Positions 1 through 53,858 of a DNA stretch of 53,858 nucleotides are shown piece by piece. This DNA comes from a virus. Taxonomy: Duplodnaviria; Heunggongvirae; Uroviricota; Caudoviricetes. The DNA is taken from positions 64,001 through 117,858 of the IMG/VR virus record IMGVR_UViG_3300008113_000007; one strand, 5' to 3'. Positions within the stretch are counted from its first letter, which is position 1. Every line of letters begins with the position of its first letter. The translations under genes were made by a program, and so were the position numbers. The notes below the pieces were generated by a model, which did no database searches, was not told the DNA's origin, and saw only the letters and a program-made list of their open reading frames with translations.

Positions 1-2
1 AG

Positions 3-239
3 CAGGGACTCGAGCGCGACCACGACGGGGAGGTCACGAACTACAACCCTGAGGATGACAAAAAGATACTGTGCCTTATGGTGGAGGAGAAGGTCATAAA
101 CGAGTCTGAAGAAATTCCTTTCATAAGGACGCTCTTCAAGCTCGGCAGACACTACGAGTTCCAGGTCGTGAGGAGGAACGAGCTCATATTCGTCAAAGAG
201 GACGGTGGGATAATCGACTACTACGACTGCGACTTCTAA
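3..239 (+). CDS. hypothetical protein, 3' part (5' end outside window)
   Basis: Open frame from base 3 (QGLERDHDGEVTNYNPEDDKKILCLMVEEK...DYYDCDF) to TAA at 237-239. Codon style matches neighbouring genes. Not in the ORF track. Confidence 0.7.
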   Translation, partial: QGLERDHDGEVTNYNPEDDKKILCLMVEEKVINESEEIPFIRTLFKLGRHYEFQVVRRNELIFVKEDGGIIDYYDCDF

Positions 240-274
240 CAACTAACATATAACCAAAATACGGAGAGAATAAG

Positions 275-1804
275 ATGCTGATTGAGACACAATACCTGAC
301 GAGCAGCCGCAAGCTTGTGGCGAGCTACGTCGACAAGAGCGGCGAGATAAAGCTTAAGTACTACGACTGGGAGAACCCGATGAAGTACGTCACCTGCGAG
401 GAGAACGACGCGCAGAGACACCCTAGCTTCAAGTCGTGGGACGGAAAGCACGTGAAGCAGGTCGAGGTCGACAGGCCCGACAGGTACGCGATATACGAGT
501 TCCTCGACGCGCTACCGCAGCACGAACAGGACGAGCTCTTCGAGTACAACCTTCCTAAGATATACTTCATAGATATCGAGACCGAGATCGTTGACGGCTT
601 CCCGGAGCCTGCAGACGTGAAGGACCAAGAAGGTAACGTCGTCAAGGAAGGTGCGTCCACTCAGGTTCTCTCCATCTCAATCGTGTACGACGACAAAATC
701 ATACTACTCGGACTGAAGGACATGCCTGAGGATATGCAGGACAGGATTCACAAGAACACCAACAAGTACTTCGAGAAGTTCGGATCGGACTACAAGTTCA
801 AGTACGTGAAGTACGACGACGAGTTCGACATGCTCTACGCCTTCTTCCACAAGATGACGCCGAAGATGCCGCTGATGACCGGCTGGAACTTCCTCAACTA
901 TGACTGGCTTTACCTGGTGAACCGCGCCCGCAAGATCAGTAAGTGGATGGACGGGCGTGAGTACCGAATAAATCCTGCTGAGTCTTCGCCACTCAAGAGG
1001 ATGAACAAGATTTGGGGGACCGAGTTCGAGGTGCCGATGCACAGGATGATTTTCGACTACATGCAGCTCTACGAGGTGTGCGACACTTCGATAAAGGTGA
1101 AGGAGTCTTCGTCTCTCGACTTCGTGTCCAGCAAGCTCGTAGGCGTCGACAAGATCAAGTACACCGGCTCTTTGCAGAAGCTCTACGAGGACGACTTCGA
1201 GACGTTCATGTACTACAACGCCGTCGATAGTGTTCTGGTTCAGAAGATACACGAGGCGAGGAACTACATATCGATTATCTACGCGATTTCGTCATTGTCG
1301 AGGATAAAGATAGTCGACGTCGTTTCCCAGATGAACAACGCACTGGCGTCTCTCGCGATTACCGAGGGAGTACTTCGTGGTAGGTTCCGTGAGCTAGACA
1401 ACATAGTCCTCTTCAAGGAAGGAAAGGGCGAGGGCGACGCGACGCTCGCCGGCGGTTGGGTGAAGGATCCCATAGTCGGAATGAACAGGTGGTGCGTCAC
1501 CTACGACTTCGCCTCGCTCTACCCTACGACGCAGAGGCAGTTCTTCATCGCGCCGGAGAACTTCGTCGGTGTTCAGGATCCTAAGAGGCCGACGCACTGC
1601 GAGAACGGTCGCGAGATAGACCCTGACAAGCACGTTCTCTGCATAAACGGAGTCGTCTTCGAGAAGCGAATGTCGCCGACGCTTATAATGCTCGAGGACG
1701 TCTACGCCGACCGGAAGAAGAACAAGAACATAATGATGCAGAGGAAGGAGGACCTGAAGAAGGTGCTCGACGAGATAAAGAAGCTCGAGGCCGAATTGAA
1801 TTAA
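275..1804 (+). CDS. family B DNA polymerase, N-terminal subunit (3'-5' exonuclease plus palm motif A) of a split enzyme
   Basis: ExoI FIDIETE, ExoII TGWNFLNYD, ExoIII YNAVDS, LAGGWVKDP and motif A YDFASLYPT are present. The ORF ends before motif B (KxxxNSxYG) and motif C (YGDTDS). Confidence 0.88.
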   Translation: MLIETQYLTSSRKLVASYVDKSGEIKLKYYDWENPMKYVTCEENDAQRHPSFKSWDGKHVKQVEVDRPDRYAIYEFLDALPQHEQDELFEYNLPKIYFIDIETEIVDGFPEPADVKDQEGNVVKEGASTQVLSISIVYDDKIILLGLKDMPEDMQDRIHKNTNKYFEKFGSDYKFKYVKYDDEFDMLYAFFHKMTPKMPLMTGWNFLNYDWLYLVNRARKISKWMDGREYRINPAESSPLKRMNKIWGTEFEVPMHRMIFDYMQLYEVCDTSIKVKESSSLDFVSSKLVGVDKIKYTGSLQKLYEDDFETFMYYNAVDSVLVQKIHEARNYISIIYAISSLSRIKIVDVVSQMNNALASLAITEGVLRGRFRELDNIVLFKEGKGEGDATLAGGWVKDPIVGMNRWCVTYDFASLYPTTQRQFFIAPENFVGVQDPKRPTHCENGREIDPDKHVLCINGVVFEKRMSPTLIMLEDVYADRKKNKNIMMQRKEDLKKVLDEIKKLEAELN

Positions 1805-1809
1805 AAACG

Positions 1810-1835
1810 GAAAACCTCCCAATCGGGAGGTTTTC
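1810..1835. terminator. bidirectional intrinsic terminator hairpin
   Basis: GAAAACCTCCC-aatc-GGGAGGTTTTC between convergent genes. Confidence 0.75.
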
Positions 1836-2015
1836 TCATTCAGTGTCGAACAGAGAATCGATGATTCCCCTGAGGTCTTTGCCGAAGTGTGCCAGACATT
1901 TGTCGTACAGCTCGTTCTTCAGCTCGATGCCCTCCTCGATCAAACTCTGAATGTAGTTCTGTACATCGACCTCGTTTGTGTAGATGTTGAACTCGTCGTA
2001 GTCAAGGACGTGCAT
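1836..2015 (-). CDS. small hypothetical protein (59 aa)
   Basis: MHVLDYDEFNIYTNEVDVQNYIQSLIEEGIELKNELYDKCLAHFGKDLRGIIDSLFDTE*. An AATATATA motif lies upstream on the minus strand (2070-2077), and the ORF ends at the shared terminator. It is just below the ORF-track size cut-off. Confidence 0.65.
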   Translation of the reverse strand: MHVLDYDEFNIYTNEVDVQNYIQSLIEEGIELKNELYDKCLAHFGKDLRGIIDSLFDTE

Positions 2016-2158
2016 TGCTCTTCTTTTGTTTTTGGACGATTCCCTGCCGAGAACCGTTGAGAGCTAGAGTATATATTACCTCTAAAATGTAAAAAACCGG
2101 TTTACGGAAACTATTTCGCTAGTTTCCGATATAAATTTCACAAAACTAACGCCATTTA

Positions 2159-3826
2159 ATGTCAATCAAGAAGGATCTCGCCAAGTTCAAGCCCAGGAAG
2201 GAGCAGAGGGAGGCGCTCGCGTTCATCGACGCGGAGCATAAGAAAAACCCGATGAACAAGTTCTACCTACTAAACCTGCCCGTCGGAGTCGGCAAGAGCC
2301 ACCTCGCGATGATGATCGCTGACTGGTACAAGAAGAACGTGTCGAGGTTCGCCAGGGTCGACGTAATAACGAACAGCAAGATACTTCAGGACCAGTACGC
2401 CGGAACCTACGAGTCGATAAACGACCTCAAAGGTAAGGAGAACTACGAGTGCGAGGCATACTCGTGCTCGTGTGCTCAAGGCGGAGAGTTCAACCGGTTG
2501 AACAAAACTACCTGCGAGGCATGTCCTTACGCCGCGGCGAGGGAAGGTTACATGCAGGGTGGTGTTTCGCTGACTAACTTCTACCTCTACATTCTTTACG
2601 CTATGTACAACCAGAAAATAATGGAGATGCGCAGCGCGAAGGTTCTGATTGTTGACGAGGCACACGAGTTCGACGACGTGATGAGTGACTTCGTCAGCAT
2701 CAAGATTACGGAATCATTAGTCAAGAAGTACAAGTTCTCGAACGAGTACGACATAGTGAAGAGATTGAAGGCAGTGACTAGCATAACGCAGTACGTCGAC
2801 TTCCTGAGGTTCCTGAACGCCGAGATAATCGACACCGTCGAAGGTATGGAGAAGGGAATGGGCACTGCGCCGAGATCCGAGAAGACGGACAAGCGCGACC
2901 TCAGGATTGACAAGGTGCTCGGCAAGAAGAACTCCGACGTGAGGCTAATGAACCTCGTGACGGACCTGAAGCAGCTCCAGCTCAAGATTGACCTCTTTCT
3001 AAAGGAGTACAAGGACAATCCGAACAACTGGGTTCTGGAGTCTAGCTACAACGAGAAGGCGAGGCAGAAGGAGCTCTCGCTTGAGCCTATCTGGGCATAC
3101 GACTACCTCGATAAGTACGTGTTCAGCAACTACGACATGGTGTTCATGATGTCTGGAACCATACTGGACAAAAACCTTTTCTGCACGCTGAACGGACTCG
3201 ACACCTCTCGCGCGGTATACTACTCGATTGAGTCTCCGTTTCCTCTCAGGAACAGGCCAATCTACTACATGCCGCTCGGTAAGATGTCCTATAAGAGCAA
3301 GGAGGACACTTTCAAGAACTACGTCCCTTACATAGGGAAGCTGCTCGACAAGTACAAGGGTAAGAAGGGCATCATACACACGAACTCTTTCGAGCTGGCG
3401 GGTTGGATACAGAGGTCGGTGAAGGACAAAAGATTGAGGTTCCACGACTCTTCGAACAAAGACGAGGTGTTGAAGAGCCACTACGAGACCGAGGATCCGA
3501 CTGTCATCGTCTCGCCGTCGATGGACACCGGCGTTAGCTTCGACAACGACCGGGCCAGGTTCCAAATCATAGCAAAGGTGCCGTATCCGTCTCTGGCGTC
3601 GCAGAAGAACAAGATGAGACAGTCGAACAATCCCGATTGGTACTCATGGAAGACCGTTTGTGGGCTTATACAGATGAGCGGAAGGGCGGTCAGGTCCGAC
3701 ATCGACTTCGCAGACACGATAATAATAGACGGCGGATTCGGCGACATCATCCGGCACAGCTCTCACTTCCTACCTGAGTGGTTCCAGCTGGCGATAAAGA
3801 GGATAAACGTGAAGCTTGAGGCATGA
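2159..3826 (+). CDS. DinG/XPD-like superfamily 2 helicase
   Basis: Walker A LPVGVGKS, DEAH box, Cys cluster (ECEAYSCSC...CEACPY) typical of the Fe-S domain, MSGT motif III, and QMSGRAVRS motif VI. Confidence 0.85.
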   Translation: MSIKKDLAKFKPRKEQREALAFIDAEHKKNPMNKFYLLNLPVGVGKSHLAMMIADWYKKNVSRFARVDVITNSKILQDQYAGTYESINDLKGKENYECEAYSCSCAQGGEFNRLNKTTCEACPYAAAREGYMQGGVSLTNFYLYILYAMYNQKIMEMRSAKVLIVDEAHEFDDVMSDFVSIKITESLVKKYKFSNEYDIVKRLKAVTSITQYVDFLRFLNAEIIDTVEGMEKGMGTAPRSEKTDKRDLRIDKVLGKKNSDVRLMNLVTDLKQLQLKIDLFLKEYKDNPNNWVLESSYNEKARQKELSLEPIWAYDYLDKYVFSNYDMVFMMSGTILDKNLFCTLNGLDTSRAVYYSIESPFPLRNRPIYYMPLGKMSYKSKEDTFKNYVPYIGKLLDKYKGKKGIIHTNSFELAGWIQRSVKDKRLRFHDSSNKDEVLKSHYETEDPTVIVSPSMDTGVSFDNDRARFQIIAKVPYPSLASQKNKMRQSNNPDWYSWKTVCGLIQMSGRAVRSDIDFADTIIIDGGFGDIIRHSSHFLPEWFQLAIKRINVKLEA

Positions 3827-3828
3827 AA

Positions 3829-3852
3829 AAACCCACTCGATTGAGTGGGTTT
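3829..3852. terminator. bidirectional intrinsic terminator hairpin
   Basis: AAACCCACTC-gatt-GAGTGGGTTT flanked by A and T runs, between convergent genes. Confidence 0.75.
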
Positions 3853-3858
3853 CTTTTT

Positions 3859-4323
3859 TTATTTCTTTTTCTTGTCCATGAATTTCTTCAGACCTGCAGG
3901 CATTTCACCTTTTTTAGGTTTTTCGAACTTCTTACCACCTTTGTCTTCTTTCTCCTCTTTGTCTTTGAGTGCTTTAGTCATAGGCTCTTTTTTGTCTCCG
4001 TCTTTGTCGAAGTCTTTGAAGTCTGGTTTTTTAGGAGTTTTTTCGTCATCCTTCTTCTTCTCATCCTTCTTAGGAGCTTTCTTCTTTTCGTTGAAAGTAG
4101 AGAACCTCTCTAGCTTAGTGCCTTCGTCGCCCCACGCCCTTTCGTCGTATCCGTCAGCGTCGTCGTCGTTGCAGTCAGCATCGTCGTCATCGTCATCGTT
4201 GCAGTCTGCGTCGTAATCCGCGTCCCCGTCTGCGTCATCGTGTGCGTACATTTTGACTTGGTCGTCATCCTCTCTCGAATGGAAGTCGAAGTCTTCGAAC
4301 GCTTTTATGTTTTTGAATTTCAT
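3859..4323 (-). CDS. low-complexity Asp-rich/Lys-rich protein, putative internal head protein (154 aa)
   Basis: Likely start MKFKNIKAFEDF at 4323, downstream of a minus-strand AATATATA (4345-4352). An Asp-rich tract is followed by a Lys-rich C-terminus. Confidence 0.7.
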   Translation of the reverse strand: MKFKNIKAFEDFDFHSREDDDQVKMYAHDDADGDADYDADCNDDDDDDADCNDDDADGYDERAWGDEGTKLERFSTFNEKKKAPKKDEKKKDDEKTPKKPDFKDFDKDGDKKEPMTKALKDKEEKEDKGGKKFEKPKKGEMPAGLKKFMDKKKK

Positions 4324-4399
4324 CTTGTTAGATTTATTTTTTATTATATATTTTCTTTTCAAAGCCGAAAAGCTGCATTTTTCGAATAATATATAAGAC

Positions 4400-5293
4400 A
4401 TGATAGGAAAATTTGACGAGTATAGCCACGGTCGCGAGATGGCGGTCCGATTCTTCGAAAACCTTGATACTGCGATGAACGAGTCTGTAGACAGGGAGGA
4501 GTACATGAAGATACAGGACGAGGAGATTTCTAAATTCAAATCTGGCGTCAAAGGTGACATAAAGCTCAACTTCAACCTTATAGGCACATTCGGTGCCGGA
4601 ATTGGCGCACTCTACCCAATGGTCGACAGCCTCATCTCGAAGACAGCACCAGCGATGGACACACGTACTGTAGTTCTACTTACAATAGCGGCCGTCTACC
4701 TTATTGTTCTCGAGGAGAAGGCACATTCTAAGAAGGAGGATTCTGGAAATAGGAAACAGATGATTGCCGAGATGAAAGCCGTCATTTCTGAGCTGCAGCT
4801 CGCCGGTTTTCCGAACGCCAACACTGGTAGCAAGAACGGATCAGACAACCCGGTCCTTTCAAAGGTCGTCGAGTGCCTGAAAGCGGCTAAGAAGATATTC
4901 TTTGTTCTGCTGAGAGGAATAAAACGTGTCGGTCTAATAGACACCGTCGACTTCGCTATAAGGGGCGCTGCCTCACTTCGTACAGGGTTCATAGATATGA
5001 TTTCCTACACGGCAATGCTGGTACCGGTGATGAACGGCATAAACGCCATAATAGGACTTTACAATATGGACCTGGAAACGTTCTTCATGAACCTAGGCGT
5101 TTTCACAGCGGGTATCACCTCGATAATGGCCAAGCACGGTATCGGATTCCTTATGAGTAAGCTAAGAGACGTCCTGAAACTGTCCAAGAAGGATAGGGAG
5201 AGGATAAAGAAAGAAGTCGAAGAGATAGAGGTGCCACTCATAAAGAGGGTAGGTGACATCGACGACGACCAGGATCTCATCAAGGAACAATAG
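4400..5293 (+). CDS. hypothetical protein with hydrophobic segments
   Basis: 297-aa ORF with AATATATA at 4388-4395. Hydrophobic stretches include TVVLLTIAAVYLIVL and FFMNLGVFTAGITSIMA. Confidence 0.7.
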   Translation: MIGKFDEYSHGREMAVRFFENLDTAMNESVDREEYMKIQDEEISKFKSGVKGDIKLNFNLIGTFGAGIGALYPMVDSLISKTAPAMDTRTVVLLTIAAVYLIVLEEKAHSKKEDSGNRKQMIAEMKAVISELQLAGFPNANTGSKNGSDNPVLSKVVECLKAAKKIFFVLLRGIKRVGLIDTVDFAIRGAASLRTGFIDMISYTAMLVPVMNGINAIIGLYNMDLETFFMNLGVFTAGITSIMAKHGIGFLMSKLRDVLKLSKKDRERIKKEVEEIEVPLIKRVGDIDDDQDLIKEQ

Positions 5294-5371
5294 CCTGTTC
5301 GGGTTAAAAGGAATGTCGCGGCAAACCAAGACATTCGACGGCATATAATATGTTACAAAGACATTTAGGAT

Positions 5372-6703
5372 ATGACCACCCCACAGCTAGAGAAGGTTTA
5401 CTTCAATTACATACTCAAAAATAGGAAATATTTCGAACTCGTACAACCGCACTTCTTCCGAAACTCGGAAATACAGTTCGTTTATGGTGTGCTCAGAAAG
5501 TATATGATGGCGTCATCAGATGTCAAAGTCCCAACGCCGAGGCAGATTCTCGACATGGTCAACCTTGAAGACAAAGAGGGAGTAATCACGAAGGAGATAC
5601 TGAAGTCGATACTTCAGGTCGACCTGAAGGAGTACGACGAGAAGAACTTCATAGAGCCAAAGTTCAACGGCTGGCTCTTGTCAAACAGGCTAAAGAACGG
5701 AACGGTCGATATCATTGATGAGACCAGAGGGCTGGACAACGTGTCCGACTTCGAGAAGGCCATCGAGGCAGCAAACCGCATAAAGACCATAGTCGACGAG
5801 ATGTCCTCTACGAATTTCGTAGACGAGGACGATCTCGGTTCCGACTTCGACGAACCTGAGCACCACGTTCAGGATTCCGCCAGGTTCAAAGTGAAGTGTG
5901 GCTACGAGACGATTGACCATATGCTCGGAGGTGGTTGGGACATCGCAACACTCAACGTGATAATGGCGCAGACGAACGGTGGAAAGTCTCTCTGGATGCA
6001 GAACTTCGCGGTGAAGTCTGCCAACATGGGACACAACGTGCTCTACATAACGCTCGAGATGAGCGAGAGAAAGGTGATGAAGAGGCTAGGCGCGATGAGG
6101 CTGCAGATACCGATCAACGACTACGACACGCTATCCAAGGACACGGAGATGATAAAGAAGAAAATCGCCGCACTCAGCAGGAGCGAGGGCGGTGATCTGT
6201 TCGAGAAGAAGGTCGGTAAGATAATCTCGAAGTTCTGGGCCGCTGGCACTGCCACCGTTGCCGACTTCGACAACTACCTACAGAAGCTCAAGGAGAAGAG
6301 GGGTATAAAGATTGACATGATAGTCGTGGACTACATCACTCTTATCGCAGCGACCAAAGGTGCAATCGCTGACAACCTCTACACCAAAGGTAAATCACTT
6401 GCCGAAGGTCTCAGGGCAATAGGTGCCAAATGGGGTTGTCCAGTCATTACTGGGGTACAGGTTGCTAAGGACGCTTGGAACTCGGCAGACATAACGCTCG
6501 AGTCGGTTCCTGAGTCGAAGGCTATTGCAGAGACCGCGGATACTTTCTTCGCTATCATCAGAACAGAGGAGATGAAAAGGCAGAACCTCTACCGCTTCAA
6601 GCTCTTGAAGCAAAGAGACGGCGACTTCTCAAGGTCGCAGATAAAGCTCAACCTTAATCCTACTTATTTGACTTTGGAGAACGATCAGTTCCTCGATCAG
6701 TAA
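5372..6703 (+). CDS. replicative DNA helicase, T4 gp41/DnaB-like
   Basis: Walker A AQTNGGKS, YITLEMSE, Walker B IVVDYI, VITGVQ, ADTFFAI and LLKQRDG arginine-finger region. Confidence 0.88.
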   Translation: MTTPQLEKVYFNYILKNRKYFELVQPHFFRNSEIQFVYGVLRKYMMASSDVKVPTPRQILDMVNLEDKEGVITKEILKSILQVDLKEYDEKNFIEPKFNGWLLSNRLKNGTVDIIDETRGLDNVSDFEKAIEAANRIKTIVDEMSSTNFVDEDDLGSDFDEPEHHVQDSARFKVKCGYETIDHMLGGGWDIATLNVIMAQTNGGKSLWMQNFAVKSANMGHNVLYITLEMSERKVMKRLGAMRLQIPINDYDTLSKDTEMIKKKIAALSRSEGGDLFEKKVGKIISKFWAAGTATVADFDNYLQKLKEKRGIKIDMIVVDYITLIAATKGAIADNLYTKGKSLAEGLRAIGAKWGCPVITGVQVAKDAWNSADITLESVPESKAIAETADTFFAIIRTEEMKRQNLYRFKLLKQRDGDFSRSQIKLNLNPTYLTLENDQFLDQ

Positions 6704-6753
6704 AACCAAAGTGGGATAAACAAATATAAAACAAAAAAAATTATTTTTCAAAG

Positions 6754-7701
6754 ATGGCCAAAAAAATAAGAGACGACGAGGACGACTTCGAAGAAAGAGA
6801 CGAAATTCTCGATACACCCGTCGATTCTGCCCAGGACTCTGAGGATGAAGACGACTTCGAGGAGAAGGGTGAGGCGTTCATAGGTGATGAGGACGAAAGC
6901 ATAGACATCCTCATAGAGATAGACGACGAGGATCTCGAGTTCGGCGAGGAACAGCCTAAGCAGAGCAGTGACGAAGACGAGGAAATAGTTCTCTCTAAAC
7001 ACAAGATGGAAGGAAAGCACTCACTCAAGTACGACTCTATATTCAAAGGTAAGAAGGAGACACCTCCCGACGAGGACGAGCTCGACGGTTTCGCCTACTA
7101 CCACAAAGACTCTATTGAGGTTGACAAATCATCAAACTATTACTTCGAGTCTATAGACAACGAGAGTTACGTGAGGTCTAAGCTTGTCAAGGAGAGGGTC
7201 TACCAGACACTCTGCGACCATACCGAGCTGAACTTCATGAACAACCGTAGGAAGCCTTCGAGGTCGGATTTCAACAGCTATTACAACCTGCTCAAGGTGC
7301 AGCTCGAAGAGGAGAGCTTCACGAACGTAGAGCTTTTCAACGAGCTCGCGGTCTACTTCTCCGACAACCTTTTCAATATGTTCAAGCTGCTGGACAACAA
7401 ATGGCGCAACATGATAATAAACGAGTTGCAGGACCACATCGGAAAGAACCAGAACTCTAAGGAGGTGATGAACAGGAACATCTACGAAGGTACCGAGATT
7501 GAGTTCGTTCACGAGGATGGTTGGGGCCATATGTCGCACATCACCGGCGTCGTTGTTGAGACGTTCTACGACAGCAGCGAGTTCAGAGTGGATTCATACG
7601 AGAACATCTACCTTGTTCACATCAGCGAGATAACTAAGATACTCAACAACACTAAGTTCAAATACAATTTGAACAAACTCAACAACATCGATTTTTTATA
7701 A
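6754..7701 (+). CDS. hypothetical protein with acidic N-terminus
   Basis: 315-aa ORF in phage codon style, between the helicase and nrdA. Confidence 0.7.
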   Translation: MAKKIRDDEDDFEERDEILDTPVDSAQDSEDEDDFEEKGEAFIGDEDESIDILIEIDDEDLEFGEEQPKQSSDEDEEIVLSKHKMEGKHSLKYDSIFKGKKETPPDEDELDGFAYYHKDSIEVDKSSNYYFESIDNESYVRSKLVKERVYQTLCDHTELNFMNNRRKPSRSDFNSYYNLLKVQLEEESFTNVELFNELAVYFSDNLFNMFKLLDNKWRNMIINELQDHIGKNQNSKEVMNRNIYEGTEIEFVHEDGWGHMSHITGVVVETFYDSSEFRVDSYENIYLVHISEITKILNNTKFKYNLNKLNNIDFL

Positions 7702-7792
7702 TGTATACACAGTAAAAAATCACGAAAAAACAATAGACTATATTTTTTAACCGAAAAACGGCCTAATATATAAACAACAAAAATTAAGAAGT

Positions 7793-10345
7793 ATGAGCAT
7801 GATAAAAGTAACGAAGAGGAATGGCAAGAAGGAGGCCGTGAACTTCAACAAAATCGTGGATCGAATCACACAGCAGACCTACGGTCTGGACCAGAAGTGG
7901 ATCGTTCCTTTCGAGATTGCACAAAAAGTAATCGAGGGCATCACCCCGGACATCAAAACGTCTATCCTTGACGAGTTGGCGATGGAGACCGCGGCGTCAC
8001 TCGCAACAAAGCACCCTGACTACTCTGTATTGGCCGCTAGGTTGGCGATAACCGCGTTGCACAAAGAGACGAAGAAAAGCTTCTCAGAGACTGTCGAGGA
8101 TCTCTACAAATACGTCGACCCAAGGACTGGTAAACATTCGCCGATTGTATCTTTGAATTTCAGGAACCTCGTCAAGTCACACGCTGACGAACTAGACTCC
8201 GCAATCGTTCACTCCAGAGACCACAACTTCGACTTTTTCGGTTACAAGACTTTAGAGAAGTCGTATCTTTTGAAGATCAATGGAAAGGTCGCTGAGAGGC
8301 CACAATATATGTATATGAGGACAGCGCTTCAAATCTGGGGCGAGAACCTGGAGAAGGTCGTGAAGACATACAACGAGCTTTCCGAGGGTTACTACACGCA
8401 CGCAACTCCTACGCTCTTCAACTCCGGTACGCCAAGACCTCAGCTTTCTTCATGTTTCCTTCTCGACACCGAGGGTGACTCAATCGAAGGAATCTTCGAC
8501 ACATTGAAAGAGGCTGCTCTTATATCGAAGAACGCGGGCGGTATCGGTATCGCTTTCAACAAAGTAAGAGCGACTGGTACCTACATCGCAGGCACCAACG
8601 GAACTTCTAACGGAATCATTCCTTTCCTCAAGATCTACAACGAGACTGCCAGGGCGGTGGACCAAGGAGGTGGTAAGAGAAAAGGATCTATGGCGATCTA
8701 TATGGAGCCGTGGCACGCTGACATCATGGACTTCCTCGACCTTAGGAAGAACCAAGGTAAGGAAGAGATGAGAGCCAGAGATTTATTCCTCGCTATGTGG
8801 ATGAACGACATCTTCATGGAGAGAGTCGAGCTAGACGCGGACTGGTCACTGATGTGCCCTCACGAGTGCCCGGGATTGAACGACACCTATGGCCAGGAGT
8901 TCACAGAGCTTTACCTGAAGTACGAGGCGGCCGGCAAGTACAAGAAGGTCGTGAAGGCGAGAGACGTATGGAACAAGATACTAGAGTCCCAAATCGAGAC
9001 GGGTACACCATACCTCCTTTACAAAGACGCGATAAACGAGAAGTCTAACCAGTCTAACATCGGAATCATCAAGTCTTCAAACCTCTGTGCTGAAATTGTC
9101 GAGGCCACGGGCGTGACCAAGTTCGGCAAGGAGATACTCAAGGATAAGGCCAAACTCGAGTCTTTGGGTCTGGGTGAGTTCTGGGGACAGGAAGAGGTGA
9201 ACGAGACAGCTGTGTGTAACCTAGCATCTATCGCGCTTCCTAAGTTCATCAACAAGAACAAGACCTACAACTTCAACAAGCTCTACGACATCGCCTACGA
9301 CGCTATCGTGAACCTGAACAACGTAATCGACGTGAACTACTATCCGTCGCCTTCTGCGAAGTTCTCAAATTTATGCCACAGACCTGTAGGACTTGGCGTT
9401 CAAGGACTGGCAGACGTTTTCTTCACTATGGGTATAGCCTACGAGTCCGAGGAGGCAAAGCAGCTGAACCGCGACATATTTGAGACTATCTACTTCGCTT
9501 CTATGAAGGCGTCATGTGATCTCGCTAAGTTGCAAGGACCATACGCATCGTACGAGGGGTCTCCAATCTCGCAAGGAAAGTTCCAGTTCGACCTCTGGGG
9601 AACCAAGCCGAGCAAGAGATGGGACTGGGACAAGCTCAGAGAGGACATCAAGAAGTACGGAGTAAGGAACTCTTTGACCGGCTGTATAATGCCTACCGCA
9701 TCCACCGCGTCAATCTTAGGAAACGAGGCGTCTTGCGAGGCACAGACATCCAACATGTACACAAGAAGCGTTCTTTCTGGAACATTCATACTCGTGAACA
9801 AATACCTCGTGAAGGAGCTAGTTAAACTAGGCCTCTGGAACGAAGGCCTTAGGAAGAAGATCATCTCCGAGAACGGGTCTGTACAGAACGTTCCTGAGAT
9901 ACCGACTAACCTGAAGGAGATATTCAAGACCGTCTATGAGATCAAGCAGAGGGACGTGCTAGAGATGGCTGCAGAGAGAGGAGCCTTCATAGACCAGACA
10001 CAGTCGATGAACATCTTTATGGAGTCGCCTAACTTCGCGAAGCTTACGGCTATGCACTTCTACGGCTGGGGAAGAAGAAACCTCATGCAGGACGAGCAAG
10101 GTAATCCTATTGTGCCGCAGGGAGACAACATACAGGTCATCTACGACGCGGAAGGAAACCCGAGGTGCTACAGGGACAAGAGGTACACTCTAAAGACCGG
10201 TATCTACTACCTGAGGAACAAGTCGGCGGCTGACGCTGTGAAGTTCACCGTGCAAGAGGCCTCTAAGAAGACTGTCGATGAGCAGATGGCGGAGATTAGC
10301 TGTTCGCTTGACAACCCAGAGGGATGTGAGTCTTGTGGCGCGTAA
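7793..10345 (+). CDS. nrdA: class Ia ribonucleotide reductase alpha subunit with ATP cone
   Basis: N-terminal ATP cone (VTKRNG), HATPTLFN, QLSSCFL, SNLCAEI, AVCNLAS, MPTASTA, TGIYYLR and a C-terminal Cys pair (CSLDNPEGCESCGA). Confidence 0.97.
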   Translation: MSMIKVTKRNGKKEAVNFNKIVDRITQQTYGLDQKWIVPFEIAQKVIEGITPDIKTSILDELAMETAASLATKHPDYSVLAARLAITALHKETKKSFSETVEDLYKYVDPRTGKHSPIVSLNFRNLVKSHADELDSAIVHSRDHNFDFFGYKTLEKSYLLKINGKVAERPQYMYMRTALQIWGENLEKVVKTYNELSEGYYTHATPTLFNSGTPRPQLSSCFLLDTEGDSIEGIFDTLKEAALISKNAGGIGIAFNKVRATGTYIAGTNGTSNGIIPFLKIYNETARAVDQGGGKRKGSMAIYMEPWHADIMDFLDLRKNQGKEEMRARDLFLAMWMNDIFMERVELDADWSLMCPHECPGLNDTYGQEFTELYLKYEAAGKYKKVVKARDVWNKILESQIETGTPYLLYKDAINEKSNQSNIGIIKSSNLCAEIVEATGVTKFGKEILKDKAKLESLGLGEFWGQEEVNETAVCNLASIALPKFINKNKTYNFNKLYDIAYDAIVNLNNVIDVNYYPSPSAKFSNLCHRPVGLGVQGLADVFFTMGIAYESEEAKQLNRDIFETIYFASMKASCDLAKLQGPYASYEGSPISQGKFQFDLWGTKPSKRWDWDKLREDIKKYGVRNSLTGCIMPTASTASILGNEASCEAQTSNMYTRSVLSGTFILVNKYLVKELVKLGLWNEGLRKKIISENGSVQNVPEIPTNLKEIFKTVYEIKQRDVLEMAAERGAFIDQTQSMNIFMESPNFAKLTAMHFYGWGRRNLMQDEQGNPIVPQGDNIQVIYDAEGNPRCYRDKRYTLKTGIYYLRNKSAADAVKFTVQEASKKTVDEQMAEISCSLDNPEGCESCGA

Positions 10346-10361
10346 TAAGTCACTATAAATC

Positions 10362-10394
10362 AAGAGAGAAAGTTGAACTTTCTCTCTTTTTTTT
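10362..10394 (+). terminator. intrinsic terminator after nrdA
   Basis: AAGAGAGAAAGT/ACTTTCTCTCTT stem followed by a T run. Confidence 0.65.
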
Positions 10395-10442
10395 GTTATA
10401 ATTTTTGCGACATATATGGTCGTTTACAAAAATATCATAAGT

Positions 10443-11696
10443 ATGAAAGTAGGTTTTATAGGTTTGGGTAAGTTAGGTCTCCCGTGTGCGCTGTACATAG
10501 ACTCAAAGGGTCACGAGGTGTACGGCTATGACGTCAACGAGGAGGTCGGAAGCTATCTCAGAAACAGAAGGATTCCATACAGAGAGGAGGGCGCGGAAGA
10601 GCTTCTTGAAAAACACAAAATAAAATTCACGTCTTTGTCGGAAGTGGTCGAGAATAGCGACATCATATTCGTTCCGATACAGACGCCGCACGATTCTATG
10701 TACGAGGGCGTTACCAGGTTGCCAAAGGACAGGATCGACTTCGACTACAAATATCTAAAAGAAGGTATTTCCAATCTGTCCAAAGAGGTGGACCGTATCG
10801 GTAAGGACAAAATCGTCATAATCATTTCCACCGTTCTACCTGGCACAATCAGACGCGAGATAAAGCCGATATTGAGTGACGGGGTGAAGCTTTGTTACAA
10901 CCCGTTCTTTATCGCTATGGGTACGACAATAAAGGACTTCTCGAATCCTGAGTTTGTGCTGTTTGGTATGGACGACGAGAACGCCTATTCAGTCGCGAAG
11001 GATTTCTACTCGACTCTTCACGAAAAGCCACTATACAGGTGTACGATAGAAGAGGCGGAGATGATCAAGGTCACATACAACACATACATCACGATGAAGA
11101 TTTGTTTGGCGAACACCGTAATGGAACTTTCGCACAAAATGTCGAACATAAACTGCGACAACGTTATGAAGGGACTCTTCCTTTCCGACCAGAGATTGAT
11201 GAGCCCTAAGTACCTAATAGGTGGCATGGGTGACGGCGGCGGCTGTCACCCGAGAGACAACATAGCTTTATCCTGGCTGGCGAAGCAGGTCGATCTCAGC
11301 TACGACTGGTACGAGAGCCTTATGTACTGTAGAGAAAATCAGACCGACTGGCTCTCCGACATCATAGAGTCGGAACACAAGAAGGCAGGCCTTCCTGTTA
11401 TCATTCTCGGCAAGACCTTCAAAAAGGAGACCAACCTGGTTGTGGGAAGCCCATCGATACTACTAAAAAACCTTCTCGATGAGAAGAATGTTTCTTCCGA
11501 GATGTTCGATCCGTGGATAGACGAAGTAGAACCTCCGATTGACAGGCCTGCAATTTTCTTCATAGGCACAAACCACGACGCATTCCTCGAGTATAAATTC
11601 CCTGAGGGTTCTGTCGTAATCGATCCGTGGAGGTACATTTCGAAACAGGACGGTGTTGAATTGATAAGTATAGGTGATAGCAGATATGAAAGATAA
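10443..11696 (+). CDS. UDP-glucose/GDP-mannose 6-dehydrogenase family protein
   Basis: Start MKVGFIGLGKLG (Rossmann fold), STVLPGT, YNPFF, K-x-x-x-N (IKVTYN), catalytic GGGCHPRD, and ILGKTFKKET. Confidence 0.9.
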   Translation: MKVGFIGLGKLGLPCALYIDSKGHEVYGYDVNEEVGSYLRNRRIPYREEGAEELLEKHKIKFTSLSEVVENSDIIFVPIQTPHDSMYEGVTRLPKDRIDFDYKYLKEGISNLSKEVDRIGKDKIVIIISTVLPGTIRREIKPILSDGVKLCYNPFFIAMGTTIKDFSNPEFVLFGMDDENAYSVAKDFYSTLHEKPLYRCTIEEAEMIKVTYNTYITMKICLANTVMELSHKMSNINCDNVMKGLFLSDQRLMSPKYLIGGMGDGGGCHPRDNIALSWLAKQVDLSYDWYESLMYCRENQTDWLSDIIESEHKKAGLPVIILGKTFKKETNLVVGSPSILLKNLLDEKNVSSEMFDPWIDEVEPPIDRPAIFFIGTNHDAFLEYKFPEGSVVIDPWRYISKQDGVELISIGDSRYER

Positions 11697-12618
11697 AAGT
11701 GTACTAATTACAGGCGGTGCGGGTTTCTTTGGATCCAAACTGGTTGAGAAGTTCCTGGACCGAGGGTACTCGGTCACGGTTTACGACAGCCTCATGTTCG
11801 GAGACGACGGTGTCAAACCTTTCCTTTCGAACGAGAACTACACATTCGTCAAAGGATGTGTCACGGACCATAAGAATCTGGCGGATGTCGTCGCAAAAAA
11901 CGAGATTGTCGTCAACTTGGCGGCGTACGTAGGTGAGCCGGTCTGTAAAAAGAACAAAGATACCGTTTACACCGTGAACACAGAGGCGGCGAAGTTCCTT
12001 TCGGGACTGTGCGAGAGCTCGGGCAAGAAGTTCGTTTTTCTCAGCACCTGCTCTAACTACGGAAAGAACGACGTCATGGTCGACGAGAACTCCGAGCTCA
12101 ACCCACTTGGCCTCTATTCGGACTCTAAGATAAAGGCCGAGAAGTTCATACTCGAGAACAGTAAAGGCCAGCTTATTCTAAGGTGTGCCACGCTGTTCGG
12201 TGTTTCTCATCGGATGAGAGTTGACCTCACAATAAATCAGTTCATTTACGAGATAAACAAAGACGGTTTTGTCAGCGTTTACGGCGAGGAGGCATGGAGG
12301 CCGTATCTGCATGTGGACGACGCATGTAACATGATACTCTTATCGATAGAGAACGATTTGAGCGGTGTTTACAATCTTGGCGACAAGACTCTAAACTACA
12401 CGAAAAGACAGATTGTCGACGAGCTTGCAAAGCACAAAGAGTTCAAACTCGAGCAGGTTGACTGGGACGATCCGAGAGACTACAAAGTCGAGTTCTCCAA
12501 GCTCAGAGAGACAATCGACTACGAAATAAAGTTCAGTCTCGAGAGTGGAATTCAGCAGCTCGAGGAATTCATACACGGTGAAGATTTCAAAAACAAAACC
12601 AGTATAAAGAATGATTAG
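11686..12618 (+). CDS. NAD-dependent nucleotide-sugar epimerase/dehydratase (extended SDR)
   Basis: VLITGGAGFFGS, VNLAAYVG, FLSTCSNYG, YSDSK (YxxxK) and WRPYLHVDD. Confidence 0.88.
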   Translation: MKDKSVLITGGAGFFGSKLVEKFLDRGYSVTVYDSLMFGDDGVKPFLSNENYTFVKGCVTDHKNLADVVAKNEIVVNLAAYVGEPVCKKNKDTVYTVNTEAAKFLSGLCESSGKKFVFLSTCSNYGKNDVMVDENSELNPLGLYSDSKIKAEKFILENSKGQLILRCATLFGVSHRMRVDLTINQFIYEINKDGFVSVYGEEAWRPYLHVDDACNMILLSIENDLSGVYNLGDKTLNYTKRQIVDELAKHKEFKLEQVDWDDPRDYKVEFSKLRETIDYEIKFSLESGIQQLEEFIHGEDFKNKTSIKND

Positions 12619-13138
12619 TGTTGGTGATGATGTTCTCATAGACAAAGACGTCGTGTTCAAACGTGAAAGCCTCGTTCGTATTGGCAACAGAGTTGCCATA
12701 GACAAGGGATTCTACTGCACTACGAAGCTAACGATTGGTGACTACGTGCACATATCACCTTACGTTACCTGCGTAGGAGGTGAGGCCGGCGAGTTTGTCT
12801 GCAAGGGCTTCAACAACATAATGGCCGGTGCCAGAATAGTCTGTTCTTCGGATAGATTTGACGGTAGCGGCCTCTTCGGTGCCATGATACCACAGGAACT
12901 AAAAGGTAAACAGATAGTGAAGCCTGTGGTTATGGAGGAGTTCTCGAACATCGGTACTAACTCGGTTGTACTACCTGGTTCTACGCTCAGGAGGGGAGTT
13001 CTTCTGGCCGCGGGTAGTCTGTTGATCGGAGATACCGAGGAATGGGGAGTCTATAAGGGTAACCCTGCGGTGTTGGTCAAGAAGATTGACCCTACTAAGA
13101 CACTGGAATATTCAAAATTACTTGGCTATGAGTTTTAA
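12611..13138 (+). CDS. left-handed beta-helix (hexapeptide) acetyltransferase
   Basis: Hexapeptide repeats (IGNRVAI, IGDYVHI), KPVVMEEFSNIGTNSVVLPG and YKGNPAVLVK. Confidence 0.85.
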   Translation: MISVGDDVLIDKDVVFKRESLVRIGNRVAIDKGFYCTTKLTIGDYVHISPYVTCVGGEAGEFVCKGFNNIMAGARIVCSSDRFDGSGLFGAMIPQELKGKQIVKPVVMEEFSNIGTNSVVLPGSTLRRGVLLAAGSLLIGDTEEWGVYKGNPAVLVKKIDPTKTLEYSKLLGYEF

Positions 13139-13715
13139 CTCTATACATAAGTTTGAGCAGGAAATCGCCGGTTTCTTTGGATCGCCGTACGCTGTCGCTG
13201 TCGACTGCTGCACCCACGCACTCGAGCTTTCGCTCATACTCACGAATGCCAAACGTATAAAGGTGCCCAACAGGACTTACGTCTCCGTACCGTTTCTTTC
13301 ACGTAAGCTCGGCATCGGTCTCGAATGGTCCTACGAAGACTGGAGTGAATACTACTACATCACCGACAGAGTAATCGACGCTGCCGTGCTCTGGAGAAGA
13401 GACAGTTACTTGCCTGGAACTTTCATGTGCGTGAGCTTCCAGTTCCGAAAGCACCTTTCACTGGGCAGGGGAGGTGTAATCCTTACCGACGATAAGGACT
13501 CTTACGATGAACTGAAGAAGCTCTCATACGACGGTAGGCTTCCTGACCAGCCATGGGCCACGCAAAACATAGCGTCTGTGGGCTATCACTACTATATGAC
13601 ACCGGAGACTGCAGAGCTCGGCCTCTCAAAATTACCGGATGCGATAGCCAAATCACCGGAGATATGGACTATCGACAATTGGCCGGATCTTACTCAGATG
13701 GACGTTTTCAAATAA
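13128..13715 (+). CDS. short DegT/DnrJ/EryC1/StrS-family PLP aminotransferase (195 aa)
   Basis: AVDCCTHALELSL, VPNRTYVS, DAAVL, SFQFRKHLSLGRGG (PLP lysine region) and GYHYYMTPETAELG. The likely start is ATG 13128, overlapping the upstream stop. Confidence 0.8.
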   Translation: MSFNSIHKFEQEIAGFFGSPYAVAVDCCTHALELSLILTNAKRIKVPNRTYVSVPFLSRKLGIGLEWSYEDWSEYYYITDRVIDAAVLWRRDSYLPGTFMCVSFQFRKHLSLGRGGVILTDDKDSYDELKKLSYDGRLPDQPWATQNIASVGYHYYMTPETAELGLSKLPDAIAKSPEIWTIDNWPDLTQMDVFK

Positions 13716-13721
13716 ATTCTT

Positions 13722-13748
13722 AAGAGTGTCGTTTGACACTCTTTTTTT
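13722..13748 (+). terminator. intrinsic terminator ending the sugar cassette
   Basis: AAGAGTGTC-gttt-GACACTCTT followed by a T run. Confidence 0.75.
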
Positions 13749-13749
13749 A

Positions 13750-13763
13750 TTATATTTGTAGAA
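13750..13763 (+). promoter_or_regulatory. Bacteroidota-type -7 promoter element (TAnnTTTG), copy 1
   Basis: TTATATTTGTAGAA, 10 nt upstream of ATG 13774. An identical 14-mer occurs at 14194-14207. Confidence 0.55.
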
Positions 13764-13773
13764 ACAAAAAGAT

Positions 13774-14154
13774 ATGGCTACTCAATATTTCACACAGAAA
13801 ATATTAAAGACATTGCAATTCTATGTAGAACCAGAAAACGATCATGGTTTCAACTGGGACAGCAACGACAGGTATGAAGTTATCCAAGAAGCGAATTATT
13901 TGGATGGTGGTATGGTATCCATAGAGAATATGAGAAAGGCTCTTGATGAATTCGAGAAACAGGGTGCAAACTACGTAAATGTCGACTTTCATTGTGACCA
14001 CAACGAGGTTGAGGTAACCGGCGTAATCTTCGGAAGATCGACACAGGAAGAAATTGATGCGCATATCAAGAATGAGTTGCATCAAAAAGAAGCACTAAAA
14101 CAAAAAGAGATTGCCAGGTTGCAGGCGGAGATTGAAAGAATTAAAAGTTTGTAG
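13774..14154 (+). CDS. hypothetical protein (putative early gene)
   Basis: 126-aa ORF with A/T-ending codons and a coiled-coil-like C-terminus. Confidence 0.7.
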   Translation: MATQYFTQKILKTLQFYVEPENDHGFNWDSNDRYEVIQEANYLDGGMVSIENMRKALDEFEKQGANYVNVDFHCDHNEVEVTGVIFGRSTQEEIDAHIKNELHQKEALKQKEIARLQAEIERIKSL

Positions 14155-14193
14155 TAACTCATTATCACATGCTATAACTTCTCGGATTTATTC

Positions 14194-14207
14194 TTATATT
14201 TGTAGAA
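14194..14207 (+). promoter_or_regulatory. Bacteroidota-type -7 promoter element (TAnnTTTG), copy 2
   Basis: TTATATTTGTAGAA immediately upstream of ATG 14210. Confidence 0.5.
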
Positions 14208-14209
14208 CG

Positions 14210-14548
14210 ATGAAAGAAAAGGTAGAGTACGTATGGAGAACGATGACCTCGCAAGAAATCTGGGAAGCAATGCCGAGATCAGAGCAAGAGATGAAGGTCG
14301 TTATAAAGCCATCATTCCCTACTTACAGATGGGGAAAACTAATCACAAAAACCGCAACCAACGACAAAGAGTCGATTGAGAAGGCTATAACAATACTGAA
14401 ATTGAAGGGTGAGACAGTCAGAAAGAGAATCTGTCACGAGACTACTACTAAAAACAAAAGCAGAGGATTTGGTACTTTCTACAAAATTGAGATAAAAACT
14501 ATAAAAAACCATCAAAATTATAAACAAAGTAAAAACGACGATATATAA
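14210..14548 (+). CDS. small basic hypothetical protein (112 aa)
   Basis: Likely start MKEKVEYVW at 14210, in frame with the track ORF 14111..14548. AT-rich codon use. Confidence 0.6.
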   Translation: MKEKVEYVWRTMTSQEIWEAMPRSEQEMKVVIKPSFPTYRWGKLITKTATNDKESIEKAITILKLKGETVRKRICHETTTKNKSRGFGTFYKIEIKTIKNHQNYKQSKNDDI

Positions 14549-14565
14549 CAATAACTAAGACAATA

Positions 14566-14947
14566 GCCGTAGTGAGAGACAAGGGTTACTTCGATTTTCT
14601 GAATATAATTTGACACACACCCTATCTCGACTTACTCGGTCGATATTGAACGCAGACATAGTCATAGTTTGAGATACTTCGATACAAATTCTAAACTATG
14701 AAAAGAAGAGCTTAGCGGCAGCGAAGCCATGAATGCCCGGGTCTAAGGAACCGCGGGACTAGTGAAAAAGCCCGTCCGGGGGACGTAAAGCTCATAGGAA
14801 AAGCCTTGTTTCCGATAAAAGAAAGGTAGGTTGGCCAGACCTCGATGGCCGGCAGAGTTTCGGGAGAATTCTCTGTGACGCTTAGGCTAAATTTTCTTGT
14901 CTGCTTTCCTATTAGACCGGTGTGCTTGCGCATCGGTCTTTTTTTTT
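14566..14947 (+). ncRNA. putative structured non-coding RNA(s) upstream of the Ro60/TROVE gene (Y-RNA-like candidate)
   Basis: About 380 nt with no credible ORF, tiled almost end to end by helices: 14566-14640, 14663-14700, 14708-14793, 14794-14912 and the terminator. GWTACTTCGAT occurs twice. The region is adjacent to a Ro60 homologue. Confidence 0.6.
14914..14947 (+). terminator. intrinsic terminator between the putative ncRNA and the TROVE gene
   Basis: AGACCGGTG-tgcttgcg-CATCGGTCT followed by 8 T, ending 21 nt before the TROVE ATG. Confidence 0.75.
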
Positions 14948-14968
14948 GGTACTAATTTTTTATAAGAT

Positions 14969-16411
14969 ATGGCAAAGTTCAACACAAAGTCGCCTAAGGC
15001 GAAGACACTAACAGAGAACCTGGCAGGAGGCCAGGCCTACAAGCAGTCCGACGAGCTCGCGCTCGCTTCCATTTTACTGACGTCGTTCGTTAGCGACCAG
15101 TTCTACCGCGGATCCTCGGACACGCTGTCCGAGGTGAAGTCGCTTCTTTCCAAGGTAGATCCTGTATTCGCGGCTAAGGCTGCGATCTACGCAAGGGATC
15201 GTTTCGGAATGAGGTCGATAACGCACGCACTTGCAGGCGAGATTGCGCCTTTGGCATCCGGTGCAGAGTGGGGCAAGTCCTTCTACGAGAAGGTTGTCTC
15301 CAGGCCGGACGACATGACCGAGATCCTCTCGTACTATATGTCGATAAACGGCAAGGGTAAGGTGAAGTTCCCTAACTCCATCAAGAAGGGGTTCGCCGCG
15401 GCGTTCGACAAGTTCGACGACTACCAAATCGCGAAGTACAAGATGTCGAACAGGAACGTGAAGCTGGTAGACGTCGTGAACCTGGTGCACCCAGTACCTA
15501 CGGACAGGAACAAAGAGGCGCTGTCTCTACTTATTGCGGACAAGTTGAAGAGCACCGACACCTGGGAGGCCAAGCTTTCCGCCGCAGGACAGGCAGCTGG
15601 CAACGCAGAAGAGCTCGAGGTGCTGAAGTCGAACGCATGGAACGAGTTAGTCTCGACCAGGAAGATTGGCTACTTCGCGCTTCTTAGGAACCTGAGGAAC
15701 ATCATCGAGCAGGCTCCTGACGCAATCCCTGCGACGTGTGAGATGCTAGTAGACGCGAGGCTAATCTCCAAGAGCAAGGTTCTTCCTTTCAGGTTCGCGA
15801 CCGCGTACGACGAGATTTCCAGGCTCGGTGGCTCCCAGGAGGTAAGAGACGTCCTGGTGGCGATCAACAACGCGCTTGAGGTGTCAATCGTGAACGTGCC
15901 TAGGTTGGAAAACTGTCTGGTCGTGATGGACGTGTCCGGATCGATGAGTGGTAGGCCTTCCGAGATAGCGAGCCTTTTCGGCGCCGTGCTCGCGAAGGTG
16001 AACTCCTGCGACGTGATGACTTTCGCCGAGAGCGCGAGGTACATGAGCTACAACCCGCTCGACTCAGTGATGTCGATCAGGAAGTCGTTCAGGTTCAGCG
16101 GAGGTGGTACGAACTTTCCTTCCATCTTCAAGACGGCGAAGAAGGCTTACGACAACATAATCATCCTGAGCGATATGCAGGGATGGATCGGCTACTACAC
16201 ACCTACCAAGGAGTTCAACGAGTGGAAGAAGAGGACCGGTGCCAACCCGCACGTGTTCTCTTGGGACCTCGCGGGACACAGCACGCTTCAGTTTCCTGAG
16301 AGCCAGGTTTACTGTCTGGTGGGCTTCTCCGAGAAGGTGTTCGACGTGATGGAGCTGCTGAAGACCGACAGGGCCGCGCTGGTCAACGAGATCAAGGCGA
16401 TTGAGCTTTAG
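14969..16411 (+). CDS. Ro60/Rsr-like TROVE-domain RNA-binding protein with vWA domain
   Basis: ENLAGGQAY, LLTSFVSDQFY, AAIYARDRFGMRS, DDYQIAKYK, IGYFALLRNLRNI, LPFRFATAY, vWA MIDAS DVSGSMS, GGTNF and SDMQ. Confidence 0.92.
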   Translation: MAKFNTKSPKAKTLTENLAGGQAYKQSDELALASILLTSFVSDQFYRGSSDTLSEVKSLLSKVDPVFAAKAAIYARDRFGMRSITHALAGEIAPLASGAEWGKSFYEKVVSRPDDMTEILSYYMSINGKGKVKFPNSIKKGFAAAFDKFDDYQIAKYKMSNRNVKLVDVVNLVHPVPTDRNKEALSLLIADKLKSTDTWEAKLSAAGQAAGNAEELEVLKSNAWNELVSTRKIGYFALLRNLRNIIEQAPDAIPATCEMLVDARLISKSKVLPFRFATAYDEISRLGGSQEVRDVLVAINNALEVSIVNVPRLENCLVVMDVSGSMSGRPSEIASLFGAVLAKVNSCDVMTFAESARYMSYNPLDSVMSIRKSFRFSGGGTNFPSIFKTAKKAYDNIIILSDMQGWIGYYTPTKEFNEWKKRTGANPHVFSWDLAGHSTLQFPESQVYCLVGFSEKVFDVMELLKTDRAALVNEIKAIEL

Positions 16412-16416
16412 AAGAG

Positions 16417-16443
16417 ACGGGACGAAAGTCCCGTTTTCTTTTT
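16417..16443 (+). terminator. intrinsic terminator after TROVE gene
   Basis: ACGGGAC-gaaa-GTCCCGT followed by a T-rich run. Confidence 0.75.
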
Positions 16444-16455
16444 AATATATAACGT

Positions 16456-17253
16456 ATGAAGCACATAATAAAGTACTCGCTTTTCGAGAAGCTCACCTAC
16501 GACGAGATGGACCTGACGCCTTTCGACAACAGGTACATAGTCGGACGCTGGTTCGCCAGTGAGGACGAAGCGATGGAGTACCTCAGGAAGTCCATCGCCG
16601 ACTACAAGTATGACAAAGTCGATGAGGAAGAATACTTCGTACACAAGGAGGAAGGCGACGGCAGCCTCAAGCCGTACAGGCTCTTCAGGAAGCCGACCGA
16701 GATTGAGTCGAGAAGAAAGGAGGCCGACGACTTCCTCAGGAAGAACGCGATTCGTACCGGACAGACCATGTTCACCGGAGGTGTCTGGACTCACTCTTTC
16801 GTCGAGTACAAGCACATAGACGAGCTCAAAAGGCTAGGCATATCCTACCGGTTCAGGCCTATAAAGGAGATAAACCTAGATCCGGTGCTGCAGAAGGAAC
16901 TGAAGACTGTCTTCGGATCCGTTCTCATACAGCAGGGCAGGCTCAAGTTCTTCTCACTGGAAAGCTCGTTCGACAGGGACTACATAAAGCATCTGAAGGC
17001 CAGCGTCGAGAAGGAGCTCGTGAAGTTCAACGATAAGCTAGGTACGGACTACTTCGTCCAGAAGACGTACGCCGAGGAGTCGACCGACACGCAGCTATCA
17101 AGAGCACGCAGGCTTCTGAACGACGACGACCGCCCTGTGAACGTTATGTACAAATCGGTTGAGTTCGGTCTTCAGAGAGGCCACGACGAAGAGGAGTTCC
17201 TCGCGATCATACCCGAGGATGAGAAGGGCATGCCTAGGATGTTCCTCAAGTAG
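16456..17253 (+). CDS. hypothetical protein, putative internal head protein
   Basis: 265-aa ORF starting MKHIIKYSLFE, with AATATATA at 16444-16451. Confidence 0.7.
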   Translation: MKHIIKYSLFEKLTYDEMDLTPFDNRYIVGRWFASEDEAMEYLRKSIADYKYDKVDEEEYFVHKEEGDGSLKPYRLFRKPTEIESRRKEADDFLRKNAIRTGQTMFTGGVWTHSFVEYKHIDELKRLGISYRFRPIKEINLDPVLQKELKTVFGSVLIQQGRLKFFSLESSFDRDYIKHLKASVEKELVKFNDKLGTDYFVQKTYAEESTDTQLSRARRLLNDDDRPVNVMYKSVEFGLQRGHDEEEFLAIIPEDEKGMPRMFLK

Positions 17254-18024
17254 TTATTTCCAGATTTTTTCCAGGTTTATTTTGGCGCTCATATCGATTA
17301 CTCGGCCGTTTTTTCTGAGAGAGTACCTTTGCATCGGCTTTATCATCTCGACCGCATCGTCAATCTTTTTCTTCTCCTCGTCGTCTATGTCGAAGTTGAA
17401 TATCTGTATCAGGTTCTCAATCTCGTCGAAGTTGAGACTTTCCTTGCCGTCCAGAAAGAAAGTGAAGTTGTAGCTGTAGTCGTTGAACCTCTCTGCACCC
17501 GGCTGATAGCTCATTTCTATAAGGTATTGTGTAAGTGAGTTCTCTATTCCTATAGATGGCAACGTCAGTCTGTAGCCGTTCAACTCGAAGCACTTTTCCT
17601 TCGCGTTCCAAGTGTTGAGTAGGTACTCGTCGGGCACGAAGTAGTTGAAGTTCTCCGTGCAGAACTCCAATGTCTCTATTGTGTCTTTCTGCTCGTCGTA
17701 GTAGTTTATCTGTATTGGCTTTTTGTTTGTCATTCTGACGATTTCCAGGAACAGGTATACAACGTCGATGCTCTTTATGTGGTTGAAGTCGTATCCGTTT
17801 TCCAATATTACGTTCTTCCTGACGATTGACTTCAGCTTTGTGAGTACAGATCCAACGTTCTCTTTGTCGTAGTCCGACTCGTACTCTCGTATATCCTCCT
17901 CATTTGCACGTTTTATGTGGATTTTGAAGTCTCCTTTGTAGAAGAAGCCCTGAGATGGCAGCTTTATGACGTCTATTGCCCTTTTCTTTTGAAAAAATCT
18001 GATGAAGAAGTCTAAGAGTTTCAT
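17254..18024 (-). CDS. putative T4 gp26-like baseplate hub assembly protein
   Basis: N-terminal IKLPSQGFFY...IKRANEEDIREY, followed by IKSIDVVYLFLEIVRMT, resembles gp26-like proteins. Judged by eye. Confidence 0.5.
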   Translation of the reverse strand: MKLLDFFIRFFQKKRAIDVIKLPSQGFFYKGDFKIHIKRANEEDIREYESDYDKENVGSVLTKLKSIVRKNVILENGYDFNHIKSIDVVYLFLEIVRMTNKKPIQINYYDEQKDTIETLEFCTENFNYFVPDEYLLNTWNAKEKCFELNGYRLTLPSIGIENSLTQYLIEMSYQPGAERFNDYSYNFTFFLDGKESLNFDEIENLIQIFNFDIDDEEKKKIDDAVEMIKPMQRYSLRKNGRVIDMSAKINLEKIWK

Positions 18025-18084
18025 TTGTCTTGTCAGTTTGACTTATATATTCTTGGAGAGATGGCCTCATGAATATATAATTCG

Positions 18085-18804
18085 ATGATTTACAACGACG
18101 ATTGTTTCAACGTCTTACCAACACTGTCGAAGAAGAGCGTCGACCTGATACTCGTCGATCCGCCTTACGGTATTTCCAGAGACTCACTATTTACGAAGAC
18201 CAACGAGAACACGAGCGAGTTCATGGCGATAAAGTACGGGAAGATATCTATAGACTTCGGCGATTGGGACAAGGAGGACATAGACTTCGATCTTCTTTTC
18301 TCGGAGTACTACCGGGTGCTGAAACCTGGTGGGACACTTATCTTCTTCTACGACATTTGGAAGTCCACCTTTGTTAAGGAGTGTGCGGAGAGGAACGGTT
18401 TCAAGCAGCCGAGGGTCTGTCAGTGGCACAAGACCAACCCTGTGCCTATAAACTCTAAGAGGAACTACCTGTCCAACGCAATAGAGTTCTTCTTCACGTT
18501 CGTTAAGGGTAAGAAGCCTACTTTTCACTCTGAGTACGACAACGGTGTCTACAAATCGGCTCTTTGTCACGGAAAGGAAAGGTTCGATCATCCTACGCAG
18601 AAGCCGTTATCTTTGATAACCGAGATTGTCGCCAAGCACAGTAGCGAGGGTGATGTCGTTCTGGACACGTTCGCTGGCACGGGTACGACCGCTATGGCTT
18701 GCCAGAACCTCGGCAGGAGGTTCATAGTAGTCGAGAGAGACCCTGTGTATTTCGCGATGATTGAAAAGAGGCTATGCCAACAAAACAACGAAGACCAAAT
18801 ATAA
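18085..18804 (+). CDS. DNA N6-adenine/N4-cytosine methyltransferase (beta class)
   Basis: Catalytic DPPY near the N-terminus, then HPTQKP and the SAM-binding VLDTFAGTGTT near the C-terminus. Confidence 0.92.
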   Translation: MIYNDDCFNVLPTLSKKSVDLILVDPPYGISRDSLFTKTNENTSEFMAIKYGKISIDFGDWDKEDIDFDLLFSEYYRVLKPGGTLIFFYDIWKSTFVKECAERNGFKQPRVCQWHKTNPVPINSKRNYLSNAIEFFFTFVKGKKPTFHSEYDNGVYKSALCHGKERFDHPTQKPLSLITEIVAKHSSEGDVVLDTFAGTGTTAMACQNLGRRFIVVERDPVYFAMIEKRLCQQNNEDQI

Positions 18805-18827
18805 ACAAAAAATAAATAAAAACAATT

Positions 18828-19229
18828 ATGCCAATAGTAGTTAAGAACTCGCAACTGAACGACGAGACGATTACAGCACTGAACTCGCTCATCGATATGG
18901 ACATTAACGCATCAACGGCGTTCAGATTGACGAGGATCATCAAGGAGATATCCTCGATAGTGGAGGACAAAGTCAAGATGGAGAAAAGAATTCTCGACAA
19001 ATGGACTATGAAGGACGAAGAGGGTAACGTTATACCGGCGAAAGACGAACAAGGTAACGTGATTCCCGGTGCCGTCAACATAAAAGATCCTGAGCAATTC
19101 ACAAAGGAGATGTCCGAGCTGATGGATCTTGAGAACGTAATCGACTTCGAGAAAATATCATTTGACAGCCTAGAGCTGAAGACGGCGAAGGTGAAAGACC
19201 TAATCAAAATCGAGTTCCTGTTCGATTAG
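18828..19229 (+). CDS. hypothetical protein
   Basis: 133-aa ORF with an A-rich leader. Confidence 0.7.
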   Translation: MPIVVKNSQLNDETITALNSLIDMDINASTAFRLTRIIKEISSIVEDKVKMEKRILDKWTMKDEEGNVIPAKDEQGNVIPGAVNIKDPEQFTKEMSELMDLENVIDFEKISFDSLELKTAKVKDLIKIEFLFD

Positions 19230-19531
19230 TGGAGAGCTTCGTGTACATAATATCTTGCCAGCGCGGGCAGGCGCTTCCCGAGATAAGATCCGTGTGGACC
19301 GACTACGACGACGCCATACTCGCCTACTGCGAGGACCTATCCGATTGGAACAACCAGGACTTCTACCTCTTACACAAGCTTCCGGTCGGCAGGTTCTGCG
19401 GGCCTGGCGAGTGGTGCAAGGAGAAGCTCGGTAAGAGCAGCAAGAACAGGCTGAAGTTCGATGACAAGGAACTGAAGAACCTAATCAAGTCAATCAAGCG
19501 TAACAGGCAGATAGACGAGATACTGGACTAG
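19229..19531 (+). CDS. hypothetical protein
   Basis: 100-aa ORF whose GTG start overlaps the upstream TAG. Followed by a terminator. Confidence 0.6.
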   Translation: MESFVYIISCQRGQALPEIRSVWTDYDDAILAYCEDLSDWNNQDFYLLHKLPVGRFCGPGEWCKEKLGKSSKNRLKFDDKELKNLIKSIKRNRQIDEILD

Positions 19532-19561
19532 AAAAGGCCCGATTTCCAATCGGGCCTTTTC
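19531..19561. terminator. intrinsic terminator hairpin
   Basis: GAAAAGGCCCGA-tttccaa-TCGGGCCTTTTC. Confidence 0.75.
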
Positions 19562-19594
19562 TTTTTAATATATAAACGAAAAACAGAAAGTAGC

Positions 19595-21214
19595 ATGCCG
19601 GCAACCTACAGCGTCAACATCGGTACACAGTTCGAGACCGAGAGAAAAATAGACATAGTGACGGTTCTCAAAAACCTTCCGGACAACACTAGCAAACTCA
19701 TCTCGCCACGCGACGTTAGGGATGCCTTCCTGACAACATGGGCATCTTCGCCTATAAAGCAGACACGTACGACCGCAGGAACGGAGTACATCGGGATTGA
19801 CTCGGGTAATCCTGCGGACAGAGACATCAAGCAGAAGATACTTCTCGGTAAGAGGAGTTATGGAAACCTTGACATAATGAACTCTACACTGCTCAACAAC
19901 TCAGATGTCGACATTTTCATATACAACACAAAATCCGACTCGGGTTCACAGAACTCTACGAGGATGGGATTTCTGGCAGGCACGTACAGCGAGCTGTTCG
20001 TGAACGTTCCTTATATCGGATCCCAGTACAACACCTCCACATCTCTAATAGACCTGGACATAAGAAATCCGCAGCTCAACGGAGGTAACATAAACATATA
20101 CAGTAGCACTGGATACGTCGTGCTCAACGGTATAAGGTTTCCGAAAGTGGCCGATAACTCGAATGCGACAAACGGTAAGATTCTGAGGTACGTCGGTAAC
20201 TTCCCGAACGGATATTTGAGGTGGGACACCAGCAACGTAGCCATATCGCAGCTTGGCGTTGCTGACAAGGTGACTAACATTTACGGTGGAACTGTCAGTC
20301 TAAATGGCTATGAGCTTGAGTTTGTGAATCCCGAAATGACCTCGGCGAATGTCGGCGGCATTCCGTTCGGCTTCTCTTTCTCCGCAACCTCTTTCAATGG
20401 AAGAAAATGGCCTCTCAGCGAAGTTATCAGAAAGCTTCTTTATCCTAAGCGTGGCCCGGTCATCGCCGTCACCGCGAGTAACAGTTCTTTGTCAACACCT
20501 TACGTAGAGATTGGAACGACCGCTTCAATCAACTTCAGGTACGATTTGACAATCTTTCCTAGGAACCAGTATGAATACATAAGCGATTATCTGATAAGGA
20601 GTAAAGTAGGATCCACTGTGGCACTGACCGACTATTACGGACTTTCTTTTTCGGGAACACCGAACACGTCATTCAACAATACCGTTACGCTCGTTGCCGG
20701 ATCGTATTCGAATATCACACAAACCGACTTTGGAATGCACCTAACGGACGTATGGCTACCTTCCAGGTATGATCACACGTCTTACCCATCGGGTTTCTCA
20801 TACAGTGCGACCGCGTCAATATACCACGTCTGGCCTATCTATTACGGCTTCACCCAGTCACTTATAACAAACTCCACGATCCTCACAAACACGGTCAAGA
20901 AGTTGAAAAAGGCAATAATGCCTTACCCTGGTCTAAGTCAGAGCATCACACTACCCTATGAGGGAGACGGATATTTCTACATAATATACAACAACTCATT
21001 CTCTACCCCTATTTCAAAAGTCTATGATTCGAACGGGTTTCTGCTACACGACTCATCAAATCCTTCTACGTCATTTTTCAGTTCATCCACGAGACTAGGA
21101 CAGCTTTCATTGTCGGGACAGACGACCAACGGTCAGTCTACAACATGGAGAGTATGGGTAAGTGGTCTGACTGCTTCGCTGACGGGTATCAATAATTTCA
21201 CTTTCAAATTCTAA
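19595..21214 (+). CDS. putative virion structural (tail/baseplate-associated) protein, paralogue A
   Basis: Ser/Thr/Asn-rich, beta-type composition. LPDNTSKLISPRDVRDAF is shared with the next gene. Confidence 0.6.
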   Translation: MPATYSVNIGTQFETERKIDIVTVLKNLPDNTSKLISPRDVRDAFLTTWASSPIKQTRTTAGTEYIGIDSGNPADRDIKQKILLGKRSYGNLDIMNSTLLNNSDVDIFIYNTKSDSGSQNSTRMGFLAGTYSELFVNVPYIGSQYNTSTSLIDLDIRNPQLNGGNINIYSSTGYVVLNGIRFPKVADNSNATNGKILRYVGNFPNGYLRWDTSNVAISQLGVADKVTNIYGGTVSLNGYELEFVNPEMTSANVGGIPFGFSFSATSFNGRKWPLSEVIRKLLYPKRGPVIAVTASNSSLSTPYVEIGTTASINFRYDLTIFPRNQYEYISDYLIRSKVGSTVALTDYYGLSFSGTPNTSFNNTVTLVAGSYSNITQTDFGMHLTDVWLPSRYDHTSYPSGFSYSATASIYHVWPIYYGFTQSLITNSTILTNTVKKLKKAIMPYPGLSQSITLPYEGDGYFYIIYNNSFSTPISKVYDSNGFLLHDSSNPSTSFFSSSTRLGQLSLSGQTTNGQSTTWRVWVSGLTASLTGINNFTFKF

Positions 21215-22770
21215 TGGCCACTTACAGCGTATACGACGGACAAAACTACCAGACGACTGGAAGCACACTAATTCTTCTGGATCCTGCAACACAATCCTAC
21301 ACTTTCACCGAGAACAAGGTATACACCGATTTACCGGAAAATACCAGCAAGCTCGTATATCCGAATAGTGTTAGGAACGCAGTTTTGTCGATATACGACA
21401 CAATCGCCTTCAAGGAGAACCTCGTAGGCGACAAATACTTCATCGGAATTGACAAAGGCAATCAGAATATAAAGAAGTCGATTTACATAGGTAAAAGACG
21501 TTACCTCAACTCGGAAATCGCAAATTCATCCATACTTGCAGAGAACGATGTAACAATACACAACACTAAATCCGATACCAGCAACAACCAGTTCAGAACC
21601 GTGATGACTTTCCTAAACGGCGATTCGAGTCGCGCAAGCACCGTAACCAACAGTATAGAGGCGCAGGTTGTAAAATACTCCAACAACACGAGGCGAATAG
21701 ACCTTTCGTTTATCAACTCGAGTGGCGACATAAACGTTTTATCCAAAGGGCCTGGATCTCAGGATTTAGGTTCGTTGGTATCCTTAAACGGAATAGCCTA
21801 CTCGAGGGTACAGGATTCAGATCCGAACTTCGGTGGCTCCGCATCAGACGGCAGAACTTTGGCATACAAAAACGGCGTGATGATGTGGGCCGACCTGACT
21901 CCGACCGATCCTGGTTGGTACGGCGCGACTTCCACGATTGTACCTATTTTAGGTTCGAGTACTTTCATAAACGATTATCCGCTCGAGTTCTCTGACAACA
22001 ATATGATACCGATAGAGATTGGCGACTTGAAGTACGGTGAGACTTTCAGTAAAAGGCCGATTGCTTTTATGTTGGATCGAATAATATACGAATATCTCAG
22101 CCCATCCTGTACACTCAGGCTGGTCGACAGCAAGATGTCGTACGCTGAGATAGGTACGAGCCCGAACATACAACTTGCGTACACTATCACGAAAAAGAGC
22201 AATGATACTAAGCCAACGGCACTCACAAACATGCTACCAAACCAAGTTGGTGCCATAACAGGTCTATCTAGGACGATAGAGGGTACGGCCAAAGGCATCG
22301 TAATCACTCCGCTCGAGAAGGGAACCTCAACATTCAAAATTACCGCAAGCGACGGCATAAATTCAAACTCGGCAAGCGCTACGGTCACAGGAATATACCC
22401 TTACTTTTTCGGATTCACATCATCGACTACGATCAATTCGAACCTACTGAAGACTATGACGAAGGTCGTCGATGGAAAGGCAGAGCAGAAGATTGACATC
22501 TTCAGGAATGGAATCGAGTCGACGGACGTGTTCTACTTCATGTACGATTACGACTACGGCCCGTTGAATTCCGTTTATGACCCGGGAGATCCGGCAGTAC
22601 CTACCGGCTACGAAATACTTTACGCGAGGTTCCAGTTCAAAGAGGCGGTATTGTCGTCACCTAGCGGTCTATGGGCACAAAAGAAATTTAGGGTTTACTA
22701 CTCGACACAGATTGCGTCAACTTACATCAGTTCTACTACTGTAGGATCTTTCTTCCGGTTTATCTTCTAG
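21214..22770 (+). CDS. putative virion structural protein, paralogue B
   Basis: LPENTSKLVYPNSVRNAV, IGIDKGN and IHNTKSD align with paralogue A. TAATG stop-start coupling. Confidence 0.6.
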   Translation: MATYSVYDGQNYQTTGSTLILLDPATQSYTFTENKVYTDLPENTSKLVYPNSVRNAVLSIYDTIAFKENLVGDKYFIGIDKGNQNIKKSIYIGKRRYLNSEIANSSILAENDVTIHNTKSDTSNNQFRTVMTFLNGDSSRASTVTNSIEAQVVKYSNNTRRIDLSFINSSGDINVLSKGPGSQDLGSLVSLNGIAYSRVQDSDPNFGGSASDGRTLAYKNGVMMWADLTPTDPGWYGATSTIVPILGSSTFINDYPLEFSDNNMIPIEIGDLKYGETFSKRPIAFMLDRIIYEYLSPSCTLRLVDSKMSYAEIGTSPNIQLAYTITKKSNDTKPTALTNMLPNQVGAITGLSRTIEGTAKGIVITPLEKGTSTFKITASDGINSNSASATVTGIYPYFFGFTSSTTINSNLLKTMTKVVDGKAEQKIDIFRNGIESTDVFYFMYDYDYGPLNSVYDPGDPAVPTGYEILYARFQFKEAVLSSPSGLWAQKKFRVYYSTQIASTYISSTTVGSFFRFIF

Positions 22771-23447
22771 TCGATTTTCTCGAACCACCAGTTGAAGAAA
22801 ACGTAGTTGTCGCCAATCAGGTTGTAAGTATAATCATCATGAGAGATAACGAGTCTGTCAGTGTGTGCTCTGACAAGTTCAATCTCGAGACCACGTTCCA
22901 TACTGAGCTGCTTACCGGTCTCTACCGAATAGCAGACTACCTCCTCGTTCAAAAGCCTGTATGTTCCTGGCTCGGGTTTCAACCACTCTTTCAAAGTCTT
23001 TATTATAAGACCTTTGGTTTTGATTATCCATTCTTTAGACTGGAAAAGATCGTAGTCTTTGAAGACTTCTGACTTCAGGTCCGTCGAGTTTGACATCAGG
23101 TTCTGAGCAACTCCCCAGTATTTATCGTCGCCGATTTCGAAGCTTATGTAGGCATCGTATGAGATGTTGTTCACTTTCACAATCCTAAGTATGTTCAGAT
23201 TTTTTATGTTCTGATTTTCCAACGCCATCTTGGATCGTAGGTTCCTGTATGCTCCTGTGTCGGAAAGCCTACCCATTATGTCGTTTATCCTGGACATTGC
23301 GGCTCGGAGTCCGTCAAGGTGTTTGTCGAATGCGTTAAGTGATAGCTGTGGGTCGTCAACGTGCACGGATGCCTGCGCAGAAGTGTCGTTGAACCTCTGG
23401 AGGTTGAACTCTGTGAACTCCAGTATTAGCTTGTTTCTCCTTTTCAT
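22767..23447 (-). CDS. hypothetical protein, putative internal head protein
   Basis: Likely start MKRRNKLILEFTEF at 23447, after a minus-strand AATATATA (23455-23462). Confidence 0.65.
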   Translation of the reverse strand: MKRRNKLILEFTEFNLQRFNDTSAQASVHVDDPQLSLNAFDKHLDGLRAAMSRINDIMGRLSDTGAYRNLRSKMALENQNIKNLNILRIVKVNNISYDAYISFEIGDDKYWGVAQNLMSNSTDLKSEVFKDYDLFQSKEWIIKTKGLIIKTLKEWLKPEPGTYRLLNEEVVCYSVETGKQLSMERGLEIELVRAHTDRLVISHDDYTYNLIGDNYVFFNWWFEKID

Positions 23448-23482
23448 ATTTTTATATATATTAAAAATCGAAACACGCATTT

Positions 23483-23809
23483 ATGAGGATTAGAAGATTC
23501 AACGAGGCAGAGTCGACTATCATAGACGACGAGAAGCTGACCAAGGTAATCGAGGAACTGGAGGACTTCCTCGCACAGATGAAGGATAGGCAGTCTTCGA
23601 CTGACGAGATAATCAACGTTCTAGATCAATACTCAAATCCATCAAAGAAAGGTAACGACCAGGTAGACGACACTCTGGCGGCTCTTAGGGAGGTCAAGAA
23701 ATCTGTAGACCAGGCAATAGACAAGCTTGACACTGCCCTGCAGAACATGGAGTCTTACAAGGAAGACGGTAGCGAGTTTCTCTACTCAGAAACAAATCCT
23801 AAGACATAG
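23483..23809 (+). CDS. small coiled-coil hypothetical protein
   Basis: 108 aa, starts MRIRRFNEAES, heptad-like helical composition. Confidence 0.65.
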   Translation: MRIRRFNEAESTIIDDEKLTKVIEELEDFLAQMKDRQSSTDEIINVLDQYSNPSKKGNDQVDDTLAALREVKKSVDQAIDKLDTALQNMESYKEDGSEFLYSETNPKT

Positions 23810-23821
23810 GCTATAAGTCCT

Positions 23822-24049
23822 ATGCAGATTGGTAAAAAGTCACCCGAACACTTAGAGCCTGGATACGTCTGGGCGCCATACGTTCCTATGCAGAAGATGG
23901 TCATTATTCCAGGTAGGCGAATGCGCGCGCTACACGAACTCTGGGGATTTCCGCTAAGCAAGAACGCGGCACCACCGGTCGGCGTTTCCAGCAGGTATTC
24001 TATAAATAAAGTCAACAGCAACTACTACGGCACGATAGAAGTAAAATAA
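23822..24049 (+). CDS. 75-aa protein resembling the C-terminus of T4 gp23-like major capsid proteins
   Basis: PGYVWAPYVPMQ and GVSSRYSINKVNSNYYGTIEVK resemble the G.(F/Y)YAPY(V/I)PL...(K/R)TRY(G/A)...FYG.I.V end of gp23-like capsid proteins. Followed by a terminator. Confidence 0.55.
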   Translation: MQIGKKSPEHLEPGYVWAPYVPMQKMVIIPGRRMRALHELWGFPLSKNAAPPVGVSSRYSINKVNSNYYGTIEVK

Positions 24050-24061
24050 GAAGTAAAATAA

Positions 24062-24087
24062 GAATGCCGACTGAAAAGTCGGCATTC
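24062..24087. terminator. bidirectional intrinsic terminator hairpin
   Basis: GAATGCCGACT-gaaa-AGTCGGCATTC between convergent genes. Confidence 0.75.
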
Positions 24088-24090
24088 CTT

Positions 24091-24654
24091 TTATTTGTTG
24101 AATCTCAATTTGTAAAGCGTCTTGTAGATGAGTGCGATTACCTCGTCTATTATGTTGTGCATATGAGTGTCCTCTACCTTGATGCACTTCCTCTCTACTT
24201 TGATGAAGTCTGCGAGCTCTCTGAAGTACTCTACGGTATCCTTAGTGTTCGTTGCGCTAGTGTCGATTACATCGTAGTTCTCGATGATGTCGTACTGGCC
24301 TTGGTAAATCTCGATGAGGTCGTCTATGAAACCGAGTATTCCCTCGTAGTATTCGCCTAAGGCAGTGTGCTTGGCGTGCGAACCCATCTCTCCGTTGACT
24401 TGTAGGTGGTAGATGTGTGCCATCTCACGGCTCTCGAAAAGCTTAGAGAAGAACTGAGCAGGGCTAGATTCAGAAGTCGAAACTTCTTTTTCGTCTTTAC
24501 TCACAGGCTCTGGCTGTTTCTCCTTAGTGCCTCCGGAGAGAAGGCCGAGAAGTTCCTCTTTCGACATCTCTTCGTAGTTGGAAGGTAGGTTAGGCTTCAC
24601 CTCATCAGCCTCATTCATCTTCCTTATCTTTTTGATCTCTGTGAATTTCTTCAT
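24091..24654 (-). CDS. ferritin/Dps-like four-helix protein (DUF5856-like) with N-terminal extension
   Basis: Likely start MKKFTEIKK at 24654. AHIYHLQV...HAKHTALGEYYEGI...DDLIEIYQGQY and NIIDEVIALIYKTLYKL give a ferritin-like ligand pattern. Confidence 0.7.
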   Translation of the reverse strand: MKKFTEIKKIRKMNEADEVKPNLPSNYEEMSKEELLGLLSGGTKEKQPEPVSKDEKEVSTSESSPAQFFSKLFESREMAHIYHLQVNGEMGSHAKHTALGEYYEGILGFIDDLIEIYQGQYDIIENYDVIDTSATNTKDTVEYFRELADFIKVERKCIKVEDTHMHNIIDEVIALIYKTLYKLRFNK

Positions 24655-24742
24655 TTTGTTATCGTTGCATTTTCTGTATATATAAAATGTCAAATCGCAT
24701 AAAATCGATTTAATATATAACCTACAAAACATTGTAGAAACT

Positions 24743-24937
24743 ATGAAATACCTGAACAAATATGTAAGGTTCTTCGAGGCCGAGGTGGCGGTGAAGACTA
24801 AGGTCGCCACGCCAGAGACAAAGCCCGCGGATCCAATCCCCGCAACAGGCGTGGACGCTGTCGTGGAGAGACTTTCTGCCATATATAAAAATCTCGACGC
24901 CGAGGGCAAGTCCGAGATTGACTCATATTTCGAATAA
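24743..24937 (+). CDS. small hypothetical protein, putative internal head protein
   Basis: 64 aa, starts MKYLNKYVRFFEAE, with AATATATA at 24712-24719. Confidence 0.65.
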   Translation: MKYLNKYVRFFEAEVAVKTKVATPETKPADPIPATGVDAVVERLSAIYKNLDAEGKSEIDSYFE

Positions 24938-24951
24938 AAACAACGATATAG

Positions 24952-26643
24952 ATGAAAAAGAAAACATTGAAGGATTTCGACCAGTTTTTAGTCGAGGCAA
25001 GCCTGAGAAAGTCGAAGGGACTTCCTTCCGACTTCATGTCGTCAGCTGAGGAAGAGGCCACGAAGAACCTTGGCATCAGAATAGACAGGCAAGGACCAAG
25101 CGACATCGGATCGCTTATGGCACAATCCTCTGCGATGATGAACGAGGGTAGCAAGAAAGAGGTTGAAAAAAGATATAAACAACTTAATGAACTTGCCAAA
25201 GAAGTCATAATGGATGAGTTCGGCTTCGTTCTGAGAGCTTCGGAAAAGCCGGTAGAGCTTGACATCAGACTAGTTAAGAGCGTTATCTCCGAGATGCCCG
25301 AACTCAGACAGAAGTCCGAGGTAGCCGAGGAGGCACCAGAGGCCGAAGAAGAAGTTCAGGAAGAAACACAGGACGAGTTCGCACAAGAGCCTGGACAGTC
25401 CGAGGAAGATCAACCACAGGAACAACAAGAAGAAGATGACTTCTTCAGTTTTTTCGACGATATTGAGACACCAGAAGAGGCCGCTCAATCGGAAGAAGAA
25501 GATGTCGAGACACTTTCAAACAAAGAAGTAAAGCTGGCTATTGACAAGAAGAAGCTCTTGAACACGATAACACAGGGTGCAGGAAAGGCGACCAAAGACA
25601 TAATAAGCCTGTCGGAGACCGCCAAGAATGGCATCGAAAAGATATTCGGCAAAGAGAAGGGCAAGACGATACTGAAATTATGGTGCGACATATCAGACGC
25701 GGCCGACAAGCTAGACTGGATGATACCAATCGGCCAGAAGCAGGCGATGTTCAAAGACGCACCACAGGGAATTGCTGGCGCGGTGAGCGTGAAATGGGAA
25801 TCTCGATCTTACGAGCTAATGAACCTTTCGCTTCTGAAAGAGAACACCGACTACAACAAAATCGTCATCAGGGCCTACGGAACCGACTTTCCTATGCTCA
25901 TACACGAGGCGACCAAAGGAGTTCACATGCTTCTCCTTTCTGCTGCGATCAAGAAGGATCCAGAACTGGCAAAAGAGATAAAAAGGGCAACTTCTTCCTA
26001 CAGGGACGAGGCAGAGGAGTTCAGGTACGGGCCACTCGCCAACCAGCTCTTCTCTGGCTTCGTGAACAACTGCGTAGGTGCGGCGAGGTTCCCGAACGCG
26101 AAGGAAAGGATATTCGGTGCGCTCGCTCTCGACAAAGGAAGAGGCGGTAAGTTCACTGACGAAGAATTTCTCGAGATGACAAAAGAGATGTTCTCATCTT
26201 TTGATAAAACAGAAGAAAATGGCAAGATACGCTTCATCCTGAACAGGCAAAGGTTCTCAGAAACCAGGGCAAAGAGAGAAATTGAGACGATACTCGGAGA
26301 GTTCAACGACATGTGGGAAGAGTACGAGCAGGCATTGAAAGAATGGGAAGAGGATCAGAAGTACGGCACCAGTTCAGGCCAGGCACAGGAAGAGCCTGAG
26401 TCTGAAATAGACAGGCTCGTAAGGCAGACGCTATATACTTCAGATGAACCAGAGGAGGAGGCTCCTAAGAAGAGCTACAAGGACATGACGGCAACCGAGA
26501 TACAGGACGAGATACAGAGGGCAGTCGCCGAAGAGGACTTCGAGCTTGCCGCCTACCTAAAAAACACGTTCTTGAAGGGCGAGGCTAAGAGGGTATGGGA
26601 CATCGAGCTGAAGAGGTTAAACGAATCCAGAGCGAGGAGGTAA
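24952..26643 (+). CDS. hypothetical acidic protein, putative head-associated
   Basis: 563-aa ORF with an N-terminal MKKKTLKDFDQFLVEAS and an acidic linker. Confidence 0.7.
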   Translation: MKKKTLKDFDQFLVEASLRKSKGLPSDFMSSAEEEATKNLGIRIDRQGPSDIGSLMAQSSAMMNEGSKKEVEKRYKQLNELAKEVIMDEFGFVLRASEKPVELDIRLVKSVISEMPELRQKSEVAEEAPEAEEEVQEETQDEFAQEPGQSEEDQPQEQQEEDDFFSFFDDIETPEEAAQSEEEDVETLSNKEVKLAIDKKKLLNTITQGAGKATKDIISLSETAKNGIEKIFGKEKGKTILKLWCDISDAADKLDWMIPIGQKQAMFKDAPQGIAGAVSVKWESRSYELMNLSLLKENTDYNKIVIRAYGTDFPMLIHEATKGVHMLLLSAAIKKDPELAKEIKRATSSYRDEAEEFRYGPLANQLFSGFVNNCVGAARFPNAKERIFGALALDKGRGGKFTDEEFLEMTKEMFSSFDKTEENGKIRFILNRQRFSETRAKREIETILGEFNDMWEEYEQALKEWEEDQKYGTSSGQAQEEPESEIDRLVRQTLYTSDEPEEEAPKKSYKDMTATEIQDEIQRAVAEEDFELAAYLKNTFLKGEAKRVWDIELKRLNESRARR

Positions 26644-26655
26644 CAACACAAATAC

Positions 26656-26685
26656 AAGAAAGGCCAGTTTACACTGGCCTTTCTT
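26656..26685. terminator. bidirectional intrinsic terminator hairpin
   Basis: AAGAAAGGCCAG-tttaca-CTGGCCTTTCTT between convergent genes. Confidence 0.7.
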
Positions 26686-27394
26686 CTTTAATGACGTTGT
26701 ATATTAGGAACGCGTCGTTTATGTCCTCGTATGGCTTTGGAATGGTCGAAACGGATAGAAGGTCGTCCTTGACTTGACGGCAGTGTTCGAACCACGGATG
26801 CTCATGTACTTTGTTCTCAACTATCGCCATGAGCATGTCGGTTTTTGTGAAGCTTCCACCTGCAATACCCATGTTGTTCCTCCACTCGTACTTCAACTTC
26901 TTCACCTTCTTGCCGGTCTCTGTCACGATTGGCTCGTATGTGAGCTTGCAAGACTCGAGCTTCAGCGACGCTGGTGAGAGTACGGTTATGTCCTCGGACA
27001 CCCTGTCGAAAAGCTTCTTTCTCAAAAGAGTTGAGAACGTGACGAGGTCGATGATGTCTCCAGCGGAGCTAGAGTAAGAGTAACCCTCAATCCCGACGCG
27101 GGTCGGTAGCGATGTGTCGATTGTTTCTAGTATGTCGGATATTATCAGGTCCGTGATAGCGTCGTAGTCCTTCAGCTTTATAAGCTCACCCTCGGAGTAT
27201 GTCTCGAAAGGCCGGTAGTCTATGAACCTGTACTCGACGTGCTGTTCCGCCATCTTGAACCACTTCTTCATGCCCTTCTTGCCAGCTGCGGAAGATTCCC
27301 TGCAGTAGTTTATCATCCTGGTTCTTTTCGGTGATGCCACGACTAGTGCTGTTGAGATTAGCGACTGGTCCAGCGCGACTATGTTGTATTCCAT
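26669..27394 (-). CDS. RuvC-like Holliday junction resolvase
   Basis: IVALDQSLISTALVV (first acidic motif), VGIEGYSY (catalytic Glu) and EDINDAF (C-terminal Asp pair). Confidence 0.7.
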   Translation of the reverse strand: MEYNIVALDQSLISTALVVASPKRTRMINYCRESSAAGKKGMKKWFKMAEQHVEYRFIDYRPFETYSEGELIKLKDYDAITDLIISDILETIDTSLPTRVGIEGYSYSSSAGDIIDLVTFSTLLRKKLFDRVSEDITVLSPASLKLESCKLTYEPIVTETGKKVKKLKYEWRNNMGIAGGSFTKTDMLMAIVENKVHEHPWFEHCRQVKDDLLSVSTIPKPYEDINDAFLIYNVIKEERPV

Positions 27395-27438
27395 TTTTTA
27401 TATATCAAACACAGCATTTCTCTCGTAATATATAGATA

Positions 27439-27921
27439 ATGAAGTATATAAAAAGTTTCTATACTATGAACGAAAGCATGATTGGTTATAAGAACCGTGT
27501 TGTCGACAATAACGACAAAAAGGTCAAATATGAATTCACGGACGAATACGGCAACGACTTTCTGGTCGTTTTCACCAATGACACCGTTGGTCCCATATCT
27601 AAGCCGATGCTAGGCAAGTCTTACGAGCTTACGTACTTCGTGAAAGACACAGACAGTGGTGATTGGAGCGTAAGCAAGGTCGTGAACACTAATCTGCGCC
27701 TACTTCTCAGGACCATATTGGGTGACATACTTACCGATTTTCTAAATGACCGTCCCTGGGTCAACACAATACGACTGGAAGGTCTAGCCAAAGACGGGGA
27801 GGTGGGCCAGACAAAGAGGACAAAGGTGTACCTCAGGTATTTCGAGAACAACGAAGTCGAAGGATTCAAGCTGGTTCAGGTATCGCTGAACAGGATGAAC
27901 CTCATAAAAATAAGTAGGTGA
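27439..27921 (+). CDS. hypothetical protein, putative internal head protein
   Basis: 160 aa, starts MKYIKSFYTMNES, with AATATATA at 27427-27434. Confidence 0.65.
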   Translation: MKYIKSFYTMNESMIGYKNRVVDNNDKKVKYEFTDEYGNDFLVVFTNDTVGPISKPMLGKSYELTYFVKDTDSGDWSVSKVVNTNLRLLLRTILGDILTDFLNDRPWVNTIRLEGLAKDGEVGQTKRTKVYLRYFENNEVEGFKLVQVSLNRMNLIKISR

Positions 27922-28271
27922 TTATGAAACCTGAGGTTAGAATTATACAGGCACAGGAAGAGACTGTAGCACCTGCACAGATTAGCAGTTGGGAAGCGGA
28001 GCAGCTGATGCGCAAGTACGGATACTCTACGCAGAACGATGTTCCGGTAGAAGACCAGCCTGCCACTTCCAGCCTGACCTTCGAGGAGATGGTCGCACAG
28101 GAGAACGCAAGGATCAACAACGAGAGGTTGCGACAACAACAGGTTCCGAGGCCTGCATCGTTCGACGGCCGTGGTGGCCTGCACACCGAGACGAGGTACA
28201 GCTCGGACGAGGACACTGGCTTCAGCTTCAACGTTCAGATTACTTCCGACATGCCGATTCCGAGGTATTAA
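27918..28271 (+). CDS. hypothetical protein
   Basis: 117-aa ORF overlapping the upstream stop, followed by an AGGCC-taaaa-GGCCT hairpin. Confidence 0.6.
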   Translation: MIMKPEVRIIQAQEETVAPAQISSWEAEQLMRKYGYSTQNDVPVEDQPATSSLTFEEMVAQENARINNERLRQQQVPRPASFDGRGGLHTETRYSSDEDTGFSFNVQITSDMPIPRY

Positions 28272-28327
28272 GGCCTAAAAGGCCTTTGTTGTTTTAATAT
28301 ATACCACCGACAAATGTAATTACATTC

Positions 28328-30742
28328 ATGAGCCAAGTTTTATTCAATAGCTACATCGACATGGTCAACGAGGGCCTTACGCCATCGACAATTGGCTTCA
28401 GTGTCGCCTACGACCTCGACGGAGTACTTAAGCAAAAAGACGAGAACGGTGTTATCACGCCAATAAGTTCCGACTATACGAAGACGTTAGAGAACATACT
28501 TCGAAACGGTAACTACTCCGGTACATATTCGGTTTTGATGGGCACTGGCTCTTACATACAAAACATAAATGGGACAGGACGTGTTACGGTCGGTCAAGGA
28601 AACACAAGCTCGGTCATCATGTCGGTCACCGCCAGCGACATAAACAACCACATAACCAACACTCTGGATTCTGTAGTGATATTAGGATCGAAGTCGAATC
28701 AACGATCAACTGTAGTTGTATCACCGAACACTTTCTCTGCATACGTGGGCACAACGACATACTCGACATTCGTCGAACACGTCGGCAACAGAGTGAGCGT
28801 TGGACACTACGATTCTTTGATAGGAGTTGGTGGTAAGATAAACGTCATCGACTCGGGCAAGACCTACAACGGTGTCGGCTCTCTCAACAAGGCATGGCTT
28901 CACCTGAACACCTACGGTGCATCTACATCATATGGGGTGCAGAACTCTGTGGTGATTGGCGGCCAGTTTTTGACCGCAAGCCGTTCGAACTACGTTTACC
29001 TCGGAAACTGGGTGAACGTAAACAACGCATACACGCTTCCGAACACAGACGGAACGTCGGGCCAGGTTCTTACAACTAACGGCGGCGGAACCGCATCGTG
29101 GGTGACTCTGCCTGCGTCATCAAACAGATTGGACCAGGTACTTACCAACGGTAACTACTCTGGGGCTAACTCGATAATGATGGACACGAACCAGGACGTG
29201 ATACTCGGCACCAGCAGCGTATTGAGGTCGAACAACAGCAACTCGCTCATAAGCCTCGACTACAGCACAGACAGGTTGTTACTTTCCGGCAACGGCGAGA
29301 CTACTACATCTGCTATAATAATAGCGACCAACAGTCAGTCCGTCTACACCGACACATTCAACATGTACATCGGCACCGCATCCAACATAGTTACCAGTAA
29401 TCTGAAGGGTCTCGAGTACGGCGCGGACTACAGTTCGACTTTCACGACAAACTCGCTAATCACGAAATCCTACGTAGACAATAACGCAGGCGGTTACCTT
29501 ACGCACCTAATCGTCTACGTAGACGTCAACCAAGGAAACGACGCAACTGGCCAGCTCAACAAGCCAAACAAGCCATACCAGACAATCGCGGCGGCGATGA
29601 TCGGTCTTACCGCAAGTTCGTACAGTTCATCAGACCGAGGTCTCGTTCACGTAAGGAAAGGAAACTACACTACGAACGTCACGCTCGTCAACAACGTTGA
29701 CTTCTACTGCGAGAACGGCGTTGTTTTCACGCAGAACGGCTTCAGCGACGCTTCAGCCGTGAACTCGAACGTCTACGGAAACGCATCGTTCATAGGAACT
29801 AACTCTAACCTCGTTCCGCTCACAATCGCATACGGCTCAACGGTTAGGTTCGAGTTCGACACTATAGACAACAGGTCATCAATAGGTAGAGTATACGGCA
29901 CCAACGCCAACGTCACGATTTTCGGCAAGCAAATCAAGACACAGGCCTCTGCCGGCTATGGCTTATCCATAGAAGGTTCCGCCAACGTGACAGTAAACGT
30001 GCAGAAGGACATACTCGCCGCTTACTACACGGTGAGGTTCTCGGATGACTACAGCGGCACTTCGTATGTCAGGACACCTTACATTTACTGCAACGGTGAT
30101 TTCGGCCCCAGTGGCTATGTCGTTCCGGACAACGTACGCGCTCTAAGGGTCGGTGATTCTGTGACCGGGAACGTATTCATAGACGCCAACCTTGAGGATC
30201 TTTCGACGACTTACGGCGGCCAGTACCAGAGTGTCGTCTACGTCGGATCCGGAAACACGGTAATAAACGGTAATATAAAATCATTGAGGTCGACCGGTGT
30301 GTACACCACTGGTACTAATGCCGGAAATCTGAGTATAAACGGCGACGTTGTTGCATCCAGAGAAGCGATACTACACGGAAACGTCGGTATGCAAATCAGA
30401 ATAAGAAACTCACGCATCTCAAGTGATGGGCTTGGTGGCTACACGCAGTCAATCTACGTCGGTGCCAACAACTTCACCTTCATAGAGAACTCGACTATAT
30501 ACAACGGCCTAACCGGCTCGGACTTTATAAAGGCGGACGATTGGGACTCTACTATCGGTCTTTACAATGTCAGTGCATACAGTCCTGGTACATTCGGGTC
30601 TTTCATAACGACAAGCTTTGCTGACTACACAATCGGCTTCAGCAACGTCAGGTCCAACAAGGATAACCACGACAACATAGTAGATCTGTTTGATCCTAGC
30701 GGATTCATTTACGATCCATACTTCTTCGTTCCGAAATTCTAA
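28328..30742 (+). CDS. putative tail fibre/virion protein with C-terminal beta-helix-like region
   Basis: Repeated LE/DxxLxNGN motifs, YTLPNTDGTSGQVLTTNG, and VYVDVNQGNDATG...KPYQTIAAA, typical of the start of right-handed beta-helix domains. Confidence 0.6.
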   Translation: MSQVLFNSYIDMVNEGLTPSTIGFSVAYDLDGVLKQKDENGVITPISSDYTKTLENILRNGNYSGTYSVLMGTGSYIQNINGTGRVTVGQGNTSSVIMSVTASDINNHITNTLDSVVILGSKSNQRSTVVVSPNTFSAYVGTTTYSTFVEHVGNRVSVGHYDSLIGVGGKINVIDSGKTYNGVGSLNKAWLHLNTYGASTSYGVQNSVVIGGQFLTASRSNYVYLGNWVNVNNAYTLPNTDGTSGQVLTTNGGGTASWVTLPASSNRLDQVLTNGNYSGANSIMMDTNQDVILGTSSVLRSNNSNSLISLDYSTDRLLLSGNGETTTSAIIIATNSQSVYTDTFNMYIGTASNIVTSNLKGLEYGADYSSTFTTNSLITKSYVDNNAGGYLTHLIVYVDVNQGNDATGQLNKPNKPYQTIAAAMIGLTASSYSSSDRGLVHVRKGNYTTNVTLVNNVDFYCENGVVFTQNGFSDASAVNSNVYGNASFIGTNSNLVPLTIAYGSTVRFEFDTIDNRSSIGRVYGTNANVTIFGKQIKTQASAGYGLSIEGSANVTVNVQKDILAAYYTVRFSDDYSGTSYVRTPYIYCNGDFGPSGYVVPDNVRALRVGDSVTGNVFIDANLEDLSTTYGGQYQSVVYVGSGNTVINGNIKSLRSTGVYTTGTNAGNLSINGDVVASREAILHGNVGMQIRIRNSRISSDGLGGYTQSIYVGANNFTFIENSTIYNGLTGSDFIKADDWDSTIGLYNVSAYSPGTFGSFITTSFADYTIGFSNVRSNKDNHDNIVDLFDPSGFIYDPYFFVPKF

Positions 30743-30760
30743 AAATAAAGCTAGCGGCTG

Positions 30761-33688
30761 ATGAAAAACAACAACACAGTACTAAGATCGAGATACGGAA
30801 AAACCGACGTTTCTGAGGAGTTCCTCAGATATCCATTTGAGTCACCGATAAAATACGACGTCGACTACACCGGCACGTACTCGAAGTTCTCCATAGTAGA
30901 CAAATACTACGTGGACACACTGGTAAAGCCACATAAAAGGCTTATCTCCGGTGGTGCAGAATGGGGCTTGTTGGGCGCGTCAATGACGTTCAGCACAAGC
31001 GACGTATACTACACTTTCACCGGGCAGGTACTGAGCATCAGCGCCAGCTATCCTGGCATTGCATTCGAGAACGGATCCTCTGCTGCACGGATAGACGCAG
31101 TCGTCATAAACGAGGACGGATCTTTCGGTATCGTCAAGGGTGAGCCAAAGTTTCCGCCTTCACGACCTGCCATTTCGGACAGCCAGATACTGCTACAGTA
31201 CGCATACATCGGCACTTCGTCGACGACAATAGGTACGACAGAGCAGGTCTACACAAACAACGCACAATGGCAGGTGACCAACTACCAGCTGTCAGGACTG
31301 AACTCGGGAACATTCAACGCTGCATTCGGCGGAGACGACTACACCTCGGGCTTCTGCGTGCAACTGGACACAGACTACAGAACGGGCGTCAAGTTCACCA
31401 AGCCGGCTGGCGGACTGTTGGCATCGGACTACGGATCGATATCTATGCGTATCAAGTTCACTTCGGTAGTTCCTGACCACAAAAGCCTCTTCGTGCAGAT
31501 ACAGGGCACGGCGAACGGTGCGACGGTCTACGGCAACACACTAAACCTTATGACTTACGGTCTACAGAGAGAAGTTACTAACGTCTGGCAGCACGTGGTC
31601 GTACATACTTCAAAGTTCGGTCCGGAATTCTCGCAGTACAACGCACTCACGTTGAGGATGGCCGGTGGTGCCTCGGGCTCTAACACGCTTTGGCGCGTAG
31701 ACAACATACTTATACAGCCAGGCTGGGCATTCGACGGGTACATGGGCGAGCCTGACGCGACCGGTGGCGTAGGTGGTGGTAGCACGACCAACGCAGTAAC
31801 TGGTGGCGTGATTGGACCGGCGGAGGACGGAACCTACACAGACGGTGTCTTCACCGACTTCAATCCGCTTACTCCTATCGGAACGGCAGTAGACAGGTTC
31901 AACGAGCTCTTTTTGGCACTCGTGCCGGCTCCTGCGCCTGCGCTTTCTAACTGGAGCGGTTCCAGGTCTGGAGGTTTCGCCGGAAATGGAAAGCTCAGCT
32001 TCGGAACTACTGACCAGACCATCGACGGAACGACATACTTCGCGGCCAACGCAGGTAGCGGCGCAAGCCCAGCGGTTGCCGCCGACGGCGCCTGGACCGT
32101 CTCGGGCAAGAGGCTGACGATTTATCCAGCTGGCGGATCCGACATTACCGGAACACTTGCAAACGACGTCGGTGCTGAGTCTCTCGGTGCATATGCAGCC
32201 ACATCTTTCAAAGAAGCCACATTAGGAAACCTTACGCTGTCCGTGAACGGTCTGATAGTTTCCACGCAGAGCCTCTCAAGCCCCGCCGCACTCGACAACA
32301 CGAGCGGCAACACGATAAGCGGCTTCGTACTGAGCGCGGCGACGCAGTCGAAGTTCCAGAACGGCAAGCCTTTCGAGACGGACAATCCACTCTTCACAAG
32401 CAGAAATAACTGCGTATGGCGGGTAAAGGCGAACGACCCTAGGCTCAGGAACGGCTACAACTACATCATCGCGGAGCACAAGTCTACGGCAGTGAACACG
32501 TTCACGAGGACTCTCGCCAGGTTCGACTTCATACAGGACGCGAACACGTTCGGCACAACGTTCTCGGAGTTCTCGATCACTAGCTTCTCGCTCAGCGGGT
32601 CTAAGTTCCTATCCGGTATAGAGTACTTCACTGGAGGAACGATAAACTACGACGGCACGATGTCCAACCTTTACAGGAACACCTACAACCCGGACGCCGA
32701 CGCCGTGTCCTTCAACGACACGAGCATCACAGGTAACGGCAGTACGTTGCCGATAGTCAACCTCGCGTCCGTCGGCAACAAGCCGATACTGAACTGTGGA
32801 GACGACGAGAACAAAGTTGTCAGGCTTTCCACGGACTACAACTCATCGAGCCCTCTGGCGTTCTCTCTGCTCACGAGCAGCAAGAGGAGGCTCAACGACC
32901 CGATCGGAATATCGACGACCGCGAAGCGCACCCTGCAGGGCACCCGGACAGGAGGCACCGTATCGATAACCAACGTCTACCTGGACAACTTCGCAAACAA
33001 CTCGAATTTGTTGGATGAGACTTTCAACAGCGAGACCTACAGGCTCAAAGGCGAGACTGCCGGACTAAGCTACAGCATCGTGGCCGACGTCACTGGCAAC
33101 GCCTGGGTTTCATCGGAGTCGCTCACCACAGGCGACACAAACCACAGCGCCGGCCTTATGGTCTACAACGGGAAGCTTATGTACCCTACGCAGGCGACTC
33201 CTACGGCCAACTTCAGCACTGCCGGTAGCGCGGTGACGAACCCTAACTTCGGCAACGCCAACAGGGACTACACCGCCGCTACCGGGACTAGGACGTACAT
33301 CAGGTACTTCAGACAGACCTCTCCATCGTCCGCGGCGTTCACACTTGTCATAACTGGCACCAACACTACGTTTGTTGCCGAGGGCACGGCACTGACAGGT
33401 AACAACGTGCGCGTTCACCTGAAACTGCCGACCGGGACAGGTGCCGGCACCGGATGGCTGGACTGCTATTCGCCCTGGGTGCAGTCAACGTTGACAGCCA
33501 ACAACTACTCGAGTGGCGGCCTTTACTGGGCCACCGCCGGTGCTACGAGAGCGCTTGGCGGTAGCTGGGGTCTCAACCTCGGATCCGGTAGGTCGACGGT
33601 CAACAGCAACGGATACGTTGTGGTGAGGATCACGGTAGGTTCTTCTTGGGCCGGCACGATAGAGAACATGAGCTTGACCTGGTATTGA
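30761..33688 (+). CDS. large putative virion structural protein
   Basis: 975 aa, Gly/Ser/Thr-rich, beta-sandwich-like composition, within the structural gene block. Confidence 0.6.
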   Translation: MKNNNTVLRSRYGKTDVSEEFLRYPFESPIKYDVDYTGTYSKFSIVDKYYVDTLVKPHKRLISGGAEWGLLGASMTFSTSDVYYTFTGQVLSISASYPGIAFENGSSAARIDAVVINEDGSFGIVKGEPKFPPSRPAISDSQILLQYAYIGTSSTTIGTTEQVYTNNAQWQVTNYQLSGLNSGTFNAAFGGDDYTSGFCVQLDTDYRTGVKFTKPAGGLLASDYGSISMRIKFTSVVPDHKSLFVQIQGTANGATVYGNTLNLMTYGLQREVTNVWQHVVVHTSKFGPEFSQYNALTLRMAGGASGSNTLWRVDNILIQPGWAFDGYMGEPDATGGVGGGSTTNAVTGGVIGPAEDGTYTDGVFTDFNPLTPIGTAVDRFNELFLALVPAPAPALSNWSGSRSGGFAGNGKLSFGTTDQTIDGTTYFAANAGSGASPAVAADGAWTVSGKRLTIYPAGGSDITGTLANDVGAESLGAYAATSFKEATLGNLTLSVNGLIVSTQSLSSPAALDNTSGNTISGFVLSAATQSKFQNGKPFETDNPLFTSRNNCVWRVKANDPRLRNGYNYIIAEHKSTAVNTFTRTLARFDFIQDANTFGTTFSEFSITSFSLSGSKFLSGIEYFTGGTINYDGTMSNLYRNTYNPDADAVSFNDTSITGNGSTLPIVNLASVGNKPILNCGDDENKVVRLSTDYNSSSPLAFSLLTSSKRRLNDPIGISTTAKRTLQGTRTGGTVSITNVYLDNFANNSNLLDETFNSETYRLKGETAGLSYSIVADVTGNAWVSSESLTTGDTNHSAGLMVYNGKLMYPTQATPTANFSTAGSAVTNPNFGNANRDYTAATGTRTYIRYFRQTSPSSAAFTLVITGTNTTFVAEGTALTGNNVRVHLKLPTGTGAGTGWLDCYSPWVQSTLTANNYSSGGLYWATAGATRALGGSWGLNLGSGRSTVNSNGYVVVRITVGSSWAGTIENMSLTWY

Positions 33689-33791
33689 TTTTTTTCTACT
33701 AATTTTTTTGTGATAATCGGGACTATGTGCCCGATTTATCATTTAAGTGTGTCGCGGAAATAATATATAGTGTATAATATAAGTTATAACT

Positions 33792-34250
33792 ATGGCAGGA
33801 ATAAGCTCGAATAACCAGACAAACATAGCGTTCAAAAACCTACTCGGTAAATCGGTAACATACACCAGTGCGGCACTGAGTCAGGAGCCGTTTGGTATAT
33901 TTTTCAACGTAAGTTCTTCTAATGTTTGGGCCTCGGCGATAACGATAGAGGATCCATACGCAACGATCGGCAACGGCGCGGCAGTTTACGTAGAGGCGGA
34001 TTTGGTCTACATCTCATCTTCTAACGGCTCTGCCTTCAAGGCGGTCTGGCCGGCAACCCCGCCGGCGGGAACCGACCCTAAAACTTCTTCGCCATTTTCT
34101 TACGGTTCGGGCTCACTGACTGGTATAGCCGCCGGTAACGTTGTTAATAACGTAATATCCGATGCTTACGGTTCGAGTTATGCGGCCACGGTCTTCTCAA
34201 GTGGTAACGAGATTTACTCTGGTGATACCAGAAACTGGCTTTTCCAGTAA
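33792..34250 (+). CDS. N-terminal part of the giant Gly-Ser repeat fibre protein (ends at an in-frame TAA)
   Basis: Same frame as 34275..42878. The text reads continuously through one stop: RNWLFQ*NSGIYWQEVPN. AATATATA at 33762-33769. Confidence 0.65.
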   Translation: MAGISSNNQTNIAFKNLLGKSVTYTSAALSQEPFGIFFNVSSSNVWASAITIEDPYATIGNGAAVYVEADLVYISSSNGSAFKAVWPATPPAGTDPKTSSPFSYGSGSLTGIAAGNVVNNVISDAYGSSYAATVFSSGNEIYSGDTRNWLFQ

Positions 34251-34274
34251 AACTCGGGTATCTACTGGCAAGAG

Positions 34275-37200
34275 GTGCCGAACGCCTCACCTACACCAGA
34301 CCAGATAAAGTTCTTCGTCTACATAGGCGAGACGCTAGCTAACGCCACTTTCGGAGGCGCCGGTATGACCGGTGCCACAGGTCCAACGGGTCCTGCAGGC
34401 GACAGGTACCAGACGTTCGACAACACCACCAGCGCGACCATCGCGAGCTCGGGCAACTTCACCTTCACAGTAGAGGCAGGCTTGGCGTACACCGTCAACC
34501 AGGTCGTGCTCATATCGGCAGGTTCCGGGACCTACATGAACGCCACGGTAACTGCTTACAACAAGACCACAGGCCAGCTCGACGTAACCGCCACAGGATC
34601 AGCAGGATCCGGCACACACAACAGCTGGGTCATAAACCTCGCAGGTGCGGTCGGCGCCGTTGGTGACGCGGGTTCAAGCGGTACTTCAGGTTCGGCAGGT
34701 TCTTCCGGTGTTTCGGGTGACGCAGGTTCTTCGGGTACATCGGGCTCTTCAGGTTCTTCTGGAACAACCGGGTCTTCGGGCAGTTCTGGTACGTCAGGCT
34801 CTTCGGGTTCAAGCGGTACGTCAGGCTCATCAGGTAGTTCTGGTTCTTCCGGTACTACCGGATCATCTGGGTCTTCGGGCACATCTGGTTCATCTGGTAC
34901 ATCAGGCAGTTCCGGTTCGACAGGAACATCAGGTTCATCAGGTACTTCCGGGTCATCAGGTAGCTCAGGTTCTTCGGGTACGAGAGGTTCATCCGGGTCG
35001 TCTGGTTCATCCGGTACGCGTGGTTCATCCGGATCATCGGGTTCTACGGGAACTTCCGGGTCGTCTGGTTCTACGGGAACTTCCGGGTCGTCTGGTTCAA
35101 CTGGTTCGTCAGGTACATCAGGAACTTTCGGTTCTTCTGGTTCTTCTGGTTCTTCAGGTACGTCAGGCTCTTCAGGCTCTTCAGGTACATCCGGCTCTTC
35201 TGGTTCATCGGGTAGCTCCGGTACCACAGGTTCATCAGGTTCCAGTGGTACTAGTGGTAGCTCTGGCTCGTCAGGAACATCCGGGTCGTCTGGTTCGACC
35301 GGTACTTCCGGCTCTTCGGGCTCCTCGGGATCTTCCGGTACAACTGGCTCGTCCGGCTCATCCGGAACTTCGGGTTCGTCCGGCTCAAGTGGCACAAGCG
35401 GTAGCTCTGGTTCTACAGGAACTTCTGGATCTAGCGGTTCGACCGGTACATCTGGATCTTCTGGTTCTGCCGGCACCACAGGCTCGTCCGGCTCTACAGG
35501 AACCTCTGGTTCTTCTGGATCAACCGGCACGTCCGGATCTTCTGGTAGTTCAGGTACAACCGGTTCTTCCGGCTCTAGCGGTTCTTCCGGCACATCTGGA
35601 TCTTCCGGTAGCACCGGAACATCAGGCTCTTCGGGCTCATCTGGTACCACTGGCTCTTCAGGCTCTTCAGGCTCTTCAGGAACTTCTGGTAGTTCGGGCT
35701 CTTCAGGCACTTCTGGTAGTTCGGGAAGTTCTGGAACTTCAGGCAGCTCAGGTTCGACCGGTACTTCAGGCAGCTCAGGTTCGACAGGTACATCAGGTAG
35801 CTCAGGTTCTTCAGGCTCCTCTGGTACTAGAGGTTCGTCTGGTTCGTCTGGTTCGAGTGGCACATCGGGCTCTAGTGGCTCGACCGGTACTTCTGGCTCT
35901 TCAGGCTCGACCGGTACATCCGGATCTTCTGGTTCGAGCGGTACATCGGGCTCTAGTGGTTCGACTGGAACTTCTGGCTCTAGTGGCTCTACCGGTACTT
36001 CTGGCTCTAGTGGCTCTACCGGAACATCAGGCTCTTCCGGTTCAACAGGCACCTCTGGTTCTTCTGGTAGTACAGGAACTTCTGGTTCTTCTGGTAGTAC
36101 AGGAACATCAGGTAGCTCAGGTTCATCCGGCTCATCTGGCACTAGCGGTTCGTCTGGTTCATCCGGTACCAGAGGTTCTTCCGGTAGCTCTGGTTCATCA
36201 GGAACTTCTGGTAGCACAGGAACCTCTGGTTCGTCTGGTAGCACAGGAACTTCAGGTTCTTCCGGTAGCTCAGGTACGACTGGTTCTTCCGGTAGCTCTG
36301 GCTCCTCAGGAACTTCTGGCTCTTCCGGTTCGACAGGAACTTCTGGCTCTTCCGGTTCGACAGGGACCTCTGGCTCTTCCGGTAGCTCAGGTACGACTGG
36401 TTCTTCCGGTAGCTCAGGTACACGTGGATCTTCCGGTAGCTCAGGTTCAACAGGAACCTCTGGCTCTTCCGGTTCGACAGGAACCTCTGGCTCTTCAGGC
36501 TCTTCCGGTACGACAGGGTCATCAGGTAGCTCAGGTTCGACAGGAACCTCTGGCTCTTCCGGTTCTACTGGTACTTCTGGCTCGTCTGGATCTTCTGGTA
36601 CTACAGGTTCATCTGGTAGCTCAGGCACAACGGGTTCTTCGGGATCCTCTGGAACTTCCGGCTCTTCCGGTTCGACAGGAACCTCTGGTTCAACGGGAAC
36701 CTCTGGCTCTTCCGGTACTACAGGCTCCTCCGGTAGCTCAGGCACAACGGGCTCTTCCGGATCGTCTGGTTCGACCGGTTCATCTGGTTCTTCCGGTACG
36801 AGAGGTTCATCAGGTTCTTCCGGATCCTCGGGAACGACGGGTTCATCAGGTTCATCTGGTACGAGAGGTTCGTCTGGCTCTTCTGGTTCGTCCGGTACTA
36901 GTGGCACGGGCTTCAACTCGGTATACTTCCCTGCGAGCAACAGGGTACTCACTGCGTACGGAGGTCTGAACGACAGTGCACTGGCACAGGAAAACCTACT
37001 GTTCAACGGATCTCTTCTGACTGTTATCGGCGGCGCTACCATATCTGGAACTACGTCTACTAACAAACTTTTCATAAACAGTGTAACCTCTGGAACCACA
37101 GAACAGGACATATTAGTCATCTCTAACACCGGCGAGGTGCTAAAGAGAACAATCACCGAGCTTGGTGGCTCTTCGGGCACTTCTGGTTCATCTGGATCTT

Positions 37201-40200
37201 CCGGTACGAGAGGCTCGTCTGGAAGTTCAGGTTCTTCGGGTACTTCAGGAACGGGAACCGCAGGCTCATCAGGAACTGCAGGTTCTTCGGGTACTTCAGG
37301 AACAGGGACCGCAGGATCCTCAGGAACTGCAGGTTCTTCGGGTACTTCAGGAACAGGTACAGCCGGTTCTTCAGGAACTTCGGGTTCATCGGGCTCCTCA
37401 GGTAACACCGGATCTTCTGGCTCATCAGGATCCTCGGGAACTTCGGGATCTTCTGGCTCTTCGGGTACGAGAGGCTCGTCTGGTTCATCTGGTTCCTCTG
37501 GTTCTTCTGGCACCAGTGGTTCTGCAGGTTCATCCGGTACGTCTGGATCATCCGGTTCTTCGGGCACCTCAGGTTCGTCCGGCTCTACCGGTACTTCTGG
37601 TTCCTCCGGTTCATCTGGTACTACGGGTTCTTCAGGCTCCTCGGGTACTACAGGCTCATCCGGTTCTTCCGGTACTTCTGGTTCATCAGGCTCGACGGGT
37701 ACTTCAGGCTCATCAGGCTCGACCGGTACTTCTGGCTCGTCTGGATCTTCTGGGACCACAGGTTCGTCAGGAAGTTCTGGCTCATCAGGTTCCTCAGGCT
37801 CATCCGGTTCTTCCGGTACTTCTGGATCCTCTGGTTCTTCCGGTACTGCCGGCTCATCGGGCTCCTCCGGGACCAGAGGTTCATCCGGTAGCTCTGGTTC
37901 TGCAGGATCCTCTGGATCTGCAGGGTCTTCCGGTACCACTGGTTCTTCAGGCTCTTCCGGAACCACAGGCTCGTCCGGTTCTTCTGGTACTTCAGGGTCG
38001 TCTGGATCCGCCGGTTCATCCGGTACTAACGGACAGAGTGACAGGTACGCGACAACGTCCAGTTCATCGAACAGCATATCTAACACACCGGGTACTTCTC
38101 AGACGTACACTGTCGAATCCGGCCTGGCATACACTCCTAACCAGACTGTTGTCATATCTAGGAATGGAACTTCCGACTATATGAACGCGACAGTTACGTC
38201 CTACTCCGGTAGCACTCTGGTCGTTTCGGTGAACAGTGGCGCCACGGTCGGTGGACCTTATACTAACTGGACCATAAACCTTGCGGGTGCCGCGGGTGGT
38301 AACGGTTCAGCAGGTTCTTCTGGTTCGTCTGGTTCTTCGGGTACCAGAGGTTCATCCGGTTCATCCGGTTCATCTGGTTCATCAGGAACTACAGGCTCAT
38401 CAGGCTCATCAGGAACTACAGGCTCATCTGGTTCATCAGGGACTGCCGGTTCTTCCGGCTCTTCAGGAACATCAGGTTCATCAGGTAGCACTGGAACTTC
38501 AGGTTCATCTGGGTCTTCAGGTACTACAGGATCCTCCGGTTCGTCCGGCACTAGGGGATCTTCCGGCTCGTCCGGAACCTCCGGCTCGTCCGGTAGCACT
38601 GGATCTTCCGGCTCGTCTGGTTCATCCGGTACTTCAGGTTCATCTGGTTCGTCCGGCACTAGAGGATCATCGGGATCATCGGGTTCAACAGGCTCTTCGG
38701 GCTCTACAGGCTCTTCGGGCTCAACCGGCACCTCGGGTTCATCTGGTTCATCGGGAACTACAGGATCATCCGGTTCATCCGGTACTAGGGGTTCTTCGGG
38801 TTCTTCAGGAACTTCTGGATCCGCCGGCTCTTCCGGTACATCAGGAACAACAGGTCCGGAAGGACCTCCAGGACCTCCAGGAACTGGTTTCAACACGGTA
38901 ACTAACTTCGGCGACAACAGGATACTGACCTCTGACGGAACTGCTAACGGTGCATACGCAGAGAACAACTTCACGTTCGACGGCACGCTACTTACGCTCA
39001 CTGGTAACTCGGTAACTTACGGTGACATCAACCAGGGCGACCAATCAGGCACCGGCCGCATAATCAACATAGCAGATGGCAACTTAGAGAATTGGTATCC
39101 TATCGGATACGTGAGCAGCTCTCCGGGTAGGGGTGCCGTCAGGGTAATAGTGTCGTACACGGGTGGCCTTTGGGTACCGGTGACTTACGTCATCGACGCA
39201 TTCAAAGACTACGGAAGTGGAACCGGGGCAGCAACCACACTCTCTCTTCAGAAGTTTGGTACTATTAACTACATAAAAGAGGCAAGGATCGTACTAGACA
39301 GCTCAAACGCTAGGTTCGCACTCGAGGGTCTATTCATCGCAAGAGCGCAGGGACACACAGCGAGTGTGAACGTGCAGAGGCTTCTCGGAACACACAATGA
39401 CTGGACCTTCAACTCGGGCACTTTGGTGCCGTCAACCCTGACTGTGGATCCAGCGAGTGACAACTGGCTGGCCAGGTCGACGTTCCCTGTGAGTAACGGC
39501 GGTAGCACGCTCGAGCGTCTGCACATAAACGACAACCGCGCAGGAAGGTACTGGTCACTCACAGACAACAGTTCAACTACGCAGTACCAGCTTCAGGTGA
39601 ACGACGACACTGACACGATAATGCAGTTCGACGGAACCCTGAACAAAGTCTCCATAGGCACGACGACCGTTCCGACCGCGGCAGATGGAACCCTCAGGAT
39701 AGCCGGCGCTACGATGAGCAACCTGCTCGACGTCTACCAGACGCCGGAGCCCGCCTTCAGGTACCGCGTGAGGGCACTCGGTACGCAGCTAGGCCAAAAC
39801 CTTGAAAATGACAGGCTCGGCATATCGGCAAATGCAATGCCAGTTTACTCCACTGGACTTTTCTACAACCAAAAGGAGGGCGCCGCCATAAAATTCTGGA
39901 GAGGGGCAACCGACTGGGACAGCTCCATAACATTCAATACGTTGGGTGATAGCACATCAACACTCTTAGGCCTATCTGTTGCGACGGCGAGCGAGAGAGT
40001 AATCATCAAGCCATACGGTGAGGTGATGATCAACGCAGGGCAGTTCTTCACCGCTTCGCAGATCTGGAACTCCGGCCTTGGAGCGTCGGCGTCGCTGAAC
40101 GTTTTCCCAATCACCACCGGCGTAACAAGGCCTTACGCGCTCGCTCTTTACGTGAACAACACCCAGTGGCCTATTCTGACAAAGAACACTTCCGTAGCCA

Positions 40201-42878
40201 ACCAGCCCGACCAGTTCTTCGTTAGGCACTCATCAACAGACGTGCATATGGGCAACGCCAGAACAGGCGGTCTGCTCATAATGACGCAGAGCAACGTCGG
40301 CGTGAGCACTAACCTCATAGTAGGAACTCACACGACGCCTGGTGCTAGGCTAGACGTCAGGGCGAACGCTCCTTACGGTGCGTTCAGGATGCAGGATACC
40401 TCAGAGGGTGCAGGCAAGATATTGATGTCAGACGCACAGGGTGACGCGACCTGGGTTGCCGCATCGTCTATCATCGCCAACGGCGTGACCGGTTCCGGAA
40501 CCGCAAACTTCTTCCCTTACTGGACCAGTGCAAGCAACCTCTCTGCGACGAGCTCGATACTGCGCAATGGTGACAATATTGGTGTATCGGGTTCAGTCAC
40601 CGCGTACAATTTCCTCTACAACCGGCCTTACGCGTCGACCGCGATGAGGTACACGAAATCCGTGCCAGGGTTGACATCCAGTGCGTTCATTAACCTCTTC
40701 CGCGTGGACGGCGACACACTAGCCTCTGGGGTAAGGGCCTCATTCACTGGAACCGTAGGAAGCTCCGTGACCAACGTGGTTGTCGACATACTCGTGAGCC
40801 ACTTCCAGGATATCTACGTAGAGTCTATATCCGGAAACTACACCGAGCTGACCCTGAGGATAATCTCCGACAACGACCAAAACTTCGTCGTTCAGGGCAA
40901 GATGTTTGCCCTCAACTCGCCTACATACAACGACCTAAGGGTAGAGGTTTTCCCTTACAGCAGCGAAGTGATCACATTCGACGGCATAACAGTCCCTTCT
41001 GGAACATCAACCAGTACCACTTATGAGCACGCCTGTGGCATCAACGGTAAGGTCATATCCGGAACAGGCAGCGGCTCCGACGACCTTGCCTCTCTCTCGT
41101 TGAGCGGCAGGCTCGCCGTCGGACAAGTCGCGGCATCCGTTTACCCTCAGGCCAAGTTACACGTGAACAACACGTCCAACTCACTTTCGGTGCTCATCGA
41201 GGACTCGCAATACGGAGACTCAACGCCGTTCATGATCTCGGACGACGGTAACGTACACATAGGTACGAACACCGTGAACACAAGTACCAAACTTAACGTG
41301 GTCGCGACCTCGGCGTTCGGCGGCTTCAGGCTTCAGGACACAAGCCAAGGTCCTAACAAAGTCCTCGTATCGGACGCGGACGGCGACGCTTCGTGGCTAA
41401 CCTACTCAAACGTGTTCTCTGCAGTCAGTGGTGTAACAGGCTCCGGTCAGCCGCTCAGGTTCACTTACTGGAACACCGCGAGCAACCTTGCCACGTCTAG
41501 CGACCTCTTCTACGACCCTACCGAGAGGAAAATCGGTATGGGCCAGACTCCTGTCGTGAACACAAGGCTGCAGTTGGGCTGGACAATGTCCGACGTCAAC
41601 AACACAGAGGCATACGGTGCCTTCCTAAAGTCGAACGTAGTGGTCGCGGCATCGCTGATGTCCGGCATCAAGCAGGGTATAAAGGTCGAGACAGAGACCA
41701 CTGGAACGACAGGTACCGCAAACGAGATACACGGTGCGCTCATAGTCAACCGTAATCTGAACAGCACCAAGACAAACAACATGTACGGTGTCACGTCGAG
41801 GGCGGAGATAGGACTTAACGCGAAGGCTGACACAATCTACGCTTTCTCCGCACGAAACTACCTTTCAGACACGCAAACTTCCGCTAAGGGCACCGCGAGG
41901 CGACAGTACGGCCTCCACGTGCAGGAGCTCACAGGCGCGACAGGCGGCAACTGGGCGATATTCTCTCAAGGTCTGAACACGCAGTCTTTACTGCAAGGTA
42001 GACTCGGTCTCGGATACGAAGAACCGCTGGCCAAACTTCACATTGCCGGCGACAACTCGACGTTCAACAGATACGGCGCGATACTCATACATGATCTCAC
42101 AAGCACATCTCCGACGTTCAGCTCCATCATATTCGCGGCAAGCGATTTCAGCGAGAGACACTACATATACACAAGTAACAACTCGAATGATAAAGAGGAC
42201 TATATGAAGATAGGCTCGAGGTTCGGTAACATCCAGTTCACGACTGGCAACATGAGACTGCAGCAGCCAAGCTCCGTCGCAGGCGCTCTGTTCTCAGGAC
42301 CAACGACCAGGATGATCATAGAGAACGGTGGTAACGTAGGTATAGGCCTCACCGGCCCTACTTCGAAACTACACGTCAGGAGCTCGGCAGCGAACTCGAC
42401 GGTGATAGAGGCGGACGGCGTCTCAGGAGAGCTTTTCGGCGTGACCGACACGCTCAACGGAGTTCTGTTCACCGTGAACGACGTCTCCGGCCTACCGGTA
42501 CTTAGGGCGTCCTCGGACAACACCGTAACGCTCGGTGACTTCCAGGCCCCTGTGCTGATGACGACCGTCAAGACGACTAAGGGTGCAAACCTTACGAACT
42601 CTTTCGTTTACTCGCTCAGCGCGACGCAGTACAACACGGCTTTCTTCGAGTACAACGTACTAAGCGGAACCAACTCAAGGGTCGGTACGATTACGGCCGT
42701 CTGGAACTCGATTTCACTCGAGTTCAACGAGACGAGTACGATAGACATCGGCAACACGCTCGGAACCGGCGCGATAACGTTCAACGTGGCGCTTTCAGGT
42801 GCCAACGTGCTGCTCAGGTCGACCACGGCCGCCGGCGGCGGAACATGGACGATAAAGGTTTTCGTCAGAGCATTTTAG
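34275..42878 (+). CDS. giant fibre-like protein with three (Gly-X-Y)n Ser/Thr-rich blocks and C-terminal tail-fibre-like domains
   Basis: 2867-aa ORF with Gly at every third residue in long GSS/GTS/GST tracts. C-terminal NVGIG...PxxKLHV motifs are typical of phage fibres. Confidence 0.8.
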   Translation: MPNASPTPDQIKFFVYIGETLANATFGGAGMTGATGPTGPAGDRYQTFDNTTSATIASSGNFTFTVEAGLAYTVNQVVLISAGSGTYMNATVTAYNKTTGQLDVTATGSAGSGTHNSWVINLAGAVGAVGDAGSSGTSGSAGSSGVSGDAGSSGTSGSSGSSGTTGSSGSSGTSGSSGSSGTSGSSGSSGSSGTTGSSGSSGTSGSSGTSGSSGSTGTSGSSGTSGSSGSSGSSGTRGSSGSSGSSGTRGSSGSSGSTGTSGSSGSTGTSGSSGSTGSSGTSGTFGSSGSSGSSGTSGSSGSSGTSGSSGSSGSSGTTGSSGSSGTSGSSGSSGTSGSSGSTGTSGSSGSSGSSGTTGSSGSSGTSGSSGSSGTSGSSGSTGTSGSSGSTGTSGSSGSAGTTGSSGSTGTSGSSGSTGTSGSSGSSGTTGSSGSSGSSGTSGSSGSTGTSGSSGSSGTTGSSGSSGSSGTSGSSGSSGTSGSSGSSGTSGSSGSTGTSGSSGSTGTSGSSGSSGSSGTRGSSGSSGSSGTSGSSGSTGTSGSSGSTGTSGSSGSSGTSGSSGSTGTSGSSGSTGTSGSSGSTGTSGSSGSTGTSGSSGSTGTSGSSGSTGTSGSSGSSGSSGTSGSSGSSGTRGSSGSSGSSGTSGSTGTSGSSGSTGTSGSSGSSGTTGSSGSSGSSGTSGSSGSTGTSGSSGSTGTSGSSGSSGTTGSSGSSGTRGSSGSSGSTGTSGSSGSTGTSGSSGSSGTTGSSGSSGSTGTSGSSGSTGTSGSSGSSGTTGSSGSSGTTGSSGSSGTSGSSGSTGTSGSTGTSGSSGTTGSSGSSGTTGSSGSSGSTGSSGSSGTRGSSGSSGSSGTTGSSGSSGTRGSSGSSGSSGTSGTGFNSVYFPASNRVLTAYGGLNDSALAQENLLFNGSLLTVIGGATISGTTSTNKLFINSVTSGTTEQDILVISNTGEVLKRTITELGGSSGTSGSSGSSGTRGSSGSSGSSGTSGTGTAGSSGTAGSSGTSGTGTAGSSGTAGSSGTSGTGTAGSSGTSGSSGSSGNTGSSGSSGSSGTSGSSGSSGTRGSSGSSGSSGSSGTSGSAGSSGTSGSSGSSGTSGSSGSTGTSGSSGSSGTTGSSGSSGTTGSSGSSGTSGSSGSTGTSGSSGSTGTSGSSGSSGTTGSSGSSGSSGSSGSSGSSGTSGSSGSSGTAGSSGSSGTRGSSGSSGSAGSSGSAGSSGTTGSSGSSGTTGSSGSSGTSGSSGSAGSSGTNGQSDRYATTSSSSNSISNTPGTSQTYTVESGLAYTPNQTVVISRNGTSDYMNATVTSYSGSTLVVSVNSGATVGGPYTNWTINLAGAAGGNGSAGSSGSSGSSGTRGSSGSSGSSGSSGTTGSSGSSGTTGSSGSSGTAGSSGSSGTSGSSGSTGTSGSSGSSGTTGSSGSSGTRGSSGSSGTSGSSGSTGSSGSSGSSGTSGSSGSSGTRGSSGSSGSTGSSGSTGSSGSTGTSGSSGSSGTTGSSGSSGTRGSSGSSGTSGSAGSSGTSGTTGPEGPPGPPGTGFNTVTNFGDNRILTSDGTANGAYAENNFTFDGTLLTLTGNSVTYGDINQGDQSGTGRIINIADGNLENWYPIGYVSSSPGRGAVRVIVSYTGGLWVPVTYVIDAFKDYGSGTGAATTLSLQKFGTINYIKEARIVLDSSNARFALEGLFIARAQGHTASVNVQRLLGTHNDWTFNSGTLVPSTLTVDPASDNWLARSTFPVSNGGSTLERLHINDNRAGRYWSLTDNSSTTQYQLQVNDDTDTIMQFDGTLNKVSIGTTTVPTAADGTLRIAGATMSNLLDVYQTPEPAFRYRVRALGTQLGQNLENDRLGISANAMPVYSTGLFYNQKEGAAIKFWRGATDWDSSITFNTLGDSTSTLLGLSVATASERVIIKPYGEVMINAGQFFTASQIWNSGLGASASLNVFPITTGVTRPYALALYVNNTQWPILTKNTSVANQPDQFFVRHSSTDVHMGNARTGGLLIMTQSNVGVSTNLIVGTHTTPGARLDVRANAPYGAFRMQDTSEGAGKILMSDAQGDATWVAASSIIANGVTGSGTANFFPYWTSASNLSATSSILRNGDNIGVSGSVTAYNFLYNRPYASTAMRYTKSVPGLTSSAFINLFRVDGDTLASGVRASFTGTVGSSVTNVVVDILVSHFQDIYVESISGNYTELTLRIISDNDQNFVVQGKMFALNSPTYNDLRVEVFPYSSEVITFDGITVPSGTSTSTTYEHACGINGKVISGTGSGSDDLASLSLSGRLAVGQVAASVYPQAKLHVNNTSNSLSVLIEDSQYGDSTPFMISDDGNVHIGTNTVNTSTKLNVVATSAFGGFRLQDTSQGPNKVLVSDADGDASWLTYSNVFSAVSGVTGSGQPLRFTYWNTASNLATSSDLFYDPTERKIGMGQTPVVNTRLQLGWTMSDVNNTEAYGAFLKSNVVVAASLMSGIKQGIKVETETTGTTGTANEIHGALIVNRNLNSTKTNNMYGVTSRAEIGLNAKADTIYAFSARNYLSDTQTSAKGTARRQYGLHVQELTGATGGNWAIFSQGLNTQSLLQGRLGLGYEEPLAKLHIAGDNSTFNRYGAILIHDLTSTSPTFSSIIFAASDFSERHYIYTSNNSNDKEDYMKIGSRFGNIQFTTGNMRLQQPSSVAGALFSGPTTRMIIENGGNVGIGLTGPTSKLHVRSSAANSTVIEADGVSGELFGVTDTLNGVLFTVNDVSGLPVLRASSDNTVTLGDFQAPVLMTTVKTTKGANLTNSFVYSLSATQYNTAFFEYNVLSGTNSRVGTITAVWNSISLEFNETSTIDIGNTLGTGAITFNVALSGANVLLRSTTAAGGGTWTIKVFVRAF
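34650..36905 (+). repeat. Gly-X-Y (GSS/GTS/GST/GTR) low-complexity block 1, about 750 aa
   Basis: Continuous 9-nt codon periodicity with heavily scrambled synonymous codons. Boundaries approximate. Confidence 0.9.
37165..38030 (+). repeat. Gly-X-Y low-complexity block 2, about 290 aa
   Basis: Same repeat type, with three GTSGTGTAG register breaks near its start. Boundaries approximate. Confidence 0.9.
38290..38885 (+). repeat. Gly-X-Y low-complexity block 3, about 195 aa, ending in GPEGPPGPPG
   Basis: Same repeat type, terminating in a short canonical collagen-like Gly-Pro-Pro run. Boundaries approximate. Confidence 0.9.
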
Positions 42879-42880
42879 AG

Positions 42881-42904
42881 AATGCCGGCCTTCTGGCCGG
42901 CATT
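42881..42904 (+). terminator. intrinsic terminator after the giant fibre gene
   Basis: AATGCCGGCC-ttct-GGCCGGCATT followed by a T-rich sequence. Confidence 0.7.
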
Positions 42905-42976
42905 TTCATTTAAAGGCCTGCCGATAATAATATATACTCTAACTTATTTTGGAAAGTGAAAAAATAGTGTTATCAG

Positions 42977-45973
42977 ATGTCTAACGAATTCTTCGTAAGA
43001 AGAGGCCTCGCGATCGCGACCTCGTCGGTCAGCCTAGCGACAACAGAGAACAAGATTCTCGTACTCGGCGACGACCACGTGGTCAGGTACCGCACCGATA
43101 TCTCGGGCGGCGGGGGCGGCTCGGCGTGCGCAGCTGCGCCTACATTCTCGGTGCAGATAAGCAGCGGCACTGGCCTCACAGGGTTCGGTATAATAGACTA
43201 CGGCCGCGGGTCTGTGCTGATAAACAGGCCGGGACTTCCGATACTCGCTTACAACTCATTCAACACCTTCATAGGCGCGAGCGCCGGTGTCGCCACTCAG
43301 GTCTCGGCCGCGTGCAACACATTCGTCGGCTACAGATCGGGGCAATCGAACCAGACAGGCAGCTGCAACACTTACATCGGTATGGAGACCGGCCTAAACA
43401 ACCAGACAGGTACTGGTAACACCTTCGTCGGGCATGAGGCAGGAAAGACCGGCCAGACCAACACAGGTTGCAATACTTTCGTGGGCTTCCAGGCTGGCCA
43501 AGGCGACGTTTGTAACTTCAACGTCTCGGTTGGATATCAGGCGACCAGCAACTCTATCGGCATCAAAAACGGCGTTTTCATAGGAGCGTGCGCCGGCTTC
43601 CGAGCGTGCGGCGAGAACAACGTCCTCGTCGGATCCTGCGCTGGTCTGTGCCAACAGAGCGCGCCGTCGAACACGGTCGTCGGATCCTGTGCCGGTTTAT
43701 GTAATCTTACTGGCGAGCAGAACGCTATGCTGGGCTTCCAGGCCGGCTTCTGCAACACAAGCAGCTGCAACACGTTCGTAGGATCGTGCGCCGGTAGAAA
43801 CAACAACAACGCCGCAGGAAACGTCGCGGTCGGATGGTGCTCCGCGTTCTGCAACACTTCGGGCACTGGCAACGTATCGGTCGGTTCCGGCGCGGGCTTA
43901 TGTAACACAAATTCCAGGAACGTTTTCGTCGGCCATTTTGCAGGCTGCAAGGTCAACAAGAACGACAACGTCGTCGTCGGCTACGCAGCCGGATTCGGGC
44001 TAGACGGAACGCAGAACACCATAATAGGCGCGAGCGCCGGCGTCGCGTTAGACGTCTCTGACAGGAACACACTGGTCGGCTTCCTTGCGGGCTGCACGAT
44101 GGTCGGCGACTTCGACAACGTGGCGGTAGGCTTCGGCGCCAACAGGCGTGGCACTACGTCGAGGAACACCGTCGTCGGATCCTGCGCGGGCTTCCACGCC
44201 AGTACCCCTGTCGGCTTCGACTCCGAGGCAGTTTACCTCGGTATGGCCTCGGGCTTCTGCGACCTGACCGGAAGGAACAACACTCACGTAGGAACTCGCG
44301 CGGGCTTCGGTGCTGGCTCCGCCACATTCGTAACCACATTGGGTAGCTGCGCGGGCTACGGCAACACGGCATCGTTCAACACCTTCGTAGGCGCCCTGGC
44401 AGGCGCCGGATCTCACGCCTACACTACAGGCTCGATAACGCTCGCAAACCAGAACACCGGTACATCGAGCGTCTTTGTAGGCTTCAGCGCAGGCTTCAGC
44501 AACAAGAGCGGCAATCTCAACACTTTCGTTGGAACAAACGCAGGGTTCTGTAACACAAGTGGCGAGCGTAACACGTTCATTGGATCCTTCGCCGGACTTT
44601 CGAACAGTACTACCTGTGACAACGTTCTGATAGGCGCATGTGCCGGCCGTTCCGTGGCGTCTGGCGGACTCAACGTCATGATCGGTTCTCGTGCGGGCGA
44701 AACTAACACAGGTGACTCGAACACGTTCGTTGGTAGATGCTCCGGTGCACTATCGGAGGTCGCGGCAGGAAACACCTACCTCGGTTATCACGCGGGTATG
44801 AGGTCTTGCGGCACCTCTAACACGCTGATCGGCTACGGAATCGGCGCGGACTGCAACAGCACATCGGCGAACAACGTGGCCGTCGGCCACGTCGCGGGCA
44901 GGTTCAACACCATAGGAGGCGGAAACGCGCTGGTCGGAGCATACTCCGGGCAATATAACAGAGAGGGGACCGGCAACGCTTACCTCGGCTTCCAATCCGG
45001 TAACTTCGGTGTCAACGTAAGTGAAAACGTCGCCATCGGATATTACGCAGGACTCGGAAACACGGCGTCCTTCAACACGATAGTCGGCGCCTACGCAGGT
45101 AGGGGCGACACGACTTTGACCGTAAACTCGGCTAACCTCATGACGGGCACCTCTAGTGTGATGATGGGCTACATGTCTGGCTATAGTAATACCACGGGTT
45201 CTCGAAACACATTCATTGGTGGATACAGTGGTTTTTGCAATCAAAGTGGATGCGACGACACTTTCATCGGTAACCTTTCGGGATGGTGGTCGGCCTCATC
45301 GTGCTGCAACACCTACCTGGGCGCGTGCGCCGGCTTCTGTAGCATAAACCACGCGAATGCGTTCGTCGGTATCTGCTCCGGCCTCAAGAACGAGGCTCTC
45401 GGCGGAGTATTCGTTGGGGCGTTCTCCGGTGTTGTCAATCAGGGTAACTGCAACGTTTTCATAGGCTACTACTCCGGCTGCAAGAACAACACAGGAACAT
45501 GCAACGTTTTCATAGGCGCCAACACAGGATTCTCAAACACGCAGGGTAGCGACAACACTTTCATCGGCTTCAATTCTGGCTACTGTAACGGACTTAATGG
45601 CGTATCCTGCTGGAACACCTTTTTGGGATCGCACGCCGGACACCTCAACAACACCGGTACCGCAAGTACTTACATCGGAAACCGCACAGGATGCTGCGTG
45701 ACCAGCGGCGCTGGCAACACATACGTCGGAAACGAATCTGGAGGGTGCAACAGCAGCGGAAACTACAACGTGGCCGTGGGCTTCAGGTCGAACTACACGA
45801 ACAACTTCTCGTGTACAATATCACTTGGTATCTGCGCACAGCCTACTGCGAACCAACAGCTCGTGATAGCGTCTAACCAGTTTCCACTCGGAACAGCGTC
45901 GGCCGGGACATTCTCGTTCTTCCTGAACGCGCGGATAAACGGAATAAACGTTAAAATACCACTATACCTGTAA
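42977..45973 (+). CDS. Cys/Gly-rich N-x-x-x-G-x-x-A-G repeat fibre protein, paralogue 1
   Basis: Dozens of ~14-aa NT(F/Y)(V/I)GxxAG repeats (trimeric beta-roll/YadA-head-like). Ends ARINGINVKIPLYL. Confidence 0.75.
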   Translation: MSNEFFVRRGLAIATSSVSLATTENKILVLGDDHVVRYRTDISGGGGGSACAAAPTFSVQISSGTGLTGFGIIDYGRGSVLINRPGLPILAYNSFNTFIGASAGVATQVSAACNTFVGYRSGQSNQTGSCNTYIGMETGLNNQTGTGNTFVGHEAGKTGQTNTGCNTFVGFQAGQGDVCNFNVSVGYQATSNSIGIKNGVFIGACAGFRACGENNVLVGSCAGLCQQSAPSNTVVGSCAGLCNLTGEQNAMLGFQAGFCNTSSCNTFVGSCAGRNNNNAAGNVAVGWCSAFCNTSGTGNVSVGSGAGLCNTNSRNVFVGHFAGCKVNKNDNVVVGYAAGFGLDGTQNTIIGASAGVALDVSDRNTLVGFLAGCTMVGDFDNVAVGFGANRRGTTSRNTVVGSCAGFHASTPVGFDSEAVYLGMASGFCDLTGRNNTHVGTRAGFGAGSATFVTTLGSCAGYGNTASFNTFVGALAGAGSHAYTTGSITLANQNTGTSSVFVGFSAGFSNKSGNLNTFVGTNAGFCNTSGERNTFIGSFAGLSNSTTCDNVLIGACAGRSVASGGLNVMIGSRAGETNTGDSNTFVGRCSGALSEVAAGNTYLGYHAGMRSCGTSNTLIGYGIGADCNSTSANNVAVGHVAGRFNTIGGGNALVGAYSGQYNREGTGNAYLGFQSGNFGVNVSENVAIGYYAGLGNTASFNTIVGAYAGRGDTTLTVNSANLMTGTSSVMMGYMSGYSNTTGSRNTFIGGYSGFCNQSGCDDTFIGNLSGWWSASSCCNTYLGACAGFCSINHANAFVGICSGLKNEALGGVFVGAFSGVVNQGNCNVFIGYYSGCKNNTGTCNVFIGANTGFSNTQGSDNTFIGFNSGYCNGLNGVSCWNTFLGSHAGHLNNTGTASTYIGNRTGCCVTSGAGNTYVGNESGGCNSSGNYNVAVGFRSNYTNNFSCTISLGICAQPTANQQLVIASNQFPLGTASAGTFSFFLNARINGINVKIPLYL

Positions 45974-45988
45974 AATTAGAACCTGAAC

Positions 45989-48900
45989 ATGTCAAACGAA
46001 TTTTTTGTAAGAAGAGGCCTCGCAATCGCGGTATCGTCCGTGAATCTAGCAACAACCGAGAACAAGGTGCTCGTACTCGGCGACGACAACATAGTAAGGT
46101 ACAGGACTAACATATCCGGTGGATCCGCGCAGGCAGCCGCTCCTACGTTCTCTGTTCAGATAAGCGACGGCACCGGCCTGACGGGCTACGGCCTCATAGA
46201 CTTCGGCCGAGGCAACACGTCGCTCAACAGGCCCGGTTTTCTTATAACCACAAGCAACTCATTGAACACTCTGATAGGCGCGAGCGCCGGCGTCGCGGTC
46301 GGAACGAACGCAAACGTCTACGTCGGGTACAGGTCGGGCGTTGCGAACGCCAACGGGTGCTTCAACACCTTCCTGGGAACCGAGACGGGCATCGTCGCGC
46401 AGGCCGCCGGACAAGGCTATAACACGTTCGTCGGATACCAGTCGGGCAACGCCACTGTCTGCAGCTGCAACACGTTCGTAGGTGCGTGCACAGGGGTGTC
46501 CGCACTTTGTGCAGGAAACACGCTCGTCGGATACGAGGCTGGCAAGAGTGCGACCAACGCACTTAAAGGGACGTTCGTCGGTTTTCAGGCAGGCTGCGTG
46601 AACTCGGGCGCTGACAACGCCTACGTCGGATACCAGGCAGGAATGTGCGTGACGAGCGGCGCGCAGAACACGATTTTAGGAAGCTGCGCTGGGGAGAAGC
46701 TTACTACGCAATCGAGGAACGTACTGGTAGGATTCCAGGCAGGCTTGTGTGTTACCACAACCGAGAACACGTTCGTCGGAACATGCGCAGGCCGCAACAC
46801 AAGCACGGGCTGTCTTAACACTTTCTATGGCTTCTGCGCCGGGTTCTGCATGACAACTGAGTGTGCTAACGTCTTCGTAGGACATCAGGCGGGATCGTGT
46901 GCGACCGGCGGGTGGAACGTCGGTGTCGGTACATGTGCCGGTTTCTGCAGTACCGGTGCCTTCAACGTGTACCTCGGCCACGGCGCCGGTTACAAGAACA
47001 CCGGCTATAGATCTGTCTTCATAGGGACGGACGCAGGTTGCTCCAACACCTCTAGGAACGACAACGTCGCAATTGGTTATTATGCGGCCTGTAGCCTAGA
47101 CGGCTGTCAGAACACGGTCTTGGGAAGCTGCGCCGCTCCGCAACTCGGCACCAGTGAGAGGAACGTCTACATCGGCTTCATGGCAGGCAGAGATGGCTCG
47201 GTCGAGTACGACAACACCTTCATCGGAAGCTGTGCGGGTGTCTGCGCCAACACCCAGAACTCAACTGCCATAGGTTCCTGTGCGGCATTTCACAGCTGCG
47301 GTCGAGACACAACCAACCAGGACGCCGAGTTCGTCTACGTCGGAATGGGATCGGGCTTCTGTGAAAAGAGGGGACGGGGCAACACCTACATCGGAACAAG
47401 GTCAGGATTCGCAGGAGGTAGCCCGCTATTCGTGACCGCTTTGGGAAGTTGCGCCGGATACGGAAACACGGCATCCTTCAACACATTCGTGGGAGGCATG
47501 GCCGGGGCGGGAATTCACAATTACGTAGGCGTTCCTGGTAACGACGTCAATAACGCGTTGCTCAACAGTGGAACGAGTAGTGTTTTCATGGGCTATATGT
47601 CCGGGCTGAGAAACCTTACTGGAAACAGGAACATCTTCATAGGAAACTACGCAGGATCTTCCAACATCTCTGGTAGTTGCAACGTCTACTTAGGCGACGG
47701 GGCAGGTTCACGCAACACGGCATCCGTCAACACGTTCGTCGGCGCGTTCGCCGGCGAAACGGGTACAGGAGATTCAAACACCTACGTAGGATTCTGTGCT
47801 GGTTTCTGCACCGGCGCCGGCTTCGGAAACGTAGGCATAGGTATCAGTGCACTGACCGGCGACTCGGTCGACGGGGTGAAAGGTAACGGCTGCTATAATA
47901 CAGCCGTAGGCGTGTCTGCAGGATACAGCCTCGGTCGAAACTCCAAAGATAACGTCGTTATCGGTTCTTGGGCGCTTACTAGCGCACTCAACGCGACGAA
48001 CAGCGTGGTCATCGGTAACTGTGCCGGCTGGAATACAGGCGCGAGCACGAACTTAGGCTACTCAAGCAACGTTTTGATTGGAGCCAGGGCCGTGGCCAAT
48101 CAAAAATGGTCTTGTCTAAACACCGTCATCGGAACGGATGCGGTCGGTCACGGTGGTAGTGGTAACTGTTCCTCGTTTCCACTTAGTTGCAACACGATCG
48201 TCGGCCACGAGGCCGCCTACTGTGGATGGTCTCTATTAGAAAGCACCTACATAGGCTTCAGGGCCGGCTACTCGGCCACTTTCTCCTCACAGAATACGAT
48301 ACTCGGTTTCTGCGCAGGTTACGGCAACACATCGACTACCGGCTTCAACGTATTCGTTGGCGCGCGCGCCGGCGCAACTAACACAGGAGACTCGAACACC
48401 TTCGTGGGTAGATGCTCCGGTGCGATCTCCGGGCCAGCAGGAGGAAACACCTACCTCGGTTATCACGCGGGTATGAGGTCTTGCGGTAACGCCAACACGC
48501 TGATCGGTTACGGCGTAGGCGCGGACTGCAACAGCACATCGACCAACAACGTAGCCATCGGCCACGTCGCGGGCAGGTACAACACTACAGGCGGCGGCAA
48601 CGCGCTCGTCGGAGCCTACTCCGGTCAATACAACAGAGAAGGGACCGGCAACGTGTACCTCGGCTTCCAATCCGGTAACCTCGGAGAGAACGGGCAATCC
48701 GGCACTCACCGTCAATTCGACGAACCTCATGACCGGAACATCCAGTGTCATCGTCGGCTTCGGATCTGGATTCAGTCTAACCACGGGTGCACACAACACG
48801 TTTGTCGGTGCGTACTCAGGCTATTCGACGACGTCTGGTTGCAGGAACACGTTCGTCGGATACTGCACCGGCGCTTCCACTGCGTTCTGTGGTTCGATAG

Positions 48901-49055
48901 TGCTCGGATACGGCGCGCAGGCCACCGGTAACTGCCAGCTCGTACTCGGATCCGCCGCACAGGCACTAGGTACAGCGTCAGACGGGACCTTCAACCAGTA
49001 CCTCTGCGTCGTTGTCAACGGAACAAACTTCAGAATACCTCTCTACTCGGCATAA
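45989..49055 (+). pseudogene. Cys/Gly-rich repeat fibre protein, paralogue 2, frameshifted near 48692 (pseudogene or assembly error)
   Basis: N-terminus nearly identical to paralogue 1 (MSNEFFVRRGLAIA). Alignment with paralogue 1 shows 87 nt replaced by 1 nt at 48692. The proper C-terminus (LMTGTSS...VVNGTNFRIPLYSA) lies in ORF 48729..49055 in another frame. Confidence 0.65.
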
Positions 49056-49102
49056 TACGAAACATCCGCGTATTCGTTCATATAACAATAAAAAAAAAGT
49101 TA

Positions 49103-50014
49103 ATGAGCAAATACGCTATACTGCAAATAGAAGGCGGCGTGGGTAAGAACGTCATGGCTACTGCGGTCGTACGTGCGATAAACAAACAGCACCCGGCACA
49201 CAAAATAGTCGTGGTTACGGCACACACAGACGTCTGGCTGAACAATCAGAGAGTACACAGGGTAATCCAGTTCGGAACTCTACAGTACTTCTACAATGAC
49301 TACGTAAAAGACAAAGACTCTCTCATTTTCCTGCACGACCCTTACAAGTCCACAGACTACTTGTACAGAAGAAAGCACGTCACCGAAATCTGGTGCCAAC
49401 TCTGCAACGTGAAATACGACGGATCTTTGCCCGAGATGTACTTCACTCAGCTCGAGAACGACTTCTGCACGTCGATGATCGGCAAGGACGAGAGGCCTAT
49501 ATTTATGATAAACGCCTTCGGCGGCGCACCTGAGCAGCAACACAAATACTCCTGGGCCAGGGACATACCACCAGTGGTCGCGCAGTCCGTCGTAGAGGGA
49601 ATGTCTAAGAAGTTCAGGGTAATACAGATAAGGAGACCTGACCAGATAGCTCTGAACGGAGCAGAGTCTTACTCTGTAAACCTCAGACAGAGCATGCTGA
49701 TGCTTATTCAGTCCGACAGGAGGCTTCTCATAGACTCACTATTGCAACACGTGGCGGCAGGCCTCGAAATGAAGTCCACCGTTCTTTGGGCATGCAACAG
49801 CCCCATAGCGCTAGGGTACGAGCTACACGACAACATCTACGCAAATTTCGTTGCAGGCGACCTGAAGAATAGCGTCTACGAGCCTTACGACATAGTCGGC
49901 GATCCAACGCAACTAGCCACCGCACCGATAGATATGTTCAACGTAGATAAAATAATAAAATCACTCGACATAGAAGAGTTCCCGGACTTAGTTACCGATG
50001 CTTTTATGGTATAA
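49103..50014 (+). CDS. putative glycosyltransferase, GT9 (RfaF/heptosyltransferase)-like GT-B fold
   Basis: QIEGGVGKNVMATAVVRAINKQHP (compare GT9 GxGD...TPxxxxL...P) and LLIDSLLQHVAAGLEMKSTVLW (compare DSGxxHxAAAlxxPxVxLF). Confidence 0.6.
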   Translation: MSKYAILQIEGGVGKNVMATAVVRAINKQHPAHKIVVVTAHTDVWLNNQRVHRVIQFGTLQYFYNDYVKDKDSLIFLHDPYKSTDYLYRRKHVTEIWCQLCNVKYDGSLPEMYFTQLENDFCTSMIGKDERPIFMINAFGGAPEQQHKYSWARDIPPVVAQSVVEGMSKKFRVIQIRRPDQIALNGAESYSVNLRQSMLMLIQSDRRLLIDSLLQHVAAGLEMKSTVLWACNSPIALGYELHDNIYANFVAGDLKNSVYEPYDIVGDPTQLATAPIDMFNVDKIIKSLDIEEFPDLVTDAFMV

Positions 50015-50017
50015 AAA

Positions 50018-50090
50018 AAAAAGAGTCAAATTTGACTCTTTTTTTTTATAAAAATATTCAAAAAAAATCTCGACAACGTCGAGATTTTTT
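50018..50090. terminator. two tandem A/T-flanked palindromes between convergent genes
   Basis: AAAAAGAGTCAAA/TTTGACTCTTTTT (50018-50043) and AAAAAAATCTCGAC-aac-GTCGAGATTTTTT (50061-50090). Confidence 0.7.
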
Positions 50091-50095
50091 TTATT

Positions 50096-51409
50096 TTAGT
50101 ACCTGTACTCGTCGCTCTTGAACGGGCCATCAACAGGAACCCCTATGTAGTCCGACTGCTCAGGTGTCAGGATGTCAAGTTCTACGCCAATCTTAGCGAG
50201 GTGAAGCATAGCGACCTTCTCGTCGAGCTTCTTAGGAAGAACGTACACTTTGTTCTCGTAGTTATGCGAGTTCTGCCAAAGCTCGATTTGCGCGAGCGTC
50301 TGGTTCGCGAAAGAGTTCGACATCACGAACGAAGGGTGACCTGTGGCACATCCGAGGTTCACAAGCCTTCCTTCCGCCAATACGATAATGTCCTTACCCT
50401 CGACGTTGTAAACGTCGACCTGTGGCTTTATCTCGGTCTTTCCGGAGCCGTAGTAAGTGTTCAACCAATCCATATCAATCTCGTTGTCGAAGTGGCCGAT
50501 GTTACAAACTATCGTCTTATCCTTCATTCCGAAGAAATGCCTAGACATGATGATGTTCTTGTTACCTGTTGCAGTGACTACAATGTCCGCCTTAGAGATG
50601 ACGCTGTCCAGCCTCTTCACCTCATAACCGTCCATCGCCGCCTGTAATGCGCAGATTGGATCTATTTCAGTAACGATAACTCTCGCACCAGCACCTCTCA
50701 AAGAAGCAGCAGAACCCTTACCCACGTCGCCGTAGCCACAAACGATGGCAACCTTTCCTGCCATCATAACGTCAGTGGCCCTTCTTATAGAGTCGACCAA
50801 AGACTCCTTACATCCGTACTTGTTGTCGAACTTAGACTTAGTAACTGAGTCGTTCACGTTGATCGCCGGAACCAACAAAGTGCCTTTCTTCATTCTCTCC
50901 TGAAGTCTGAGAACACCGGTTGTTGTCTCTTCGGAAAGTCCTTTGATACCTTCTACCAGGTTAGGGTACCTGTCGAAGACCATATTCGTAAGATCACCTC
51001 CGTCGTCGAGTATCATATTCAACGGCTCGCCGCCCTCGAACGCGTGCAGCGTCTGCTCGATACACCAGTCGAACTCCTGCTCGTTCATACCTTTCCAAGC
51101 GTAAACAGGAATTCCTGCCGCTGCAATAGCCGCAGCCGCGTGGTCCTGTGTAGAGAAGATGTTACAAGACGACCACGAAACCTCTGCACCTAGCTCGATC
51201 AACGTCTCGATAAGAACTGCGGTCTGGATGGTCATATGTAGACAACCTGCGATCCTAGCTCCTGCCAAAGGCTTTGAACCTCTGTACTCCTCACGGATCG
51301 ACATAAGGCCGGGCATCTCCGCCTCAGCAAGTCTGATTTCTTTCCTTCCCCATTCGGCGAGCGACATGTCTTTCACTCTGTAGGCAAGTCTTTCATTTGT
51401 TTCTACCAT
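50096..51409 (-). CDS. ahcY: S-adenosyl-L-homocysteine hydrolase
   Basis: [57 protein letters not shown] and [14 protein letters not shown]. Confidence 0.97.
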
Positions 51410-51435
51410 TACTTTTTTTATTTTTTGTTTGTGGC

Positions 51436-51795
51436 CTATAAACTTATGGCCATTATTTCCTTTTCCTTTTCAATCAGCTCGACCAGAAGCATTCTGCATT
51501 CTTGTTTCAGGTTACTGAGCTTCTGCATACCTTCGTCGTCAAGAGATGTCTCTTTCTCTATCGCCTCTATCTCGTCGGTGATTGCGATTTTCATTCTGTC
51601 GATGTCGCCCGCGACTATGCCACGCACCTCTTCGAAAAGAGAGCTGTAATATGGATTTTCCCTGATGACATGCAGATACATAGCCGGGTTAAAAGCCTTC
51701 ATTATGGAACGTAGCTGTTCCATAATTGACTCTTCTGTCCTGGACTCAGTTAGGCGTTCGAGTGCCAGTTCGAATTCTATCTCGTTCTTACTCAT
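51436..51795 (-). CDS. hypothetical helical protein
   Basis: 119-aa ORF whose start overlaps the smpB stop. Confidence 0.65.
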
Positions 51796-52232
51796 CTATG
51801 ACTCAATTCTCTTTTCGTGTCACGGTCTATGTCGCGTTTCTTGATGTCCTCCTTCTTGTTCCAGAGCTTCTTGCCCTTGCAGACGCCAATCTTCGCCTTT
51901 ATGCGGTTGTTCTTCAGGTGCAGGTCCAGGAGTATCATAGTGCTTCCCTTCTCCTCCATCATCCTGTCAATCTTCCTGATTTCCTTCTTGTTCAGCAGAA
52001 GCTTCTTCTCGCGGTTCTCGTCGTGCTTCTCGGCCTTGTGCGCCTGCTTGTATGAAGCGATACGCATGTTCTTCACGAATATCTCGCCAGCCTTGAAGTA
52101 AGCGAAAGAGTCACCGATAGTGACGTCGCCGCCGCGTATCGACTTGACCTCGGATCCCGTCAGTATTATTCCTGTCTCGAAGTCCTCGAGCACCGTGAAT
52201 TCGTGGTATGCTTTCCTGTTCTTTATCATCAT
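51792..52232 (-). CDS. smpB: SsrA (tmRNA)-binding protein
   Basis: NRKAYHEF, ETGIILTGSEVKSIR, REKKLLLNKKEI and KGKKLWNKKEDIKKRD. Confidence 0.92.
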   Translation of the reverse strand: MMIKNRKAYHEFTVLEDFETGIILTGSEVKSIRGGDVTIGDSFAYFKAGEIFVKNMRIASYKQAHKAEKHDENREKKLLLNKKEIRKIDRMMEEKGSTMILLDLHLKNNRIKAKIGVCKGKKLWNKKEDIKKRDIDRDTKRELSHR

Positions 52233-52236
52233 AGCC

Positions 52237-52752
52237 CTAATATACTAAAAAATCATGTTCATCGTACCTACTCTTTACGACTTTCACGTACTCGCCTTTC
52301 GCTATTATCGCCAGGTCTGCTGAGTAAAGTACCCGGTCTCCGCCCACGAAAGTCATCTCGGCATTTAAAGAACTGTTCACGAACGAGACGAATATCACTT
52401 TCATTCCAATATCACGCGCCTGGTGGCTAATGTTCCTGACCTTGTTCCTGAGAGCCTGCAGCATATTGTCGCCTGCCCTCCTCTCGAGACGTATCACAAG
52501 GAAGTTCGAGACGTCCTCGCACTCGTCGAGAACGCTGTCTATCCTCCTGTCCCGGTGTACCTGTCTGAGGTCGTCCACGTCGTGTATCGAGACCTCGTGG
52601 CCGCCGCCTAGCCTTTCGAGCACGGAGCCGACCAACCTCTCGCCTTTGGCGTCGTGGCCAAGCACGGTTACGTAGGGCTCATTAACTGAGATAAGACCCG
52701 CCATGCGGCGGACCTTATCTTCATAGTTCAATATCTCGAGAGTCTTCGACAT
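52237..52752 (-). CDS. hypothetical protein, possible degenerate RecA/KaiC-like fold
   Basis: The C-terminus VIFVSFVN...GGDRVLYSADLAII...KVVKSRY resembles the end of RecA-fold ATPases. There is no intact Walker A. Confidence 0.5.
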   Translation of the reverse strand: MSKTLEILNYEDKVRRMAGLISVNEPYVTVLGHDAKGERLVGSVLERLGGGHEVSIHDVDDLRQVHRDRRIDSVLDECEDVSNFLVIRLERRAGDNMLQALRNKVRNISHQARDIGMKVIFVSFVNSSLNAEMTFVGGDRVLYSADLAIIAKGEYVKVVKSRYDEHDFLVY

Positions 52753-52755
52753 GTC

Positions 52756-53088
52756 TTAAATTTGAGCACCTAAGTGGTTATCAACTAAATCCTGAATCTT
52801 TTCCTTAGTTATCATACCAGTGTTTCTCTCAACGATTTCGCCATCCTTGTAAAGTAGTAACGTTGGAATGTTTCGTATTCCCAGTTCCTGTACTAAATCA
52901 CGAGCACCATCAGCATCCAATTTACCAACGGTAAGTTTACCGTAATATTCAGAGGATATTTGATCCACTATCGGTCCAATTACTTTACACGGGCCACACC
53001 ATTCGGCTTTCACGTCAACTAAAACTAAACCCCTTTCAGTGAAAGATTTGTAATTCTCTTCATTCAATTCGGTAATAAATGCAACCAT
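52756..53088 (-). CDS. trxA: thioredoxin
   Basis: Likely start MVAFITELNEENY at 53088. AEWCGPCK active site and cis-Pro motif IRNIPTLLLYKDG. Confidence 0.92.
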   Translation of the reverse strand: MVAFITELNEENYKSFTERGLVLVDVKAEWCGPCKVIGPIVDQISSEYYGKLTVGKLDADGARDLVQELGIRNIPTLLLYKDGEIVERNTGMITKEKIQDLVDNHLGAQI

Positions 53089-53110
53089 ATCCTTATTTTT
53101 TATTTTAGTG

Positions 53111-53851
53111 TTATATTGTGTCCCTGCCCAAAAGTTCACCGATGGTGCTGACACGGCTTTCGATCCTTCCGAATATGTCCCTGCGCACCGAAAGCTCCAT
53201 AAGTAGCGTGTCGGATTCGTCCATCCACGACTCGACAACCCTGCCGGACTCTAGTAGCGCAAGAGCGACAGTCTTGTCCTCGAACGCCGCGAAGGTCTTC
53301 CTCACCGCGGCTATCTGCTGTGAGAGCGTAAGTCCCTTCAGCGACTTCGTCACCATCGGCGAAACTGAGCTTAGAACGCTGAGCATCTTCACGTCACTCT
53401 CGTCGAGCGCTGTGTCGAAGTAGTTCTTAGTGCCGAACAGAGGATAGATGCCCCTGAATAGGCGCATCTTCACCTCGTCTCCGTGCACGTTCCTCATATA
53501 GTTCAGGAAGTCCTTTCCGGTGATTAGCCTGAAGACGTTGCCGTCTTTGAAAACGGATGTGTCCTGGGATATTATATCCTCGAACGACTCTGCGTGGTTC
53601 TTTATTTCTTCGACATCGAACGGCTCCGTCTGGACATGGCGCCTCAGGCCGTATATCTTCTCGTCCAGCCCGTGATTTTTCTTTATGATGTCCTCGACCG
53701 CAGGAACCCTGTGTATGTGAAGGTGCTCTATCAGAAGGTCCTTCACGTCGTCGTAGTCCTGCTTTCTCTTCTCCTTGAAGTACTTCTTCACCGTGTCTGC
53801 GAAGCCGAACTCGATTGCGTGCATCAGTAGCTTGAGCTCGAACTGGTCCAT
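53111..53851 (-). CDS. hypothetical protein
   Basis: 246-aa ORF in phage codon style. It may extend beyond the window edge. Confidence 0.65.
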   Translation of the reverse strand: MDQFELKLLMHAIEFGFADTVKKYFKEKRKQDYDDVKDLLIEHLHIHRVPAVEDIIKKNHGLDEKIYGLRRHVQTEPFDVEEIKNHAESFEDIISQDTSVFKDGNVFRLITGKDFLNYMRNVHGDEVKMRLFRGIYPLFGTKNYFDTALDESDVKMLSVLSSVSPMVTKSLKGLTLSQQIAAVRKTFAAFEDKTVALALLESGRVVESWMDESDTLLMELSVRRDIFGRIESRVSTIGELLGRDTI

Positions 53852-53858
53852 CTCGACG

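What the first reader, a model, noticed from the sequence alone, without database searches (positions are those of the whole stretch)
14540..16443. Self-contained phage Ro60 module: structured RNA, internal terminator, Ro60 gene, terminator
Seen: ATATATA at 14541, about 380 nt of structured sequence, a strong intrinsic terminator (14914-14947) only 21 nt before the ATG of an intact TROVE/vWA gene, then a second terminator. No RtcB, PNPase or other usual partner gene is adjacent. Known: bacterial Ro60/Rsr works with Y RNAs encoded beside it, in RNA decay and repair after stress. Inference: the phage makes a discrete abundant ncRNA plus lower-level Ro60 by read-through or attenuation. This RNP may protect or repair RNA, or decoy host anticodon nucleases. 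The same window carries smpB, which also points to defence of translation. This is the best candidate here for an undescribed system.
Basis: partly seen in the sequence, partly recalled or inferred. Interest (0 to 1): 0.85.

Follow-up and report, generated by a model that had tools for sequence, protein, structure and literature searches.

The report
Phage Ro60 gene with Y-RNAs
A freshwater giant phage carries a gene for the RNA-binding ring protein Ro60, preceded by two conserved small RNAs of the kind that partner Ro60 in bacteria; the pairing is known, but the larger RNA carries a knotted domain I found described nowhere.

Summary
A 420-nt non-coding gap (14549-14968) precedes an intact 480-aa TROVE/vWA gene. 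A strong terminator ends 21 nt before the ATG, and a second terminator follows the stop codon.

The gap holds two RNA modules.
- M1 (14566-14641) is a long hairpin.
- M2 (14652-14904) is a closed domain with at least two, probably three, pseudoknots.

Both share one "handle": UAGYGA, 9-11 nt, UUACUUCG, with AAYUUWCUY on the return strand. The RNA pair lies upstream of a TROVE gene in every one of the 64 contigs long enough to judge (67 in all), and it shows strong compensatory covariation.

In more distant phage TROVE loci the same handle carries permuted tRNA-like heads. These match Rfam YrlA below its threshold. M1 and M2 themselves do not match YrlA.

Contigs from three metatranscriptome studies cover the RNA.

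So this is a diverged phage Ro60/Y-RNA module, not an undescribed system. New here are M2's pseudoknotted head in place of the tRNA mimic, the handle variant and the conserved terminator. This scan has noted similar handle-RNA arrays beside Ro60-like genes on other DNA. Attenuation and anticodon-nuclease decoy ideas are not supported.

The parts
14540..14548 (+). AT-rich promoter-like box GATATATAA, about 20 nt before M1
   Evidence: The main family has a conserved TTAAAACTTTTT-N12-13-ATATAAAAG about 25-45 nt before M1. Promoter function was not tested, and no sigma-70 consensus was found here.
14566..14641 (+). M1: short Y-RNA-like hairpin (YrlB-like). It has lower stem CCG/CGG, handle helix UAGUGA (14570-14575) with CUUACUC, a covarying upper stem, and UUACUUCG (14586-14593) at the 5' side of the loop.
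   Evidence: Covariation on 40 distinct sequences: 96.7% of cells paired against 90.5% in shuffles; 8 pairs changed on both sides; slid controls 29-50%. Model R1 scores it 53 bits.
14642..14651 (+). Spacer A. In the main family it is complementary to the spacer before the terminator.
   Evidence: Own-sequence duplex -3.1 kcal/mol against -1.2 for shuffles. The pairing is weak in the window itself (-0.3).
14652..14904 (+). M2: large Y-RNA-like module. Closing stem GCAGACA/UGUCUGC; handle UAGUCA (14659-14664) and AUACUUCG (14674-14681); return strand CUUAGGCUAAAUUUUCUUG (14881-14899).
   Evidence: 55 pairs, 97.4% paired against 93.7% in shuffles (maximum 94.3). 106 cells changed on both sides against 31.9 (maximum 44). 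The closing stem covaries GCAAAC/GUUUGC, GCAGAC/GUCUGC, GCAAGC/GCUUGC.
14710..14772 (+). M2 head, first part: short hairpin GCU(14710-12)/AGC(14725-27). Its loop GGC (14717-19) pairs with GCC (14770-72) after the A-run (pseudoknot). Between them lies a variable hairpin (14735-14758) closed by CAU/GUG.
   Evidence: Alignment A4 columns 168-170/223-225: CG 25, UA 12, AU 9. Columns 213-215/292-294: GC 38/AU 9 and AU 44/GC 3. Columns 226-229/282-285 also covary.
14797..14826 (+). Hairpin GGAAA/UUUCC (14797-14801/14809-14813). Its loop CCUU (14804-07) can pair with AAGG (14823-26), giving pseudoknot PK1.
   Evidence: Loop and downstream partner change together across the family: UUCAG:CUGAG, UUCAU:AUGAG, UUCAGCU:AGCUGAG, AGUUU:AAACU. 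Own duplex -3.5 against -1.1 kcal/mol for shuffled loops. This part is absent from the short forms of the family.
14824..14851 (+). Hairpin AGGU/ACCU (14824-27/14839-42). Its loop UGGCCA (14832-37) pairs with UGGCCG (14846-51), giving pseudoknot PK2.
   Evidence: Fully compensatory within the window's lineage: UGGCCA:UGGCCG (window), GGUCA:UGACC (L003), GACCA:UGGUC (L043). The main family has GAUGG:CUAUC or UAUGG:CUAUA.
14851..14877 (+). Conserved hairpin: CAGAG/CUCUG, then UUC-GGGA-GAA (GNRA-type loop)
   Evidence: CAAAG/CUUUG, CAGAG/CUCUG and CGAAG/CUUCG covary.
14914..14947 (+). Intrinsic terminator: stem AGACCGGUGUGC/GCGCAUCGGUCU, then U9. It ends 21 nt before the ATG.
   Evidence: A hairpin plus U-run (matched as GGTYT4+ within 110 nt after M2) was found in 61 of 67 loci. 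The stem GACCAGA/UCUGGUC is nearly invariant in the main family.
14969..16411 (+). Ro60-type gene (TROVE + vWA with DVSGSM), 480 aa
   Evidence: Pfam TROVE 2e-18. phiLo Ro60 structure 9KOP, E 8e-24 over residues 12-470. Relatives of 33-93% identity in IMG/VR.
16414..16445 (+). Second intrinsic-terminator-like hairpin closing the cassette
   Evidence: 10 pairs, 5 G-C, then CTTTTT.

Best explanation
The locus is one transcription unit of a phage Ro60 ribonucleoprotein. Its order is: promoter-like box, M1, M2, leaky intrinsic terminator, Ro60 gene, second terminator.

M1 and M2 are diverged Y RNAs of the bacterial YrlB/YrlA lineage. Each has the same protein-binding handle: a conserved-sequence helix UAGYGA/AYUUWCUY, a covarying stem, and UUACUUCG at the junction. 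Each carries a different head.
- M1's head is a small A-rich loop.
- M2's head is a roughly 200-nt domain folded by at least two, probably three, pseudoknots. It takes the place that a permuted tRNA mimic holds in relatives.

Inferred steps:
- Ro60 binds the handles.
- The heads tether or exclude other factors. The precedents are host PNPase in Deinococcus, Salmonella and Thermus phage phiLo.
- The particle thereby redirects RNA decay or quality control during infection.
- The terminator makes the RNAs far more abundant than the Ro60 message, which arises by read-through.

Shown here: the anatomy, conservation, covariation, linkage to the gene, homology of the protein, the bridge to YrlA through relatives, and presence of the RNA in RNA libraries.

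Not shown here: binding, partners and the biological effect.
For: Linkage. An 18-nt word of M2 retrieved 18 true IMG/VR loci and many metagenome loci. Of 67 loci with a complete M2, all 64 that extend far enough have a TROVE start within 400 nt downstream on the same strand.

Structure. M1. M2: (97.4% paired; 106 double-change cells against a shuffle maximum of 44). Pseudoknots.

Family.
- UACUUCG occurs 102 times on the sense strand in the 700 nt upstream of 66 TROVE genes (33-93% protein identity), and never on the antisense strand.
- The covariance model of M1 finds 60 places in 46 sources. All are on the + strand and nearly all upstream of TROVE, down to 34% protein identity.

Bridge to a known family. 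In relatives the handle carries a T-arm, an acceptor-like hairpin and a D-arm. These match Rfam YrlA RF02553 over its full length at 29-42 bits, E 4e-6 to 0.03, below gathering.

Motifs and layout.
- The YUAY motif of YrlA is present as UUAC/AUAC.
- UAGYGA sits 9-11 nt before it, where YrlA has GNCGAA (PMC4201824).
- Two Y RNAs upstream of Ro60 on one precursor, one of them a long hairpin, is the pattern described in bacteria (PMC4201824). phiLo also has two upstream Y-like RNAs (PMC12135203).

Protein. The closest solved structure is phiLo Ro60.

Expression.
- Metatranscriptome runs from three studies hold 37-42% of the sampled words of the 420-nt stretch.
- Their contigs cover 14582-14904, 14605-14876 and 14704-14875.
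- Contigs of two RNA studies stop at 14899-14904, where a probably-DNA run continues. This is a weak hint that the mature 3' end lies at the end of M2.
Against: - Neither M1 nor M2 matches Rfam YrlA, Y_RNA, tRNA or tmRNA, even at E <= 10.
- M2's membership of the handle family rests on shared motifs, spacing and covarying closing stems. The M1 model does not align it, because of the 230-nt insert.
- The handle parts of M2, including the long-range pairing AUAGUUUGAG with CUUAGGCUA, never vary, so covariation says nothing about them. A local hairpin (14663-14673 with 14691-14700) competes for the same bases.
- The protein scores far below NCBIfam's Rsr equivalog cut-off (24 against 900 bits).
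- No binding, processing or phenotype data exist.
- RNA-library contigs cannot show ends, strand or level.
Confidence: 0.72

Rival explanations
1. The 400-nt region is mainly a cis-acting leader. Ro60 (or another signal) binds it and decides whether the terminator forms, so the gene regulates itself, as ribosomal-protein leaders do. The 3' strand of M1 (CUCGGUC) would pair with the 5' arm of the terminator (GACCG) as an antiterminator. The 5' strand of M1 would act as anti-antiterminator.
For: - The terminator sits 21 nt before the ATG with no room for a promoter.
- In the main family the M1 lower helix and the terminator helix carry the same letters (CCAG/CUGGUC). In the window's lineage both lost the same A-U pair (CCG/CGGUC).
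- The spacers on either side of M2 are complementary.
Against: - With the M1-3'/terminator-5' pairing enforced, the RNA is on average 7.2 kcal/mol less stable than the terminator state. The unconstrained minimum is the terminator state in 47 of 47 sequences.
- L068 has the CCG/CGG form in M1 but CCAG/CUGG in its terminator, so the two helices do not always change together.
- The spacer pairing is compatible with the terminator state.
- Half of the wider clade (40 of 80 loci) has no terminator before TROVE.
- The handle is shared with free-standing YrlA-like RNAs.
Confidence: 0.12
2. M2 is a stable RNA with a job of its own, such as a partner of another protein, a decoy or a ribozyme. It merely travels with the Ro60 cassette. 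Only M1 would be a Ro60 partner.
For: - M2's head matches nothing in Rfam.
- It is a compact multi-pseudoknot fold, as seen in RNAs with autonomous function.
- Contigs of relatives in RNA libraries start near 14655-14664 and end near 14880-14904, which is M2 alone.
Against: - M2 keeps UAGYGA, the 10-nt spacing, UACUUCG and the AAYUUWCUY return strand, exactly as M1 and the distant modules do.
- It was never found without a TROVE gene downstream wherever that could be judged.
Confidence: 0.12
3. The region is not a functional RNA. It would be an AT-rich spacer with chance hairpins, or it would encode a small protein (for example the minus-strand ORF 14712-14933, 73 aa).
For: The single-sequence fold is only marginally better than shuffles (z = -2.1). 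An ORF of 73 aa exists on the minus strand.
Against: - Blocks are conserved at about 87% in relatives whose protein is only 66% identical.
- Compensatory changes occur in more than ten helices.
- Insertions and deletions fall in whole hairpins rather than codons.
- The motif and the model hits are strand-specific.
Confidence: 0.02

Closest known systems
Bacterial Ro60 (Rsr) with YrlA/YrlB or Yrn1/Yrn2 Y RNAs (Salmonella, M. smegmatis, D. radiodurans; also 22 phages; Chen et al. 2014, PMC4201824; Rfam RF02553)
   Same: - Two RNAs lie just upstream of the Ro60 gene on the same strand.
- One is a long hairpin (YrlB/Yrn2-like, here M1).
- The 5' and 3' ends form a stem.
- A YUAY motif (UUAC) is present, with a conserved purine-rich motif 9-11 nt before it.
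- Relatives of this locus carry the permuted T-arm/acceptor/D-arm head and match RF02553 weakly.
   Different: - M1 and M2 do not match RF02553 at all.
- GNCGAA is replaced by UAGYGA, and UACUUCG is invariant.
- The second RNA has a multi-pseudoknot head of about 200 nt instead of a tRNA mimic.
- A strong terminator separates the RNAs from the gene.
- No RtcB/RtcA neighbour was found in the held (about 50% complete) record.
Thermus phage phiLo Ro60 with Yrl1 and Yrl2 (PDB 9KOP, 9L5Y; PMC12135203)
   Same: - It is the closest solved protein (E 8e-24, full length).
- It is a phage Ro60 with two Y-like RNAs in the upstream non-coding region.
- That paper shows binding and ternary complexes with host PNPase in vitro.
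   Different: - Protein identity is only about 26%.
- The phiLo RNAs were defined by CGAA motifs.
- The one UACUUCG in the phiLo upstream region lies in a stretch that reads as a protein-like frame, and I take it for chance.
- phiLo has no M2-like domain.
Ribosomal-protein leaders and other protein-sensing terminator/antiterminator attenuators
   Same: A structured leader that resembles the protein's RNA ligand, followed by an intrinsic terminator just before the gene.
   Different: No conserved antiterminator was found. The RNA modules are homologous to trans-acting Y RNAs.

Membership tests
Ro60/TROVE protein family | TROVE domain | tested here: met
   Pfam PF05731, 67 bits against a cut-off of 23, E 2e-18.
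Ro60/TROVE protein family | C-terminal vWA domain with MIDAS DxSxS | tested here: inconclusive
   vWA_Ro60 PF25045 scores 22.1 bits, below its cut-off of 27.7. DVSGSM does align with the same motif of phiLo Ro60.
Ro60/TROVE protein family | Full-length likeness to a Ro60 of solved ring structure | tested here: met
   9KOP/9L5Y, E 8e-24, residues 12-470 on 18-488. 2NVO (Rsr), E 1.7e-6, C-terminal half only. The ring fold itself was not modelled.
Rsr equivalog (NCBIfam NF041674) | Score above the curated cut-off | tested here: not met
   24 bits against 900. It is a diverged phage branch, not an Rsr equivalog.
YrlA (Rfam RF02553) | Match to the covariance model at gathering score | tested here: not met
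   No match at E <= 10 in the whole 118-kb record or in the gap. Relatives' modules reach 29-42 bits against a gathering score of 69.
YrlA (Rfam RF02553) | tRNA-like domain (T-arm, acceptor-like hairpin, D-arm) | tested here: not met
   ARAGORN and Rfam tRNA/tmRNA find nothing in the window's gap. The domain is present in relatives.
YrlA (Rfam RF02553) | GNCGAAN0-1G near the 5' end and YUAY before the variable loop (PMC4201824) | tested here: inconclusive
   YUAY is present as UUAC (M1) and AUAC (M2). At the place of GNCGAA stands UAGUGA (M1) or UAGUCA (window M2; UAGCGA in the main family).
Y RNA (by function) | Encoded within a few kb of Ro60 on the same strand | tested here: met
   64 of 64 judgeable loci.
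Y RNA (by function) | Stem formed by the 5' and 3' ends, with a conserved protein-binding helix | tested here: met
   M1. M2 closing stem. Conserved-sequence helix UAGYGA/AYUUWCUY.
Y RNA (by function) | Bound by Ro60 and stabilised by it | not testable with these tools
   Needs co-immunoprecipitation or a gel shift.
Terminator/antiterminator attenuator | Conserved alternative pairing that excludes the terminator | tested here: not met
   The candidate pairing costs 7.2 kcal/mol on average and is never the minimum. L068 breaks the co-variation.
tmRNA | Match to RF00023 or ARAGORN tmRNA | tested here: not met
   None in the gap. The record's tmRNA candidate lies elsewhere.

The most novel reading that the evidence does not exclude
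M2's head would be a new class of structured RNA domain: at least two, probably three, pseudoknots, about 200 nt, with no Rfam relative. In one lineage of freshwater giant phages it has replaced the tRNA mimic of YrlA-type Y RNAs. It would give the Ro60 particle a different partner or target than the tRNA-like heads do. Candidates are another nuclease, the ribosome, or the phage's own tmRNA/SmpB system. Alternatively it would work as a Ro60-dependent switch together with the conserved terminator.
Probability: 0.3. Interest if true: 0.75.

Novelty: new variant of a known kind. Interest (0 to 1): 0.55.

Why it matters
Ro60/Y-RNA particles are understood in only a few bacteria and one phage, and what the Y-RNA "head" does is an open question.

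This phage clade offers a natural series. One conserved handle carries permuted tRNA mimics, unpermuted tRNA-like domains, plain loops or, here, a multi-pseudoknot domain. The modules come in arrays of one to four.

That series makes the question testable: which head recruits what?

It also provides:
- a defined binding motif to mutate;
- an RNA present in lake metatranscriptome libraries;
- a compact cassette (RNAs, terminator, gene, terminator) that can be moved into a laboratory host.

Tried and rejected
- Rfam at gathering score on the whole window, and at E <= 10 on 14300-15100, gave only chance-level matches. The best, the L20 leader at E 0.22, merely aligned the terminator.
- ARAGORN found no tRNA or tmRNA in the window.
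- I considered M2 as a tmRNA (smpB is in the window), as a reduced RNase P RNA (GGUGAAAAAGUCCG recalls the P4 region, from memory only) and as a tRNA-like cloverleaf. No model supports any of these.
- A pairing of CGAUAGUU with AACUAUCG was dropped. The 3' partner pairs instead with the loop of the neighbouring hairpin (PK2).
- The UACUUCG in the phiLo upstream region lies in a protein-like frame and is taken as chance.
- Three of the 21 IMG/VR word matches were chance, as were many of the metagenome word matches.
- Read laying: the three RNA runs gave no contig over 14300-14521 or over the TROVE gene.
- The M1 model run without filters does not align M2.
- No sigma-70 promoter consensus was found before M1.
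Full report
**What is there**

The window is part of a 118-kb IMG/VR virus record. Lake and freshwater metagenomes hold most of this stretch.

- Between the ORF ending at 14548 and the ATG at 14969 lie 420 non-coding bases.
- An intrinsic-terminator-like hairpin (14914-14939, then nine T) ends 21 nt before the ATG. A second one (16414-16437) follows the stop codon.
- The ORF (480 aa) carries a TROVE domain (Pfam, 2e-18) and a vWA part that scores below cut-off.
- It aligns over its full length with the solved Ro60 of Thermus phage phiLo (9KOP/9L5Y, E 8e-24), including the DVSGSM metal-site motif.
- It is far from NCBIfam's Rsr equivalog.
- The neighbouring ORFs match no family.

**Is the gap a real RNA?**

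Folding the single sequence is only marginally better than chance (z = -2.1), and Rfam and ARAGORN find nothing. The comparison with relatives decides it.

- A 634-kb uncultured phage whose Ro60 is 66% identical keeps blocks of the gap at about 87% identity.
- One 18-nt block (ATAGTTTRAGATACTTCG) retrieved 18 true homologues from IMG/VR and many more from metagenomes.
- Of 67 loci with a complete M2, all 64 that reach far enough have a TROVE start within 400 nt downstream on the same strand. The other three contigs end first.
- Flanking genes are shared only with the closest lineage. The RNAs, the terminator and the gene therefore travel as one cassette.

**Anatomy**

Alignments of 16 and then 47 distinct sequences (A3, A4) show two modules.

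M1 (14566-14641) is a long hairpin.
- The lower stem is CCG/CGG (CCAG/CUGG in the main family).
- Next comes a conserved-sequence helix, UAGUGA with CUUACUC.
- Next comes a freely covarying upper stem.
- UUACUUCG (14586-14593) opens the loop, and an A-rich run closes it.
- On 40 distinct sequences 96.7% of cells pair, against 90.5% in shuffles. Eight pairs change on both sides. Sliding the partner drops pairing to 29-50%.

M2 (14652-14904) is closed by GCAGACA/UGUCUGC, which covaries (GCAAAC/GUUUGC, GCAAGC/GCUUGC).
- Its 5' strand repeats the plan of M1 at the same spacing: UAGYGA, 10 nt, UACUUCG. In the window this reads UAGUCA at 14659-14664 and AUACUUCG at 14674-14681.
- Its 3' strand carries the same AAYUUWCUY.
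- Inside is a head of about 200 nt. It holds a three-pair hairpin with three pair types at its middle position (CG 25, UA 12, AU 9).
- The loop of that hairpin pairs with GUC after an A-run (GC 38/AU 9).
- A variable hairpin follows, then an optional hairpin whose loop pairs downstream.
- A further hairpin has a loop that pairs seven bases downstream. This last pseudoknot is fully compensated within the window's own lineage: UGGCCA:UGGCCG, GGUCA:UGACC, GACCA:UGGUC.
- The head ends with a conserved GNRA-capped hairpin.
- Over 55 pairs, 97.4% of cells pair, against 93.7% in shuffles (maximum 94.3). There are 106 double-change cells against 31.9 (maximum 44).

Unresolved: the invariant AUAGUUUGAG (14664-14673) can pair either locally (14691-14699) or with CUUAGGCUA (14881-14889). 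Because it never varies, covariation cannot choose between them.

**What family is it?**

- The 7-mer UACUUCG occurs 102 times on the sense strand in the 700 nt upstream of 66 phage TROVE genes of 33-93% identity. It occurs one to four times per locus and never on the antisense strand.
- A covariance model built from M1 alone finds 60 places in 46 sources. All are on the + strand and nearly all upstream of TROVE, down to 34% protein identity. They include loci without the exact 7-mer.
- In these relatives the same handle often carries a T-arm, an acceptor-like hairpin and a D-arm in the permuted order described for YrlA. These modules match Rfam YrlA (RF02553) over its whole length at 29-42 bits, E 4e-6 to 0.03, below its gathering score of 69.
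- Others carry unpermuted tRNA-like heads that match the tRNA model at positions 3-68.
- The UUAC of UUACUUCG corresponds to the YUAY that opens the variable loop of YrlA. UAGYGA sits where YrlA has GNCGAA (PMC4201824).
[quoted passage not shown] In M. smegmatis both lie upstream of Rsr on one precursor (PMC4201824).
- phiLo has two Y-like RNAs upstream of its Ro60. They bind it and, together with it, bind host PNPase in vitro (PMC12135203).

The window's locus is thus a diverged member of the Ro60/Y-RNA kind. M1 and M2 themselves fail the RF02553 test outright, and M2's head has no described relative.

**Expression**

- Metatranscriptome runs of three studies hold 37-42% of the sampled words of the 420-nt stretch.
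- Laid on the window, their contigs cover 14582-14904 (324 nt, 98% alike), 14605-14876 and 14704-14875. Contigs of relatives span M2 only.
- Contigs of two RNA studies stop at 14899-14904, where a probably-DNA run goes on. This is a weak hint that the mature RNA ends at the foot of M2, before the terminator hairpin.
- Contigs cannot give ends, strand or level.

**How it most likely works**

The shown facts fit a unit in which a promoter-like box drives M1 and M2.
- The box is GATATATAA at 14540 in the window. The main family has a conserved TTAAAACTTTTT-N12-13-ATATAAAAG.
- Most transcripts would stop at the terminator, and Ro60 would be made by read-through. The 21 nt before the ATG leave no room for a promoter.
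- By homology, Ro60 would bind the two handles, and the heads would engage other factors. PNPase is the precedent.

None of this was tested. No RtcB is in the record.

**Attenuation**

- In the main family the lower helix of M1 and the terminator helix share CCAG/CUGGUC. In the window's lineage both lost the same A-U pair. This suggested a trp-like 1:2/3:4 against 2:3 switch.
- Enforcing the 2:3 pairing costs 7.2 kcal/mol on average, and the terminator state is the minimum in 47 of 47 sequences.
- L068 changed M1 alone.
- Half of the wider clade has no terminator.

I keep autoregulation only as a minor rival.

**The smpB link**

The same record has smpB (window 51801-52226, minus strand) and a diverged tmRNA candidate outside the window (33 bits, full length). 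Together these would form their own pair. Nothing connects them to the module, beyond the general theme that such phages carry translation-related RNAs.

**Novelty**

Phage Ro60 genes with Y-like RNAs are in the literature (PMC4201824, PMC12135203, PMC7824862). This scan has repeatedly noted handle-RNA arrays beside Ro60-like genes on other DNA.

What I did not find described:
- the UAGYGA...UUACUUCG handle variant;
- the multi-pseudoknot head of M2;
- the conserved RNA-terminator-gene layout.

I rate it a new variant of a known kind.

Noticed in passing
window 51801-52226 (-); G000:C1:22289-22660 (+), outside the window: The phage record encodes SmpB (162 bits). It also has a diverged full-length tmRNA candidate (33 bits, below the gathering score of 47; E 4.5e-13). 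So it seems to carry its own trans-translation pair.
   Followed up: partly
L006:1279-1618 (IMGVR_UViG_3300012943_000001): A relative with a 42%-identical Ro60 has a clear tmRNA gene (88 bits) 1.4 kb upstream of the Ro60 gene. A minihelix with a T-arm, an acceptor stem and a CCA end lies at about 2808-2857, in the Ro60 leader.
   Followed up: no
L004:2690-2975; also L159:1290-1356, L164:1325-1388, L175:1204-1266: Within one clade the same handle carries both permuted (YrlA-type) and unpermuted tRNA-like heads. The latter match the tRNA model only at positions 3-68. L004's third module is a tRNA-Tyr-like body (anticodon GUA) whose 5' acceptor strand is the UACUUCG motif itself.
   Followed up: partly
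L017, within its M2 variable hairpin (alignment A4 columns 230-280): One family member has an insert, GUAGGUUCAAUCUCUAACGAG, that is nearly identical to the T-arm region of L004's tRNA-like head. It sits at the site of M2's variable hairpin. This hints that heads are exchanged between modules.
   Followed up: no
main-family loci, 25-45 nt and about 110 nt upstream of M1: Two conserved upstream elements exist. One is the box TTAAAACTTTTT-N12-13-ATATAAAAG. Further up lies a hairpin, AATCCACCTTYGAAAAAAACGAAATTTTAGAGGTKGAT, followed by ATATAC. The window's lineage lacks the hairpin.
   Followed up: no
window 14567-14569/14636-14641 and 14916-14920/14934-14938: The lower helix of M1 and the terminator helix share their sequence (CCAG/CUGGUC in the main family, CCG/CGGUC here). 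They mostly change together, with L068 as an exception. The reason is unexplained. Possibilities are the same protein binding both, gene conversion, or a rare alternative pairing.
   Followed up: partly
L156, L159, L172, L176, L178 downstream of TROVE: Several Ro60 cassettes of the wider clade lie directly beside arrays of 3-9 ordinary tRNA genes.
   Followed up: no
window 12611-13715: Just upstream lie a hexapeptide-repeat acetyltransferase (NeuD/PglB-like) and a fragmentary DegT/PseC-like aminotransferase match. A terminator-like hairpin at 13722-13743 follows them.
   Followed up: no

What the first reader, a model, noticed from the sequence alone, without database searches (positions are those of the whole stretch)
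14708..14912. tRNA-sized cloverleaf followed by a second multi-stem domain
Seen, domain A (86 nt): GAGCTT (14708-13) closes with AAGCTC (14788-93). It encloses GGC-agcgaa-GCC, then CCCGGGT-ctaagga-ACC(G)CGGG whose 7-nt loop CU-AAG-GA has anticodon-loop geometry, then CGTCC-ggg-GGACG. Seen, domain B: ATAGGAAA (14794-801) pairs perfectly with TTTCCTAT (14905-12). It encloses AGCCT/AGGCT, GGCCA/TGGCC and CAGAG/CTCTG. The domains abut each other and the terminator with almost no spacer. There is no T-arm or CCA, so this is not a tRNA. An alternative pairing GGGACT/AGCCC competes for 14755-57. Inference: a folded ncRNA, possibly a tRNA mimic or decoy.
Basis: partly seen in the sequence, partly recalled or inferred. 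Interest (0 to 1): 0.7.

Follow-up and report, generated by a model that had tools for sequence, protein, structure and literature searches.

The report
Giant phage Y RNA beside Ro60
The flagged stretch is most of a roughly 250-base folded non-coding RNA that a lineage of lake-water jumbo phages carries just in front of their Ro60 gene; it is laid out like a Y RNA (the small RNAs that dock onto Ro60) but is two to three times larger and has a double-pseudoknot domain where known bacterial and phage Y RNAs have a tRNA-like domain.

Summary
The real unit is 14652-14904. Its two ends form a two-part terminal stem: P0 (14652-58 with 14898-904) and P0' (14666-73 with 14881-88). P0 is paired in 100% of cells and P0' in 98%, both with compensatory changes. 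UACUUCGA (14675-82) follows directly; this motif is about 20-40 times enriched, sense strand only, upstream of phage Ro60 genes. The remaining ~195 nt fold into conserved hairpins and, in most relatives, two covarying pseudoknots. Both domain-closing helices and AGCCT/AGGCT are not conserved. A Ro60 (TROVE+vWA) gene starts 21 nt after the terminator in the window. Short contigs from RNA libraries of three studies lie on the unit. No Rfam family matches, including YrlA and tRNA, although YrlA does detect RNAs beside more distant Ro60 genes. Best reading (0.68): a giant Y-type partner RNA of the phage Ro60 with a new effector domain, not a tRNA mimic. It is a new variant of a known kind. Earlier notes of this scan describe "giant Y-like RNAs" before phage Ro60 genes on other DNA.

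The parts
14652..14658 (+). P0, 5' strand of the outer terminal stem (pairs with 14898-14904)
   Evidence: All 448 cells form standard pairs across 64 distinct sequences, and 3 pairs show compensatory change. 0 of 500 shuffles reach this; slid controls reach at most 49%. RNAalifold also predicts it independently.
14659..14665 (+). 5' side of the internal loop between P0 and P0' (the opposite side is 14889-14897)
   Evidence: Follows from P0 and P0'. The sequence is nearly invariant in A3.
14666..14673 (+). P0', 5' strand of the inner terminal stem (pairs with 14881-14888)
   Evidence: 98.2% of cells pair. 0 of 500 shuffles reach this; slid controls reach at most 59%. Compensatory changes occur at two pairs. 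RNAalifold predicts it.
14675..14682 (+). UACUUCGA, the candidate Ro60-docking motif, directly after the 5' strand of the terminal stem
   Evidence: ACTTCG occurs 117 times on the sense strand in the 600 nt upstream of 67 non-redundant phage Ro60 genes (2.9 per kb). The antisense rate is 0.07 per kb and the CDS rate 0.15 per kb. The extended consensus is GRGWUACUUCG. Its function is inferred from its position, which matches GNCGAA in YrlA (PMC4201824).
14663..14700 (+). Local hairpin P1 (14663-74 with 14690-700), an alternative to P0'
   Evidence: It is in the window's MFE structure. Across relatives it is 80% paired with no compensatory change, and about a quarter of relatives cannot form it.
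14708..14731 (+).
   Evidence: The helix is kept with different base pairs in different clades. On the MAFFT columns it is 66-78% paired, partly because of misalignment.
14736..14757 (+).
   Evidence: 59 of 64 relatives form a hairpin of at least 4 pairs here from 53 different sequences. Median z-score is -2.0.
14762..14770 (+). Conserved A-rich single strand GUGAAAAAG
   Evidence: Invariant or nearly invariant columns in A1 and A3.
14773..14785 (+). P4a hairpin (CGUCC/GGACG)
   Evidence: Homologous to helix 4, where 3 pairs show compensatory change. In other clades its loop pairs downstream to form pseudoknot PK-A, in which 4 of 5 pairs show compensatory change. The window's 3-nt loop cannot do this.
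14788..14793 (+).
   Evidence: Positional homology in A3. The pairing is specific to the window's clade and has no covariation.
14797..14813 (+). P5 local hairpin (14797-801 with 14809-13)
   Evidence: 96.8-97.9% paired, with one pair changing G-C to A-U. It is absent as a unit in the shortest relatives.
14828..14850 (+). Pseudoknot PK-B: stem 1 is 14828-31 with 14839-42; stem 2 is 14833-37 with 14846-50
   Evidence: Stem 1 is 95.6% paired, and its outer pair occurs as A-U, C-G, G-C and G-U with no mismatches. Stem 2 is 80-98% paired and shows U-A/C-G and G-C/U-A swaps. The window's pairs were read by hand because MAFFT shifts this clade by one column.
14852..14876 (+). Hairpin P(y) (14852-57 with 14871-76) with a 13-nt loop (14858-70)
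   Evidence: 92.5-100% paired, and 3 pairs show compensatory change. The loop sequence varies once relatives are collected through the protein rather than through the RNA pattern.
14881..14888 (+). P0', 3' strand
14889..14897 (+). 3' side of the internal loop of the terminal stem
14898..14904 (+). P0, 3' strand; probably the mature 3' end
   Evidence: RNA-library contigs of three studies stop at 14899-14904, which is only a weak hint.
14914..14948 (+). Intrinsic terminator (11-bp stem plus a U run) that ends the transcription unit
   Evidence: It is present, with different stem sequences, in all relatives.
14969..16411 (+). Ro60 gene (TROVE + vWA), the presumed protein partner
   Evidence: Pfam TROVE, E=2e-18. 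phrog_850 'RNA-binding protein', 1.6e-43. The closest solved structure is Thermus phage phiLo Ro60 (9KOP/9L5Y), E=8e-24.

Best explanation
Window 14652-14904 encodes a giant Y RNA, the RNA partner of the phage's own Ro60 protein.

Shown:
- The RNA's two ends pair into a bipartite terminal stem: P0, an internal loop, then P0'.
- The motif UACUUCGA, which marks this Ro60 clade's Y RNAs, sits at the top of the stem's 5' strand.
- The ~195 nt in between fold into a conserved domain of hairpins (P2, P3, P4a, P5, P(y)) and pseudoknots. Most relatives have two pseudoknots (PK-A and PK-B); the window has PK-B only.

Inferred:
- The RNA is transcribed together with a small ordinary Y-like RNA (14567-14639) from a phage promoter upstream.
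- Transcription stops at the terminator at 14914-48, and the 3' end is probably trimmed back to the stem.
- Ro60 docks on the stem and motif, as it does on animal and bacterial Y RNAs.
- The pseudoknotted domain takes the role that the tRNA-like domain or large loop plays in known Y RNAs. That role would be to tether Ro60 to a second factor, most plausibly a host 3'-5' exoribonuclease such as PNPase, and/or to gate access to the Ro60 cavity. This would redirect structured-RNA decay or RNA quality control during infection.
For: 1. Linkage. Every viral or metagenomic locus with enough downstream sequence, but one (L046), carries a Ro60 gene starting 79-417 nt after the RNA's conserved core motif (14859-90 in the window), on the same strand. 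Of the 32 protein-retrieved loci whose Ro60 is at least 62% identical, 26 have the RNA's signature. None of the 48 loci at 58% or below has it.
2. Y-RNA layout. P0 is 100% paired with 3 covarying pairs, P0' is 98.2% paired, and RNAalifold finds both independently.
3. Motif. ACTTCG is 20-40 times enriched on the sense strand upstream of 67 Ro60 genes and always follows a GRG stem end. In more distant loci the same motif heads RNAs that Rfam YrlA detects.
4. Selection on structure. 86.7% of cells pair against 36-48% in slid controls, and 26 pairs show compensatory change. No ORF is conserved.
5. RNA evidence. Contigs of 172-324 nt from four metatranscriptome runs in three studies lie on 14582-14904. 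Relatives' versions are present as well.
6. Precedent. Thermus phage phiLo Ro60, the closest solved homologue, binds two Y-like RNAs encoded upstream of its gene and also binds host PNPase (PMC12135203). Y RNAs beside phage Ro60 genes are known (PMC4201824).
Against: - No binding has been shown; docking of Ro60 is inferred from position and linkage only.
- UACUUCGA only loosely resembles GNCGAA or GGUCCGA. The YrlA model aligns it a few bases off the consensus motif.
- The effector partner is unknown. No PNPase, RtcB or RNA ligase gene lies next to the locus.
- The window and about three quarters of relatives can also form a local hairpin (14663-700) that excludes P0'.
- The window's clade lacks PK-A.
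- Part of the alignment set was collected with a pattern taken from the RNA itself, which inflates apparent sequence conservation of the P(y) loop and the tail (versus 56, 58).
- Folding-energy z-scores are modest.
Confidence: 0.68

Rival explanations
1. It is a cis-acting leader or attenuator. The structured RNA and its terminator would control read-through into the Ro60 gene, perhaps with Ro60 or a metabolite binding the leader.
For: The terminator ends 21 nt before the Ro60 start codon. The RNA always lies on the same strand, directly upstream. Mutually exclusive pairings exist: P1 against P0', and the P(y) 5' strand against P0 for the 3' tail.
Against: P0 and P0' close the unit on itself and leave the terminator outside. 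The terminator stem varies on its own, and no conserved anti-terminator pairing was found; the resemblance between the small Y RNA's 3' end and the terminator does not covary consistently. In several relatives 100-330 extra nucleotides, including a further Y-like RNA, separate the terminator from the gene. No riboswitch family matches. The alternative pairing P(z) does not exceed shuffles.
Confidence: 0.1
2. It is a structured RNA with a function of its own (an ornate RNA, a ribozyme, or a decoy for a host defence) that merely travels with the Y-RNA/Ro60 cassette. Only the small stem and motif module would have to do with Ro60.
For: The ~195-nt domain matches nothing in Rfam. It is far larger than the effector parts of known Y RNAs. 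Jumbo phages carry other large unexplained RNAs, as earlier notes of this scan record.
Against: The domain is enclosed by the same covarying terminal stem that carries the Ro60-type motif. It was found only with this Ro60 lineage. The seven pattern matches in bacterial genomes have no Ro60 gene and look like chance.
Confidence: 0.15
3. It is a tRNA mimic or decoy. Domain A would be a cloverleaf that engages tRNA-binding enzymes, as YrlA does.
For: YrlA-type Y RNAs do contain a tRNA-like domain (PMC4201824), and such RNAs accompany more distant Ro60 genes of this clade. One relative (L013/L079) carries a T-arm-like hairpin at the P3 position.
Against: ARAGORN finds nothing. Rfam tRNA and YrlA give no hit at E<=10. 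There are no conserved D- or T-loop sequences. The 'anticodon' hairpin varies freely in loop and length. The cloverleaf's closing helix is not conserved.
Confidence: 0.05

Closest known systems
Bacterial and phage YrlA/YrlB Y RNAs (Chen et al. 2014, PMC4201824; Rfam RF02553)
   Same: Encoded next to a Ro60 gene and on the same strand. The 5' and 3' ends pair into a terminal stem. A short conserved motif sits at the 5' strand of that stem. Several Y RNAs can be made from one precursor upstream of the gene.
   Different: About 253 nt instead of roughly 80-120. There are no D- or T-arm sequences and no RF02553 or tRNA hit. The effector part is a hairpin and pseudoknot domain. The motif is UACUUCGA, not GNCGAAN0-1G.
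Yrl1/Yrl2 of Thermus phage phiLo with phiLo Ro60 (PMC12135203; PDB 9KOP, 9L5Y)
   Same: A phage-encoded Ro60 (the closest solved homologue, E=8e-24) with Y-like RNAs encoded just upstream of its gene. This is the best experimental precedent for binding, and for recruiting host PNPase.
   Different: The phiLo RNAs are small stem-bulge-stem RNAs with a CGAA motif. No large pseudoknotted domain is described for them.
Deinococcus radiodurans Yrn1 in the Ro60-Y RNA-PNPase (RYPER) machine
   Same: It is the working model: the stem binds Ro60 and the other end of the RNA binds an exoribonuclease.
   Different: Its effector part is a large loop with T-arm-like features. PNPase binding by the phage RNA is untested.
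Animal Y RNAs (Rfam RF00019)
   Same: A bipartite terminal stem interrupted by an internal loop or bulge, with the Ro60 site on the 5' strand (GGUCCGA there).
   Different: Different sequence, size, transcription and effector loops. No Rfam hit.

Membership tests
Y RNA in the broad sense (Ro60 partner RNA) | Encoded beside a Ro60/TROVE gene, on the same strand | tested here: met
   In the window the Ro60 gene starts 21 nt after the terminator. The same arrangement holds in every relative but one with enough sequence.
Y RNA in the broad sense (Ro60 partner RNA) | The 5' and 3' ends base-pair into a terminal stem interrupted by an internal loop or bulge | tested here: met
   P0 is 100% paired and P0' 98.2%, both with covariation and controls.
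Y RNA in the broad sense (Ro60 partner RNA) | Conserved Ro60-binding sequence on the 5' strand of the stem | tested here: inconclusive
   UACUUCGA is at that place and is 20-40 times enriched upstream of Ro60 genes. It is only loosely like GGUCCGA or GNCGAA, and binding is untested.
Y RNA in the broad sense (Ro60 partner RNA) | Physically bound by Ro60 | not testable with these tools
   Needs EMSA, RIP or a structure.
YrlA (Rfam RF02553) | Match to the family covariance model | tested here: not met
   No hit at E<=10 in 14400-15100 and none at E<=0.1 in four relatives carrying this RNA. As a positive control, RF02553 hits RNAs upstream of more distant Ro60 genes at E of 3e-7 to 9e-3.
YrlA (Rfam RF02553) | tRNA-like domain with near-invariant D and T stem-loops | tested here: not met
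   No ARAGORN hit and no Rfam tRNA hit. No such loops appear among the conserved columns of A3.
YrlA (Rfam RF02553) | GNCGAAN0-1G motif near the 5' end | tested here: not met
   The motif at that position is UACUUCGA(U). A CGAA does occur in the window's P2 loop (14722-25), but it is CAAA in most relatives.
tRNA | Cloverleaf with T arm, D arm and an acceptor end | tested here: not met
Riboswitch or leader families of Rfam | Match to any curated model | tested here: not met
   No hit at gathering scores in the whole window. The best weak hit (L20 leader, 20 bits against a cutoff of 58.7, E=0.19) rests mainly on the terminator.

The most novel reading that the evidence does not exclude
Y RNAs may be modular scaffolds whose effector module can be swapped wholesale. 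In an abundant lineage of freshwater jumbo phages, the tRNA-like module has been replaced by a ~195-nt double-pseudoknot domain. That domain would recruit a so far unknown host or phage factor to the phage's Ro60, giving a new type of viral Ro ribonucleoprotein that reprograms host RNA decay or evades RNA-targeting defence.
Probability: 0.45. Interest if true: 0.7.

Novelty: new variant of a known kind. Interest (0 to 1): 0.6.

Why it matters
Only a few partners of Y RNA effector modules are known: PNPase in Deinococcus and in phage phiLo, and tRNA enzymes for YrlA. What phage Ro60 proteins do is still open. This RNA family has three useful properties. It has a clearly delimited, strongly covarying new effector domain. 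It has many natural sequence variants. Its protein partner is encoded next door and is related to a crystallised phage Ro60. Together these make the question testable by binding assays, pull-down of the domain's partner, and structure determination. The family also adds an apparently uncatalogued structured RNA (no Rfam match) to phages that are common in lake metagenomes: more than 120 Ro60 clusters at 67-91% identity, and DNA runs from ten studies.

Tried and rejected
Pairings tested and dropped:
- P(z), the P(y) 5' strand with the 3' tail (14852-56 with 14900-04). It is 95% paired but does not exceed shuffles (37 of 500 for cells paired, 29 of 500 for covariation). I read it as a shadow of P0.
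- The invariant-looking P(y) loop with the U-rich tail. Tail variants are not compensated.
- The 5' P2 flank with the tail, and a 7-bp match seen in L085. Neither is consistent across clades.
- A possible anti-terminator between the small Y RNA's 3' end and the terminator. The resemblance does not covary consistently.

Other leads:
- The motif ACAGCRA, a lead from earlier AI notes, is not general upstream of this Ro60 clade.
- The seven pattern matches in bacterial genomes have no Ro60 gene and are treated as chance.
- The weak Rfam hits (L20 leader, mmgR, an alphavirus frameshift element) are chance or due to the terminator.
- Single-column covariation scans were too noisy because the sequences are related.
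- My first 'invariant blocks' were partly an artefact of collecting relatives with a pattern from those same blocks. This was corrected by collecting loci through the protein.

RNA libraries: no contig lay on the Ro60 coding region or on the upstream ORF. Contigs cannot show absence, so this is not used as evidence.

No covariance model of this RNA was built and no protein complex was predicted; the complex tool takes proteins only.

Full report
**Setting.** The window is part of a 118-kb IMG/VR virus record, estimated to be about half of a jumbo-phage genome. The finding (14708-14912) lies in a gene-free stretch. An intrinsic terminator follows at 14914-39 plus a U run. Twenty-one bases after the terminator a 480-aa gene begins, with TROVE and Ro60-type vWA domains (Pfam; phrog_850). 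The closest solved homologue of that protein is the Ro60 of Thermus phage phiLo (9KOP/9L5Y, E=8e-24). Rfam gives nothing at gathering scores in the whole window and only chance-level hits in the region at E<=10, with no tRNA and no YrlA. ARAGORN finds no tRNA.

**Relatives.** A 55-base match in a 635-kb uncultured phage showed the same arrangement there: RNA, terminator, then Ro60. Pattern scans then gave 11 viral and 48 metagenomic loci. With one exception (L046), every locus with enough downstream sequence has a Ro60 gene starting 79-417 nt after the RNA's conserved core motif. The seven matches in bacterial genomes have no Ro60 gene and are taken as chance.

These sets were collected with a pattern from the RNA itself, so I also collected 80 loci through the protein. 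That corrected my first impression. The 13-nt loop at 14858-70 is not invariant. The parts that persist down to about 62% Ro60 identity are the 3' tail, pseudoknot PK-B, hairpin P5 and the A-rich strand. Of the 32 loci at 62% identity or more, 26 have the RNA's signature, five have a divergent form and one is cut off. None of the 48 loci at 58% or below has it. The flanking genes are syntenic across the family (nrdA at 80-90% identity, a 256-aa unknown protein, a DNA methylase), so this is one phage lineage.

**Anatomy.** On an alignment of 64 distinct full-length units (A3), two long-range helices join the ends of the RNA.
- P0 (14652-58 with 14898-904) forms a standard pair in all 448 cells. 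Three of its pairs show compensatory change (G-C/A-U in 11 sequences, A-U/G-C in 13 and in 5). No shuffle reaches this, and slid controls reach at most 49%.
- P0' (14666-73 with 14881-88) is 98.2% paired with compensatory changes at two pairs. No shuffle reaches this, and slid controls reach at most 59%.

RNAalifold predicts both helices without being told. Between them lies an internal loop (14659-65 opposite 14889-97). UACUUCGA (14675-82) follows immediately after the 5' strand of P0'.

The ~195 nt between the motif and the P0' 3' strand fold as follows:
- hairpin P2;
- a hairpin P3 of free sequence and length, formed in 59 of 64 relatives from 53 different sequences;
- the conserved strand GUGAAAAAG;
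- hairpin P4a, whose loop pairs downstream in most clades to form pseudoknot PK-A, with 4 of 5 pairs showing compensatory change;
- the optional hairpin P5;
- pseudoknot PK-B, whose stem 1 is 95.6% paired with four pair types at its outer pair, and whose stem 2 shows U-A/C-G and G-C/U-A swaps;
- the 6-bp hairpin P(y).

For the whole model, 86.7% of cells pair against 36-48% in slid controls, and 26 pairs show compensatory change (the earlier set is). No open reading frame is conserved: the longest open frame changes strand and frame from one relative to the next.

GGC/GCC is P2. The 'anticodon arm' is P3. CGTCC/GGACG is P4a. GGCCA/TGGCC is PK-B stem 2. CAGAG/CTCTG is P(y). These are real elements.

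- GAGCTT/AAGCTC keeps only 4 of 6 bp in the three nearest relatives. Everywhere else it is replaced by PK-A, for which the window's 3-nt P4a loop is too short. It may be a clade-specific substitute, but nothing supports it.
- ATAGGAAA/TTTCCTAT exists only in the window's clade. It uses bases beyond P0 and competes with P5.
- AGCCT/AGGCT uses the P0' 3' strand.

**Why a Y RNA.** Defining traits of Y RNAs are a terminal stem made by the two ends, a conserved Ro60 site on its 5' strand, and, in bacteria and phages, a gene next to Ro60 (PMC4201824). The first and third are met here. For the second, ACTTCG occurs 117 times on the sense strand in the 600 nt upstream of 67 non-redundant phage Ro60 genes. 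That is 2.9 per kb, against 0.07 per kb antisense and 0.15 per kb in the coding regions. The motif is always preceded by the end of a stem, giving the consensus GRGWUACUUCG (per-locus list).

In more distant loci the same motif opens RNAs that contain true tRNA-like D and T arms, and Rfam YrlA detects these below its threshold (E of 3e-7 to 9e-3). So the clade's ordinary Y RNAs are YrlA-like. In the window's lineage the same stem and motif frame a different, much larger inner domain.

A second, ordinary-sized Y-like RNA with the same motif lies just upstream at 14567-14639. The closest experimental precedent is phage phiLo, whose Ro60 binds two upstream Y-like RNAs and host PNPase (PMC12135203).

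**RNA evidence.** Four metatranscriptome runs from three studies hold short contigs that lie on the unit: 324 nt on 14582-14904, 283 nt on 14583-14864, 273 nt on 14605-14876, and 172 nt on 14704-14875 with no differences. Contigs of relatives' versions are present too. Contigs from three studies stop at 14899-14904, and one runs into sequencing adapter three bases later. This is a weak hint that the mature RNA ends at the foot of P0, without the terminator hairpin. Contigs cannot prove ends or abundance.

**Mechanism and its limits.**
- Shown: the fold, its conservation, its linkage to Ro60, and its presence in RNA libraries.
- Inferred: that Ro60 docks on the stem and motif; that the pseudoknotted domain is an effector module tethering Ro60 to another factor, with PNPase-type exoribonucleases as the model, or gating its cavity; and that the 3' end is trimmed.
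- Against: no binding data exist. The motif only loosely resembles GNCGAA or GGUCCGA. No candidate effector gene lies nearby. A local hairpin (14663-700) competes with P0' in the window and in most relatives.

**Rivals.** A cis-acting attenuator of Ro60 is the main functional rival. It is disfavoured because the unit closes on itself, excludes the terminator, and is separated from the gene by extra elements in some relatives. It is not excluded. A Ro60-independent RNA that rides along in the cassette cannot be ruled out for the inner domain. The tRNA-mimic reading fails each test that could be run.

**Novelty.** I found no paper describing a Y RNA of this size or with pseudoknots, and Rfam has no model for it. 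Earlier notes of this scan report 'giant Y-like RNAs' before jumbo-phage Ro60 genes on other DNA. I could not compare sequences, so I treat those notes as agreeing leads only. I class this as a new variant of a known kind.

Noticed in passing
window 14567-14639: A separate, ordinary-sized Y-like RNA: a long bulged stem (14567-87 with 14619-39) with UACUUCGA at 14587-94. It is conserved upstream of the giant unit in all relatives and lies on the same RNA-library contigs.
   Followed up: partly
L008 7551-7640 (also L020, L038, L062, L065; L044 has about 330 extra nt): Some relatives carry a further structured element between the terminator and the Ro60 start. It has a closing stem and a CUCGAAAG (CGAA-type) motif, so it looks like a third Y-like RNA.
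   Followed up: no
L013 about 535-590 (same as L079): In a 476-kb phage the variable hairpin P3 is enlarged and contains a T-arm-like hairpin: a 4-bp stem with a UUCAAUC loop. This is the only tRNA-like trace seen in the family.
   Followed up: no
L001 2826-2853 and L035: Two relatives have an extra hairpin between the motif hairpin and P2. Its loop (ACUUUCGGGUUCC) is intermediate between the Y motif and the P(y) loop (UUUCGGGAG...).
   Followed up: no
window 14652-57, 14852-57, 14871-76, 14899-904: Four strands are mutually related. The P0 5' strand and the P(y) 5' strand are alike, and both complement the 3' tail. Only P0 and P(y) are supported by covariation, but a folding intermediate or a switch is conceivable.
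   Followed up: partly
window 14538-14548 and 100-130 nt upstream of the small Y RNA in relatives: A conserved GATATATA(A/C) box precedes the RNA cassette in all clades. It is a candidate phage promoter and was not tested.
   Followed up: no
window 14633-14640 versus 14933-14939: The 3' end of the small Y RNA (CUCGGUC here, CUCUGGUC in most relatives) resembles the 3' strand of the terminator. The window's clade changed both, but other clades did not, so no consistent covariation was found.
   Followed up: yes
window 17254-18024 (- strand): A 256-aa protein with no Pfam or PHROG family is conserved near Ro60 in 32 related loci (40-71% identity), next to an N6/N4 DNA methylase.
   Followed up: no
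L006 1-118 and 1308-1357: Upstream of a 42%-identical phage Ro60 lie the 3' end of a tmRNA (Rfam, E=1e-9) and a mini tRNA-like helix (T arm plus acceptor stem ending in CCA).
   Followed up: no
L101 598-918: A bona fide tRNA (Rfam, 54.6 bits) sits between two YrlA-type RNAs upstream of a 55%-identical phage Ro60.
   Followed up: no
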